A model generated the notes under the pieces. The model was not told the DNA's origin, made no database searches, and saw only the letters and a list, made by a program, of their open reading frames with translations. From the NCBI GenBank assembly GCA_964252035.1, contig OZ176200.1: DNA of 64,000 nucleotides; one strand, given 5' to 3'. A program made the translations under genes and the position numbers. Shown one piece after another: positions 1-64,000 of the stretch (positions within the stretch are counted from its first letter, which is position 1; every line of letters starts with the position of its first letter). Source of the DNA: Podarcis erhardii (taxonomy: Eukaryota).

Positions 1-55
1 CGTGCCCCCCCAGATGTTGCGGCCGGTGCGGCCGGCCCCCACGCTACGCCACTGG
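1..55. mobile_element. Terminal fragment of a GC-rich MITE (Harbinger-like, lizard type), truncated by the window edge
   Basis: Ends in ...ccccacgctacgccactgg, the reverse complement of a CCAGTGGCGTAGCGTGGGG terminus recalled from squamate non-autonomous DNA elements. The other end is outside the window. Confidence 0.45.
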
Positions 56-202
56 AAATATGCATAGTTGCCAAGAAACACACCCTTGTTTTCTCTCTTT
101 AGTTCAGAAGTGTGCAATCTGTGCATGCACACACACAACCTCAGCTGTGGGCATAAGATGGTTATCTAGGGGGGAAAGGCAGTCTTGAGAGTGGGGTATT
201 TA

Positions 203-420
203 GGCTGAATCCTGACTTCACTTACCTGGGAGTAAGCCCCATTTAATTAATTAAGAGGATTTACTTCTGAGTATACATAGATTGCCTTTTAACTGGCCTT
301 TAGATTCTCCAGGATCCCAGGTAACTGATTGATGCATGCAGACTAATCTTATGCATAAAGTTATTTCCACTGATTTCAAGGGGACTTGCTCCCAAATGAG
401 TGTCCATATGATCGTAGGGT
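203..420. repeat. Two adjacent degraded copies of a ~90-bp palindromic squamate MITE-like repeat (aatcct...ccactgatttcaa...gg...gattgc)
   Basis: Same motif order recurs at ~38215-38275 and ~47185-47270. Family assignment is from memory. Confidence 0.5.
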
Positions 421-654
421 TATTCCCTACCATTTTGCAAACAACGTCGTATTTTCTTAATACGTTGGTTGCAAGGGGGAAACCAAAAGAATTCTGAAAA
501 ATAAGGGCGATCTATATGCAAAGCGTCGATTAGGAAGCCCAAAGTTTCTCCCTCACTTTGCTTTCCCCCGCCGCCTCGGCGAGATTTTTTATTTCTCTCG
601 TGTGTAATTTTCGCAGGCTGCGAAATCTGACCTCATCCGCGAACGGGCGTGTCG

Positions 655-662
655 TGACGTCA
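655..662. promoter_or_regulatory. Full palindromic CRE (CREB/ATF site)
   Basis: TGACGTCA within the CpG island. Confidence 0.6.
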
Positions 663-766
663 GCGGGCGGCCCCCTCCCGCTTCTGACAGCAGCAAGCAG
701 CGCTGGACCGGTGATGGGAGGAGTGAGTCCTGTACTAAGTCGGGGAGAGTTTTGACGCGGGCGCTT

Positions 767-774
767 TCACGTGA
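767..774. promoter_or_regulatory. Extended E-box TCACGTGA (USF/TFE3/TFEB/MYC class)
   Basis: Perfect palindrome TCACGTGA within the CpG island. Confidence 0.55.
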
Positions 775-779
775 GCCCT

Positions 780-1068
780 CCCGGGGCTGGAAACTATTGT
801 GCGGAGCCCAGAGAGAGTGGCAGCAAGCGGGGAAAGTGGCTGCCATTGCGCGCAGCGGCCAGAGGCGGCGGTGCCGAGCTGGCGCTGGGAAAGAAACTGC
901 ACGGACATCCTGGTTTGTACCACTTAAAGGAACAGCCAGAGAGTCGAGGGGGGGAAAGAGCGAGCGAGCGAGCGAGGGAGCAGCCAGCCAGCCAGCCAGC
1001 CATAGACTCAGCCAGATCGGTGCTTTCCCGGCTGTTTCCCGACAGAGGCGGAGCGCCCCTACGGCTCG
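780..1068 (+). other. SLC25A22: Putative non-coding first exon (1a) of SLC25A22; start approximate
   Basis: Consensus donor TCG|GTGAGT at 1068/1069 inside the CpG island. Human SLC25A22 also has a non-coding first exon. Confidence 0.6.
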
Positions 1069-1179
1069 GTGAGTGCCCTTGGTTCCTTTTCGCCCCCTTC
1101 CCTTGCCGCTCTGGGATGCCAGATGGGCTGTGGGGATCGTCATCTGCCCCACGCTTCCTCGCTCCAGCCCCAAGGGCGG

Positions 1180-1290
1180 GCGGATGAGCGCCTGGAATTG
1201 TTCCGCTGAGCGTTATTGGGAATGGTTTGCCAATGCAGCCGGGGTTGCAACCCTTCTCCGCCCTCCGTCCCTCCCTCCCTCCGTTGCATG
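1180..1290 (+). other. SLC25A22: Possible alternative non-coding first exon (1b); start approximate
   Basis: Donor ATG|GTGAGC at 1290/1291. Confidence 0.35.
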
Positions 1291-2075
1291 GTGAGCTGGC
1301 GCGGCGCGGCCGGTTGCAACCCGGCAGGGATTAGCCTCCCACCTAGTGCGCGCGTGTCCTTTCCTCCTGCTCAAATGCAGAGCGAAACGGCAGGATTAAA
1401 GCCGCGGCGCCCGCAGGGAACTCCGCCGCGGACACCGAGCGAGGCGAGGAGGGCGTCTTCTCGGCCAACTCCACCCGGGAGATCCTGCTCGTCCTTCCTT
1501 CCTCCCTCCATCTCCAACCCCCCACCCCCGAGGGATTGGGATCTGTTGCATCATGCCCCCTTTATCTTTACTACATCTCCACCCTTTCCCTTGGAGCAGC
1601 CGGAAAGTTTGCCTGGAGCCCAGCGCCCTCCTCAGGCATATGGGGAGTCCCGCTGCACCCCTCGGGAGCGTGGCCACGAAGCCCTTCCTGTATCCTCCCC
1701 GTATCTGGCTGCGTTGCCTAGCCTGACTTTTGAGCACTGGGGCGGCTGGGAAGTGCCCGGAGCTCAATACTGAAGCCTTGGGGGCGTGTGAGGTCAATAG
1801 GGGGGAAGAAGAGGGCAGTGCTCTGCGCGTGTCTGGGATGCTCCACGCTCTGGTCCTGCGTGGGCTTCACTTTCCCCCTCAGCCCCGCCGCGGGGCTCCC
1901 TCTCGAGGCGACGCGCCAAAGCCGCCGCGTGACCTTTTCACCTGCTCGCCCCTCAGCCTCAGCTTGGCTTCCGATACTAGCGCGACCTTTGACTTAGCGT
2001 TTGAGGGGTGCTCCTTTATGAATGCTGCCAGTGACCCTGGAAACTTCGTGGCGGAAACATAAAGTAATGCCACCT

Positions 2076-2101
2076 TGCTGCTGCTGCTGCTGCTGCTGCT
2101 G
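2076..2101. repeat. (CTG)n microsatellite
   Basis: About 8 perfect TGC units at the 3' edge of the CpG island. Confidence 0.95.
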
Positions 2102-4205
2102 TTTCAACCCGGTGAAAATGCAGGGACTCTTGTGGCCCTCCCCTCTCCTTGGGTGGCTTAAAGTGTTTTTAAGCATCTTGGTGCCCAGCGGTTTGATGTG
2201 GATACTGGGCTGGGCAAATGCCTTCTAGATTCCCACTCCCCTTGCAGAAGCAGTGCCTGCCCTCCAACCTTGTTCTGCAGCAGGGCAGCCTCTTGTTGTG
2301 CCGCCTCCTACATGCTGGAAGCAGCGTGGCAGATTCTCAGGCCAAAGTCTCCACCTCCTCTGAGGGAGACGGCAGCCTCAGCCTGCCAGGACCAATCAAG
2401 CTGCATGAAGCTTCTCTCTCTCTCTTTGTGTGTGTGTGTGTATCTGTCTATCCATGTGTGTATCTATCTATGTATACACACACACATTTTTTTTTTTTGA
2501 AACTACAGGGCAAGATACACATTCCAGCTGATATACAGAATCAGAGGTGACCACAGTATGTTGACAAAGGACAAATTTGTCATCGTCGACAAATCTCCAC
2601 ATATCCTGAAGGACTGAATCTGCTCACTTAGCTTGATTTCAGCGCTGTAGGCCTGAGTGGTTTGTAACTGATCTCCCTGTCAGTATATAAAAATGATGTG
2701 AGCCTTGTGGTAGGTCAACTCCAAATATTAAGGCAGGATTGTGCACAGGGTCTCAGACTCATCATCCAAAGCTTTTATTGGGATTCACTGATAAAGGCTC
2801 CTTTTCCTAGTCTGCTGCTTGTGAAAAGAGTATTGCCGTCCTGAGAGTATTGCCGCCCTAAGCAGCACTTGGGTTCAGCCACAGGGTTCAGCTGCCTTCC
2901 ATCCTATCCAAATGGGCATTCTCAGGGTGATTTTCCAAAAATGTGTCCAAGAAAAACAGCCTCTGAAAGCTATGCAATATGTTTGCTGTGGTGTGTGTCT
3001 GTGTGTGTGTTTGTGTTTGTTTGTTTTAAATTTGCTTACATTTTCTAGCATAGGCTTGGCACTGGATTACCATGCCGGAGATTAGAATTTGATCTTCGCT
3101 CTGCAGCTCCTCTGCCATATATGACCTTGGGTCTCCCATCTGATTGGGTGTTGCCATTCTCTTGGCTTGCTTTGATTTGAGCTCCTGCAGCACCTAGCAC
3201 AAAAAGAGGTTGGTCAATTATCTGGCTTCTGCTCAGCCATGGGGGAGCTGCAGTGAATGTGATGCTCAGAGACTTTGTAGACAGATGGCTGGGTTTTTAG
3301 TTATAATTTTTAAACAAGGCAGTATCCTTGCCATAGGCCATTCATTAAAATGAAGCGATGAATAATACATAAGTCGCCACATCTTTCTTAGAGAGGAGCC
3401 TGATGTGATGAACTCATTTCTCTAGCTTTATGCTTTCCTTATCAACCTATCTTGGCAGCATAGAAAAGAAAACACACATATAAGCTTCCTAATATAGTTG
3501 TTCAAAAGAAAATTAATTTATGCATTTATTCCATTTATTTAACATTGTTGGCCTGCACAGAGCTTTGAGTGGCATATTTGGGAGTCATTCCACACACCCC
3601 TTCCATATTTTATCCATGCAGCAGCCCTTTGAGATAGGTTAGGGTGAAATGGTAACTTATCCAAGGTCACTAATTGACTATTATGGTTGAGTGGGGATTT
3701 GAATCCAGGTCTTTCTAATCTGTATCTGGCATTGTGGCCCAGGTTTCTTCCTCTGAGCTGTTGAGCCACTTCCATGTTTCTAGCCATGTATTTCTTCCTC
3801 CTTTAGGATTATTACCCCATAAACACCAAGAAATACAGCTTCCTCCACTGGTTTCTCTCTGGGCTGAAAAAAGTGTAGCCCACTGAATTTAGTTCTATGC
3901 TGTATCAGTTAATATATGAAACTTTGAAAGTTCAATGTACAGTAAGACTAGGGAGACTTGCATGTGTTTTTACAAAAACAAACCACTGCTACTTGAAGAT
4001 CCCATGAATCTGTGTAATCCAGTGAAGGAAATGGTTTGTGTACATCTGGGTTTCCAGTGTACAGTATGCCCAAGCATAGGCTTCCTAGGTGTGATTGTTG
4101 GTAGGCTACTATCCCTTGGTCCCAATTTCTCATCTGCGAAATGTAAATAACAGCAACCTTCGCCTCTCAGGACTGCAGAAGAACTAAATATTCAAGACCA
4201 TAAAG

Positions 4206-4326
4206 CAGGGTCACCTGCTGCTGCTGGACTACAACTCCCGTCATCCCTAGCTAGCAGGAGCAGTGGTCAGGGATGATGGGAATTGTAGTCCAAAAACAGC
4301 TGGGGACCCAAGTTTGGGAAACAATG
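4206..4326. mobile_element. Palindromic hAT-type MITE, 5' end degraded
   Basis: ggactacaactccc...gggaattgtagtcc core shared with 7419-7554 and 44609-44744. Confidence 0.75.
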
Positions 4327-5790
4327 CTGTACAGTATTTCCCATGCTGCCTCCACAATCCTAAATATTCTGTTCTTTGCATTAATGGAGAAAGTGTGCTA
4401 AGGAACAAGGTGCTGTATGAATACTGTAGTTACTAATAGATCTGAACCAGCATAATCAAACAGAGAGTAGGGATCAATCTAGACATTGTTTTACTTATTT
4501 GAAAGATGCTTTCCTAAGGCAACCCCCCCAAGGCAACCACACACAAAGCAAAGATAGTAAAGTTAATTACAAATGTGATTGCTCCAATGGGAAAGTTCAT
4601 TTGCTTGCAAATCCTGGGATTTTGTGCAATACTGGCCTTCTATACATAATCACTAAAGGAGAACTCTGACTTCAAACTCTCTTAAAAGTTGGGTACATGC
4701 AGTTAGAGTGTGCAGAGGCACTGATTCTGAGATATGTGTGGTGGGTTTTTCCAAAGTACATTAGTTTATATAATCCCTTTTCCTGGAGAGCATTGGACAA
4801 TATTGCACTTTAAAGGAGGCCAAGCAAAGGGGGGATGTTTGAGCTGAAAAATGAAAAAGCTAAGTAAGAACCATGGTACAGAACTGCAAATAAAATAAAG
4901 TAAAATAAAATAAAAAATAAAACAAACCATTGAAACCAAGAATGCACAGCATGGCTGAAATTGCAGATGCTACCAAATGTCAAATAAAATGCAGGCTGTA
5001 GTGGTATTGGATAAATAGCACTTTGATGAGGGAATTGTCCTAAGTAAATGGCATTTAATTTAAGCACTAGTCATAGATGACAAGATGCTGTGTGCATTAA
5101 AAGAGGATTAGGTAAATCAACGTAGAACCAAAAGGTCTACCAGAAGGGGGAAGCCCCCCTCCTCTGCACCCAGTTTCGAAATGAAGCAGGTTGCTGTTGC
5201 AGGAGGGACAGAGCTCTCCACCTCTTCTCTACCAAATCGCCAATGGGCTGGCAACATAGGAAGGCCTATTTACCAGGCTTTATTAATAGAGCTCCATTTT
5301 GACCTTGATATCAGGCTACATCTTCACATGCAGCAGAATGAGGTAGGAATGAGATGGTAGAATGGACTGTGCTATGTCAGGCTGTATGTGGCAAAATCAC
5401 GCTTTGAATGAACCCCTATGTCAATTTCCCCTGCAAATAGAAGGCTAGCACGGCAGGGAGAGAGGGTTGGGCTTGAATCTTCCTCCCTAAGCTGCTATTA
5501 AAAAATATTTGCAAGGAGATTTCTATGGTTTTTAAGATTCAGTATTTTATTTATTTACTGCACTCATATCCCACCCCCTCCTCTAAGGAGCTCAAGGTGA
5601 CATGCATGGTTTGTTGCCTTCCTTCCCATTTTATCCATGTCAGGGAGGTTAGGCTGAATGACTGTGACTGGCCCAGGGTCACCTAGTGAGTTTCATGGTT
5701 GAGTGAAGATTTGAACCTGGGTCCTAGTCCAACACACTAAGCACTACAGCACCACTGGCTTTTTACCACTATATTCCACTGCTGCAAGTA

Positions 5791-6026
5791 CAGAGGTACC
5801 TTGGTTTATAAACTTAATCCGTTCTGGAAGTCCGTTCTTAAACCAAAGCATTCTTTCCCATAGCAGCATGGGATTCAATTTACAAATGGCACACACTCAA
5901 CAGGAAGCGGAACATGTTCTGCTTCCAAGGCAAAATTCACAAACCAAAACACCTACTTCTGGGTTTGCAGCGTTCTTAATCCAAGTTGTTCATAAATTAA
6001 GCTGTTCTTAAACCAAGGTACCACTG
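5791..6026. mobile_element. Tc1/mariner (Tigger/pogo-like) MITE
   Basis: TIRs CAGAGGTACCTTGGTTT / AAACCAAGGTACCACTG, flanked by TA on both sides. Confidence 0.8.
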
Positions 6027-6150
6027 TAGTCTGAAGTGGTCCTGTCTATTCTGCCTCTAGACTCCACCACCTCATTTGTCCATATATCTAGACCCAACCT
6101 TAACATATTTCAGGCAAGATGAATGATAGATCATTCATACAATAATTTTG

Positions 6151-7258
6151 TTTTTTTTTTTTTAAAATAATTTTTATTGATTTTACAACATAAACAAAAA
6201 ACAAATAAACATAACACGACTTCCCCAAACCTCCCCTTCACTGCATCCATATTTTAAATTTTTTAGCAATTCTTCATCCCATTTTTATATTTAATTCTCT
6301 TAAAAAAAAAAATTCTATTTTATAAATTTCAATTTATAGCTGTAATTCTTTGTATCCAATCCCTTGACATCTTAACATTCCGAAATTTTACAACAATTTT
6401 TAAGATAGATTTTAAATTTTTTCCAGTCCTCCTCCACTGTCTCTTTCCTCTGGTCACGGATTCTGCCGGTCATCTCTGCCAGTCCCATAAATTCAGTCAC
6501 CTTGGTCTGCCATTCTTCCAGAGTAGGTAATTCTTTAGTCTTCCAATACTTCGCCAAAAGGATTCTTGCTGCTGTTGTTGCATACATAAAAAAGGTCCTA
6601 TCTTTCTTTGGTACCAATTGGCCGACCATGCCCAGGAGAAAAGCCTCCGGTTTCTTTACAAATGTCCACTTAAGGATTTTCTTAATTTCATTATAGATCA
6701 TTTCCCAGTAGGCCTTAATCTTTGGGCAGGTCCACCAAAGGTGATAAAAAGTTCCTTCACATTCATTACACTTCCAACAATTGTTATTGGGCAAATGATA
6801 TATCTTTGCAAGCTTGACTGGGGTCATGTACCACCTATAGATCATTTTCATTATGTTCTCTTTCAGGGCACTGCATGCCGTAAATTTAATACCTGTGGTC
6901 CATAACTGCTCCCAGTCAGCAAACATAATATCATGACCAATATCCTGTGCCCACTTAATCATGGCTGATTTAACCGTTTCATCCTGTGTATTCCATTTTA
7001 GCAGCAGATTATACATTCTAGACAAATTCTTAGTATTGGGTTCTAGCAATTCTGTTTCTAACTTTGACCTCTCCTTCTGAAATCCTAGTTTTCTGTCCTG
7101 CTTAAAAGTTTCATTGATCTGGAAATAATGTAACCAATCTCGGACTTTAGGTTTCAATTTCTCAAAACTCTGTAGTTTCAACTTTTCACCATCATATTCT
7201 ATAATTTCACAATATTTTGGCCAATCTGTATCCATGTTCAGTCTTTTTACCGCCTTGG
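6151..7258 (-). mobile_element. 5'-truncated LINE-1 (ORF2 C-terminus, 3'UTR and poly(A))
   Basis: 19-bp TSD cattcatacaataattttg (6132-6150 and 7259-7277), poly(T) at 6151 and a minus-strand AATAAA. The protein aligns with the C-terminus of the full-length L1 ORF2 (CWKC..GTFYHLWWTC zinc knuckle). Confidence 0.95.
6372..7258 (-). pseudogene. L1 ORF2 C-terminal fragment (uninterrupted, ~295 codons)
   Basis: ORF track 6372..7364. Homology to L1 ORF2 begins at ...AKAVKRLNM; the first ~35 residues come from the TSD and flanking DNA. Confidence 0.9.
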
Positions 7259-7418
7259 CATTCATACAATAATTTTGCCTCCCAGTTTCGCTCCGTCCTT
7301 CTATCCAGAGAATTGATTGCCAAAGTATTAAGTAAAAGCAGATGCCTCTCCATAATGCAAGCAAGCAGACATGCTGGAATGCTGTTTAATCATGCAAATT
7401 AATACCATTGGATTAGAT

Positions 7419-7554
7419 CAGGCATGGCCAAACTTGGCCCTTCAGATGTTTTGGAACTACAACTCCCATAATCCCTAGCTAACAGGACCAGTGGTCAGGG
7501 ATGATGGGAATTGTAGTCTCAAAACATCTGGAGGGCCAAGTATGTCCATGCCTG
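7419..7554. mobile_element. 136-bp palindromic hAT MITE
   Basis: TIR CAGGCATGG...CCATGCCTG with perfect 8-bp TSD gattagat (7411-7418, 7555-7562). Confidence 0.92.
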
Positions 7555-9349
7555 GATTAGATGTTGATGAGGTGTACATAGGTTTCAGGGGAAGCTACAC
7601 AGTTGCTGTAAAGGCATTACAGTTTTTTCAAAGCCCCACCCCGAACATGCAGATTCCTTGATTTTATTTAGTTCCTTGTAACGTGCTCCTTTATGTTGCA
7701 GTGTTGATGTGCTATTGATTTGGTGGAGTACGTTTGGTAACTCTTTCTTTTTTAATACTAGCATTTTACTGCAGCGTTAGGCTGCCACAGGAAGTGCACA
7801 TTGAGGACAGCATATACAGTTCACTTCACACAGTCATGTGAGATGTGGGTGTATAAGAAAGAGGAGAAAACTGTTTTAAGGGCACCCAGGGAACTTTATG
7901 ACTGAATGAGCATTTGAACTCCAGTCTCCCCCACCTAACACCCTAACCACCATATCCCTTTACGCTAAGAACAAAGCCCTATGGAAGCGATAGACAACCT
8001 GTGGCCCTCTGGCCCCAGCCAGCATGGTCAGTGGTCAGGGATGATGGGAATTGTGGTTCATTAGAACTTGGAAGACCACAGGTTTCATAGCCCTTCCTTG
8101 TGGTCTGCTATCCTAGTCTAAGAGTCAGAAGGAGGGGAGGATGACACAGTACTAGTACAAAATTATCAGCATGGCTTTGCATCAGAGTTACACTGGTGCA
8201 GCACTTGGGACCAATGGACCTGTGTTAAATGATGCCGCTGCGCCATCATGAGTGGCTCTAGATGAGTCAGATGTGGGTATAAACAGCAGGAGGGGGATTG
8301 AAGGGGGTGGGCTATACTTGTGCTTTTCCATGTGGATCATACAACAAATTAAAAACAGGGCAGATTACAACCACAGGAACAGGGTGGGCTTTGAAAACAC
8401 ACATCTCAGGTGTCAAAGGCCAGGGTCTTCAGCACACATGCAGGCCCCCCACTCACAATTTGCAAGGAGAGAGAGAGAGAGATCAAAATATTTCAGATAG
8501 GTTTCTTGACCTGCCAAACAATACTGATGGGCTTTGTAAGGTTAACCAGAAACCTAAAAACAAAATAAAACAAAACAAAAGAACAAACAAACAAAAACAC
8601 CCACCACTTATAAAAAACAAATAAAGGTGGGGAGGGAAGTTGGGAGGATATGGGGTTGTATCCAACTAGATTCTTTTCCAAGTACACTCATAAAAATTAA
8701 TGGACCTTAAATTTGCCATGCCCATTAATTTCAGTGGATCTACCAAAATAGGCTACAACTGATACCCTGCTTCTGATAATATTGCATGAACTTCCATCTC
8801 TTTTCAAGTTGGTACACCAAAGATTCTGTTCCCTTTTGCAGACATGGAAGAGGGAGATGATCTTTTGCCCCCTTTCAATTACGGTACTTATATAACATTT
8901 CAGCATTACTACAGAAGAAATGTGCTAGACGGTAATGAGTAAAGGTATCTGTACTTTTTATAACCAAACTCACAAATTTATGTACATCACTTCAATTTTC
9001 AGCTTGCTGGAAAGATCTCTTGGAGTAGTTAAGGGTTGGGGAATCTGTGGCTTGTAGATCAGGGCTTCTCAAACTTTCATCCCCATGGCCCACATGAGAC
9101 AGCTGAGGCCAACCAGTCATAAAAGGTTGGGGCAGAGCCAGACACAAAATGGTGACAGTTTTTGGCATAATTGATTGACAATTACTGACATCACTTTCTA
9201 CCAATGTCTTATCCATTCTTTGCCATCATTTGCCATCCATCATTTTCCTTGTGGCAATGAGTTCCATGGTTCTACTTTCACCAAGCAGAGTGCAGACATT
9301 GACTCAGATGTAGGAATTTGCTGATCCAGAGGCTGCTACCACATACGCC

Positions 9350-9484
9350 ACCCTTCACCAAACAGATGCCCCCCAGCTGTTTTGGACTAAAACTCCCATC
9401 AGACCAGCTAGCACAGCTGTGTTGGATGAGACTGATGGGAGTTGTAGCCCAAAACAGCTGGAGGGCACCAGCTTGGTGAAGGTT
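9350..9484. mobile_element. Palindromic MITE related to the 136-bp hAT family
   Basis: ccttcaccaa...ttggtgaagg termini and the ggacta(c)aactccc/gggagttgtagccc core. Confidence 0.7.
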
Positions 9485-12400
9485 GGTATATGCACAAGCA
9501 TCTTGGATTGAGTTAAAGGCCTGAGGGCTTTTACATTTTGCATTTTGATTCATTTTAATATCTCAGATTAGAGCAATGACATTTCATACTGAGTCATGAC
9601 ATCCTCTTTAATCATTCTGTTTTTGGTGGGTGCTTCTGCCTCTCCAGAAACAGCTCCATATGGCTGTGTGATGATGATTCATCCCAAGCTTTTGTCTAGC
9701 AGGATTCTGTGCATCCTGCATCTGTGAATCTAGCTGTGGTGTGTTTATCACGAATTCTTTGCTCCAATTCTCCATATATCATTTGGCTTTAAAGGAAAAG
9801 AAGAAAAAGGGGGAAGCACCCACTATCTCCTTCGGATATTACTTTTTAGGCAGAGCAGTCCTATATCCCATTTATGTTTGTCCCAAACTTCCTAGTGTTT
9901 TTCATTCTCTCTCTCTCTTTGCCTGTCATTTCCTTGATTCTCAATGTCATGGTATGCAACTGAAAAGTAGCTCTCTGTTCTCACAAGTTTCTACTGCAGT
10001 AAACAAACAGTTCTTTAATATGTCTGTGCACCGATTCTTCTCTGGTAGAGATCCTGAAGGATCTCTGTGTATACTTTCTGGAACTGTTATAATTCTCACT
10101 TCTTTTGTCATCTCTAAAGTTGAGAAGACAAAACACATTCCCATTAAATAGTATGCGAATTTAGTAGCAGAGAATTGAGGCCAGAGTCAGATTTACCTAT
10201 GAAACCATTATTTCTTGTCACAGGTTATATAACCACCTACATTTTCCCACCTCTCAGTCTCTAATGCCTTGGCTCAGACATTATGCCTAGCCATAGTTCA
10301 CAACCCAAGCCATGGTTAGAAATTCCAAATGTACAAGAGGCAAACCATGGCTTATAGGTCATTTTCTTGTCATTTTCTTGTCATTTTCTGTTTTCTGTAC
10401 ACTGCTTTAATAAGTTCACTCTTGTCTCCATGGTGTAGCTTCTCTTAAGAAGGAGCTATGGCCATAACTATGGTATGTCAATTTAAACGCTTGACACAAA
10501 CCATTATTTGCAAGCAAACTTCATAACCTTGTTTTAGATTCTAGTTAGTTTTTGCTGGCTGTTTATAAACAATGGTCCATTAGTTCAGGCACTGCACCAA
10601 ACTTCCTTAATCCTGGTTTGGCACGATGTCTGAATTTATCCATGCAAATGAGTTGTCGTTCAGAGAAGAACCATATAAATTAACAACATGTTTGAATTGG
10701 TTCAGATGCAATATTTCCAGCTTAATAAATAATAATTTATTAAACCAGGAATTAGCATGGGTCATTTACACTGTACACTGCCTTCAGTGCTTTGGCTCTG
10801 GCTTCTTTAAACCACAGCTCCTATTGAAAGCACAGTTTCCATTATGTCCAAAACAGGATTTCTTTTTCATTTTTAAATGTCAGTTGGCTAAATAGGACAG
10901 GAAGCCATTGTCTGAACCTGGTTCCAGGTCACAGAAGGATGTGAAGAAGGCCCATTCTTCATTCCCGGCTTAATAAACCATGGTTTATTAAGTCAGTAAT
11001 GTTATGTCCTAACCAGCAGTCCATGTGTTTCAGGGCCCACTAGAGAGATGCTCTTGTTGCCAGTATATCAGATAATGATTCAGAAATGCTTGCCTTGGGG
11101 CAAATTCTATGTCTCACTGATTGTTGTTTACATTTCTGCATGTATCCAAAATTGTGCCACCGATTGAGTCACAACACTGTCGTTGTCAGTTTGCACTTTA
11201 TTTCAAAATGATGTTTTACCACTACTTCTTCTGTTTTTAGTGGCCTCCCTCTTGCTGCCAATGCAATCCACTGGGAAGATGACCAGCCTCCCAGTTCAGG
11301 AGTCCTTTTAACAGGGTTCCTTGTTAAGCCTGTCTGATTCACCAACTGTGGCAATTAGTTTTTATGGGAGCACTCCAAATCAGTTTGAAAAGTGGTGCTT
11401 GTATAAATCTGTGTCTCCATTGACTGAAACCCTTTATTCATGTAGATTGTGCTTGCAAACAGTTTTATGGCCTGTTGGTTTGCAATTGGCTCTGCTTTAC
11501 TCCACCTGCACACCAACACAGTTTCTATCAAGTTCTCGGGAGCTGGGGGCACTGAGCATCAGTACTGTTTTGCAAACATAATTGAGACTTTGATATTTTA
11601 GTGGTGAGCAGAGAATGCTTTTTAAATGTCTTGCAGTCAAAGAAATGAAGGGATCCCTCCCAGCTTTCTCCCAGGAGAGGGAACGGTATTCACAAATTGA
11701 TCAACAGATGGCCTGGATTTTGCTTTGGAAGGAAAGGACAGCCACTGTTGTCAATGTGCTTGCATGTGACTCATGTGCATATATATATATTTGTGTATGC
11801 CTGGTATTCCAGAGCCTGATAGAGGGTGTTCTGCAACGTGAAGTACGTGATGAGGTTTCTCTGCAGTTGGATAATGGCTGAGGAGATCTGTGTGATTATT
11901 GTGCTTCTGTGTACATGCAGCCTTGAGCTGCTCTTTGCAGGCTGATCATGATAATCCATGGTCTGGAGCAGATGGGGTGGCACAGCATGCAGGAAGGCAC
12001 GCACGCACGCACTTGCAAGCATAGCTGTTTACCTGAAATAGGCATACAGCTGAACCATTGGGCACAGTGCTATTTTTCTAGAAAAAGAAGTGCTGAAACT
12101 CACCACAAATGCCTCCCTTGTTCTCTTAGAAAAGCAATGGCGCCCACCTGAGAGGTGCTTGAACTGGGTTCTGGTGGGTTAAGGCTGAAAAAAAGCCTTG
12201 GTTGCGTGAAGTCCCGTATATTACAAAAGGGGAGGGAGGGGTAAAGTCTCTGATTGAGATGACATTTGGGTTCAGAAGAAGTGGGGAGGGAAGCGTTGGT
12301 GGGGGGGTTCCATGGGATGCCCAGTGTGGCAACTCAGTGGGAATGTAGAGGTGGTTTGTTCTGTCAGCTGAAAGGGGCTGTAAAATGAAGCTGTTTCTCC

Positions 12401-15400
12401 TGAGCTGTGTGTGCTTGACAAGAGAGATGGCCTTGGAGAAACTATAAATTATTCTTAGAGCTCTCTAGTGAGTGGGCCTAAGAATAAAGACCTGGGAGTG
12501 AGAAACCTTTAGTCATATCCTTTCTTTCCTGTCTCACTTTGATCTGTCATTGGACCTTTACTGCTTCATTTTGCAGCACAGAGTTAAACTGCCATGCTGC
12601 CCCCAAAGTGTATGAGCAGTTCCACTTTTCATTTCCATGTTTTTTTGGCATTTAATTTGCCCAATCCCCCTACTACAGGGATTGCCAATGTCACGTCCAG
12701 ATACTGTGGACTATAACTCCCAACATCCCTGGCCATTGGCCATTCTAGCTGGGGCTGATGGGAGTTGCAGTCGAAGCCTGCAACATGATAATCATCATGT
12801 TGGTTGCCCTGTCTTATTGGTTCAATTCTACACTTACTGGAGGGCTTCTGACATGCACACTGTGCTTACTTGGAGACCAAAGTGTCTTGGGGGCGGCGGG
12901 CGGAGAACCACTGTCTTCTGATGAAGTCAGTAGATCTGGCTGGGCACATTGGTTTCCTATCAACACCCAATGGTTTACTTGCAGTATCTGTTCTGGCCAC
13001 TTTCTGATGGACTGCTTAATGAGCATTTAGCCTGATATGTTTGTGAGGAGATTAGATGATGTTGCAGAGCATTTCTCCACAACTTTTCTTACCGCAAAAT
13101 GTCCAATCTTTTGGGGAATTGGGCTTGTTTTGCAAGAGTGTTAATTGCACAGCCCAAATTTGCCAGGGTGTGACTAAGCGCCACCTGAAAATAGTGAGAA
13201 CCTGGAGGTACCCTTTGACCATTACACTCCAGTTTACAACTGTGTAAACTAGGGTTTGTTTCCCTACCATTTTCTAACTGGTCTGGAAGCCTGTGCTATC
13301 AGATGAAATCTTACTTGTGTAATCAATAGTTGCCTTTGGGTAGAAGCATTTTATTTCGGCACTAATTCATTCTTCAGTACCATGTCAGCTGCTTTCCTCA
13401 AAACTGTTTATATTTAGAACAACGTTCCCTCCATATTATGCTTCTTCTGATTCTAACAGCGCATAATGTGTCAGTATGTGGCTTGGTTTTCTGGAGATAC
13501 CACTTTAAATGATCTGCACTCAAGAGTCTCATGTGTCTTTCATTATTCCATATCCATGCCAATTATGTTGGCAATGCCTTTCCTGGATATACTGGGACCT
13601 TCTTAGAACTATCTGCATGCAAAGCAGCTGCTCTACCGCTAAGCTATAGCTTCTCTCCCCTCCCCCCAAGATCTGTGGCCACTGTGAGATCAATAGCAGA
13701 TAATGCACTTGCGTGACCTTGAGAATGGTTTGTATGAAATTTGTATATCCTGACTACGTGAAAGATAACATAATCAAGTCATAATCCCAATACTGTTGGG
13801 ATCAAGGGTTATAGTGATCTCTGGAGAACTTAGCTTCCATGCCAATATTTTGAAAAGGGGATTTATTTCCTAATTCATAGTTGTTAACAGGGAGTTCGAC
13901 TGAACCAGAATTTGGACACCTCTGAAATCAGGTTGTTCGTGGTATGAAGGTAGAATGGCTGAAGGCATGAAATCAAGAGGAATGCAAGATTTGGGGTAGA
14001 GCTGAGGAATAACCCCCCAACTTAAACCTCCCAACTTAATGTTTGGTCGGACTTTAAGTTTGGTAAGCAAACCAGTCCACTTCTGAAGCCTCTAACCACT
14101 TCCATGGATCCTGTTTGGACTGTAAGAGTGTTCACATGTTATATTCAACAAGCATACAATACGTGTACACAATAGTTGAGCTGTATACTTATATAGTTAT
14201 TGTATTGTTCAATGAATGTAGAATGTGTGTACTCAACAATTGAGCTGAACAAATCAACCAGTGTACACTCTTTCTGAGAAAAATGTCTACAGGTGTGAAT
14301 ATGACCTGTCCCTGGGTTCAGTGTAATGTGTGAATGTGTTCTATTTGAATGTGTTCAGTGTCATGTTGGGGGGGATGGGGCTCACAGGTGCCAGCTATGT
14401 TTGCCAGGTCACAATGTCTGCTGTATTTGCATTAGACTTGGAACTCTGATGGCTAAAAAGCAGTTTCTACCCATCCTGTTCGGATCATCTTTTAAAACCA
14501 GCAGAAAGACTATTAAGAAAGACAAGGTCTTCTTTGTAGCATTCATTTAAACCAAATTAGCCATGGTGTGAACACTCTGCTTTTCCTGGCTCACTATTTG
14601 AGACTATACGTGGCTGATTCCATTTTGAAATGGGGTCAGCCAAAGACTTTTGGGAAAGCAAGATTTTAAAATATTTGTATGCTGCCCTTCACCTCACTCT
14701 ATTTTAGGAGAGTTGGCTACAAAAATAGAAATATAATGACAAGACCAGAACAAAAATAGCAGATAAGACGCTAAAAGTGGCAACACGATTTTAAATTATT
14801 GGAATGTGTTCTTCATGAGATGTCTGAGGGATAGATGTATTGGCACCATCAGCCCTCATTAGGGAGGCTATTCTATAACAGGGGCATCCCTGCCAAAAAA
14901 CAACAACAACAGCCCTCTCTCTCCCACTTTGACCCCCATCTCACCTCTGTTGTGGGATCCTGCTAGCAATAAGATCTGGGCTAATTAGTGCAAAAGAACT
15001 TATATTAAATAATAATTAAATTGTATATTATTTTGCTTAAATATTTGTTTGCTGTTTTCATAAGTTCATTTTTAGTGCTTTTAAATGCCATGCACATTCT
15101 GTTTTTAAATACAGGTTGCTTCTTCATGTATGTTTAGCATACTTGGCATGCTGATTTTCACTCCTTGTCCATCCATTCCATTCTGGGTCCCATTAACAGA
15201 TAATACCAAGGGTGGGTTGGGTTTTTTTTAATAATAGGATTTTAACCCTACACCTCTAAATATCCATTGCCTGCAGTCTGTTGTTGCTTAATGCAGGTTT
15301 GAGCCTGTTGGTGGCAGGGATCATGGAAGCAGTAAGTTTTAAAGAAGCAGAGAATAAAAAATAATAATTTTGTGGACTTCCTCCCTGCTTTACTTCCACA

Positions 15401-18400
15401 AGTTGGTAGAAGTGGCAGCACAGCACAAGGAAGCCTCATCCAAGAAAAAGTAAAGAGAGTATGAAGGGGAAAGGGAGGTTTGAAGATAGTATATGTTGTG
15501 CAAGACAATGCAACCAATATGTCAAAAAGTGTTTGTCAGACACACATGGGGGACCCAAACCTGCTTTGACAGGACAGATGATATTTCCCAATTTAGGGAG
15601 CGGGCCTGGAGCAAGAGCATTAGACACCCCAGGCTTTGGGAGGAAAATTGGAAGTCTACTGCCTCATCTTGTGTAGTGCTGTTGTGCAGCAGAGCATAAT
15701 ATTGGGCTCATATGCCTTCAGCTGCCCCTGTATATGCTCTGGTGCTGCAAACTACTGCTTATGCTCATTTCTACTAAAAGTAAATATTAACTATAATATG
15801 AGTCCATGGTCACTTTTCTGAAGAGGAAGGCTCAAAAGCTTTGCTTCCATTATTACCTATCGGGGATGGAATCAATATTCTCAAACCCCACTCCCTATAT
15901 ACCGGTACATTAGACCTCTTTTCCCAGCTGCATGAGATAAAGAAAGCCTGTAGGTACCTTTCTGCTAGCACACAAGAGGTTAATGATACAGCTGGAACTG
16001 CAAGAGTAATCCCAGCAGCCCCTCATCCATCATGGTTACTCTTTCCCCACAGTGAGAGTTAAATTCCAACATATTCAGCAGTTGCAGAATACACTGCCAT
16101 CAGTGTCACATGCTGTAAGATTCTGTAAGAATATTTCTCCCATTGTAGCTCATTTCCTCATTTCCTTTTGTCCTTCTTTATGTCATTTCCTCTGTCTGAA
16201 CTGGCCCTGCGCCTTTACTTCACAGCACGTTTGAATTAATGTAATTAGTAGGTGCATTATTAGATCACTTAAGCACAAAGAACTTGTGTGCATGTCTAGT
16301 AACCGTCTTAAGTAACCCCATTAACAAATGACGGGGCAACTGGCCCACGTACTGAAGTAGATCAATCCCTATTACTTGAGTTGCTGACTCAAGGTTGCAC
16401 AGGCAGAAAGAAACATTGGAAGCTGTTTCAAGAATGTTCTGAGTACCAGTGGAGAGGAGAAAAAGTGGGTGCGTCGGTTTATTTTGTTTAAAGGATAACT
16501 TTGAGGGGGATGCTGGAGAGAGGCACAAACCTTTTTGCATCACTTTAAAAATACATTTTGTTTTTGCTTTGTTTTTTAAGTAGAAGAAATTGTAGTGCCC
16601 AAACAACCTTTTGGTATGATATCCCAGAGGGAGAACCCAGAGGAATAGTCAAATGTTAAGGCTTTTTTATAAAAAAAAAAAAAAAAAAAGAAAAAAAATG
16701 GCTGGAATTTTTTTAAAAAAAAACAAAAACAAAATGGCTGGAACAGATGAAATCTATTGGGGAGCAAGATGTGGCCTTCAGGTTAGGAACCTTTGCTCTA
16801 GATTGTGAGAAAGTAAATCTTAAGCCCCCCCGAGTTGGGTTGAAGGAGCCCTTGTCAGGCTTGGAAACTGCTCCCAGCCACCCACAGCCCACAGCCTGAT
16901 GGACGCCTATCAGGATTCTCTTCTGGGGAACCCTTTTCAAAAATGGGCTGTGCCAGTTGGGAAAAACTTCCTCTCACGATTCGTCACAGTTACTGTTGGG
17001 ATGATTAATGTGGCTCTTTACCACAAGGCCTTACTGACAGTTATTTTCTCTACTATAATACCATCAGTATGTTCCCACTATAAAAGCTGCTCTCATGCAA
17101 CTAACATTGAGGCTTACTGCAGTAAAATGAAGTAAAGCACAAATGTATAGCTGCATCCCTTGTTCATTTCCCTTTCCCCACCCCTCTGTTGTCTTTCACA
17201 TGATCTAAACTGCAACTGCAAGTTCTTTGGGCCAGGAACCTGCCTCACTGCTTGTGTCACTACGTAAAGTGCCTTATCTGTCAGTGGTTACAATAGGTTG
17301 CTATGCTGCAGCTGGGATTATTTTTTTAATATGCCAGTGGGGTATCTTTCCACAATGTTTCAGGTAGAGTTGCAAATACACATCTGTGCCCACAAAGAGT
17401 AAAAGTACTTGGTCAAGTACCGGTATGTAAATAATCCCAGTTTCTCTGGGTTGTTGCTTTCAAGGAAAAAGGGTAGGGGAGCTCTCCAAAGTGGTTTATG
17501 GTTTCAAGATATTACCTTGGAAAATATTATCTTATTACCCAAGGGAAAGGATGAACACAGATCTCATGACATCCTGCAAGTTTTTGGCAAAGGGTCAAGT
17601 TCACAAACAATCAAAAGCATCATTCTTCTTCTGTAGAAAGATTTCTGGCCTAGAGATTGTAAAACACCACTTTCCCTTCCTTGAGGGTTTTTTGGGGGGT
17701 CAGGGGTGGGGAGGTAATTTGAGTTACATTTCTGAGACTACATGCCTAATGATGTGTGTGTGTTTTCTGTGGGATTCTAAATAAGTAAAGCTAGTCTGCA
17801 CTGCATGCTCTGATGTAAGCCTTCAGTGAGAGTAGATCAGGGACCTAACTGGTGGAAATGCAATAACAAAGCTGAGCTTCTGCCCTTAACATTTGTTTAG
17901 TTTTGCTCATGTGACAGGAAAAAGAAGACTTCAACAAGCAGAGACTGTGATAGGTGGCCTAACCTTGTTTGTTCTTTTTTGTGATGTGCTTGTTGATATG
18001 CCTGTGGGTTAAGTATGCTTGTACGTGTCTTGCATCAGTTCTCACTCTTAAGAGCATAAAATGCTAAAAGACTGAAGTGTGTACCGATTCTTTTTAAAAA
18101 GCCCGTTGATACACTCCACAGTTGCCAAGCTGCTCTTAGGGGGAAAAAATAGGTGCTGAACGGGGGAGATGGTGGTGTAGGAACGTGCAAGCATTTGTGT
18201 TTCATAGCGCACTTCACCACTGGGCAGAATGGAAAGGTTGCTTATTTTCAGACCTGTATATCCCATAAGTGGTGGCTGCTAAACCTGAGTTCTCTTGACG
18301 CTCACATTCCATCTATGAAGAGGACTAACAGTGATGCTCTGTCTTCTTCCTTTTGCTTGCATAAACACAGGAGCAACTTGCTCTGTTCACAGAGGGAAGG

Positions 18401-19351
18401 AAATCTTCTTGCGCTTTCACTATTAGCAATTAAACTCTAGTCCTATAAAAACATATCGCCTAGCGTTCACCTACCACCTATGGAACATTGATCCTGGAAG
18501 CAATCTTGCTTGTATCATAGTAGTTATTACCTCTGCTGCTAATTATTGTGGTTTCTTAGTTTCTTGATAGTCCAAAACATCTCTGGCAGGAGCTGCTGGC
18601 ATTTGGTATGCCCGTGGTATTCTCAGAACAGAGAGATAGAGATAAGGCCCCAGGTGCATCATGTGCAGTGTTTGCAAATTTGCTGCCTAATTTGGAGTTA
18701 GGCTGTGTAACAAGGTTGCACTCTTTCTTCCTATAGCCTTTATTTGCTGCATTAGAGGTGTGTTTCTAGTGACTAGCTGCCGAGCGTGGATCAAGACGGG
18801 GAAAACAAAAAGGCTTAACTCTTCCCCCAAAGAAAGAAATCTTCAGCTCTGTGTATCTGTCAAAAAAATGGCAGCTACTGATTAATTGGTATTTGCCCCT
18901 ATCAGATAAATTGCAAATTACTTGTTCCCATAATTCTACCTTCTATAAGGAAAGAAAAGGTAGCTGTGCAGATATGAATAGGGCATTTCTAGGTTTCTAC
19001 CCGCCATGCCAAAAAGCAATGAAAGATCCTTTCTTGGCTCTGGCAAGTGGCTCTTGGCGCACTGTGCCATTCTTATTGCCAGGAGGGTGTGTTAGGAAGC
19101 AGCAGCAGCAGTAGTTCAAGAGCATGAGAGAAAGAGGCTCCCATTTGGACTGTGTCACTTAAGGTTTGCTTGATTTCAAGAATTTATGTCCTGCCTTGAA
19201 TGGCAGCACCCAAAAATGTGCATTGGAAAAACGGTGAGCATTGGGTGCCTGCTGCAAAACATGCTGGCTACAGCTTGCTTTGTGTAACATTGGAGGCCAT
19301 CAAGTTATTCTCTCACTCTAAATGAAGAGCTCATGGGTTGGTGGAGAATAT

Positions 19352-19352
<1 letters not shown>

Positions 19353-19398
<46 letters not shown>
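19353..19398. repeat. (GA)n microsatellite
   Basis: About 23 perfect AG units. Confidence 0.95.
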
Positions 19399-19403
<5 letters not shown>

Positions 19404-19612
19404 TTCCAAAGGTAGTGTTAGGAGTGGGGAACCCATGACCCTCCAGGTGTTATTGAGACTCTCAACTGCCCATCAGCCACAGACCCCACAGCCAACAGTC
19501 ATGAGAGTTGTGGTCAAGCAACATGTCCCCCAAAGGACATAAGTGCATAGTACCTGGCATTTGGCCCATCGTAATGCCTTTCCTTGCATCTTCTTGAAAT
19601 TAACTGACTCAC

Positions 19613-19617
<5 letters not shown>

Positions 19618-19652
<35 letters not shown>

Positions 19653-19674
19653 GATGATGATGATGATGATGATG
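19618..19674. repeat. Compound (GA)n(GAT)n microsatellite
   Basis: Seen directly. Confidence 0.95.
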
Positions 19675-19948
19675 CTTTTGGTGGTTTCTTGCCTGCCTGC
19701 TGCCTGATTAAAAGGGATATGAGTCATTGAAAACTGTATAGGTAAGTGCTGGCTTTAGTAATAGCTGATACTGGCCTTTTCTCCCCTCTGGGCTTTTAGT
19801 GGAATTGCTGCATACCTGTCCAAATAACAATACAAGAGGCAACCAAACACCTCAAGAGACAGGGGAGGGAGGGCGGTGAGGAAGAAAATGAAACAAAAGT
19901 CCTGAAAATGAGAGAAGCTCTGTGCTACCGGACCAGCTTTACTGTCCA

Positions 19949-20213
19949 CAAGGCATGTCCAAAGTCCATTTCGGGGGTCTAATCTGGTCCTCTGGTCAGT
20001 TTAATCCGGCCCCTGTGGCAGTTTATTTCCTGGGGTAAAATCCCAAAAAACCCCTCAAGAAACTTCAATCCTTAAAAAAAAAGCACAACAACTTGGGGGT
20101 AGAATCATAAAAAAGCTCCACAACCACAATAAAGGTCATCAACTTTGGTCGGCCCTCACGGCCCTTCACTTCATCAAATCTGGCCCTCTTTGAAAAAAAA
20201 TTGGACACCCCTG
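19949..20213. mobile_element. hAT-like MITE
   Basis: Termini CAAGGCATGTCCAA...TTGGACACCCCTG with subterminal ggccc motifs. TSD not preserved. Confidence 0.65.
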
Positions 20214-21998
20214 TCAGTATAGTTGGGCCCAATAACAGACACATGAACCAGTTAGCCTTCCAGATGCTAAACCTATGATTTCCATACTGGCAAAAACCCA
20301 AAGCTTAGCAGGAGCAGATACGGGGCTTTTTGAGGATATCCTTCAATCCCTTTTGTTTTCAGCAAGCATCTCCTACTGTCTTGGTGACAGCTTTCTCCTG
20401 GCAGCTGGGATTTCACCTTAGAGGTGGTGCAACTTCTCTCCTTCTCTCTCCCTTGCATCCCCAAACACACATTTATGCGATGCAAACTAAGACTAGAGGC
20501 AACATTCTGCTTTGTTTAAACTTGTGCTTCTTTTCCGAAGCACCTCCCACCCCAGGGGAGACTCAGATGAGCACATGCAGTCCCCAAGAAGCAGTTATCT
20601 CCTAAGGCTGCTGGAAACGGTTTGCTGGTGAGGCAATCCAGGGCTCCCTGCCAGAAAGAAGGATTTTTCTCCTAGGCAGTGCTCCTGAAGCACTCTCTCT
20701 TTCTTTCAGATGAAGCAGCCAGTTTTGGGCAGGAACTGTATTTTGTTACTAATGGGGAATGAATGGGACCTTTCATGCCTATGAGATGCTGCCATGGCTG
20801 CACCATATTCCCACAAAGTGATGAACTGGAACATGTTGATCCTCTTCCTTCCCCCCTTCCCAAACTCTTCAAGGCTTCTTGAGGTTTCTTTTAATGATCT
20901 TTCAATGCTGTTTGAGTGTATTAAACACTGGCTATGCTGTCTCTGCTCACAAGGCCCCCAGTGCTCAGAAAAGGCTGCACTTTGTCTATTAACAAAAACC
21001 CAATATGCACGTTTCTGTCCAAGTGCTTTGCCTTGGTCCTTGATGATGAACACAATGCCTTTAAAAGCAGCGCTGGCCTAAGACATTTTGCTGCCTGAAG
21101 TGGAGTCCAAATGTGACCCCTCCTGTTAGGAGCAATACAGTACTTAAGAAAGAGAGAGAGAGAGTTATTGTTGCACCATTCAGGTGCCCCCTCCCTCTAT
21201 CCTCCCTCTCTCATGGTACTACTTAAAGTAGGCCGCTTTCCTTTGTTGAATGGTGGTGGTGGGGTTTGCAGGAAATGAGAGGATGTGGCTCCTACATCTT
21301 TTAATAACTGTGTACTAGAGGTGCAGCTTGTAATCCAAGCAACACAGCACTTCCCCATAGCTGCCGCTTCTACAGCTGGCCATGCAGGCTGAAGGGCAAG
21401 ACCGGCCCTGTTTAAAAGGAAAAGGCTGGTAGAATATCTGTGCTGCCTGCAGAAGCTCTCAGGTTCAATGCCCAGCAACTCCATTTAGGGACTGAACCAA
21501 GTAGAAAGCTATAGTCAAACGGCCAATGCAACTGATGGAGTTCTTGAGTCATCCCATTGATCCTTCCATACAGTGTCCTTTATTGCGTATTGAAAGTGAA
21601 AAACATAGTGTGATTAGCTCTCCCTCCCTCCCCTCCTCTTTCAAACAGCAAAAAATTATTTATATTTGTAACCAGCTTTATGCTTTCCCTCTTGCTGAGA
21701 CAATTGACTATTTTCCAATGCTGCTCAGTTGGAAGAGTGCTGTGCGAGTCAGAAATGTGCAGACTGACATAGCTTTTAAACTCAGCCTCTTTCATCCCGC
21801 TAGAGTTACAGTTACTTGGAACATTTTTTTAACAATGTAGCTTTTGCTGGGTTCTGCTGTTTGAGACTGCGTGTTTGAATGTTCCTTTCTAGTACAAAAA
21901 AAATATTCCTGCCCATACTAAACTAGTTTGTTAGAAAGATAGCTGGTCTGGCAAACTTTGTCCTGTCATGCTAGTTTTGTGCAGGCAGGAATATAGGA

Positions 21999-22000
<2 letters not shown>

Positions 22001-22047
<47 letters not shown>
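22001..22047. repeat. (CA)n microsatellite
   Basis: About 23 AC units. Confidence 0.95.
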
Positions 22048-22057
<10 letters not shown>

Positions 22058-25029
22058 CAAGAAAGCTTTTGATCGTGGGCTCCCCCATCTGCTGTCAGAA
22101 ATGGTTGCAATCCAGCAAAAGCTGCACTGTGTTAATGTTTGTGTGTGTGCTTCAGTTTACAGTCTCTGCAGCTCGGAGGATATGCCAAGCTGAATGTCTG
22201 CTTTTCCCTAGTAGGCACAAAGAATGGTTCAGGAAGTAGTATACATGATATATTTCCTTTCACCCATGAGAGTGAATATTATTTACCAAGTTGTTCCTCT
22301 GCCTACGGTATGAACTTCTGGCCTGATTTCATCTACTCTCTGTGTGCATTCTGATGTACTTAGAGAGCTCCTGTTACCCACAAGGAAGCTCTGTGCGCAC
22401 ATGGCAACACCCCTGGGTCTCTGAGCAGAGAGGCTATTGCTGCACAGCTGCTACCTGTTGCTTGGAGACTGCCCGCCTTCAAAATGGGCTGTTGTGTGTG
22501 TTTCCCATTCGTTGCCTGAATTCTGGCAGCTCTTTCATCTGCTCCCTTGAACACGGAGGGATTCGTGGAAGGGAAAGCAAAATTCTACCTATTACTAGTA
22601 ATTTAAGTCTTCTGGCCACTTCATTCCATGGTGCCCTCCCTGTCTCATTTGCTCTGGAGAAGACCAGCAACACACTCCCTGATATAACTGGGAGCAGCTT
22701 CAGTGGATGCCCCCCCCGCCCCTTCCAGGTATCGGCAACAATGAATTAAATAGATTGCTGGCATTTATTTCATGTTAAAGCTGTACCTTTGCCCCAATAC
22801 CATGACAGGGTTTTGCAGTGCAAACTACATGTTTTGTTCTGAGTTTTTCACCTGTCTGAGCACTCTGCCCTCATGGTTACAAATTCCTCTTACAAACATT
22901 AACCAAGAGCGAGCTGCAGAAGTCATCTTTGTATATTAGTGGGTTGTTGTTGTTTTTAAATAAAAACAAGCTCCCATTGTCCTTGCGTTGTGTTCTTAGA
23001 GGACCAAAACAGAAGGTGTCCATTTTCCTTTAGTTGTGTCAAACCTATGCAAATTGAACTAAAAAGAAAGTGTCATCCCAGATGGACAACATGGAGCAAA
23101 CAGAGGCCATGTTACAGCTTTAACAGGTAATAAGAGCTAGAGATATATTGAATTAGTTGTTGCTAGTATGTCGGGGAGAAGGAAGCAAAACCAGCCACTG
23201 TTTTCACAGAAGTTGCAACATTCTGTATGTGGGACTATCCATGACCTGTCTGCGGTCAACAGCAGTATGACCTTTAGTTCATAATGTGTTTTACCTGTTG
23301 ATACTTCTTTACTATTACTACTACTACTACTGTTGTTGGTGCTGCTGCTGCTACTGCTACTGCTACTACTACTACTAATAATTTCATATGAATATATGGT
23401 TCCCAAGGTGAAGGAGGTTGAAACATGCTAAGAGATGACAAAATTTAGAAGGTTATTTGCAAGAAGAAATGGTAGGGTTGTGTTTTTTGTGTGTGTTGGC
23501 AACATGCAAACCATTACATTTCAATCCCCTCTCCTACTTAAGAAATACTGTCTAAGTTTAAGGTTAATAATCAAATTATATAAGCAAATGTCAAGATTAA
23601 AAAAGACCTTGCATACTGAGACTAAAAATAAAAGGGGGAAAACCAGGGTGCCGGAGAGCGCTTTCATTGTTATAGATCCGGTGTGCCTATTTTTAGACGT
23701 TCAAAGGTTTGTGGCTGCAGGAAGATATCAAAATATTTTGGTATTTCTTTTTAAAAATGGGATTAGGATGTGTTCATTCGTTTTATATGTCAGCCTTCAC
23801 ATCTTGACGTGTGCTTCAAGGGAGTAGGCAGCTGCGCCTGTCAACAGGGGGCTACACACTGGGGTGCCATTTCAGATTCCAGGGAAAGAAGAGATTTGAT
23901 TCTCATCAAGGTTCGAAGGCATTCTTTTGGATGCTTTCTAACCCTTCATGGCCACCTGAAGCCTTTCCCCCACCTGAGATCCTGCATTACTCAGCCATTT
24001 AAAGCCTGTAGGCCCTTAATTTGCCAGCCTGCCTTCTCCTTAGAATGTAGGTGGCCAAAAAAAAGGGGGGGGGGCGGCTGTGTCATTACTGAAGGCCCAA
24101 ATTACAAGACTTTCAACTAATACTGTAGTAGATACATGCCATCTAGAGGGGCAAACTGCCTATCCCTCTGCATTTCAGACTACAAGTAATTATTCCTAAA
24201 AGCACATGAAATACAGTGCTTTAAAAATGTTTCTGTTGTTACTTCTTATTTTGTGAGTCGCCCTCCACACATATGTCCCATTGCAATTTGCTGACATGTC
24301 CTTAAAAACAGCTAAAATAATTTTTAAACAGCACAAGAGCTGCAGAGGTATAGGTTTAAAAACAACATGGAATGAACCTCCAAGCAGAGACCTGGGAAAA
24401 GCTTGTTGAAAACACCCAAAAGTGGGCCTTTGAACCTTGCTGTGCATTGAATTGTGCCTTCCTAAATCCACCTCCCCAAATCTGAAATGTCACAACCCCC
24501 TATGTACCTTGGAGTGTAGTTTAGTCTCTTAATCTGCCACGCCAGGGAATAGGCTTCTGTGCAGCACTGGAGAGGCAGACAGGAATGTAGGCCAGACTCA
24601 CCTGTTGCTAGGCTCCCATATCTTCCTCCTCCTGACTAGGGCTGCCGCAAACGTCTGCATTTGCCGGTGTTGGCTAATTAAAGCCACATTCACTATTCTG
24701 GTGCCCTAGATGTTTTTGGACTACAACTCTCTCCGCATGCTGGCTGGGGCTGATGGGAATTGTGGTCCAAAATGTTTGGAAGGTTCAGGTTTGTGAAGGC
24801 TCTTCTAGGCACTACCCTGCCTCCCTCCTCTAAATTATTTCTAAAAATGAATTGGGTAAATGCAAACTGATCGTTCCTGACTATGGAACGTAGCCTGGTA
24901 TTGTAATGGTCATGCTGGTGGATATCCAGAACAAACCTGTTGTTTAGAGTCTCCGTCTCTTAGCTTTGTCCCCTTGCACTATTTAATAACAACAATCCAC
25001 CCTTCATTCTGAGGTCCCAGGGTGGATTA

Positions 25030-25246
25030 CAGTGGTACCTCGGGTTACAGACGCTTCAGGTTACATACGCTTCAGGTTACAGACTCCGCTATCCCAGAAA
25101 TAGTACCTCGGGTTAAGATCTTTGCTTCAGGATGAGAACAGAAATTGCGGTGTAGCGGCAGCAGGACGCCCCATTAGCTAAAGTGAAACCTCAGGTTAAG
25201 AACAGACCTCCAGAAAGAATTAAGTTCTTAACCCGAGGTACCACTG
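25030..25246. mobile_element. Tc1/mariner (Tigger-like) MITE
   Basis: TIR CAGTGGTACCTCGGGTTA / TAACCCGAGGTACCACTG with TA TSDs. Near-identical to 62393-62618. Confidence 0.92.
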
Positions 25247-28200
25247 TACAATAATTTAAACTGCAGCATTAAAAAACGTAGCTTAAAAGAGTTTAATTAT
25301 TGCAAAAATAGGAAGGGTCCTCAAAATATACACCTCAAGGCTACAGTAAAGATTAGGTACACCAGTTTGCTTTCTGCAGTCCTTTATTTCCCCAAATTGC
25401 CAGGGTTTTCAGTATTTTCTGAATGTGGTTAATTGTTTTTCTCGTCTCTTGAAACACCAGCAGAGCCCTGATTTCTTTAAAAGACAAGATTGAAGGAAAG
25501 TAGTCATCTTAAATACTGTATGTTATTTGTTCTAGTGCCCAAAAGGAAACCTTTTGATGATAGTTGGGTAGACTGACTGGTGATTTGGAACTGAAAAATG
25601 TCTGAGCAGAGAGCCATTCATTTTATGAGACTTGTTCTGCTCTGTTGTTTAACAGGACTGCAAACAAAATATTTTAGAAACCCCCACGTGTGCAAGTGAA
25701 GGCATGCAGCCAATGAAGATACTGGTTGCTAAGCAGTCTGAGAAACAGATCCATATGGTTAGTTGTTTTGAGGAGATTTGGTAAGGCTTATACAAAGAAC
25801 AAACAGCAGCAGGACTAGGATTTTTGAGAGTATTGTTTAATTTCCCATTCATGGGTTCCAATGAGGGTAAAAAGTCCTATGGATAGAGTTCAACTTAATT
25901 GCATGTGTGGGATAGGGTCTCCTCACACAGTGGTACTTTCCCCCCTCTCTCCCCCACCCTAAATCTGCTCTGAAGGGTTGGGAGAGGGAAACCCAGAACA
26001 GGATTAGGGGGCACACGGTGGGAGGTGAGAGGGGGAAAGTTTCATGGCATGAGTAGACCCAGTTCCCCATGCACATTCCCCACTTGACAATTGGCTGAAT
26101 TCCATGCTCTATAGACAGCATGCCCAGGATGAGGGGAACCCTGAACACGCTATAGTTCATAGATTGTGGGTGGGGAAGCTGTGGCCCTCTAGATGTTTTT
26201 GGACTAACAACTTCTGCACATCCCAATCAGCATGGCCAGTGGTCTGGGATGATGGAAGTTATAGTCTCAACACCACTGAGAAGACCACAGGCTCACCGCC
26301 TCTGCATTAGCAATTCTCTTGATACCTCACTCTTGGTTACTTAAAACTTGAAGACTCATTTCTGAGTAGATGAACAGATTCCTTTGACAAGTATCATGTT
26401 TGATGTGATTTTACAGAAATATGGAAGTTCTGCCCTTGGTGTTTGATCTGTGGTGGCCCATTTACACATTATGTTGCACTCACCATATGATGACAACTGC
26501 TTCTGTCAATTGGCCTAAAGCCGATACCTTATCTTCTCCCCCTCTCCCATATATTGGAGGGCCTGAAAACATTCATGCTTCATGAACCCTTCCTGCCTGT
26601 GTCCAGGGCTTCATTGATCCAATGCACTGCACAAATGTTTATGTGATTGTGTGCGCATTTGCCTGCAAAACTCCCAAATTCTTTCTTGTTATTGCAATCG
26701 TAACAAAAATTATGGAAAATGTGGAAGTATTGTCTGTTGAGAAGAGAAGTTTGACAGCTTTAATACGCTGCATAGAACCCTGGATCAGACTTTCTGTGCC
26801 CTTTCTAACCTCTGTCATTGCCAAACTATGCACAATTATGAGCGCATAGTTAGCCTGTTCACTTGATTTATAAAGGTGTATGGCAGGGGTGCAAGATTCA
26901 GATGAGTTGGTGGGCCACCCATCTAGCAGGGAGAACTTTTAAAATGACATCTCACATCTAATCATGCTGTGCTGTCCTCCTGCATCTTGCCTTCACCTGC
27001 ATCACAGTTCTCCTTCCCCAGCCCAAAATTCTTTCTTTAACTGCAAGTACAAGCAAACTGCAAACTTTACACCTCTGTGCTCCCATGCATTCATCTTCAC
27101 ACTCATTGACACTTGTGCTGCTATTTAAAGGGAATTGTGGAAGAGGCTAATGCTGAGTCAGTCACTTTGGCCCTTCTAAGGTCATTTGCTCCACTGCTTC
27201 CTTGCCCTGAAGGTGATTCAGTAATTTGTGTGGTCAGTGAAGGCGTGCGATGGACCATACTGGAGATAAGACTCCCAGGCCATTTGGTTGATTGGCAGCT
27301 CTGAACTAGGAAGACACTGCTGGATCTTTAGGTAAGGTGTTCTTTACTTTTGTCAGAATGTTTCAACACCATACAGGGTTGGAGGGCTGTAACTCAGCAT
27401 CCCTAGTGATCTTTTGGACTCGTGTCCATTTGCAGGCACTGTGCACCTTTTGAAGCAGCTACTTGAAAGATGCACTCCTAGCATCAATCAGCTGATTGGT
27501 TCTGACAGCACAAGTTCAAAGAGGCTCACTCTCCGCACCAGTCAGCTGATGTCACGTGATCTCAAAATGATGCCTCACCTGCCGGGGGAAGTGGGAAGAC
27601 AGCATGCAGACCAGAGTGTCTGCTGTTCAACATTGCAGAAAAAGCATTTATACAATGCTCTAGAGAGAGAGATGTGCCCCAGAGTCTCAATGTATCTGCT
27701 TGACCATAGTGGAAGTGGGGCAAACTCGGCATCTACTGAGACCTGGATAGACCTTTTGTAGGTTTTGGCAAAACACTCCCATTTCACCATTGTAAATCCT
27801 GGGCACAGCACTGAAGCTGCCTTGACCTGGCAAATTTATCACAGAAGAATTAGGCTTTCAATTAATAATGTTCCATACAAGTCATTGTATATTGCATCTT
27901 TTTGCAGTGTATGTTGCTTCTTGGGCTTCTCTTTTTTCCTCTTTATTTCCAGATTGTGTTTCTGTACTTGAAGGGGGCAGTGGGGGTGGAGGCTGTGTAC
28001 TTTTTCTTTCCCTGATTTATATATCATAGACTGGTCTGACACAGGCAGTGGATTAGTAACTAGCTTTTCATATTGATAGCTGTTCTGCAGACTCTGCCTC
28101 TTGGTGCTTGAGGTGCAGCACTGTTTCATCTGAACATTTGATTCTATTTGGTTCCTTTCCCCTTCAATAAGTGTCTGCATGAGGGGTGGCGGTAGAGAGG

Positions 28201-29288
28201 CTTGACTTGGATTTAGATCTGTTTCCTATTGGTGTCTGCCTCTCTGTGTATATTTGTTGCTGCATTTCATGATCCATGATGGTGGTAGGTAAGTAAATCT
28301 AAATTCCCTAGGTGGCAGTTGCGTTCTAGATGTGGGAAGACTACTTTCCTCCATTTGGCATGATTTTGTATGAAATGTCTGCCCAAGAACGGCACAGCAA
28401 GGGGTCGCATTCAGCCTCTGATGCCAATAGAAGCTAATTCCTCTGCTGGCTGAGAGAGTGAATTTTACTTCAAAGTAAGCTGTCCATCAGAACATGCTGG
28501 ACATCCTGTTCTGGAGTCTCTTGATAGAACAGCCAAGAGTGGTGTCTATTGGGATAGTAGAACACTCCAGCAGAGAGATGGGATCTGTGTCTGGGGTTCT
28601 GCAGCTTCATTATAGATCTGTAAGTTACCAACATGGCAGTTAGGGGCCAGAATGCAGAGGGGAGACCTTGGATGATGAGTTGTTATGTTGCTTTTGTTGG
28701 TTTCTTTTTCTTTTGAGCCTCGCTATTAGGACACAGAGTATTTCCAAATGCATTGTGTAACAAAGTGGACTGTGCTTCTTTTGATAAAGTACTTCCTTTC
28801 TGTAATAAAGTGGGGGCAAAAGTTAATTGCTGCCTTTTCAGCATGGCAATAAGGTCCCTGGTGCATTCGCTCTGATATGTGGACTTTGGAGTGTTTGTAG
28901 AAAGAGAATTTCAATTTTGGTACACGTAAAACTGAGAGGTAGGAAAAAGGTGAGAAAGAGAGTGCAGGCGAGAATGTGAGAATGTGTGATTGAAGCTGTG
29001 GATTCTTGAGTCACTGAACTGTATTTTCTTTTGGACAGCCATTAGGGAACAGCCAAGGGCGTGAAGGGATCCTGCTAGGATATTGTTACGGTAGCTATAT
29101 GCAAGTCTGGTGGTGTCTCCCTGGCTCAAGAGAAGGCACTGAAACGAGGCCAAATCTGTACTGTGCCCCAGAAGGTATCTGCAGTTGCATTTACAGAACA
29201 GAATGACCACCTTTGTGTTCTTTAGTGGTTAAAGCAGAATTCACCTGAATGGCTGTTAGAATTAATGGAAAGAACGAGTTTGAACTTG

Positions 29289-29984
29289 CTGTTGTTGTTG
29301 TTTAGTCATTTAGTCGTGTCCGACTCTTCATGACCCCATGGACCAGAGCACGCCAGGCACTCCTGTCTTCCACTGCCTCCTACAGTTTGGTCAGACTCAT
29401 GTTTGTAGCTTTGAGAACATTGCCCAACCATCTTGTCTTCTGTCGTCCCCTTCTCCTTGTGCCTTCCATCTTTCCCAACATCAGGGTCTTTTCCAGGGAG
29501 TCTTCTCTTCTTATGAGGTGGTCAAAGTATTGGAGCCTCAGCTTCAGGATCTGTCCTTCCAGTGAGCACTCAGGGCTGATTTCCGAAACGGATTTGTAAA
29601 AACGTTACATGGAAGAAGAAGAAGGAAAAAAAATACGAGGCACTACCCTTCTGTAAAACAAGAAAATCCTTAATAAAAAAAAATAAAAAATAAATAAATA
29701 GAATAGAGAGGTCTGATCTTCTTGCAGTCCGTGGGACTCTCAAGAGTCTCCTCCAGCACCATAATTCAAAAGCATCAATTCTTTGGTGATCAGCCTTCTT
29801 TATGGTCCAGCTCTCACTTCCATACATCACTACTGGGAAAACTATAGCTTTAACTATATAGACTTTAGTCGGCAGGGTGATGTCTCTGCTTTTTAAGATG
29901 CTGTCTAGGTTTGTCGTTGCTTTTCTCCCAAGAAGCAGGCATCTTTTAATTTTGTGACTGCTGTCACCATCTGCAGTGATCATG
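29289..29984 (-). mobile_element. 5'-truncated BovB (RTE) LINE interrupted by a 115-bp insertion
   Basis: Translates to RTE RT C-terminal motifs (IKRCLLLGRKA, YGSESWTIKKA, RIDAFELWCWRRLL). Has a (CAA)n tail and a probable 7-bp TSD gaacttg (29282-29288, 29985-29991). Confidence 0.9.
29585..29699 (+). mobile_element. Short A-tailed retro-insertion (L1-type 3' end) nested in BovB
   Basis: Interrupts the BovB sequence gatttcc|agaat and ends in AATAAA plus an A-rich tail. Confidence 0.6.
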
Positions 29985-30617
29985 GAACTTGTAGGCTTTA
30001 TATTTACAAGAGATTTTAACCACTGCAATGTTGCAGTGGCACAAAATGCAATGGCATCCATTTGTTGCTATGCAAGAATGTATTTGCTGTGGGGGGATTT
30101 TGTACTGCTGGAGCTTCAACAATGATTGGAAAATTTAGTGGGGTCATGGCGCATAAATAGAACGCTTCTAGGTAAATATAGCTCTGATCATGGATGGAGA
30201 GGCCTTTGCTGGGATATTGCCAGCCTCTCAGAAATGAAGGGTTTGTGCTTAAAACTCAGGTAGGGAGCTTACTGGCTCAGAGAGGACTATTGTGTCTCAG
30301 CTGTGTGCTTATCCACACTTAACCTTTCCTCCACGCTTTCCAGGCATGGTCTGTGCTTTAAAACAATGTGTCCAAGTGCTCTTTCTTTCTTTCGCTCCAG
30401 AGGTTTCCCCGTGGAACCCTACTCCTTACTGCTGAATCAGAGCAAACAGCAATCCATGGAAAATTCAAATTGCGCTTTGTTGTGTTTGAGCTTTAAAGAG
30501 TGAGTTTTCATGGGAAAAGTCTGGAATGGGAATGAGAAAGAGAGAGAGAGAGAGAGAGAGCGCTCAGATACGGAGCTTTAAAGCATGGAGCTGTGCCTGG
30601 AAAGTGTGGGGCTAAAG

Positions 30618-30878
30618 CAGTGGTCAGCAACCTAAGTCCCATGGACCAGAAGCAGCCTGCGGAGGTTGTTTGACCCACCCCCCAAGCCACCCGCTTGCCC
30701 ACTGCACTAAACTGGCACTGAGCAGTGTGGGGACTCGTTTCTGCGGGGACTCGTTTCTGCGGCTCCAAAAATCATGTGTGCGCAGACTCTGAAAATCACG
30801 GGTGCGCATGATCCAGCCCACAGAGGGATCTCTGTGGGACTGATCCGGCCCAGGAAAGATAAACCTTGCTGACCCCTG
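30618..30878. mobile_element. hAT MITE
   Basis: TIR CAGTGGTCAGCAAC / CTTGCTGACCCCTG, 8-bp TSD ggctaaag/gactaaag (7/8), and an internal 16-bp tandem duplication at 30729-30760. Confidence 0.85.
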
Positions 30879-31548
30879 GACTAAAGGTAAGTGTGGACAA
30901 GCCCTGTGTGCACAGGGAGCAGTTCAGCAGGTGGGACTTGTTCTGTCACAGAGCTGCAGTGATAGGCTAAGCAACTGAATGTTTACTGAATGTATACACG
31001 CTGGTGCATTTTTAAGAACACAATCCTAAAATCAGTTTATAGGATTTGAAAATCGGTAGGTTTGGAAACTGACTTTTTTTTGGGGGGGGGAGAGGACAAT
31101 TCTGTTGAAGTTAATCTGCATCAGTTTTTAAATGCTTGAGTCTTACCTATCCCTAGAAATAGGGAAGTAAATCTTGGAATAATCTACAAGTCCTCTGATA
31201 CAATTTCCCATGTGTTTAGTATCAGCCAGAACCCTGCTGGGGGTGGGAGTGGAGGGAGATAGGTAACTGGAAATAATGTAGAAAACATGGCTGTTTGGCT
31301 TTCTCTGATCCTGCAGTAAGAGAATAGCACATGAAAGATAAGAAATCCAGTGATCTATTCAACAGATGTTGCCCACACATTGAAATCACAAGATCTTTCT
31401 CATACCCCCCCTCCAAAAAGCTGGTATAATTAATTTGTGTACATTGTGTTTTACAAAGAACAGGTTTGACAGGCCTCTTACCCCACGGGGCTTGCAAGCA
31501 ATAGACAAAAAGGAAACTATAGAGGAAGGAGCGGTAAATTGAGTGAGG

Positions 31549-31550
<2 letters not shown>

Positions 31551-31587
<37 letters not shown>
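31551..31587. repeat. (TAA)n microsatellite
   Basis: About 12 units. Confidence 0.95.
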
Positions 31588-33039
31588 TTGAAAACCTAAA
31601 ACAACATCCACATGCCCATGTGGATTCTGATCAACTTTAGCATCTAAACTCTAGTCAAAGGTTCGTCCCTGGGTGGGTCGCAACAATGAAAACAACATTG
31701 GAAACTATTTCAAACAACTTGCTACTCTTTTTAAACTAATGAAAAATGGGATAAACATAAAATTGATCATTAGTTAAATGAACAATATAGCAGTTTGTTC
31801 ATCACTTGCACTGAATTGTTCACCACTTGCAGATGAAAATTAATGTCCTATTGTATAATTAATATTTCTTAATTGGGCAACTTTTTATTTTACTATGGAA
31901 AGTGTTAACATTAAGCTGCTGTCCCCTGGACTCTCCTATGCCATCTCCCTTTCAATGAAACAGTGTGCCTTGTAGAGTGGATGAAAGACAGTGTGTGTGT
32001 GTAATATCAGACATGTTTGTAAATGTAATGTTAAACAGAACAGATTAAAAGAATTTGGTTTCGAAACCTTGGAGTGCCTTCAGACAACTAGCAGTTTAAT
32101 AAAAGATAGCAAACCTTAAGCAGTGTCCTTTGTTGTGATAGGTCAGGCGTTTCTGTCCTGAACAGTATTTGTTTTGTTGGCTTGCCAAGGAAATCTTACT
32201 GCTAACATCAGAAAAGTCTTAGAGCAGCACGGTCCACACTCATAATATTTATTGTATATAGGATAGTTCAAGAAGTAGATTTGTCTGCCTCCAATAGTAA
32301 GTTTTTTATTCCTAAAATTGTTGCTGTGTTAGTCCCCAAGGAACAAGTACAAAATAGCTAATGATTTCTGTCCTTGGCTCAGTTTCTACTGATGCAACCA
32401 TGTGTGAACTTTGGAGCTGTGCACAGTTCTTTACTTAGCAGAGTGGCATCTGTTCAACAGCAGAGAGAAGAAAGCACACAGACACCCGTCAATTAACATT
32501 GTTGTTGTGCTATTGCACTCATGTCCTGCTGGTGGGCTACCACAAGCTGCTGTGGGAACAGAATGCTGGAGTAGATTATCCTTTGGTCCTTTCCTTCAAA
32601 GAGGTAGATTTTCAGCCAAGATCTCCATGACATAATTTTTGAGGCTCCTCTTTGCTTGAAGTACTACCTTTGATTCTTTTCTCAGCACCTGGTTAAGAGA
32701 AGTCCTTTTAATTATTTTTAACAACCAGTATAACAAAGAAAGAAAAGCAGAGGGGGGAAGGTGAAAGAAAAAAACACATGCCATCAGTTCATATTAAGAT
32801 AAGCCTTCCTAAATAATGCGTCATTCCACATTCCCTCTGAATTTCCACCTTGCAGCTAACCTTGAAGATTGCTTCCAGATAGTGGGCTCTTTTTTGTGTA
32901 TGGGTGGGGGAAGTAGGTGCTTTAAAATTAGTGCTTTCTCGCTATTGAGAAATGATGAAAGATAGAATAAACTTGGTCGTCTTAATATTTCCTCTTTTCA
33001 GAACTTCTGGCATCTCTTAATAATATAATTACAATAATT

Positions 33040-33430
33040 TCCTCACCCGTAGGGCTGCCAGTGGTGGTACAGAGAGTATAAATACCCTATTATCCTAGGA
33101 TCCTCCAACAATACCCCAGAAATGGTGAACAACAATCTGCCTCTCTGGCCCAACACCTGCTGCAGACCCTCTAAACCTGTCTCAAGGTCAAAAGATTTCC
33201 TGGTCAGGGAGATGGCACTCTTATGGACAATAGCAACACCACTGCCTTGACCACCCCAGTCTAGCCTGGTGCAGTACTGAAAACCCAGGTGGGCATAGCT
33301 GGGTAAGATATGGCCCACCCAGCTTTTTCGCCCAAGTCTCTGTAATGCCTGCTGGATCTGCCCATTCATCCACAATCAAGTCATTGATGAGCATGGTTTT
33401 CTTATGGGCAGATCTGGCGTTCTGCAACAG
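33040..33430 (-). mobile_element. Degraded L2/CR1-group LINE, APE endonuclease fragment
   Basis: LLQNARSAHKKTMLINDLIVDEWAD..ITETW matches APE motifs I-II of L2-clade ORF2. Confidence 0.75.
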
Positions 33431-34075
33431 CACCACTAGACTGGAGGGCTCAGTCAATATGCTACCAGTGGTTTGCAGAGATATGAGAGAGTTGAAACAA
33501 ATAATGCAGACCAAACACCTAAGCCTGTTTATTTTTTATTATTTAAATGAAAGCTGATCTTCTTGGTCTGTCAAAATAACATCTTTTTTTTTTTTTGGAA
33601 TATATTTGGTTCTCTGCAGTTACTTGACACACTTATAAATGTAAACAAGAATCAAACCCTCTTCTGGAACTGATGTGTATAATTCCCTTACAGAATGCAA
33701 ATGTATCTGTGCAACTCATTCCAAAGTTGCTGATAATGAAAAGCCTCTGGTGGGGAGGATGGTAGCTGACCTGTTTGCCATGCCAACAACTGACAACTTC
33801 TCTACCTTCGGGGCATGTCAGTCATTTGAAGTGGAATGTCTCTGAGAGTGAATGAGATATGGTGAATTGCTAGACAGAAGCTGGTTCCCAGCTGATGTCA
33901 GGCAAGCAAAACACTTAAGAAAGGGTGAATGCAGTTCAGCTTCTGACTTGGAAACAGCTAGTTTTTAATTCATGCTTTCCCACTTCTCCAGTGGGCTGGA
34001 ATGTTTACAGCATCAACTGTTATTTCTCCTGGGCCATAAAAGAACACGTTTTACCTAGAGGCAATACATAAATCA

Positions 34076-34290
34076 GGGCTCATCCAGACTTGTCGTATGT
34101 CTAGAAAGCACAGGTTCAAGCGTTTTCCCCCTTGCTCTGCCACTTTCCCCAGAAAAGCCAGCTCTTCAGTGATAAATCAGGCAAATGTCAGTTCAGAGAA
34201 AATCCGATTGACATTTGGTCCGATTCAGTGGTAAATTATGAGTTTCCCTAGGGGAAAAGCAGCAGGGCAGGGACAGGTCTGGATGAGCCC
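34076..34290. mobile_element. MITE with 14-bp TIRs (Harbinger-like)
   Basis: GGGCTCATCCAGAC (34076-34089) / GTCTGGATGAGCCC (34277-34290). Flanks are tca/cca. Confidence 0.7.
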
Positions 34291-35723
34291 CCACTATCAA
34301 AGGAGCCTAGTCCATTAGGGCAAATGAGACACTGCCCCACCAATCTCAATCTGCCCTCAGCCAGCCTCTGCTTGCCTGTTGTCTTAGTTAAAACCAGTTT
34401 GGGGTGGTTGCTTAGCATTAACTGTCCTCTTCCTCCCCCTCCTCCTCCCCCTCCTCCTCCATCTCAGTATTGCCCTTATACTCCTTTGTAGGAAGGAAGA
34501 GGATAGGGACAAACTAGAATGAGTTGGCTCTGGCTCCTGTTGTTTTCTTCCATGCTTTCCACCCTAGCAGTCCCAAAAGGGAAGTAGCCACCACTGGTTA
34601 CTATTGCTGTTCTGTATCTGGGTGAAACACAGTAAAGCGGTGAATGCGATGTTTTGAAATGGGTGCATTTATGCTACTGTTTCTTCTGACGCATGGACAA
34701 GTTTGTGGGTTAAGAGCTCAATTGCATTGCAGTTAGTTGGCTATCCAGCTAACAGGCCCCCCTTCCCCTAGCGCCCAATCACTTGCATTAGGAACCCAGG
34801 CAGGGTTCTGCTTAGAAGGACCTAGCACATGTTAGCCCACTGCCAAACATATCTTCTAGAGTCTTTTTGGTAATAAAAACTACCTGATGGAGACAATTGT
34901 CTTTTTTATTTGCTTTAGTAACTCTCCAGCTATTCAGCAGAATGTTTTCAAACATGTATTCTTCCATGTTAACCTGTTCTGTACTGCTATCCTTATTGCT
35001 AACAGATTGAAGTTTCAGGAGCTAATTTATCACAGATTACATCAGTTCTCTCATCACTTGATGACATTGTTTTAGGACACTGATGAATGTGTGAACTGTC
35101 TGTACTGAAAAGCAGGGGTTTTTCCCCCAGCCGGGGAAACTGGGTCGTCCTTAAAGTGGGAGAAGTGGGAGTTCCTGCACCTGTTTTTCTAGAAAAGAAG
35201 CACTGCTAAAAAGTGTTGCAGTGTGGTGGCAGAGGTGGGGGAAACAAAAGCTCTGTGTTTTCTTGATATGTAATAACTGTTTCACACATACAGTACATGC
35301 CATATCTCAATAGTGAAGAAATAGAGTAGAATTATGTGTGCGTGAATTTGCACTAGCGCTTACCTAATCCCGTTGGAACAATATCACTGTTGCATATTAT
35401 GTGTATAGATTAAAAATTTCAAACTCTACAGAGAGCAAATATATCTTCCTTTTTCCGAAATGTGTTAGGTAATTTTTGACGAGAAAATATGTGTGTAGAG
35501 ATTGTTGCAAAAAACATCCATTGAGCGGTGCTCAGCATCTAAAACTGCAGGGTTATTTTTAATTTTAACTTGCCCTATGAGTAAAGCAATGATATATCAT
35601 ATTGGCAAACAGTATAAAACAACAGTAACATTTATGAAACCAAATACAAAATGCACCACAAGTTTGTGGATCAAATTAATACACCAGTGTGCCTGAAAAT
35701 CCTGAGTGAGTTTTAAGCAGGTT

Positions 35724-36185
35724 ATAATAACAACAACAATTATTATTATTATTTATTATTTATACCCCACCCATTTGGCTGGATTTCCCCAGACACTCTG
35801 GGTGGCTTCCAACAGAATAAAACATCAAACATTAAAAACTTCCCTAAACAGGGCTGCCTTCATATGTCTTCTAAAAGTCAGAGAGTTGTTTATTTCCTTG
35901 ACATATTATGGGAGGGCATTCCACAGGGCGGGCATCACCACCAAGAAGGGCCTCTGCCTGATTCCCTGTAACTTCACATCGTACAGTGCAGGAACCGCCA
36001 GAAGGCCCTCGGAGCTGGACCACAGAGTCCTGGTAGAACAATGGGGGTGGAGACGCTCCTTCAGGTATACTGGACCGAGGCCGTTTAGGGCTTTAAAGGT
36101 CAGCACCAACACCTCAAATTGTGCTTGGAGACGTACTGGGAGCCAATGTACATCTTTCAGGACCGGTGTTATAGGGTCTCAACAG
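35724..36185 (-). mobile_element. L2-clade LINE 3' fragment
   Basis: Minus-strand VLTFKALNGLGPVYLKERL, (TAA)n tail, and high similarity to 59846-60421. Confidence 0.85.
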
Positions 36186-37253
36186 TTCCTAAATCCAAGG
36201 CTGTCACTTCAGGCTATGCCCAGTCACTTTAGGATACAGCATTTACTTTTTTCAATTTTTCTGTTTTGCATGTGGGGCTTATTGTTGCTTCTTTTTGTGA
36301 CTCTGCATAGTTGCTTTTAGTATGAGGTTCATTAGAAAAAAAACTCCACCCTGCAAGGTTCCCCCCCCCTTTTCTTCATACTTACTGATTCATTCTACTC
36401 CACCCTTCTCTTCATTAAGAGTTTTATGCAGAAGGCACTTCTTCTTTTTAAAAAGAAGTTCCCCCCCCCTTTAGCAAGTCCCCCCCCCTTTAGCTCTTCC
36501 GATGCCCTCCTGGCAGCACAGCAGCTTGGCACCTTTGGGCAGGCGCCTTGCCTGGGTACCGCGGGGTGTGATTTCACAGTCTTGCTTCAGTTAGCAGCAG
36601 AAAATAGCTTGGAAATATACTGCTCTTAAAAAAAAGGATTAAACGTGAATATGAATAACTTACAAATGAAATGATGTTCTCTGTGTAGGTTTGGTAAACA
36701 TTTTGAGAATCAAGATAAGGCTGTTTCTGCATGACTTGAGCCAACAACCAGTACAAATGGAAGGAACTTTCATATGGATCTGGTATAGATTGCAAAGTAA
36801 TATAAGGTTCAAGAGGCATGATTTACAGTGTGTCTGCAGTGTTAAAACAATGCTGTGTAATGGTTTACTCAAATTATTATTGGGGTTAGTTCAACAAGTT
36901 GGCATGCCTACTTGACCAGTTTTTCAACAATCTGACGACTTAATAAATTTAGCCTGATTTAAAAGAAATCTAATCCAGGGGCGGACTTTGGTAATTTTTG
37001 GTAATAAGATGCCCTTAGCAAGGCCAAAATTTGGCGCCCCCAAACAGATCTTCTCAATTTTGCACTGCCTCGGCTCAGCACCCTTGGGGGGGGGGGAACT
37101 GCCCACAGTACCCTAAATCTGGTGCTGTCCCATCAGATCAATCTTCTGTGAATGTGAGAGGTATGGTCCATTCATGAGAGCATGTAGAAGGGGAACAGAC
37201 ATCACTGCAAGTTTCCACTTGCCAGTGTGTCAAGAAGTAATAATGGTGTAGAG

Positions 37254-37488
37254 CAGGGGTAAGCAACCTAAGGCCCAATCACCTTCTAAATCGGGCCCGT
37301 GGATGGTCCAGGAATCAGTGTGTTTTTACATGAGTAGAATGTGTCCTTTTATTTAAACAGCACCTCTGGGTTATTTGTGGGGCATAGGAATTCGTTCATT
37401 TATTTATTTTTTCAAAATATAGTCTGGCCCACCACATGGTCTGAGGATGGTGGACCGGCCCATGGCTGAAAAAGGTTGCTGACCCCTG
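37254..37488. mobile_element. hAT MITE ~400 bp upstream of SLC25A22 exon 2
   Basis: TIR CAGGGGTAAGCAACC / GGTTGCTGACCCCTG and 8-bp TSD gtgtagag/gcgtagag (7/8). Confidence 0.85.
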
Positions 37489-37889
37489 GCGTAGAGCATG
37501 TGAAAGAGTACCTCTACCTTGTTTGAAATAAGAGCAGAAGCTCCATGTCTCCGGAGAAGGAATCCAAGGATGCCCTTTCTTAGGCAGATAATGTGGTTTT
37601 CCTGGGATGTTTGAACCTTGGCATCTTCCTTTGTACGTCATAGACCCTGGAAGACTGCTCTTTACTGTTTTAAAATTTGGATGTGGAAGAGAAAATATTT
37701 TATACTCTTCTTTGGATGTTTTTAGATTATGCCTCTTTGTTTTTTGGTCCTTTTCTCAAAATGAGGATGCCTAATCTACTTTGCATGATTCTCCTGATGA
37801 TGACAGAGATTGTAAGTGCTCTTATTGAATATAAAAAGCTTATAGCGATGATGAGAAACTATAATCCTGGTATTTCTGTCTCTTTCTAG

Positions 37890-37986
37890 ATAACCATTTG
37901 CTCAGAAATACGTGACTGAACGCCAGAGAATTTGAAAGACTTCTGGAAGAACAAATCTAGTTTCCACAAGATCAAATCTGTATTAA
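37890..37986 (+). other. SLC25A22: 5'UTR part of SLC25A22 exon 2
   Basis: Pyrimidine-rich acceptor tatttctgtctctttctag| at 37889, with no ATG before 37987. Confidence 0.65.
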
Positions 37987-38006
37987 ATGGCTGATAAACA
38001 GATCAG
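37987..38006 (+). CDS. SLC25A22: SLC25A22 first coding exon (MADKQI S-)
   Basis: ATGGCTGATAAACAGATCAG|gtaaaa gives 20 coding nt, as in human SLC25A22 (MADKQIS). In phase with the next exon. Confidence 0.93.
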
Positions 38007-39649
38007 GTAAAAGCATTTCTTCTCTCAACTGTTGTCTCTGCTTCTGGTTCCTTTTGTCCTTCCACATTTGCTTTTCTTCATTCGTAAGGTCCACAACACA
38101 TCCCAAAGTACTCTCGTCTTTCTCTACCCCTTTGCCTTTCTTCATTATTGCCCCTGATGGTCTTGTGGTTGGAACAGAATAGGAGGAACAGCACATGGAG
38201 CAGATTCAAACATTCAGGCTGCAATGCTGTGCCCACTTAGCTGAGAGTATGCCCCGTATTCCATGGGACAGGAATACTTTTGATACAAGGACCCACATGC
38301 TTGAAATCATATCTGCATAGGTGATTCATAAGCTTTAGACATCCTGCATGTTTGGGAGACAGGCCCAGTTGTTAGTTTTTGAGGTGGATAGATACACTGG
38401 GATGCAAAGAGTTGGGTTGTTGTTTCTGTCTGCATCAGGTCTTTTCTGTTCCCCTTCTTTTGGCAGCCACTTGCACTCTACAAAAAGCTAGTTATCAGGA
38501 CACTCCATGCAGCAGCATACAATGTGAGTGGATTCAGCCGGGGAAAATTAGTAAACAATCAAACTCACACTCATAATGCACTGTGGAATTACTGTCCATG
38601 AGTATATGGGCCTGTTTGTCCTTAGAACTAGATCCATGTTAATTTAATCATAACTTGATTTAACTCCCATTGAAATCAGTGGGAGCGAATTTCAACTTAA
38701 GTCACTCTGGAACTAACCCTATAATTCTGACGTTTAAAATAGAAGTAAGATAAATAAGTTTTGTATGATACTGGCAATATTATTAATTTATTTTAGAGGC
38801 ACAGGAATGCACCTTTGAAATACCAATAATAAAAAATTGGGGCATGCAAACATCTTTTAATTAATGTACATATTTATCTGGGAAATAGAAAGTCTAGAGG
38901 AGTGAAAACAGGCCATATGCAGCCTCCAGCCAGATTTTATCCAACACTTCAGGTACCTTCCCAACTATCAGCAGGGAGGGAAAAGGACTTTGATGTTGTG
39001 CAAGGTTGTGCAATTTCAACTCTTTCCTCTGTGAGAAGATCAAATCAGGGAGCAAAATGTCTCATCGGAATTCTGCTTCTTACAAATATAGTATGCATGC
39101 AATTTAAGGCTGCAAAGTTTGAGGCTATAAAGTAAGACTGTGCAATGATCTTACTTTAATTCTTCTGCTGGGTTTACTGAGCTCTTTTTGCCTTTTGCAC
39201 AGTCAGGACAGGCAAATGATATTGCAGAGTTGTTGTTTTTTGCTGCAAACGTTGCGGGGTGGGGGGAAGTATGAGGAAAATGGAAGGTGAAAAGTTGAGT
39301 GGGGTTACTAAGAAATATATTGCCTGTTTTCATGGGAAATAGCTTTGTGAGCTTGCCTATATATTACTGGAAGGTGATCCATGACAGCTTTCCACTGGGT
39401 GAATATTTACCAATCCTGGGTTAAAGCAATGGGTGATGTTGCAGAAATTATATTAAACTGAGGCATAATATCTTATAGTAATGGCATGTTTTTCTAGGGG
39501 TTAAAGTTAGTGCTATAGAAAAGCTTAATAGGTGTTATGTGCTAGGGAGAGTCTTACCCCACCAATAGTCTGACTGAAGCATTTTGCACCAGCTGGAGCC
39601 CCCAGACCAGGCCCAAGGGTAGTCCCATGTACTGCACATTGCAGTAATC

Positions 39650-41515
39650 TTTTTATTTTATTTTATTTTTTTTAAAATAATTTTTATTGGGTTTTTACAT
39701 TTTATAACAACAAACACACACACAAAGACAAGAACACACAAACACACAAATACAATTACATACCCTAATTTTCTTTACCCACTTTCATTGACTTCCCCCC
39801 ACCCCCTCCTCTTACATCCCAGTTCCAAAATTAATTCAGCAAGTTCTTACCTAACCTCTTAAAGATATTCATATTGTTTTTAAAAATTAAATTCTTTTTG
39901 TTTATCTATATTCAACTTATCCAATTCTCTTATAATCATTAATTTCTTTTTTTTAAGGTCGATCTAACTTCCCCTCCACAAATTTTCCCTTTATTATATT
40001 AATTATAGGTCACATTGACCAAGTAAAACAAAACAAAACATTTTATAGTTCTATTCTCTCCCCCCCCCCGCCCCGGTTTCTGTCCCTTCCCAGACAAATG
40101 TCTAAAAAAAACAAACAAAAAATAGTTCTTAGCCCGGATTCCTCACGTCCGAGGCGTCTGATTCTCTGTCAGTCCCTCTCTGCCAACTATGTTGGTAGTT
40201 CTCTTTGTTGGTCCTAAGACCCCGAAGGAGTTCAGTCAGAGTCACATCATATTTTCTTTCATCCAGAATGTTAAAGAGTATTTGCTGCGAAAGACCATCT
40301 AGTTTTCCATACTCAAGAGGAAAGTCCCAATCATGTTGCTTTATTCTTTTTAGTTTTAATATTCCAAGTACTCCAGGGACTTCTCTCTTCTTCTTTCTCA
40401 TCTTTCGCAGGTTTGTAATCCAAAGGTCTTCTTGCTCATACTCTAACAATGCAGATTCCTGGTTGATATTTTCCACTTGTAGTGTCTGAACTCCTTCTTT
40501 CTTCTCTGTCAATTCCAAAGGCATCTCTTCCTGCTCAGCTGCAGAGTTTTTATCATGCGTCTCCTTTGTGCATTCAGCAGAGTTGTTTGTTTCAGAATTC
40601 AAGGTCATAAAAACTTTACTCAAAGCCATACTCTGCTCCTGCAGGATTCCCACGAGAAAGAACATTTTTTCTATCTCCGCCAGTAATTTTCCCTCTGCAG
40701 CCATTATAATGTCACTAATTCCCCCTAGGGGGCTTTCAGTTATTTAGTAGTCCTTTTCCAATAATCTGTTACTTTGTTATTATCAATACTTTGTTTCCAA
40801 TCGCCTCAGTCCAAATGTATCAACTTTAATTCCAAGAGTTGTTAAATAACAAAATTCTTTACTTTGTCCGCCCGTTTGACAGCTTCTTTGACAGCTGTCA
40901 AACTCCTTTCACTTCTTCCTCCGGCACCCAAATAGGACACTCCCGGGTTTTTGGGGGGGATTACACACAAAGTTCCAAAATTCCCTTTCTCTCCAGCACA
41001 AAATCTTCTTCTATCAAATTTGTGAAAAACTTTTAAATCATCAAAACAGTATTCATTCCGCCTTAATTCTCCGTTCCTTGCTTTAAATCGTCTATAAGTA
41101 GAGGGGGTGCGGACTTCCCTTTAACACATCCCCCGATCGTGCCGAATTCACAGGATAAAATTTTTAAAGTCCAAATTCCACTACTCACGGGTCCTTTGTT
41201 ATCCAGTCCAAATTTTGGGAAGAAAGTCAGCGCTCTCCGGCCATGGCTTGCGGCTTCACTCCACTGAGATAGCGGTCTACTCTCAGCACCACGCCACTCT
41301 CCGTACCCTCTCCGCAGCCTTTAAAAAGGCTCTTCGTGGGTCGGGGAGGGCGCTTAAGGTGCCCACCGAGTCACCAAGTCCGCAGGCTTCCGCGCCTGCG
41401 GTTTCTGAGGGTCCCCGTGTCGCCGGCACGGCAAGACCCGTCCTCAGTAGAGCCGATTCCCTCCGGAGCTCGGAGGGAATCCGCCATTAGCCGTTCGCGC
41501 TAACCCGGAAGTCTC
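39650..41515 (-). mobile_element. 1.87-kb non-autonomous L1-related retroelement carrying one orphan ORF
   Basis: 18-bp TSD ctgcacattgcagtaatc (39632-39649, 41516-41533). CpG-rich 5' end homologous to the full-length L1 5'UTR; L1-like 3'UTR with AATAAA and an (AAAAT)n/A tail. No ORF1 or ORF2 motifs. Confidence 0.88.
40129..40704 (-). CDS. Hypothetical 191-aa protein of the non-autonomous element
   Basis: Uninterrupted ATG-to-TAA ORF with strong Kozak context (ataATGG) and an A-rich sense strand. No recognisable domain. Confidence 0.6.
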   Translation of the reverse strand: MAAEGKLLAEIEKMFFLVGILQEQSMALSKVFMTLNSETNNSAECTKETHDKNSAAEQEEMPLELTEKKEGVQTLQVENINQESALLEYEQEDLWITNLRKMRKKKREVPGVLGILKLKRIKQHDWDFPLEYGKLDGLSQQILFNILDERKYDVTLTELLRGLRTNKENYQHSWQRGTDRESDASDVRNPG

Positions 41516-41760
41516 CTGCACATTGCAGTAATCAAGTCTAGAGGTTACCAATGCCTGAATCTTCTGTGGCCAGACCATCCTTGTCCAATAATGGTCATAG
41601 AAAATGTAACAGCCATAACTGGTAAAAGGTTTTCCTTTCAAATGGGGCTACCTGACCCTCCAGCAACCAATTTGGATCCAGGAACAAGTTAACAATTCCT
41701 AATATGCTATACAAGCAATAAGTTATCTCCTCTTTGGTAGCCAACACACAAAATTCTGGG

Positions 41761-42205
41761 TACTACTACTACTACTACTAATAAAAATAATAATTGAATT
41801 TATATACAACCCTATACCAGGGGGTATAAGAGCAGTTCACAGAATAAAATCAAGATATAAAACCACAAAATACATAATAAAAACACAATAGCCCCCCCCC
41901 AAACCACATTTTAAAAGGGCATAGGATGTAAATCAGATCAACCAAAGGCCTAGTTAAAAAGGAATGTCTTTGCCTGATGCCTAAAGATGTATAATGAAGG
42001 CACCATGCAAACTTCCTTGGGGAGGGCATTCCACAGACAGGGAGCCACTACAGAGAAGACCTGTTCTCATGTTGCTACCCTCTGGACCTCTCAAGGAGAA
42101 GGCACACGAAGGAGGGCCTCAGAAGATGATCTGAAGGTCTGGGTAGGTTCATATGGAAAGAGGCGGTCCTTGAGGTATTGTGGTCCTGAGTCATTTAAGG
42201 TACCA
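41761..42205 (-). mobile_element. L2-clade LINE 3' fragment (second family)
   Basis: gggagggcattccac...gagccactacagagaag pattern, shared with 60630-60920. Simple-repeat tail. Confidence 0.7.
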
Positions 42206-42347
42206 TATATCAAACTAAAAACTTGGTCCTCAGCATATCTCTATTATTTATGTCACCATTGTTGTCTTAATAAACCAGAGTATTTTATATTTTGTGGGTT
42301 TACAGTTGACCAGCAGGCAATGAACTACAAGATGTTAGGGCATAAAC

Positions 42348-42651
42348 CAGAGGTGGGGAACCTCTGTCGGGCCAAGGTTGGCTCACTGCCAACCTTGGCC
42401 CGACAGGCGCTCCAAGTTGGCATGTGAGGTCATTCCCCGCAAACCACAGCTGCCTGTCACTCACTGGGTGATGTTAGCTGATGGGTTTAGTCCTGCTGGA
42501 TGCTTGTTCCCTTTGGGGAAGCATGCTGGGGAAGCAGACTACTCCCCCCCAACCCCATGGTTCAACTTTGTCAGGTGGGTTACTCTGCCCACTGGGGGAT
42601 GGGAGATGATGATAATCTGGCCCACTAGGACGAAAAGGTTGCCAACCCCTG
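42348..42651. mobile_element. hAT-like MITE
   Basis: CAGAGGTGGGGAACC / GGTTGCCAACCCCTG termini. 8-bp flanks gcataaac/gcatacgc (6/8). Confidence 0.7.
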
Positions 42652-42692
42652 GCATACGCTGTAATTATGTAGCTAATTTGTTGTTTTGTACC

Positions 42693-43005
42693 GGCGCTGT
42701 GGGTTAAACCACAGAGCCTAGGACTTGCCGATCTGAAGGTCGACAGTTCGAATCCCCGTGACGGGGTGAGCTCCCGTTGCTCGGTCCCTGCTCCTGCCAA
42801 CCTAGCAGTTCGAAAGCACGTCAAAGTGCAAGTAGATAAATAGGTACTGCTCCAGCGGGAAGGTAAACAGTGTTTCCGTGCGCTGCTCTGGTTCGCCAGA
42901 AGCGGCTCAGTCATGCTGGCCACCGGCTCCCTCGGCCAATAAAGCGCCGCAACCCCAGAGTCGGTCACGACTGGACCTAATGGCAGGGGTCCCTTTACCT
43001 TTACC
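42693..43005 (+). mobile_element. Sauria SINE (5'-clipped, two internal deletions)
   Basis: tRNA-like head with B-box GGTTCGAATCC-like motif, body matching 62892-63240, and (ACCTTT)n tail. Confidence 0.9.
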
Positions 43006-43699
43006 CTACCGTCACAGCAATCTGTGACTTTAGAATGGAATCAAGCAAGTGTTCTTGCAGTGTCTGTTTAACAGACAACAGAGCTGTTTAACAGACACAG
43101 AACATATCACAGCAAATGGCACGTAATGCTCAGGTGAGTTGTCAACGCCCAACTTTGATACTTCTGCTTAATGGCTGGCTCTTCTGAATCAACCATTTTG
43201 GGTGTGCTGCCAGACCTTTCCTGAAAAGCGAGTCTCCCTCTGAGAATCTGAGCAGCTTTTCTACTTGCTGTTGCCCTTTGAGAAAATGCTTTCTGATCCT
43301 TTGGCTCTGCTTACGTCCAGCCATTGTCTATTTCACGAGTGATTTTCCAATTTCATTGTTACCTAAGAGCAGCTTTTGTAGAGAGAGCCTTAGCTAGACA
43401 ATGAGTGTTGTCTTCTGACAAAGAGTTGGGGATTTTGTTATTTTAATGGTTTCAGGGAAAAGAGATCCTCTTACTGGCACATCTTATAATTGAGACAACA
43501 GGTTTTAATGTGTGTGGTTTTTTAAAAATGCAGGATAGGACGACACAGAGAACTACTAGCTGTGTGACAACAAACTCCCTTGGTTGCCCCCTGGGATTAC
43601 TTTTTTTGAGTGAAAGACAAGGGAAGCGCAACCCTTTTGATTCTCTGACCTGGACTCCTTAAAGGCTTTTGGTGCCATCACAAATGGTGTCCTTCTTGA

Positions 43700-44800
43700 T
43701 ATTGATTGTCTAGGGTAGGTTTGAGAGGCACTGCCCAGCAGTGGTTCTACTCATTTTTGGATAGCCATTTCCGGAAAGTAGGGCTGGGATAATACTCTTC
43801 ACCCCTTAGTGCTTTGTGAGTCCACAGGGTTTCCATGCTGTTTAACATCTACATGAAGCTGCTGGGAGAGGTTATCCTGAGATTTGGTCTGATTTGTCAC
43901 CCATAAGGAGATGGCACCCAGCTTTCTCTCTCACTTTCGTTGGACTTAGCTGAGGTTGTCACAACCCTGAACCAGTATTTGGGAGTGATTATGGGCTGGG
44001 TGAGGGTGAATAAACCAAGACTCAGTTCAAACAAGAATGCTGATAGTGGTTCATTCACCCAGGTGATTATTTTCAGCCTATTTTACATGGGATTCCATCC
44101 CCCATAAAGGACCACAGTTTGCAATCTGGGGTGCTTATTGATCCAGCGCTATGTTCCTCAAAGCGCTGTTATCAGCTTCAGCTAATTCACCAGCTGCAAC
44201 CTTGTTTGGGTGGAGATAGTGTGGCTACAATTACCCATGTTCTGGTAACCTTCCATTTTAGACTATTGCAATGCATTGTATATAGACCACCCAATAAAAA
44301 AAGTCTGCAAATACAGTTGTTCCAGAATAGGGCACAATACTATTAGCTGTGTCTGCCTAGTTCTAGGGCCAATTTAAAGGTCTGATTTTAATCCATAGAG
44401 CCTAAACCATTTGGGACCAGATTGAAAGAAATGTCCTCTGCCATATGCATGTGGTGGAACTTTAAGACCCTCTTCAAAGACTTTGATTCAGGTGGCCCTG
44501 CCCAATGAAGGATTGCAGATAACCAACTGGTGGGGGGGGTTCCTTTCAATAGTGGCACTCACTTATGCAATAGCCTTCCCATGAAAGCTAGCCTTGCACC
44601 CTCTTTGTCAGGCATCCGCAAACTCGGCCCTCCAGATGTTTTGGGAGTACAATTCCTATCATCCCTGACCACTGGTCCTGTTAGCTAGGGATGATGGGAG
44701 TTGTAGTCCCAAAACATCTGGGGGGCTGAGTTTGGGGATGCCTGCTCTTTGTGGTCTTTTTGGTGCCAGACAAAGACTTTTCTGTTCATCCATGTGTTCT
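43700..44800 (+). mobile_element. Old degraded L2-clade RT/3' fragment; boundaries approximate
   Basis: Residual ...FRLLQC/LDYCN-like and LQLFQNRA motifs. The 3' end is interrupted by the hAT MITE at 44609. Confidence 0.6.
44609..44744. mobile_element. 136-bp palindromic hAT MITE nested in L2
   Basis: TIR CAGGCATCC / GGATGCCTG with perfect 8-bp TSD ctctttgt (44601-44608, 44745-44752). Confidence 0.92.
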
Positions 44801-45859
44801 ATGCAACTTCTGTAGTCTGGCCCTTTCAGATTTTCTAGTGTTTCTGATTTTGAGAGTATAGTGGGCTTTGTTTTCGTGGTTTATTTTGTATGTAGGTAAG
44901 TGTCTGGATTTATATTAGTCCAGCTGCCTGGCTGTACACAACTGATAATATTTAGACTGCATAACACGCACCAGGGAGTGTGGGTTGGAGAGTGAGAATA
45001 CTGATTTAAACCTGTTTGCTGTAAGAGATTCTTTGTCAACTTGCAGAATTGTGCTGCAGAATACAATGGGGTTGTTATTCTAAACTTTACTCTGGGATGT
45101 TTTTCATAATCTGCTGAATTTCCAAGGTGGCTCAGTGTTAATTTACTATAGTTTCAGATTTAGAGGAAGGGAAGGCTCCATGATTTTCATTGTTTATAAA
45201 TCATGAAATGCAAACTCGGAATAATCAGCTCTGGATAACTATTTTTTTAAAGGCTATTATGTCTCTCTTTCTGTCCCATTTCTGGCCTATTTGAAAGCCC
45301 TCAGAGTTCTTTTGTCAGTTGACCAAAGTGGAGCTCACTTCTCAACCCTCCCCCCTTCTTATAAACCTTCTGATATAGGCTCAGTGCCAGGCATTATAGG
45401 CCCTAATATATGACTGGGCACAAAGATATAAAGTTTTTTTGGGGAGGGGTCTTTTAAACTTAACTTCATTTGAGAGGTGGGTTTCCTGCTCTTAGGCTTC
45501 TTTATTCTGAAATCAGCAAATTTCAGCAAAGTTCTACAATACTGCTTTTGTGCAACTAGTGAGTCATTACTATACTATGGACGCTACTACTACTACTACT
45601 ATTTCTTTTTCTTTTTTTCTGCAACTGTTGCAATCATAAAAGAATTATGTGAATCTCAGGCTTTCCATGAAAAAAATTTCTGATGTCCTGTGACCATGAG
45701 ATTATGTAGATTTTTCTATGGCAATTGTACACATGCTTGCTTGACAGCAGCACCCATTGATCTTGTATCTGAATAGTCACATTCCAAATAAGGAACTCTA
45801 GTCTGGCACGGAAAAACCTAAGCTGAGAGTCTTGTGATTCCTTAAGTACCATAACCTTT

Positions 45860-45955
45860 CATGAAGAGGAGTCTTCATAACTAACCCATCTGATGAATGG
45901 GACTCTAATCCATGAAAGCTTCCACCACAACAAACCTGTTGGTCCCTAAGATGCA
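45860..45955 (+). mobile_element. Degraded Penelope-like element terminal fragment with a decayed hammerhead motif
   Basis: CTGATGA(45890)...GAAAGCTT(45914-45921), followed by aaacctgttggtccctaagatgc, similar to the tail at 46700-46735. Confidence 0.6.
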
Positions 45956-45975
45956 ATGAGAGTTTTCTGAGGCCC

Positions 45976-46638
<663 letters not shown>

Positions 46639-46663
46639 TAAGTTTTTACAAACATGTAAGCAT

Positions 46664-46701
46664 GTATCTGAAGAAGTGTGCATGCACACGAAAGCTCATA
46701 C
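46664..46701 (+). ncRNA. Minimal type-I hammerhead ribozyme motif (Penelope-associated)
   Basis: GTAT-CTGAAGA-A-GTGTGC/AT/GCACAC-GAAA-GC-TC-ATAC: stem I GTAT/ATAC, intact CUGANGA and GAAA core, perfect stem II, palindromic AGCU stem III, UC cleavage site. Confidence 0.75.
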
Positions 46702-46760
46702 CAAGAACTAACTTAGTTGGTCTTTAAGGTGCTACTGGAAGGAATTTTTTTATTTTGTTT
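46667..46760 (+). mobile_element. 94-bp Penelope-like element terminal fragment
   Basis: 10-bp TSD taagcatgta (46657-46666, 46761-46770). Hammerhead motif followed by ...ttagttggtctttaaggtgctactgg, typical of reptile PLE ends. Confidence 0.8.
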
Positions 46761-47674
46761 TAAGCATGTAAGTACTTGAGTTACAAAGTGAAAGAAATTG
46801 TGTAGTAGTTATTCATCAATCATTTCTTTTTTGAACAATCAATTTGCACAGTAAAGCTGCTTTGCAGTACTGTACTTATTTTTTTCTTATTTGAACAAGA
46901 GTTTTACATTTGGGTCTTGCACTAGTTGTTTAGTAGTTGTTTAGAACAGAGAATTTCTTTCTCCTATACTACTATCAAATGTGCAACAGTCCTTCTCCTG
47001 TCACCCACCCTGTCATCTCTTATTATAGAACATAATATATATATTTTTAAGTTTCAGTTTTAAAAATTGAAACGATTCATGATTAACTTCTTGGTTATCA
47101 TTTGTACAGGGTATTAACTTTAATAATTAAGCCATCAAAAATCCAATATAAGCCCCTACATACTCAACATTCCTAATGGATTACAGCTGCAATCCTATGT
47201 GCACTTACCTTTGAGTAAGTACCATTGAACTCAGCGAATGCTTTTGAGTGGACAAGAATAGCATTGCACTCCATGCCCCCCGTTCATCTGTAGGCTTTAG
47301 CATGGGGACAAGCAAAAAGCGTTAGGTACATGATTCCAAAGAAATCTGTAGATCAGGAAAGCAGTTTTGCTTCTGGCATTGCCTTTTAATTAGCTAAGGA
47401 TAACTCCTGGGGGTTATTCTGATATGTCTTATGAAAGGCAGTGCATCCTTCAGAGAGAGGTGCTGTTGCTTTTTGCTGCACCTGGTCTTGTATCAGTTTT
47501 TACAAAGACTTCCATTTTTCCACCAGCATAAAACTGGAAAAAAAATGTTCCATCTCTTTTCTGCCTTTCTAGTGAAGCCTGCTGAGGTGTATGAATTGCC
47601 TGCTCTTCTCACCTGCAGCCAGATGACTAACACAGGACAAAGAGCAGCTAGCTGAGCAATGTGGCCAGACTTAA

Positions 47675-47827
<153 letters not shown>

Positions 47828-50800
47828 TAAGCTGCATTATTATGAATGATTTATCACAGTAGGAAGCCTTGTTGGAGAAGGAGGAAAAGATTCTATTCCT
47901 GGATTTCGGTTGCCAACATTTAGTCCTGGCGTTCTGTGCCTTTAGGATCTGCATGGTAATTTGAAATTCAACAGGCAAAGCTTTTCTCAGACCTAGAGTG
48001 CTAATTTTTTGTGTAGGTTTGCCTATGGGGTGAGATATGGTGAATAAGAAGAGCAGAGTTTCTGCACCACCAATGTGGCATTGGCTAAGAGATTTGCCCG
48101 CATCATTTAGCAAAGTGCTTTCTTGTTTCTTTTTGTTTCTATCCTTCTTACTTTATGCAGATTTATTTGACATCAGCACACTGATTCAGTTAATTAATCA
48201 GTTAAAACAACTGAATCAACTAATGTAATTGGAGCAATGCAGTAAGGGACTATTCCATTGGAAAGAAATATGAAGCAGAAATGGACAGAAAAATGCAGAA
48301 GAACTGGAGGGTGCCACTTGATACCATCTTTTCCAGGATTCTTTTTCTGGAGATTTTTACCTTTAGCAAAATCTAGCTTAGTTCATCTTCACTGCAATGA
48401 GGGTAGAATTCTAGACACTGACTTGTGCTTATAGATGGTATTTTTTTACTTGAGTTGAAGAATTTTTGCGCACACTAATTTCGCATGCAATGTTTTGTGG
48501 CGTTTCCCAGTTTGCAATGAATATGGCTTCTTCCCTCACTCTTTTTTACTGCTGGAGTGTGTTGTTCTTCCAGACCACACCGTTAAGAGTTTGGGTTATG
48601 CCCTGAATAAAAAACACTTTTGTATCCAGTGCCAAATTCAACCAAATACTGGATGGATAAAAGGCAGTATCATCAGATGCAAATATTTCCCCAACAGGAG
48701 ACTGCTTGAAAATAAACTTTATAGTGGGAAAGTATTTTGGTCTGTGTTTTCTTTGGTGCGCTCAAATTCTTGACTTCAGAATGGCTTTATAGGACAATCT
48801 GGCTTGGAATTTCTTTCCGTGGAAAAGGTTACTGCTACTTTTACTTCTTATTTTGATTCTGACTAAGTGTGTGGAAGGGATTCTTTTTATCAAGATGGAA
48901 ACCACACACTGCAGTTTTTTAAGCGCCCAGGCTCCTGTACAAGGGGATCAGCAATTGTAGCAGTGGGTTCCAGAGGCTAATTCTTGGTTGCTACAGTTGC
49001 TGGTTCTTTCCTAGGTGGTCTCCTATGACTTTAGTGGCTGCATGAGAAGCTGAAACCCAGCAGGTAGAGCTCTTCCCACCACTGTATCTGCACACTGAGG
49101 AAAAACTTCATCTGTGCTGAATTTTTGCTAATCATGCAACTGTTTAAAAGCAGAAAGGCTCTCTTGGATAATAAAAAGTAGTCGGTGCTTGCAGAGGGGA
49201 GGAAGCATGTAACAAATTAGCCAATTTACCTTTCAGTTAATCTTACATGTCTTATCTATCTTGGCTTGCATATTTCTGTGTGTGGTCAGAGATCAAAGAC
49301 ACGTAGCTGGAGTTCAAACAGCTGTAAACCTTGGAAGTTTTTCATGTGATTAGGAGGGTGCAGTCACAACTGGAATCTCATTCATTTTCTTGTAGTATAG
49401 AATTGCAAGAGCGTGCAGATATTTATCTGTTTATATAAGAAGCATTCATGCAATAAACCATGGTTGTATCACCTTGGCAGTACAGTTCACTATTGACAGT
49501 TTACCTTTAATTAGTTGATTACGCAAGTCCAAGTTAAATGACCTTTGAAGTTTGTTTCTCCCAGTTGAATAGGATCTTACCAGATCTTGGTCAGGTTTCC
49601 CAGGAAAGGGGACTAGTTTTGGGCAATGGGGATGCCATGACTGACTGTTGAGGGCAAAGTGTTCTTGCTGCCAAGTTACAGGTGGGTGGTGGGCAGACAG
49701 ACAGAGGTGCGTGGAGTGGGAGCTGCATTAGGATTGGCTGGTTGAGCAGTTGAGTGGAGAGCAGTTCCTAGAAAGGGAAGCAAATGGCTGTGTTTTGTGT
49801 CAGCTCTGACAAATGCATTGTAACCAGCAAGGCGTTGAAATTTTACTTAGTGCCAAGCTCATTGTTCATCATGTGCCCTCTCTGGACATGTGGGAAAATA
49901 TAAATGTAGAAAACAGATAACTTTACTTTGAGTCAGGAAAGGGTGGGATTCCTTTGCAGCTCCTTAAATATCTCAGTAAAGTTTCTGGATGGCAGCTCCT
50001 ATTATAGTTAGCCCTTGGACACTAAGGGCATGAAGCTTTCCTTCAGTTTGCTCTGTATTGGTTTCCTTTTGCGTTGTGAGTGTGCCAGGGCCAAACCTTT
50101 GCCAAATGGTCTCTGTAGCACGGAACTGGAGCAGCGAAGACCACCCAAGGCAGGCAGCCTTCTTACTAAGAATACCCTCAACGTCATCCCCGGGCTTCCA
50201 CTGTAACAGGCAGACTATTCCTAGCTGCTGGATGGAACATAATGAGGCTTTATTTAACTTCAATACATAGTATATTTATACACTTTGTGGCTGTTCTATA
50301 ACCTCTCCAATTGTGTCCTCCAGCAGCACGCAGTAGTACATTGATGCAGATCCCACTTGCGTCAAACATCAGCTCTGCTGAAGTTTATTTTCTCTTTAGC
50401 CTGATAAATGCAGATAGGTGCAAAAATATGCATAACCCTCAGTTTTGTTGACCACAATTGTGTGGATTAGGACATTGCCTATACACAACTGCATATATTT
50501 TTGGTAATATATTCTGATAACAAAAGTAGAAGCTTTGTTGCATTTGCAAATGTATGGCAGGGAATTAGATGACTGATGGAGACGGGAAGAAAAACCACAC
50601 ATTGTATCTGGTTTCTTTCTAATATTTTTTTTTTTTAATAATATTTATTAAAGTTTTTTAAACAATAAACAAAAAACATACATAATAACATAGTCTTTTC
50701 AAATTTCCACATTTCATTCTCCTCTTTGGACTTCCTCACATCTCTTATTCCTGCATTCTGAACTCACAAATTTTGCTAGCAAATTATTTACTTGTTTCCA

Positions 50801-50974
50801 TTCATATAATTATCCAATATTAAATCTCAAATTTTAGAATTTAAATCACACTTTTGAGATCTTAGTTTAAAATATTGTTTATCCAAAATTTGTCTTTTCT
50901 TTCAATTACATTCAAATTTATATTCCTTATTACTAATTTGTTGGAGCCGTGTTATTACAAATCTTACATCTTTC

Positions 50975-53900
50975 TTAGCATTCATACAATTTACAATGTT
51001 TTTGTAGATAATCCTTAAATTTCTTCCAGTCCTCCTCCACCAGTTCCTCTCCCAGGTCTCGGATTCTGCCAGTCATCTCAGCCAGTTCCATATAATCCAT
51101 CAGTTGCATCTGCCATTCTTCCAGCGTGGGCAAATCTTGAGTTTTCCAGCATTTAGCAATGAGTATCCTTGCTGCTGTTGTGGCATACATAAAAAAAGTT
51201 CGATCCTTCTTTTGCACACTCTGGCCGACAATGCCTAAAAGAAAGGCCTCTGGTTTCTTAGGGAAGGTATACTTAAATACCTTTTTCAGCTCATTGTATA
51301 TCATTTCCCAGAAAGCCTTCACTCTAGGGCAAGTCCACCAGAGGTGAAAGAATGTTCCTTCAGCTTCTTTACACTTCCAACATTTATTGTCAGACAGATG
51401 GTATATCTTTGCGAGCTTGACTGGAGTCATGTACCACCTATATATCATTTTCATAATGTTTTCTTTCAAGGCGTTACATGCCGTGAACTTCATACCGGTG
51501 GTCCATAACTTTTCCCAGTCAGCAAACATAATGTCCTATGTCCTGTGCCCATTTTATCATAGCTGATTTAACCGTTTCATCCTGTGTATTCCATTTTAGC
51601 AGCAAGTTATACATTATCAAAAGTGTCTTAGAGCTGGGTTCTAACAATTCTGTTTCTAACTTTGATTTTTCCACCTGGAATCCTAATTTTTTATCTGACT
51701 TAAAAGCTTCTTTAATCTGAGCATAATGTAGCCACTCTCGCACTTTCCCCTTTAGTTTCTCCATACTCTGCAACCTCCAATTGTCTCCATCTTTTTCTAT
51801 TATTTCCCAATATTTCGGCCATTTGGCCTCCATATTGAGTCTTTTCGGGGCCTTAGCCTCCATTGGTGATAACCACCTTGGGGTCTTGTTTTCCAATAAG
51901 TCCTTGTATTTTGACCAGACATTGAACACTGCTTTTCTGACAACATGATTCTTAAAAGCCTTGTGTATTTTAACCTTGTCATACCACAGATATGCATGCC
52001 AACCAAAAGCATTGTTAAATCCTTCCAAATCTAAAACATCAGTGTTTTCAAGAAGCAGCCAATCTTTCAACCAGCAGAAAGCTGCTGATTCATAGTAAAG
52101 CTTTAAGTCTGGCAGGGCAAAGCCCCCTCTTTCTTTAGCATCAGTTAGTATCTTAAACTTAATTCTGGGCTTTTTGCCCTGCCAGACAAATTTTGAGATA
52201 TCTCTTTGCCACCTCCCAAAACACTCCATTTTATCCACAATCTGCAAGGTTTGAAACAAAAACAACATTTTTGGCAATACATTCATCTTAATAGCAGCAA
52301 TGCGTCCTGACAAGGAAAGTTTCAGTCTTGACCAAACATCTAGATCCCTTTTAATTTCAGACCAACATTTTTCATAATTATCTTTAAATAAATTCATGTT
52401 CTTCGCTGTTATGTTTACCCCTAGGTATTTTACTTTTTAAACCACATTTAATTCTGTCTCTTTCTGAAACCTTTCTGATTCTGAAGAGGTCATATTCTTT
52501 TCCAAAACCTTGGTTTTTTGCTTGTTAAGTTTAAATCCCGCCACCCGACCAAACTCATAAATCAATTGCAGTACCCTTTTGGTGCTGGGCTCTGGCTCCT
52601 GTAAGGTCAGTACTAGGTCATCTGCAAATGCTTTAAGTTTATATTGTTTCACTCTGACCTGAATACCCTCCACCAACCGGTCTCCTCTGATCATATTTAA
52701 GAGCACTTCCAGGACCGATATAAATAACAAAGGGGAGATAGGACAACCTTGTCGTGTTCCTTTTTCAATATTAAACTCTTCCGTCACCACATTGTTCACT
52801 ATCAGTTTTGCCTTCTGCTCCGAGTAAATTGCCTCTATCCCATTCTCAAACCCCCGCCCCACTCCCATTCCTTCCAAGTTTTTCTTCATAAACTTCCAAG
52901 AAATATTATCAAAGGCTTTCTCCGCATCTATAAATATCAAAACTGCTTTTGTGTTGATATTTGTCTGCAAGAGTTCCAAGATATCAAAAATGTTTCTTGT
53001 GTTTGCAAACAAATGTCTACCTGGGAGAAAGCCTGCTTGGTCCTTATGGATCACTTCATTTAAGACTTTTTTAAATCTGCTTGCTAAAATGTCTGCAAAT
53101 ATTTTGTAATCCACATTCAGGAGGGAGATGGGGCGGTAATTCTTGAGTTGTGTCTTTTCGGTTTCTAGTTTAGGTATCAATGTGATGAAGGCCTCTTTCC
53201 ACAACTCTGGTGCCTTCTTCCCTTCCATAATTTCATTTCAAACCTCCATTAGTGGGTGCATCAAATAGTCTTTCAATATCTTATAATACTTGGAGGTGAG
53301 ACCATCTGGTCCTGGAGATTTGCCCAATTGCATGTTCTGAATGGCTTCTTCAATCTCTTGTTGTGTTATTTTGTAATTCAGGATAGTTCTATTTCGCAGA
53401 GACAACCTTGGTAGACCATTCTTCTTTAAAAATTGTTCTATCTCCGATTCATCTTGCGGCCCTTGTGTATATAATTGCTTGAAGTATCTCTGGAAGCACT
53501 TTCTAATTTCCACTGGGTTCTGAATATTTCTTCCTTCAATTTCTAAATTTGTTACCGTGTTCAATTTTTGTCTCTTTTTCAGCTGCCATGCTAGCAGCTT
53601 TCCACATTTATTTGCTGATTCAAAGGATCTCTGTTTCATTAGCTTGATTTTCCATTCCACTTCCTGATTTATCAGTTTGGAATATTGCGCTTGATAAAGT
53701 TTAATTTCTCTTAGAATCTCCTTTGATTTCGGTTTAGATCTTAATTTCTTCTCACCTTCTTTAATTTTCTCCAAAATCTTATCTTTTTTCTCATTCTGTG
53801 CTTTTTTCCTTATAGTGTCCTGTTGTATCAGAAACCCCCTCATAACCGCCTTGCTTGCATCCCAGACAGTTCTTTTTTCCACCGTAGTGTTCAGGTTAAT

Positions 53901-54711
53901 CTCAAAATAGTCCTTCAAAGCTTTTTGGGCCTTTTTAATAATCTCCTGATCTCTAAACAAGTTGTCATTCATCCTCCATCTGAAGGAGCCGGTTGGAGTT
54001 AGTGTCATATCCATCTTTACAGTGCTATGGTCGGAGCAGGTCTTTGGGCAGATTTCCACTTTTTTTTATCTTAGGTGCCAGGCCTCTAGTTGTCCAAATT
54101 TGGTCGATTCTTGTCCATGTCAATTGGGCTTCAGAAAAAAAAGTTCCCTCTCTTCCTAGGGGGTTCTTTGTTCTCCAAATATCGATCAAGTCCATGTTGT
54201 CAGTAAGTTCAAAGAATGTTTTAGGTAGTCTGCCTTCTTTTGTTACGTTTTGGCTGTGTGACTTATCCTTGTTAGTTGATACCACGCCGTTCCTATCTCC
54301 CATCATAATGATGTTGTCGTAGTTCAGATAGTCCAGTATTGTCTCATGCAGCTTCTTGTAGAATTCCGATTTTCCGTCATTTGGCGCATAAACTCCTAAT
54401 ATCAAAAACTTTTCTCCTTGGTTCTGAATCTCAATTGCCAGGATTCTTCCTAGTTCATCTTTGAATAGAAATTTTGGTGACAGGCTCTCTTTTGCATATA
54501 TCACCACACCTCTTTTCTTGACTCGGTCTGAAGAAATAAATTCTTGGCCTAATCTTTTATTTATTAGCACTTTTCTATGAAGCCTAGTCACATGTGTTTC
54601 TTGTAAACAAATAATGTCCAATTGTTCTTTTTTCAAAATGTGAAATATCCTTCTCCTTTTTTCCGGGATGTTGGCGCCGTTTATGTTCCAACTCAAAAGT
54701 TGCAGAGACAT
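50975..54711 (-). pseudogene. L1 ORF2 (APE endonuclease, reverse transcriptase, CCHC), disrupted
   Basis: SWNING, LQETH, YAPN, PGPDG, YRPISLLNVDYKI, DAEKAFD, GTRQGCPISP, FADD, YLG, CWKC..HLWWTC. Lesions: +1 A (~54060), TGA (53238-53240), TAA (52437-52439), and an apparent 5-nt deletion (~51535). Confidence 0.96.
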
Positions 54712-54725
54712 CCTGAATAAATCTG

Positions 54726-55743
54726 TTATTGCTCTGGTGGTGGTATCTTTTTGTCCTGGTCTTCAGGCCCCAAAGGTGTAGGTATAGATGCAGAGGATGG
54801 TCCAGCCCCTGAGGGTTCTCCAATCCCTTTCTGAAGGTCCTCTCCGTAAATATTCAAGAATTTGTCTCTGTCTTCAGCTGTTTTTATTTTCACCTTCTTC
54901 CCTCTAAACGTAAACGATAGTCCTTGTGGAAATTCCCACCTAAAAATAATTGAGTTGCTCCTCAGCAACCTTGTTAGTTCAAGGTAGGTGGATCTAAGGT
55001 CCAGAAGTTGTCTAGGAATATCCTTGTAAATCTCTGCTCTTTTGTCCAAAATTTCAAGTGACTTTCCATAGTGTAGTCCTAATATCATATCTCTTTCCTC
55101 CTTGGATCTCAAAGTAATCAAACAGTCTCTGGGCTTGTCCTTCCTTGTCAATTTCCCAAGTCTAAAGGCCGTCACAATTTTAAAGTCCTCTTCTTCCTTC
55201 AAAGGCCACCACTTAGAAAATTCCTTTGTCAAAAAGTCAGTTAAATTTCCTTGTTCAGGTTCAAGTTCTGGCACGCACCTCAATCTTAGGTTGTTTTCCC
55301 GGGCCCGAAGTTCGATCATAGACAAGTAGGTCTGCTGTTCCCCGACCTGCTTGTGGAGTGGTCTTACCTCCTGCTCCAGTGCCTCAGTTTTCTGAATAGC
55401 TTCCTCTGCCAATTTCCGGTTTTCTGCAGTGGATTCAGTTAATTTGCCAATTGCTTGTGCATTTGATGCAACTTGCTCGGTTAATTTGTTGACAGAATCT
55501 CTGGTCTGATCAATCTTAGCCGTTTGTTCATCCACTTTTTTTATCTAGGCCTTCCAATTTTTCAACTATTTTGTCTAATACTGAAGCAGATCCCCCTGAT
55601 GCCATTTCTTCTACCGGCAGCTGTTCAGCTCCCTCTAATTCGAAAACATTGGGGGCAGATGATCTTCGTGGCTGCGAAACTAAGGTCAAGGTTGCTTGCT
55701 TTTTTCCTCTAGCCGCTCTTGTTTGTCTCGCAGTGCCACTCAT
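54726..55743 (-). pseudogene. L1 ORF1 (coiled coil, RRM, CTD), one frameshift
   Basis: ORFs 55743-55528 and 55535-54726 are joined by a +1 A in a homopolymer at ~55540. RENNLRLRCVPE RRM motif and IYKDIP...FRWEFP CTD are present. Confidence 0.92.
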
Positions 55744-57571
55744 TCCAATTTTATCTGCAAGTCAAGGTCAAATTGAGTATATTCCCATGGGAATCCACAA
55801 GCCCATAAAGTAAACTTTTAGGAGGAAAAGAAACCAAAAGGAAAGTCAAGTGTAGTTGTAAATCCAAAGTCCTCTAGAGGGAGCCCACCTTTAAAATCGG
55901 GGATAAATCAAATTTATAAATCTCCTTGTTTAAATCTTTAAAGTTTTCCCCAGTTTTTGCACAGTCCAAACAGCCTTTAGTTTCCCAAAAGACCTTCAGT
56001 TTAGTTGTATTTAGCAGAGTTGGTCTCAAAAGTAACAGTGTCTCAGTAAGTGCAAAATGTAACAGTTCAGTATAACAGTTCCACTAAAGCTCAGTTAATA
56101 ATACCTTCAGCAACAAAATATCAAAGTCTTGCAATCTGACAGCTCTATTGTCCAGGCAGTCCAACTACCAGGGATTCTTTATCAATTTGTAAATCCAACG
56201 GAACAGGTATCAAACAGTTTGTATTCCAAAATAAACTTTTAGCAAGTTAAGTCCTAAAGCAGCTTAAATGGATGTAGGATGTGAGAATTGCTTGCCTTTT
56301 AACGCCTCTTCAAAGGCTCCAAGCTTCAAAGTCTTTGCTTTATATCTTTAAGCAGTGGCAAGAGACGGACTTCCTGGTTTCGTCTCTCGTTTTTAGCCAA
56401 ATTAACAAAAATTTAGCATCCCAATCTTTCTTTCCTTCTTACTCACGAGTTGTTGATTTCCAGCCGAATGGTTCCAGGAAAAGAGGACAGCGCTCACCGA
56501 TAGCAGCTTCGCGGCTTCACTCCACAGAAAGAGCGATTGACTCACAGCACCGCACCCCCTTCCACGTTCCGAGACCTCTTACGAGGTCCCTTCTACGTTT
56601 CGGGGAGCGCTCCTGGTGCCCGCCGAGTCCCACGGCCACAGGCTTACGCTGCCTGTGGTTTTCCGATGTGGGTCTCCGCTGCGCCGTAGCGGACGACCCG
56701 TTTCTGTGGAGCTCCCTCCTCGCAGTTAGAGAAGGGCAGCCATTGCCGGACGCGCCGCCTCCGGAAGTCCTGTTTCTTTCTAATATTTAATGCTTCCATA
56801 TGGCTGACTTTTTTTTTAAATAAACTGGTTGACTTGTAAAGCGCATTGATGATGAGCAAAAATTTCCCAGTGTTGATTCATTACCAATTAAAGCAACAAA
56901 TTAAACAGTACTACTTTGCATGAGAAGGATGTATATAGAACAAGATTTTATAATAAAATATATTTTATGAGAAATGCTGAGGATTTTGTTAAATGGAAAG
57001 GAATACATGAAGCATTTTAGTAGAGCAACAAATCAACCAGGTAGTTGTTCTTGATGTGTAGTCAATCTATCAAAGGTTTATGGGGCCCTTAGTAAAACCT
57101 TGTAAAATGCTGGCTTTATGGTGACTGTCTGCTCTGCCTCCCAGTCATTTGCTGGCGTCTGAAGCCTGGCAGCCTTATTTATGAGCAATTCTACATTTCA
57201 GCCCTAGTAAATTAGGCAACGTCTAGCATCAACACCCCTGGCCTGTATGCCGAGGACTGCATCTTGGAGACTAAAAAATACTGGGAGTCAGTGGAGGTGT
57301 GCTTGTCTTTCACCAGTGATTTGCAGCCACATTGGGTTACTGAGGACAAGGATTATTATAGCTCCCCCCTTCCCCCATCAAGCAGCTTTGCTGAAAACAT
57401 GAAAGATTTAGAAGAAAATCACAGATTGACCTTTTATCTGGAAATACATTTTTCCTGACTTTAATTCATTTGAGATACAAAAATATTGACCCAGAAGCTG
57501 TTTCATTAGTATTAGTATACAGTGCACCAGGTTTTTGTATGCTGAAAGGAGTTCACGTGGGAGAGTGACTA

Positions 57572-57648
57572 GAGCGAGATGAGTGCGCAACCCCAGAGTT
57601 GGTCATGACTGGACCTAATGGTCAGGGGTCCCTTTACCTTTACCTTTA
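57572..57648 (+). mobile_element. Sauria SINE 3' fragment
   Basis: gcaaccccagagt...ggtcaggggtccctttacctttaccttt tail. Confidence 0.85.
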
Positions 57649-59583
57649 GCAAGAAAGAATATGCCAGTCTTTGATAGCCATTACCTAGATGATAGGAATC
57701 AGTGCCAGCTCTACGCTCAACCACTCTCCTTGAATGAGCTCCCACTTCTGCTAATACCCATTCCCATGACCTTTCCCTTTGGGGCCCAGCCTGCCCAGCT
57801 GGCTAGAGGGGAGAGGCAAAGCAAGATGAGGCGGATGTTTCTCCTCCTTGCTCCCGCTAGCTTAGAGGGCCAGGTGAACAAGTGAAAACAGCAAAGAAGA
57901 GAAGAAACAGGACTCCAGTGGGTGGCAGTGGTTCCCTGTTGGGTGAGGGCTTCAGCAGCTGTTCTGACTCCTGACCCCAGGGGTGCCTTTAGCACCATGT
58001 CTAGTTTGGCCCTGAATCACAAGTGTAAGCAACCTTTAGAGGAAGAGATTGTTCAGGAGATGGCTCTTGCCCTAATCTACTGCAGATGGCCCTTCATCAT
58101 GCAAAGTACTCTGTGAATTCTGCATAGTTGGGGAACAAGCAAACGAGAGGTCATCCTTCTCATGGGGGGAAAGCAGCGGCCGAAACTGGATTCCCTTTCC
58201 TAAGTGACCTCAGTGGTGTGGGTCACTCTTGTGTCACTAATGCTGCTTTCCTTTGTTATATAGAGCAGCACACAGTTTGTAATGCCTTCAGAGGGATTTG
58301 CTGTTTGTTGCTCCCGATAATAGAGTACACACATTCACCATGTGAACGTCACGTGCTGTTTACATACCAGAGGACAGAGTTGGGTGTGCGCCTACTCTGT
58401 TGAAACTGGAGAAAGGTGCTTTGGTATGGTCTGCCGCAAACTAGCTGCCAACCCCTGATGCTGACCCTGATAGGGATGCATAGATTGAACACACTTTTTG
58501 AACTGAGGCAAGTTTTAGTTCGCAACAAAGGAGCTTGAGGCCACAGTTAGGTCAGTCTATGCTGTTAATTAAGTAGAGATGATTATTCAGAGTTACCACA
58601 GGAAATACTTCTCTCTCTTTTTTGTGGTGCAAAATAAATACTTAGCAAAGTGTTTTGCATTCATGAACTCAGCAGTTTTTACAACAATTCTATAAAGTAG
58701 ATGAGTACCTTAATTTCCGCACATGTGTGTGAAGCAGACAGTGGCTTGTCTAAGGCTACCCAGTGAACAGATAGTTGAGGTGAGAATTTAACCAGGGTTT
58801 CCATCACCTAGCTCTTCCTTTCCCCCCAGAATTGAGGTGTGCTCCATTAATGTGCATGACCTTTGGGTCAGGGCATAGTATGTTAAAGGGAGCAATGCCT
58901 TTTAACACTTTTTGACAGATGTAACCTGTTTGTAAAGCGAATAAATCAAAGCTGGCAGAGGGAAGAGAGACATGCCTCTGGAAGAGAAAAATTCACCGAC
59001 TCCTTCTAAGCCTTGAACTATTGAAAGAGGGCTTTTTTTGAGGGTGGGCTGTGTCCCTCCAGAAGCTGTTGGGCTCTCAGCTTCCATGAGCCCCAGCCAA
59101 CATGGACAATAGGCAGGGATTATTGGAGATCTAGACCAGCAACATCTGGAGGGCCACAGGTTCAGATCTAGATGATGCAGGGCAAGTAGCAGTTTGTGCA
59201 TATGCAACTGAAGCAGCATCTGATTGCTGGCAGTGGACTGGCTGGCTCTGCCCCACTAGAGAAAAACCCCTCCTCCCTGACCCATCTGAATGGAGTGCAT
59301 CCGTGGTCCCATTAGTACTGAATGAATCCTATGCCACAGTATGGCAGGGGAGGCAACTGCTAATGTAAGTAGCAAACATTGGTTTGGATGGAAATGGGTA
59401 CCACCACTGGCTTCCAACATAGCATAAGTTTTGTTTCTGGTGTGGCTCTTAGAATTGGTCTGCATTTCTAGCTTCTGTTGATTCTACAGTGCCTTATCTC
59501 CTCCAGCTCAGTTTTCTGGGTGAGGTTGATGGTCACCAAGAAACACAATTTTTTAGCTTTTAAGTCTTCCCTAATTCTCTTAA

Positions 59584-59703
<120 letters not shown>

Positions 59704-59845
59704 TGAGTGTGATAGAGGGGACTGTGTATAATGGATTCTAGGAGGGGTGGCATGACTGGGATATTTTGATGGCACCCCATTGCTTCCCGTGTGGATGCAC
59801 TGAGGCAGCTGTCCATAGTACTTGGTATTGTTGCCATTGAGTCAA

Positions 59846-60421
59846 TAATAATAATAATAATAATTTATTATTTGTACCCCGCCCATCTGGCTGGGTTTCC
59901 CCAGCCACTCTGGGCGGCTTCCATAAAAACCAGAAATACACTAAAATATCACAGATTAAAAACTTCCCTGAACAGGGCTGCCTTAAGATGTCTTCTGAAT
60001 GTCAGGTAGTTATTTATCGCTTTGACATCTGATGGGAGGGCGTTCCACAGGGCGGGCGCCACTACCAAGAAGGCCCTCTGCCTGGTTCCTTGTAGCTTAG
60101 CTTCTCGTAATGAGGGAACCGCCAGAAGGCCCTCGGCGCTGGACCTCAGCGTCCGGGCAGAACGATGGGGGTGGAGACGCGCTCCTTCAGGTATACTGGG
60201 CCGAAGCCATTTAGGGCTTTAAAGGTCAACACCAGCACTTTGAATTGTGCTCGGAAACGTACTGGGAGCCAATGAAGGTCTTTCAAGACCGGTGTTATGT
60301 GGTCTCGGCGGCCGCCCCCAGTCACCAGTCTAGCTGCCGCATTCTGGATTAGTTGTAGTTTCCGAGTCACCTTCAAAGGTAGCCCCACGTAGAGCGCATT
60401 GCAGTAGTCCAAGCGGTCCAA
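59846..60421 (-). mobile_element. 5'-truncated L2-clade LINE
   Basis: RLDYCNALYVGLP..LQLIQNAAARL..HITPVLKDLHWLP, (TAT)n tail, and a probable TSD gagtcaa (59839-59845, 60422-60428). Confidence 0.9.
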
Positions 60422-60629
60422 GAGTCAAGTGCATTATTCAGCTGCTTGACTGCGCCTGCTTTGAAAACAATGGGATACCACTGACACATTTAATGTATAC
60501 CACAGACAAGTGTTTCTCTTTCTTTTGGTGGATGCACTTTGTTTTGCTGCTTTGCATTTGGTTTGAGGTGACTTGTCCCTATTTTGTGGAGACCATAGCT
60601 CAAGACAATATTATTCCCTTTCACTTACT

Positions 60630-60920
60630 AATTTATTAAAGTAATATATTGCCATTCATCTGAAGATCTCAGGGCAGTTCACAACATAAAAATACAAAAT
60701 AAAAACACAAAATGCATAATAAAAACAAAGCAAAGCAATGACCCCTCCTTCCTACAAACACATTTAAAAGGACAAAGAATATTAATCAGCCCAATGCCTG
60801 GTTGAAGAGGAACATTTTTGCCAAGGGCCTAAAGATGTATAATGAAGGTACCAGGTGAGCCTCCCTTGGGAGAGCATTCCGCAAACAAGGAGCCAATGCA
60901 GAGAATGACTGCTGGTCCCA
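60630..60920 (-). mobile_element. L2-clade LINE 3' fragment
   Basis: Similar to 41761-42205. Confidence 0.65.
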
Positions 60921-62392
60921 TAGGGGGTTCTCCTTTGAGAACAAAGTTGGCATCTGAGTAGACTGGTTTGTTCAGTAATGATTAGTGTATTGTAGCTCAT
61001 CACAGAGAGATCATTTTGGGGTTCAAATGTTAAGCTTTTTAGAAATAATTGCAAAGAAGATTGCGCAATATTCAATATCTTGTTTGCCCAAGGCCAATTG
61101 TGGAGCTATTCATGGACTAAGAAAGATGCAATTGCATTTCTAGGTTGATTGTCACACACTCTCCTGGCAATTTCCTTGGATTGTTTGCAGGACACTGTGC
61201 ATACCATGAAGTCCTCTTACCAAAGACGACAGCCGCAGTAACTGCTGCCTTTTATATGACCAAAGGGACAGTGACCATACTTTTCTGTCTGCAACATTTG
61301 GTGGGACCCGAGATATTTTTTTTTTTGCAAAGGCAAAAGGTTACCTACCCTCTCCCTGCATGCCATGATGCTGATCGGAAACACCACAGCTATAAATTTC
61401 CAAACACATTTGATTTGCACATTTAAAGCATCATCGTCACATTTGGCCCTTAGCTGAAACTAATAAAGGTATTACCTCACTACTACTTTTGGATGATCAG
61501 AAAGAGGCATTGAGTAGTAGAGGTGTATCTGAATTTTACAGAGCCTTTATACAACAGAGTAGATGTGTCATTCTGCACACTTGATCAAGATAATGCCCGG
61601 GAATTGAAAGTGAGAGGCTGCTGACTGAAAGGACTCCTTTGCATCTCAGCCAAGGTTACTTTGCCACCAAATGTGGGAAAATATCCAAAAACAAAGGCAG
61701 TATCTGTGATTATTCATGTGTTAATGCTTAGAGGCCCTTTGTTTCTGCTGCAAATTCTAGCTGCTGAAGAATTGCAAGTTTGGCACTAACAAACAGAGGT
61801 TAAACTGCTTTGTTTGTTTGTTTGTTTGTTTGTTCTTTACCAATATATTATTTGAGGAATGGCCTTGTGCAAAATGATACAAGAGGTGTATCCTCTGGAG
61901 ACTGCCTTTGGGAATCTCACTGAAATTGTTTCAATGACCTTCACCAATGACATTTCACCAAGGCAAGGCACTTAAAATTCACTTTAAACTTGGATTTATG
62001 CAAAATTCAGGGCCTGGGAAATAGATTACAAACGCCATTTCTTAAAAGCTGGATTGTGGCCATGGGTGGAATGCAGATCTCATTTCAGCAGGAGGAGTAT
62101 TAACCCATCTCTTTAGGCTGTCCCCCCCCCTTCACTCGAAATAGGCTCCACTTCTCCTGCTTGCCTACCTGCAGGAGAAAGGATTTGAATGCCTCGTTTC
62201 TTGGATGGGGTAGCAGTTAGTGAGAAAATGGTCAAAGGCAGAAAGGGGTTAAGTATACAGATAAGAAAACCTTTCCCTTGTAGACAGCAATGTGGGGCAG
62301 ATGATTACCCAGTGGATTATTTTTCTGTGGAAAATGCTCTGTTTCATAAGTTAATTAGTAATGGTGAATGAATGCCAGTTGCAAATACAATA

Positions 62393-62618
62393 CAGTGGTA
62401 CCTCGGGTTACAGATGCTTCAGGTTACAGACTCCGCTAACCCAGAAATAGTACCTCGGGTTAAGATCTTTGCTTCAGGATGAGAACAGAAATCGCGTGGC
62501 GGCAGCGCAGCGGCACTGGGAGGCCCCATTAACTAAAGTGGTACCTCAGGTTAAGAACTGTTTCAGGTTAAGAACAGACCTCCAGAACGAATTAAGTTCT
62601 TAACCAGAGGTAACACTG
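62393..62618. mobile_element. Tc1/mariner (Tigger-like) MITE
   Basis: Same family as 25030-25246. TA on the left; right end slightly mutated. Confidence 0.88.
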
Positions 62619-62891
62619 TGTTAGGTAAGCATGGGAGTTTAGCTTCATTAACTAAATACAAGTAAAGCAAACAAGCTAAATTAGATCACTCTCTAGGGCA
62701 CCAGAACAATTTCCAAAGCAAACTGAACATTTGTCAATGCAAATTAATATAGGGAAAAATTCTAGTTCAAAATTTTGTAGAAGACCATCTGCAGCTGCAT
62801 TTCAGTTTTATTTTGTTTTGTTTTTAAAATCAGTTTCACATTTCCAAACATATTGGGCTTTAGTGGTGATTTTAGCCTTTTGATATACTAA

Positions 62892-63240
62892 GGGATGTGG
62901 GTGGCACTGTGGGTTAAACCACAGAGCCTGGGACTTGCCGATCAGAAGTTCGGCGGTTCGAATCCCCGCGATGGGGTGAGCTCCCATTGCTTGGTCCCTG
63001 CTCCTGCCAACCTAGCAGTTCGAAAGCACATCAGAGTACAAGTAGATAAATAGGTACCGCTCTGGCGGGAAGGTAAACAGCATTTCCATGAGCTGCTCTG
63101 GTTTGCCAGAAGCGGCTTAGTCATGCTGGTCACATGACCTGGAAGGTTTATGCCGACTCCCTCGGCAAATAAAGCAAGATGAGCGCCGCAACCCCAGAGT
63201 CGGCCACAACTGGTCCTAATGGTCAGGGGTCCCTTTCCCT
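62892..63240 (+). mobile_element. Sauria SINE, near full length
   Basis: GGGATGTGGGTGGCACTGTGGG head, GGTTCGAATCC B box, conserved body and ccctttccct tail. Confidence 0.92.
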
Positions 63241-64000
63241 ATACAAAGGTACGGTATGCTAAACACTCTGACCATTACTATGTGCGATCCTTGAGAGCTT
63301 GCTTCACGGCAAAATTTTGCAAAAGGGTAGTTAATCCTAAAAACACAGGTGCTTGTCTTTTTTTATTTATAAAAATAGTAGCCTCTTGGGTAGTGCAATA
63401 TAACAAAGGTAGAAATGCTTTCTGTTTATTGAACCTGTCAAACACAGATACCCTCAAGCTATTTCAAGGCATTCTCTGAAACAATGAAGGCTAAATATAT
63501 ATTACTTTTTCAAGCCTAGAAATACCACTACGCTTTGCAATGAAGCTGCTTGGATGCAGTCCACAGGCAGCATCACCTCTATGCCTGCTGTGTTTGGTCT
63601 TGTTTTCATTTCTCAGCTCAGCCCAAAAGTTATAAAAATTTCAGTTTGTAACAGTCCCAGCCCAAATTTCAAGTGGTGAGAGTAGAAAGTTGTAATTTTT
63701 CCCTGATCCACCCCAGAAAGAACAGGCATAGTAGCCTGAATGAGGAATATCAATTTACTCTATGTTAGAAAACATGGCTAAGCCCTAAGAAGGTCCACAC
63801 AGAGTTTCAGTTGTCATTCTAATGTGCTTATAACCCACATTTGAAGTTCTGTAGCCGTGTTGATTATGAAGACCACTATTGATAGTTTTCAGATGGTCCC
63901 ATTAACACTCTGCATAGTTATTAGCCTAATGGTGTTATAACTCCTTCTCAAATGTTGTTTCTGTATGTAGTCCTAATTATTAATTTCCTGACCCACAAGC

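Follow-up and report, generated by a model that had tools for sequence, protein, structure and literature searches.

A full-length member of a probable HAL1-like family of LINE-1 derivatives in lacertid-type lizards

How does an element with the ends of a LINE-1 (L1) retrotransposon, a single intact frame and no reverse transcriptase come to stand in the genome of the lizard Podarcis erhardii, and what is the origin of its frame? These questions are raised by a 1,866-bp unit on the minus strand of contig OZ176200.1 (assembly GCA_964252035.1), lying within the 64,000-nucleotide stretch of DNA analysed here (the window). With a probability of about 0.7, the element is a full-length member of a family of non-autonomous L1 derivatives in lacertid-type lizards, a squamate counterpart of the HAL1 (half-L1) elements of mammals. 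The copy in the window is young, recently inserted and full-length.

The insertion and its L1-type ends

The element is bounded by two identical copies of the target-site duplication (TSD) CTGCACATTGCAGTAATC:

39632–39649, no strand: TSD copy adjoining the 3' end of the element when read in sense, matching the other copy at 18/18 positions
41516–41533, no strand: TSD copy on the 5' side, the same 18 bp; deleting the element plus one copy restores the frame of the flanking repeat
39650–41515, minus strand: complete non-autonomous L1-derived retroposon, 1,866 bp between the TSD copies, collinear with its relatives L001–L012 at 66–78% nucleotide identity

In the sense orientation, an AATAAA signal (39683–39688) is followed by an A-rich tail (39650–39673) of composition A5 T A4 T A4 T A8. 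Reconstruction of the empty site gives a flanking frame, which from its motif we take to be an L2-type fragment, running uninterrupted over the junction (...LVTSRLDYCNVQ followed directly by YMGLPLGL...). The classic L1 target site is TT/AAAA, to which the target site used here, ACTT/GATT in the sense orientation, is only a loose fit. The TSD, the tail and the restored frame support a clean insertion of the target-primed reverse transcription (TPRT) type, by an element with L1-type ends and without a reverse transcriptase of its own. In fact, only one frame of at least 50 aa, of 191 aa, is present on the sense strand within the element, where neither nucleotide nor protein similarity to ORF2 of the window's L1 was found, the endonuclease and the reverse transcriptase being absent. 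Identity as a SINE was ruled out by the lack of a small-RNA-derived head, since a search of the element against Rfam at E <= 1 returned no tRNA-, 7SL- or 5S-derived head and only one chance match to a lncRNA. A scan for bacterial-type promoters and terminators has no bearing on a eukaryotic element.

Outside the frame, the element is organised as follows:

41046–41515, minus strand: L1-type 5'UTR, beginning GAGACTTCCGG and aligning with the L1 5'UTR from the first bases; probable internal promoter
41452–41484, minus strand: conserved 5' palindrome or hairpin, GATTCCCTCCG-AGCT-CGGAGGGAATC, found as a self-inverted match
40705–41045, minus strand: family-specific portion of the 5' leader, without a match to the window's L1
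40887–40902, minus strand: invariant leader palindrome TTTGACAGCTGTCAAA, of which TTTGACAGCTGT is unchanged in 8/8 aligned elements
40721–40732, minus strand: conserved palindrome CCCCCTAGGGGG shortly 5' of the ATG, coding for IPLG where a subfamily has its ORF extended at the N-terminus
39650–40128, minus strand: 3'UTR, with conserved blocks GGGAC..AACCGGG past the stop codon and GGGGGAAGTCAATGAAAG, a TG-rich microsatellite-like stretch, the AATAAA signal and the A-rich tail
39655–39724, minus strand: L1-type 3' terminus, 81% identical to the 3' end of a truncated L1 at 6145–6211 (E = 1.7e-12) and 75% to 50623–50682
50623–56771, minus strand: full-length, degenerate L1 (context), its 5'UTR and 3' end homologous to the element's ends

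The homology at the 5' end is significant, element positions 52–288 matching the L1 5'UTR at 56719–56488 with 68.6% identity over 245 nt (E = 5e-12). On global alignment, both the element and the window's L1 begin GACTTCCGG, with the first 9 nt in common, and a likeness of about 68% can be followed to about position 450 of the element. At the other end, the L1-like portion is confined to the last ~70 nt, which over ~65–70 nt are 75–81% identical to two L1 3' ends, the copy at 6145–6211 being 5'-truncated; the interior of the element gave no nucleotide match to the window's L1. The earlier note, made from the letters alone, had described the 1,866-bp unit with its TSD and A-rich tail, a 5' end homologous to the L1 5'UTR at 56.4–56.8 kb, an L1-type 3' end and a flanking frame restored by removal of the element, all of which were reproduced.

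The 5'UTR is a CpG island (GC content 0.64 and CpG o/e ratio 1.03 over its first 200 nt) and remains 74–78% identical even between subfamilies whose proteins are only 26–31% identical; it probably acts as an internal promoter. Within it, a consensus hairpin can be drawn for two L1-type 5'UTRs taken together with three family members; in 3 of its pairs both bases have changed, a covariation whose support is weak because only five sequences were compared. Further downstream in the leader, the exact sequence TGACAGCTGTCA of the palindrome at 40887–40902 occurs at that single place in the window. The full-length L1 itself is dead, having a frameshift in ORF1 and an ORF2 broken into several frames; it represents the kind of autonomous partner on which such an element would depend, the copy itself not being functional.

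The family and selection on its frame

Collinear relatives were found in 12 Logan contigs and in a Podarcis lilfordi chromosome. The contigs (L001–L012), drawn from at least 12 different sequencing runs, are collinear with element positions 27–1860, and the P. lilfordi copy (L009:4927–6722) is 75% identical to the window element and possesses its own 14-bp TSD, distinct from the 18-bp one described above, together with a frameshifted ORF. Related species have 22–42% of the 31-mers of the window insertion. The family elements are ~1.8–1.9 kb long. Even where subfamilies have diverged deeply, to 26–50% protein identity, neither the architecture nor the L1-type 5'UTR has been given up, the common layout being a leader of ~810 nt, an ORF of 171–215 aa and a 3'UTR of ~480 nt. 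At the protein level, a first search returned seven homologues, a profile search run exhaustively over 1.84 billion proteins gave 10 representatives, all of 129–215 aa and none of them a longer fusion protein, and a third search with the family profile added one fragment (P0041); only about 25 family proteins occur in a collection of 15 billion. The conserved architecture, the independent insertions and the selected ORF support the existence of a real family.

The frame of the window copy was confirmed as intact, and two features are distinguished:

40129–40704, minus strand: intact ORF, 191 aa, 22 kDa, pI 5.2, from the ORF listing and the family alignment
40132–40155, minus strand: codons of the octapeptide ASDVRNPG with the stop codon directly after, kept as ASD[V/L]R[N/S/D]PG-stop in 14/15 aligned family proteins

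The protein comprises an N-terminal helix (residues 2–42), an acidic low-complexity middle, a basic patch (99–120), a remnant resembling the C-terminal domain (CTD) of L1 ORF1p (115–181) and the C-terminal octapeptide. The dN/dS comparison which the earlier note had proposed gave pairwise values of 0.24–0.48 over 35 informative comparisons of family copies, showing that the ORF is under purifying selection. By region, pN/pS was lowest at the C-terminus (0.42), followed by the N-terminus (0.47), and reached 0.69 in the middle, the helix and the C-terminal peptide being the most conserved parts. The single exception to the octapeptide is the frameshifted protein P0012. In the 11 coding sequences compared, silent changes to its codons are frequent and replacements rare: the codons for Ser, Asp, Arg and Pro vary without altering the residue, Val is replaced once by Leu, and the Asn codon, which shows silent variation in most copies, gives way to Ser in three.

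Structure prediction with AlphaFold2, in runs with 8 and 15 sequences, reached a mean pLDDT of 46–48 and was confident only for the first helix (residues 2–42, pLDDT 72–86), whose hydrophobic residues are spaced in a heptad-like manner. Neither the ORF nor any of 15 family members had a credible match in Pfam, the hits being single-member chance matches (E 0.03 or weaker) to a different family each time; this blank carries no weight because a genuine lacertid ORF1p also receives no L1 domain match. A search of PDB sequences with the family profile likewise gave no credible match, and the best matches in the ESM Atlas, RNA-virus nucleoproteins and coat proteins, scored 0.80–0.82, below the meaningful level.

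Origin of the 191-aa frame

The earlier note had taken the frame as a single non-L1 ORF, lacking the RRM and CTD of ORF1 as well as all ORF2 motifs. The absence of the RRM and of ORF2 stood, but that of the CTD was not supported, a CTD-like remnant being found by profile-profile comparison, and the description as non-L1 is probably wrong. In fact, hhalign comparison of the family profile with that of lacertid L1 ORF1p gave, at the CTD, a probability of 73.7%, E = 2.9e-5 and a score of 42.1, as against 14.2 +/- 2.5 (maximum 21.9) for 150 column shuffles and 13 for the reversed profile, that is, ~11 standard deviations over the shuffled controls. Collinear with this match, the N-terminal helix can be placed on the first part of the ORF1 coiled coil (score 22.3; shuffles 12.2 +/- 2.3, maximum 19.2), and residues 115–181 align with the lacertid CTD with a 17-residue deletion. 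Moreover, both ends of the protein coincide with conserved ORF1p motifs, Met1 with the internal MA(S/A)GG and the C-terminal D[V]xN..G with a motif in the tail. The lacertid profile matches the mouse and human ORF1p structures 2ldy and 2ykp, and thus represents a genuine L1 ORF1p. In HMMER searches, most family members were collinear on the ORF1 profile, never significantly (bit scores <=10). The homology is seen by profile-profile comparison only, at an identity of 17–21% and with a shallow family profile (Neff about 3).

It is therefore probable, judging from these alignments, that the ORF is a miniaturised ORF1p, ~150 aa shorter than the local one, which retains the beginning of the coiled coil and a CTD remnant but no longer has the RRM or the N-terminal extension. 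No confident counterpart of the RRM was found in the family, this region being nearly all gaps in a greedy alignment to ORF1p. Compared with the coiled coil - RRM - CTD arrangement of ORF1p (2ykp, 2ldy), the lizard protein has a helix that can be aligned with the beginning of the coiled coil and a C-terminal segment that can be aligned with the CTD, but lacks the RRM and the N-terminal extension, has no confident AlphaFold fold past the first helix, and has a pI of about 5 instead of being basic. L1 ORF1p is a basic, RNA-binding protein, and an ORF1p-like chaperone role should not be assumed for the lizard protein, which is acidic and without a recognisable RRM.

The frame could also be unrelated to L1, having been captured from host sequence or having arisen de novo between L1-derived ends in a retroposon mobilised by L1. 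Such an origin would agree with the lack of Pfam, PDB or confident Atlas matches, with the non-significant HMMER scores against ORF1p, with the acidity of a protein devoid of an RRM, and with an hhalign probability of only 74%. Nevertheless, the hhalign score is far beyond both the column-shuffled and the reversed controls, the second, N-terminal block exceeds all shuffles, and the two ends of the protein fall on conserved ORF1p motifs, while the Pfam blanks are uninformative for the reason given above and no related host protein family appeared in the exhaustive profile search of 1.84 billion proteins. A non-L1 origin is unlikely.

As a further explanation, a host gene that evolves fast, perhaps one domesticated from ORF1 (cf. 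L1TD1), could have given rise to the copies as processed pseudogenes or retrogenes, which L1 would have copied passively and which would not make up a self-propagating family. The element is indeed mRNA-like, with a leader, one ORF, AATAAA and poly(A), its ORF is under purifying selection, and family members are few in protein databases. However, the independent insertions in the window and in P. lilfordi both start at the same L1-type first nucleotides, and therefore carry the entire CpG-island 5'UTR homologous to the L1 internal promoter; the divergent subfamilies share this 5'UTR and the architecture, the 3' terminus is L1-type, and neither an intron-containing parent gene nor a longer protein was found in the exhaustive protein profile search. 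This explanation is very improbable.

Hardly any credence can be given to a single L1 copy deleted internally after or during insertion: although its ends are L1-like and an internally deleted L1 lies near the P. lilfordi copy (L009:1347–3485), it is refuted by the cross-species family with its repeated 1.8–1.9-kb architecture at other loci (66–78% identity) and its independent 14-bp TSD, and by an interior unlike the window's L1. Derivation of the C-terminal half of the ORF from the C-terminus of ORF2, or of the whole as a chimeric ORF1-N/ORF2-C product of a deleted L1, was rejected, no similarity being found.

Proposed mobilisation and comparison with known systems

The ends, the TSD and the tail of the element point to mobilisation in trans by L1 ORF2p, against which the loose fit of the target site counts. 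In the proposed mechanism, RNA polymerase II would transcribe the element from its internal L1-type CpG-island promoter, the transcripts being expected to start GAGACTTCC and to receive their poly(A) at the signal within the element. Translation would then yield the small acidic protein, which would probably oligomerise via its N-terminal helix and might mark or package the RNA that encodes it, possibly in joint assemblies with full-size L1 ORF1p. Finally, ORF2p from an active L1 would be captured in trans via the poly(A) tail and would perform target-primed reverse transcription, which would generate duplications of the 14–18 bp observed.

The closest known system is represented by the mammalian HAL1 elements (PMC5753468, citing Smit 1999 and Bao and Jurka 2010). 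Both are non-autonomous L1 derivatives with L1 ends, a single frame (of ORF1 type in HAL1, and probably so in the lizard) and no ORF2, presumably mobilised in trans by L1, and both form families with TSDs and A-tails. The lizard family differs in its squamate host, in an ORF about half the size of the local ORF1p (171–215 aa versus ~340–370 aa), which is acidic, without a recognisable RRM and detectable by profile-profile comparison only, and in its characteristic conserved C-terminal peptide. To our knowledge, HAL1-type elements have so far been described from mammals only, and with a complete ORF1. The earlier label of HAL1-like thus fits better than was supposed when it was given, because a strongly shortened ORF1 is the most likely identity of the frame. 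No squamate HAL1-type family was found in the literature searched, although a Repbase or Dfam entry may already exist. As regards SVA, LAVA and Alu, the lizard element would share their dependence in trans on L1 ORF2p, and has the poly(A) tail and the TSDs; those elements are non-coding composites or small-RNA-derived, whereas this one has a probable L1 promoter and a selected ORF, with no credible Rfam match.

The C-terminal ...DVRNPG recalls the StopGo/2A peptides, whose core is (D/G/C/N)(V/I)ExNPGP, and for which ribosomes have been seen to stall at termination in reticulocyte lysate when NPG is followed by a stop codon in place of the proline (PMC12846837). Membership was rejected, since SDVRNPG-stop departs from the definition of the motif: DVRNPG is shorter than DVExNPG by one residue, positions 12–14 misfit, Glu at position 14 is missing, Pro19 is replaced by the stop codon, and Asn gives way to Ser or Asp in distant members. 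In addition, all 14 of the intact family proteins end in Pro-Gly, which agrees, as a likeness in sequence only, with the C-terminal Trp/Ala/Pro-Gly consensus of the Gly-end C-degrons read by CRL2-KLHDC10 (PMC11568203); the lizard conservation spans eight residues, whereas the degron is defined by two. By analogy with these two systems, it might be speculated that ASD[V/L]R[N/S/D]PG-stop is the functional core of the parasite, slowing or blocking release in the ribosome in a 2A-like manner and tethering the nascent mini-ORF1p to its own RNA or, alternatively or additionally, acting as a Pro-Gly C-degron which clears protein not assembled on RNA, a proposal which we regard as a long shot. If true, such tethering would give the element an intrinsic cis-preference, or a means of docking on the ribosome, by which an RNA that encodes no reverse transcriptase would be helped to capture L1 ORF2p.

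HAL1-type elements indicate that an L1 parasite can benefit from retaining ORF1. The lizard family appears to keep only a ~190-aa remnant, consisting of a putative oligomerisation helix, a possible CTD fragment and the C-terminal peptide, under purifying selection in deeply diverged subfamilies. It would thus amount to a deletion experiment carried out by nature, which asks how small a part of ORF1p is still useful for retrotransposition and how a parasite RNA gains access to ORF2p. Furthermore, the family is of concern for the annotation of squamate genomes, since its elements bring probable CpG-island promoters and intact ORFs into genes; at least one member, CAI5779343.1 of P. lilfordi, is annotated as a hypothetical protein.

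Anatomy of the element and its L1-type ends

The anatomy proposed in the earlier note, a 1,866-bp unit with an 18-bp target-site duplication (TSD), an A-rich tail and one intact ORF of 191 aa, was recovered in full:

39650-41515, minus strand: retroposon unit, 1,866 bp between two perfect TSD copies
39632-39649 and 41516-41533: TSD, the 18-mer CTGCACATTGCAGTAATC, both copies perfect
40129-40704, minus strand: ORF of 191 aa, the sole long sense ORF of the element
39683-39688, minus strand, in sense orientation: AATAAA, followed by a short spacer and the A-rich tail
39650-39673, minus strand, in sense orientation: A-rich tail, the terminal part of the element

Once the element and one TSD copy are deleted, the reading frame runs unbroken across the junction (...LVTSRLDYCNVQ joined directly to YMGLPLGL...), as had also been claimed, through an old repeat which we take, by its motif, to be an L2-type fragment. 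The element is a clean insertion of the target-primed reverse transcription (TPRT) type. Its first 400 nt form a CpG island (GC 0.64 then 0.51; CpG observed/expected 1.03 then 0.94); taken jointly, this island, the perfect TSD and the undamaged ORF suggest a young insertion. A microsatellite-like stretch, TG-rich in sense (CA-rich), lies in the 3'UTR at 39706-39753; the relative L002 carries a CT-rich run at the same spot, marking a variable low-complexity region of the family.

The claim of an L1-like 5' end and an L1-type 3' end is supported by alignment with two L1 copies of the window:

50623-56771, minus strand: degenerate full-length L1 (the window L1), with a ~1-kb 5'UTR, an ORF1 frameshift near the MASGG region and ORF2 in at least five ORFs
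6145-7265, minus strand: L1 truncated at its 5' end, from another subfamily, with 77% identity to the 3' part of ORF2 of the window L1

Over 245 nt, element positions 52-288 are 68.6% identical to the window L1 5'UTR (E = 5e-12); in a global alignment both share the start GACTTCCGG, and they can be aligned over the first ~450 nt, with common blocks that include GTGGAGTGAAGCCGC, CGTGAGTA and GGAAGTCCG. The terminal ~70 nt of the element, with AATAAAAATTATTTT(A)n, share 75% identity with the window L1 3' end and 81% (E = 1.7e-12) with that of the truncated L1, their closest match within the window. The interior between both ends is without nucleotide similarity to L1, and Rfam gave no match suggesting a small-RNA head. 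Since its ORF1 is frameshifted and its ORF2 split, the window L1 is dead; it stands for the kind of partner L1 and is not itself where the ORF2p came from.

Relatives, selection and conserved non-coding parts

With the element ORF as query, seven proteins of 188-214 aa were matched at 38-50% identity, and a profile run exhaustively against 1.84 billion representative proteins gave ten matches, all of 129-215 aa, with no longer protein containing the family ORF among them. Podarcis lilfordi contributes one ORF match, annotated as a hypothetical protein. The contigs of the matched proteins (L001-L012; short Logan assemblies out of a dozen runs) are collinear with element positions 27 to 1860 at 66-78% nucleotide identity, through leader and 3'UTR besides the ORF, which starts at nucleotide 811 in the distant subfamily L010 versus 812 in the element. 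The Podarcis lilfordi chromosome with the annotated protein carries a complete ~1.8-kb copy, 75% identical to the element (L009:4927-6722); its first bases are ACTTCCGG, an A-tail closes it, its ORF is frameshifted and it is flanked by a 14-bp TSD, TAACT[G/A]TTTCTATC, which differs from that of the window element. The element belongs to a family: the collinear relatives and this independent copy with its own TSD rule out a private L1 deletion as its origin, so that the earlier view of something other than a simply truncated L1 is upheld.

The ORF is a real gene under selection. Pairwise dN/dS, a check asked for earlier, was 0.24-0.48 in 35 informative comparisons among nine coding sequences of the family, and pN/pS was 0.47 for residues 1-30, 0.69 for 31-160 and 0.42 for 161-191, the strongest constraint lying at both protein ends. 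The protein is acidic (22 kDa, pI 5.2), with a single basic patch at residues 99-120, and AlphaFold confidence is limited to an N-terminal helix at residues about 1-40.

Outside the ORF, the L1-type first ~470 nt keep 74-78% identity between subfamilies sharing only 26-31% protein identity. This part includes a palindrome with counterparts in L1:

41452-41484, minus strand (element positions 32-64): 5' palindrome or hairpin, kept in the family and in L1-type 5'UTRs
56700-56740, minus strand, and L009:1375-1410: its counterparts in L1-type 5'UTRs

Between family and L1 sequences, three base pairs of the hairpin differ in both partners, a weak signal from five sequences only. Among the conserved blocks the palindrome TTTGACAGCTGT is invariant, CCCCCTAGGGGG lies directly upstream of the ATG and GGGAC..AACCGGG downstream of the stop codon; promoter or RNA-packaging roles for such blocks are guesses. 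A splice-donor-like CCGTGAGTA (window about 41164-41172, minus strand; element ~345-353) is kept in the element, the subfamilies and the L1 5'UTR (near 56440-56450 in the window L1), and could serve as a U1 snRNP site or as an actual donor. At about 41486-41488 of the window (minus strand; element ~28) there is an upstream ATG, in AATGGC context, shared by the element, L009, L010 and both L1-type 5'UTRs compared; the peptide of this upstream ORF is itself not conserved, its lengths differing (37, 68 and 5 codons).

Origin of the ORF and its C-terminal peptide

Searches of Pfam, PDB and ESM Atlas with the ORF or the family gave nothing usable. The Pfam blank is uninformative, since fourteen genuine lacertid L1 ORF1 proteins are also without an L1 domain there. 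The profile of these lacertid proteins matches the mouse and human ORF1p structures 2ldy and 2ykp, and hhalign placed residues 115-181 of the family on its C-terminal domain (CTD; probability 73.7%, E = 2.9e-5, score 42.1), with column-shuffled ORF1p profiles scoring 14.2 +/- 2.5 (maximum 21.9, n = 150) and reversed profiles 13. When the first 62 residues were aligned alone, Met1-Ala-Ala-Glu-Gly fell on MA(S/A)GG, a conserved internal motif where the ORF1p coiled coil begins, with a score of 22.3 versus 12.2 +/- 2.3 for shuffles (maximum 19.2). A greedy profile alignment is collinear from end to end, the RRM region being almost all gaps; HMMER alone was not significant, most family members being nonetheless collinear on the ORF1 profile. 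A miniaturised ORF1p without the RRM is thus the probable identity of the ORF (roughly 0.65-0.7). The non-L1 ORF of the earlier note is probably wrong in view of the hhalign match, and its statement that RRM and CTD are lacking is not supported as regards the CTD. Derivation from the ORF2 C-terminus, or from the chimeric ORF of an internally deleted L1 in L009, was discarded, there being no similarity to either.

The protein ends in an octapeptide, ASDVRNPG in closer members, which reads ASD[V/L]R[N/S/D]PG across all 14 intact proteins and always runs straight into the stop codon. At codon level Ser, Asp, Arg and Pro vary synonymously, Val is Leu once and Asn is Ser in three copies; this pattern indicates that the constraint is on the peptide rather than the RNA. 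As the peptide stands opposite the conserved D(I/V)ANLSFG motif of the ORF1p tail in the greedy alignment, it may simply be inherited from ORF1p. It also resembles the end of 2A/StopGo peptides, with the motif (D/G/C/N)(V/I)ExNPGP; membership was rejected, the register being one residue short, Glu14 missing, a stop replacing Pro19 and Asn variable. In reticulocyte lysate, ribosomes stall at termination when a stop codon comes directly after a true 2A peptide (PMC12846837), and the consensus degron of CRL2-KLHDC10 includes a C-terminal Pro-Gly (PMC11568203); by analogy, termination stalling or a degron role is conceivable here, each with low probability.

Proposed mobilisation and comparison with HAL1

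Architecture, insertion signature, family status and selection on the protein are observed. As a model for the rest, transcription of the element would start at its internal L1-type promoter, with polyadenylation at the signal it carries. The mini-protein would then be translated, would oligomerise, probably via the N-terminal helix, and might act on or near its own RNA, possibly co-assembling with full-size ORF1p, while ORF2p of an active L1, captured via the poly(A) tail, would make the new copy.

Among known elements mammalian HAL1 comes closest, "a non-autonomous derivative of L1 [that] encodes only ORF1p", with several origins in mammals (PMC5753468). The lizard family differs in its squamate host, in an ORF1 drastically reduced (no RRM, acidic, ~190 aa) yet under selection, and in the conserved terminal peptide. 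Searches of the full-text literature, with Repbase and Dfam outside their scope, gave no account of a family of this kind from a squamate.

A second, distinct kind of L1 derivative without reverse transcriptase was observed in Podarcis lilfordi (OX395132.1, L009:1347-3485), an internally deleted ~2.1-kb L1 with an L1-type 5'UTR, in whose chimeric 268-aa ORF the N-terminus and coiled coil of ORF1 are followed immediately by the C-terminus of ORF2. Moreover, two Podarcis muralis proteins with a TRIM39-like annotation (P0037 and P0038) combine TRIM-type Pfam domains, among them RING and B-box, with 51% identity to L1 ORF1p across 88% of the query. Either the gene models are chimeric or a TRIM-ORF1 fusion gene exists; the latter would be a candidate restriction factor of interest.

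What the first reader, a model, noticed from the sequence alone, without database searches (positions are those of the whole stretch)
46657..46770. Intact minimal hammerhead ribozyme in sense, 30 nt downstream of a SLC25A22 splice donor
Seen: all core nucleotides (CUGAAGA, GAAA, UC) are present, with a 6-bp stem II, palindromic AGCU stem III and 4-bp stem I, inside a 94-bp PLE fragment with a 10-bp TSD. Three of the four 5' stem-I bases (GTA) come from the host target site, so the insertion site happened to preserve the fold. The extra A after A9 has precedent in the CChMVd viroid hammerhead. Established: PLEs carry such minimal hammerheads, which cleave mainly as dimers. Inference: cleavage after 46697 in nascent pre-mRNA could affect splicing or expression of an essential carrier.
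Basis: partly seen in the sequence, partly recalled or inferred. Interest (0 to 1): 0.75.

Follow-up and report, generated by a model that had tools for sequence, protein, structure and literature searches.

The report
Penelope retrotransposon hammerhead on a splice donor
The hammerhead-ribozyme motif is real but is a standard part of a very abundant lizard Penelope-like retrotransposon; this young 118-base copy landed exactly on a splice donor of a mitochondrial carrier gene and duplicated it, and the ribozyme itself is most likely silent here.

Summary
The minimal hammerhead motif is at 46664-46701, with the predicted cut after 46697. A structured descriptor finds 1 site where 0.01 is expected by chance. 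It is not a lucky fold. DNA contigs and RNA reads of this lizard group show a very abundant repeat whose copies start at 46663/46664 and end at 46751-46761. The four stem-I bases GTAT therefore belong to the element, not to the host.

A close relative (organism G) has the empty site. Exactly 130 bases are missing, and 12 of them fit on either side of the gap. This duplication is the exon end plus GTAAGT, so the insertion sits on the 5' splice site and has duplicated it.

The insert is 118 bp: 20 bp of target-like filler plus a 98-bp Penelope-like element (PLE) end module. The motif matches published PLE minimal hammerheads, which do not cleave as single copies. No Rfam family matches. A local hairpin competes with the hammerhead fold. 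Family RNA reads show no pile of ends at the cut site.

This scan had already noted many such hammerheads elsewhere in this genome. Verdict: an ordinary new copy of a known kind. The duplicated splice donor is the more interesting feature.

The parts
46512..46637 (+). Coding exon 2 of a mitochondrial glutamate-carrier-like gene (SLC25A22-like). It ends ...AAGCAT, directly before the donor GTAAGT.
   Evidence: Translation of 46513-46635 hits Pfam Mito_carr at 1.5e-9. The frame runs into ATG TAA right after the exon. Neighbouring exons lie at about 37987, 47765 and 59608. The SLC25A22 name rests on recalled peptide similarity only.
46632..46643 (+). Target-site duplication, left copy: AAGCAT|GTAAGT. 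This is the last 6 nt of the exon plus the first 6 nt of the intron, and it is the authentic 5' splice site.
   Evidence: The organism G contig joins 46631 to 46762, skipping 130 bases, with 12 letters fitting either side (table 5). The two 12-mers are identical.
46644..46663 (+). 20-nt filler at the 5' junction (TTTTACAAACATGTAAGCAT). It is absent from the empty site and lies outside family homology. It is an imperfect re-copy of the target and holds a third donor-like site, CAT|GTAAGC, at 46656.
   Evidence: empty site; family homology starts at 46663/4. Origin by template switching or microhomology is an inference.
46664..46761 (+). 98-nt terminal module of an abundant Penelope-like retroelement family. 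It runs from the family's usual 5' boundary, just before the hammerhead, to the 3' end, which is the reverse-transcription start site without the 'tail'.
   Evidence: summed contig depth is about 1-2.7 million against about 12-19 in the flanks. Loose ends lie at 46663/46664 and at 46751/46757/46760/46761. Other genomic copies show head-to-tail and opposite-strand joints.
46664..46701 (+). Minimal type-I hammerhead motif. Predicted cleavage is between 46697 and 46698. Stem III exists only as the AGCU palindrome, so it depends on a dimer.
   Evidence: The features match the PLE minimal hammerhead described in PMC4209133.
46762..46773 (+). Target-site duplication, right copy. It is a decoy 5' splice site identical to the authentic one from -6 to +6.
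45886..45969 (+). Older, diverged relative of the same module in the upstream intron. It has CTGATGA (45890-96), a different 5-bp stem II, GAAAGCTT and the shared GTTGGTCYYTAAGRTGC block. No stem I can form.
   Evidence: Contig depth there is near single-copy at 90% likeness or more.

Best explanation
This is a young, lineage-specific 118-bp retrotransposition product. It consists of the 98-nt end module of an abundant Penelope-like element (PLE) of this lizard group plus 20 nt of junction filler. The module runs from the element's usual 5' boundary, just upstream of its pseudo-LTR hammerhead, to the internal site where PLE reverse transcription starts.

The insertion went into the 12-bp target AAGCAT|GTAAGT, which is the 5' splice site of coding exon 2 of an SLC25A22-like gene. 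Because the target-site duplication regenerates that sequence on both sides, the exon kept an intact donor. Two decoy donors (46656 and 46768) were created downstream, and their use would read straight into a TAA stop.

The hammerhead is the family's standard minimal, dimer-dependent motif. As a single intronic copy without a partner or the element's protein it is most likely catalytically silent. Any effect of the insertion on the gene is more likely to come through donor competition than through RNA self-cleavage.

Shown here: the motif, the family boundaries, the empty site, the TSD, and the filled state in the window and in organism A. Inferred: silence of the ribozyme, the transcription-start origin of the 5' boundary, the origin of the filler, and any splicing effect.
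For: - Motif and its chance level.
- Empty site in organism G: a 1342-nt contig with 19 other letters, 130 bases skipped and 12 fitting both sides.
- Filled site in organism A: a contig covering 46739-47900 with only 2 differences (both, tables 5 and 8).
- Family boundaries: longer copies continue upstream of 46663 with a shared sequence that starts with TATA about 30 nt before 46664. Another 51-58 contigs per run start at 46664 with varied A/T-rich flanks.
- Copies end at 46751-46761, or continue into GACTACGGCAGACCAACACGG... (table 7).
- Tandem and inverted joints occur in other copies, which is a PLE hallmark (tables 5 and 5c; PMC8557442).
- The architecture matches Poseidon_Ac of Anolis: a GAAA-NN-UC hammerhead at the pLTR/ORF border, then an AC-rich reverse-transcription start about 85-92 nt after the cut site with an optional 30-40-bp tail.
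- Arguments for silence: no monomeric stem III; the HHR-like fold is -6.8 kcal/mol against a competing hairpin of -10.7 kcal/mol built with the filler.
- Published data: a single PLE minimal hammerhead shows no detectable cleavage and dimers cleave weakly (PMC4209133). The Anolis PLE hammerhead cleaves only with its protein, and no RNA-seq ends are seen at its cut site (PMC11167929).
- In two RNA runs with family depth of about 500-590, no begin or end pile at 46697/8 reached the tool's threshold (table 6).
- The three donor-like sites and the immediate stop.
Against: - No locus-specific RNA was seen. Depth was zero on the exons and on unique intron sequence in both RNA runs. Exon reads may have been filtered as human-like. 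So neither donor use nor absence of cleavage at this locus was observed.
- Random-primed RNA-seq is a weak detector of 5'-OH and cyclic-phosphate ends.
- The family is transcribed on both strands and seems active, so a partner RNA or the PLE protein could be present in some cells.
- The isolated 38-nt motif can adopt the HHR secondary structure at near-MFE energy.
No longer copy lies in the window.
Confidence: 0.78

Rival explanations
1. One reading: the hammerhead is active in the nascent SLC25A22 pre-mRNA, as a homodimer of two transcripts or with another family RNA. It cuts after 46697 and lowers or changes splicing and expression of the carrier.
For: - The core is complete and stem I is 4 bp.
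- The AGCU palindrome allows a double hammerhead on paper, at -11.1 kcal/mol.
- Family RNAs are present.
- Intronic ribozymes can tune expression, as for Cpeb3 (PMC10919898).
Against: - The double hammerhead is far less stable than the alternative dimer, a 14-bp stem-II duplex at -30.6 kcal/mol.
- The local hairpin with the filler competes with the fold.
- PLE minimal hammerheads are inactive alone and weak as dimers (PMC4209133). The Anolis one needs its protein (PMC11167929).
- Slow hammerhead cuts in introns leave splicing intact (PMC2995048).
- The upstream relative at 45890 cannot supply stem I. I checked the pairing by eye: 2 of 4 pairs form.
- There is no end pile at the cut site in family reads, and the insertion is not conserved.
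Confidence: 0.05
2. The insertion matters, but through splicing rather than catalysis. The duplicated donor at 46768, and the weaker one at 46656, compete with the authentic donor. A fraction of stop-containing, decay-prone transcripts would result in species that carry the filled allele.
For: - The donors at 46638 and 46768 are identical from -6 to +6, each matching 8 of 9 positions of CAG|GTAAGT. The site at 46656 matches 7 of 9.
- No other site matching at least 7 of 9 positions lies in the 1.1-kb intron.
- An in-frame TAA lies at 46639-41.
- The predicted fold pairs the authentic donor (46634-39) with the filler (46652-57).
- From general knowledge: with duplicated 5' splice sites, the one nearer the acceptor is often favoured.
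Against: - There are no RNA data at this locus.
- The filled allele is carried by the reference genome and by organism A, in an essential-looking gene, so any loss must be tolerable.
- Exon-definition signals favour the authentic site.
Confidence: 0.3
3. The 98-nt unit is a solo monomer of a separate non-autonomous 'non-LTR retrozyme' that spreads through circular RNA made by hammerhead cleavage, rather than a run-off copy of a PLE transcript.
For: - Head-to-tail joints of the unit exist elsewhere in the genome (table 5c).
- Reptile retrozymes with short consensus lengths, derived from PLE pLTRs, have been reported (bioRxiv 10.64898/2026.07.22.740005).
Against: - The tandem joints lie at 46751/46761 joined to 46664, with 1-6 extra bases ending in G. 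This is end-to-start, as expected from template switching at an RNA 5' end, not from rolling-circle copying.
- Few or no copies begin at the cut site 46698.
- Longer copies continue on both sides into shared element sequence.
Confidence: 0.12
4. The motif is a chance match with no biological origin.
For: A loose core pattern alone matches 9 times against 9.08 expected. No Rfam family matches.
Against: - The structured descriptor finds 1 site against 0.01 expected.
- The motif sits in a high-copy family.
- A diverged relative at 45890 keeps the core with a covarying stem II.
Confidence: 0.01

Closest known systems
Minimal hammerheads of Penelope-like elements (Cervera & de la Pena 2014, PMC4209133; Lunse, Weinberg & Breaker, cited in PMC6765202)
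   Same: - Type-I layout with a complete core.
- A short 4-bp stem I.
- An unpaired base 5' of stem II.
- Stem III reduced to a tiny palindrome, hence dimer-dependent.
- Found mostly as single, dispersed, truncated copies, with tandem and inverted arrangements in the family.
   Different: - Stem II is 5 bp with a tetraloop (a 14-nt perfect palindrome), not the 7-8 bp quoted for schistosome families.
- No activity data exist for this family.
Poseidon_Ac (PAc) of Anolis carolinensis and its protein-assisted hammerhead (PMC11167929)
   Same: - A lizard PLE.
- A hammerhead with GAAA, a 2-nt palindrome centre, then UC (ACGU in PAc, AGCU here).
- An AC-rich reverse-transcription start downstream of the cut site with an optional 30-40-bp tail, which explains the 3' ends at 46751-61 and the continuation seen in other copies.
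- Unprocessed RNA is the substrate for insertion, and no RNA-seq ends lie at the cut site.
   Different: - There is no nucleotide similarity beyond the core when compared by eye with the published consensus.
- In PAc the ORF start overlaps the core. Here the ATG in stem II runs into a stop after 9 codons.
- Cleavage has not been tested here.
Conserved intronic ribozymes of amniotes (HH9/HH10 hammerheads, CPEB3 HDV-like ribozyme; PMC10919898)
   Same: A self-cleaving-ribozyme motif lying in sense inside an intron of a protein-coding gene.
   Different: - Those are conserved across orders, fold as monomers and are shown to cleave.
- This one is absent from a relative about 1.5% diverged, lacks a monomeric stem III, and does not match the Rfam hammerhead families, HH9 and HH10 (named from memory) being among them.
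Animal non-LTR retrozymes (PMC7229834; bioRxiv 10.64898/2026.07.22.740005)
   Same: Short hammerhead-bearing units related to PLE pLTRs, found as monomers and tandem arrays.
   Different: This locus is a solo unit with a TSD and an end-to-start boundary pattern. No circular RNA evidence exists. That preprint reports retrozymes as depleted from introns.

Membership tests
Hammerhead ribozyme (general) | Conserved core C3 U4 G5 A6 N7 G8 A9 / G12 A13 A14 / A15.1-U16.1 / H17 | tested here: met
   All positions are present at 46668-46697, with one extra A after A9.
Hammerhead ribozyme (general) | Three helices around the core within one molecule | tested here: not met
   Stems I (4 bp) and II (5 bp) form. 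Stem III cannot form, because A15.1-U16.1 would close a 2-nt loop. Only an intermolecular AGCU:AGCU helix is possible.
Hammerhead ribozyme (general) | Match to a curated covariance model (the Rfam hammerhead families; from memory, Hammerhead_1, _3, _II, HH9 and HH10) | tested here: not met
   No hit at gathering score on the whole window. No hit at E<=10 on 46600-46800.
Hammerhead ribozyme (general) | Site-specific self-cleavage | not testable with these tools
   The only indirect evidence is that no pile of read ends at 46697/8 reached threshold among family RNA reads (table 6).
PLE minimal hammerhead (Cervera & de la Pena 2014) | Short stem I (4-5 bp), an unpaired base 5' of stem II, and no or a tiny palindromic stem III | tested here: met
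   GUAU/AUAC, A46675 and AGCU, compared with the description in PMC4209133.
PLE minimal hammerhead (Cervera & de la Pena 2014) | Longer than usual stem II (6-8 bp) | tested here: inconclusive
   Stem II is 5 bp plus a tetraloop as a hairpin. The 14-nt palindrome could give a longer intermolecular helix.
Penelope-like element insertion | Family shows tandem (pseudo-LTR) and inverted arrangements, an optional 30-40-bp tail at the 3' end, and a TSD | tested here: met
   Head-to-tail and opposite-strand joints, two classes of 3' end and a 12-bp TSD, compared with PMC8557442 and PMC11167929.
Penelope-like element insertion | Parent element encodes an RT plus a GIY-YIG endonuclease | not tested
   No longer copy lies in the window, and no eukaryotic genome search was available. 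Earlier notes of this scan assert the link, but I did not check it.
Conserved functional intronic ribozyme | Presence at the orthologous site in related species | tested here: not met
   Organism G has the empty site; organism A has the filled site.
Non-LTR retrozyme | Tandem hammerhead units giving circular RNA joined at the cleavage site | tested here: inconclusive
   Tandem joints exist elsewhere, but they are end-to-start with extra bases (table 5c). This locus is a single unit. Circular RNA was not tested.

The most novel reading that the evidence does not exclude
A species-level presence/absence polymorphism in which a Penelope-like mini-insertion hit the 5' splice site of an essential mitochondrial glutamate carrier gene. 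It survived only because its own 12-bp target-site duplication rebuilt the donor. Carriers would now express a measurable fraction of decoy-donor, stop-containing SLC25A22 transcripts. A further possibility is that the element's protein-assisted hammerhead cuts between the authentic and decoy donors in cells where the family is active.
Probability: 0.2. Interest if true: 0.45.

Novelty: new member of a known kind. Interest (0 to 1): 0.27.

Why it matters
As a ribozyme it adds little. PLE minimal hammerheads are known and abundant in this genome, and they are probably inactive as single copies.

The locus is more useful as a clean natural example of how a retroelement can land on a splice site of an essential gene and be tolerated. 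The target-site duplication regenerates the donor. Filled and empty alleles in close relatives allow a direct test of duplicated-donor competition.

The read pile-ups also give base-level boundaries for a short hammerhead-to-RT-start module. This agrees with the internal-initiation model proposed for the Anolis PLE.

Tried and rejected
- Rfam at gathering score and at E<=10 gave no hammerhead family. These models evidently do not cover minimal PLE motifs, so this does not argue against the motif.
- The loose pattern CTGANGA...GAAA...TH is uninformative: 9 matches against 9.08 expected. I replaced it with a structured descriptor.
- blastn of the insert against the window found no second close copy.
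- Searches for the family's upstream and downstream flank sequences in the window found none. The RT-encoding parent therefore could not be examined.
- A cis heterodimer with the relative at 45890 was rejected. Stem I would have 2 of 4 pairs, and that copy has no stem I of its own (by inspection).
- RNA evidence for donor use and for cleavage at this locus failed: zero reads on the exons and on unique intron sequence in both RNA runs. The tool warns that conserved exon reads may be filtered, so this says nothing about expression.
- Lunse et al. (PMC5785218) is not held. I cite it only through the review PMC6765202.
- A findings search by sequence and by splice/TSD words returned nothing.

Full report
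**Observation**

The + strand at 46664-46701 reads GUAU-CUGAAGA-A-GUGUGCAUGCACAC-GAA-AGCU-C-AUAC. This is a complete hammerhead core:
- C3 to A9, G12 to A14, A15.1 and U16.1, and C17 at 46697.
- A 4-bp stem I (46664-67 with 46698-701).
- A stem II of 5 bp closed by CAUG.
- One extra A (46675) between A9 and stem II.
- A stem III reduced to the palindrome AGCU.

A loose core pattern is no better than chance: 9 matches against 9.08 expected. A descriptor that also demands stems I and II finds only this site in the window, and a mean of 0.01 sites in 200 dinucleotide shuffles. Rfam reports no hammerhead family at gathering score or at E<=10 on 46600-46800.

A second, diverged relative lies at about 45886-45969 on the same strand. 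It keeps CUGAUGA, GAAAGCU and a downstream GTTGGTCYYTAAGRTGC block. It has an unrelated 5-bp stem II, so the stem covaries, and no stem I.

**Gene context**

- The segment 46513-46635 translates to a Mito_carr segment (Pfam 1.5e-9).
- Short peptide words place further coding exons at about 37987, 47765 and 59608 on the + strand.
- The peptides match what I recall of SLC25A22 (GC1).
- The exon ends ...AAGCAT, followed by GTAAGT at 46638.

**What the reads and contigs show**

I laid two raw RNA-seq runs (organism H) and Logan contigs of two DNA runs (organisms A and G) on 45800-47900 at 90% likeness or more.

1. *Empty site.* A 1342-nt contig of organism G covers 46360-46631 and 46762-47827. It has 19 other letters and 8 gaps. 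It skips exactly 130 bases, and 12 letters fit on either side of the joint. This is an empty site.
   - The target-site duplication is the 12-mer AAGCATGTAAGT at 46632-43 and 46762-73 (identity checked).
   - The insert is 118 bp (46644-46761).
   - The 12-mer is the last six exon bases plus GTAAGT. The element inserted on the splice donor and duplicated it.
2. *Filled site.* A contig of organism A covers 46739-47900 with only 2 differences. It crosses the 3' junction, so that genome is filled, like the window.
3. *High-copy family.* Summed contig depth jumps from about 12-19 in the flanks to about 1-2.7 million over 46652-46793.
4. *Family boundaries on the left.*
   - Many reads and contigs continue upstream of 46663 with a shared sequence (TATAGAAGG...CTGTTTCAG).
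   - Another 51-58 contigs per DNA run begin at 46664 with heterogeneous A/T-rich flanks.
5. *Family boundaries on the right.* Copies end at 46751, 46757, 46760 or 46761, or run on into GACTACGGCAGACCAACACGG....
6. *Consequence for stem I.* GTAT, the 5' strand of stem I, belongs to the element. The 20 bases at 46644-46663 are neither family nor empty-site sequence. They look like an imperfect re-copy of the target: ACAAACATGTAAG-CAT against ACAAGCATGTAAG. I read them as junction filler from template switching, which is an inference.
7. *Arrangements elsewhere.* Other genomic copies show head-to-tail joints (46751/46761 joined to 46664, with 1-6 extra bases ending in G) and opposite-strand joints.
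8. *RNA.* Depth was zero on the exons and on unique intron sequence, so there is no information on this locus. The tool warns that conserved exon reads may be dropped.
9. *Family RNA.* Family reads cover the element at about 500-590-fold on both strands. No begin or end pile at 46697/46698 reached the tool's threshold.

**Fit to the literature**

- Cervera & de la Pena (PMC4209133) describe PLE minimal hammerheads. They have a short stem I of 4-5 bp, an unpaired base 5' of stem II and no real stem III. They occur mostly as single copies of truncated elements. Single motifs show no detectable cleavage, and dimers cleave only weakly.
- The review PMC6765202 summarises the dimer requirement.
- For the Anolis PLE Poseidon_Ac (PMC11167929):
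  - reverse transcription starts internally at an AC-rich site;
  - an optional 30-40-bp tail lies between the two start sites;
  - the hammerhead cleaves only when the element's protein is added;
  - hammerhead mutants insert normally;
  - no RNA-seq reads end at the cut site.
- The published Poseidon_Ac consensus shows the same GAAA-NN-UC layout (ACGU there, AGCU here) but no other nucleotide similarity by eye.
- Tandem and inverted copies and tails are PLE hallmarks (PMC8557442).

The 98-nt unit here fits this picture. It runs from the family's usual 5' boundary, about 30 nt after a TATA block, to the first RT start site, and it lacks the tail. Earlier notes of this scan on other DNA of the same genome (s1-234774, s1-234773) reached the same reading of a fixed start just before the ribozyme. 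My pile-up data agree on the boundary. The transcription-start interpretation remains untested.

**Is the ribozyme likely to act here?**

- The isolated 38-mer can take the hammerhead secondary structure: -6.0 kcal/mol against an MFE of -6.8.
- In its genomic context, GCAUGUAU from the filler pairs with half of stem II in a -10.7 kcal/mol hairpin, which wins.
- A domain-swapped double hammerhead of two molecules scores -11.1 kcal/mol. The dimer MFE, dominated by a 14-bp stem-II duplex, scores -30.6.
- The upstream relative at 45890 cannot serve as a cis partner. By inspection, stem I would have 2 of 4 pairs.
- Even if a slow cut occurred, hammerhead cleavage inside an intron left splicing intact in the exon-tethering experiments. 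Only fast ribozymes abolished splicing (as reviewed in PMC2995048).
- The insertion is absent from a close relative, so it is not a conserved regulatory device like HH9/HH10 or the CPEB3 ribozyme.

**What may matter instead**

The locus now has three donor-like sites:
- 46638, CAT|GTAAGT, matching 8 of 9 consensus positions;
- 46656, CAT|GTAAGC, matching 7 of 9;
- 46768, CAT|GTAAGT, matching 8 of 9 and identical to the first from -6 to +6.

No other site in the 1.1-kb intron matches at least 7 of 9 positions. Use of either downstream site reads ATG TAA immediately after the exon. Whether the decoys are used could not be tested here.

**Verdict**

The motif is real and far beyond chance. It is an ordinary new copy of a known kind, the minimal hammerhead of a Penelope-like element. 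This scan has already noted many of these elsewhere in this genome. The new and mildly interesting fact is that a young, presence/absence-variable insertion sits exactly on, and duplicates, the 5' splice site of an SLC25A22-like exon.

Noticed in passing
window 46638, 46656, 46768: There are three tandem donor-like sites, CAT|GTAAG. The first and third are identical from -6 to +6 because the TSD spans the exon/intron border. Any use of the downstream two reads into TAA at 46639-41.
   Followed up: partly
window about 46010-46400: A very abundant SINE-like repeat, with summed contig depth up to about 640,000 and RNA reads on both strands. It ends about 110 nt before the acceptor of the same exon, so the exon is boxed in by two repeats.
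   Followed up: no
window 45886-45969 (+): An older, diverged relative of the PLE hammerhead module in the upstream intron. The core is kept, stem II has a wholly different but still pairing sequence, and stem I is lost. It is near single-copy at 90% likeness or more.
   Followed up: partly
other genomic copies laid on window 46664-46761 (table 5c): Head-to-tail joints between the unit's 3' end and its 5' start carry 1-6 extra bases that always end in G. This could be a reverse-transcribed cap, which would support a transcription start at 46664.
   Followed up: no
window 46634-46657: The predicted fold pairs the authentic donor GCAUGU (46634-39) with ACAUGU of the filler (46652-57). This small hairpin could slightly mask the real 5' splice site.
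   Followed up: no
family flank just upstream of window 46663 in longer copies (table 7): The shared upstream sequence ends in a pyrimidine tract plus CAG directly before the hammerhead, so it resembles a 3' splice site. Some PLEs are known to carry an intron in the pLTR next to the hammerhead.
   Followed up: no
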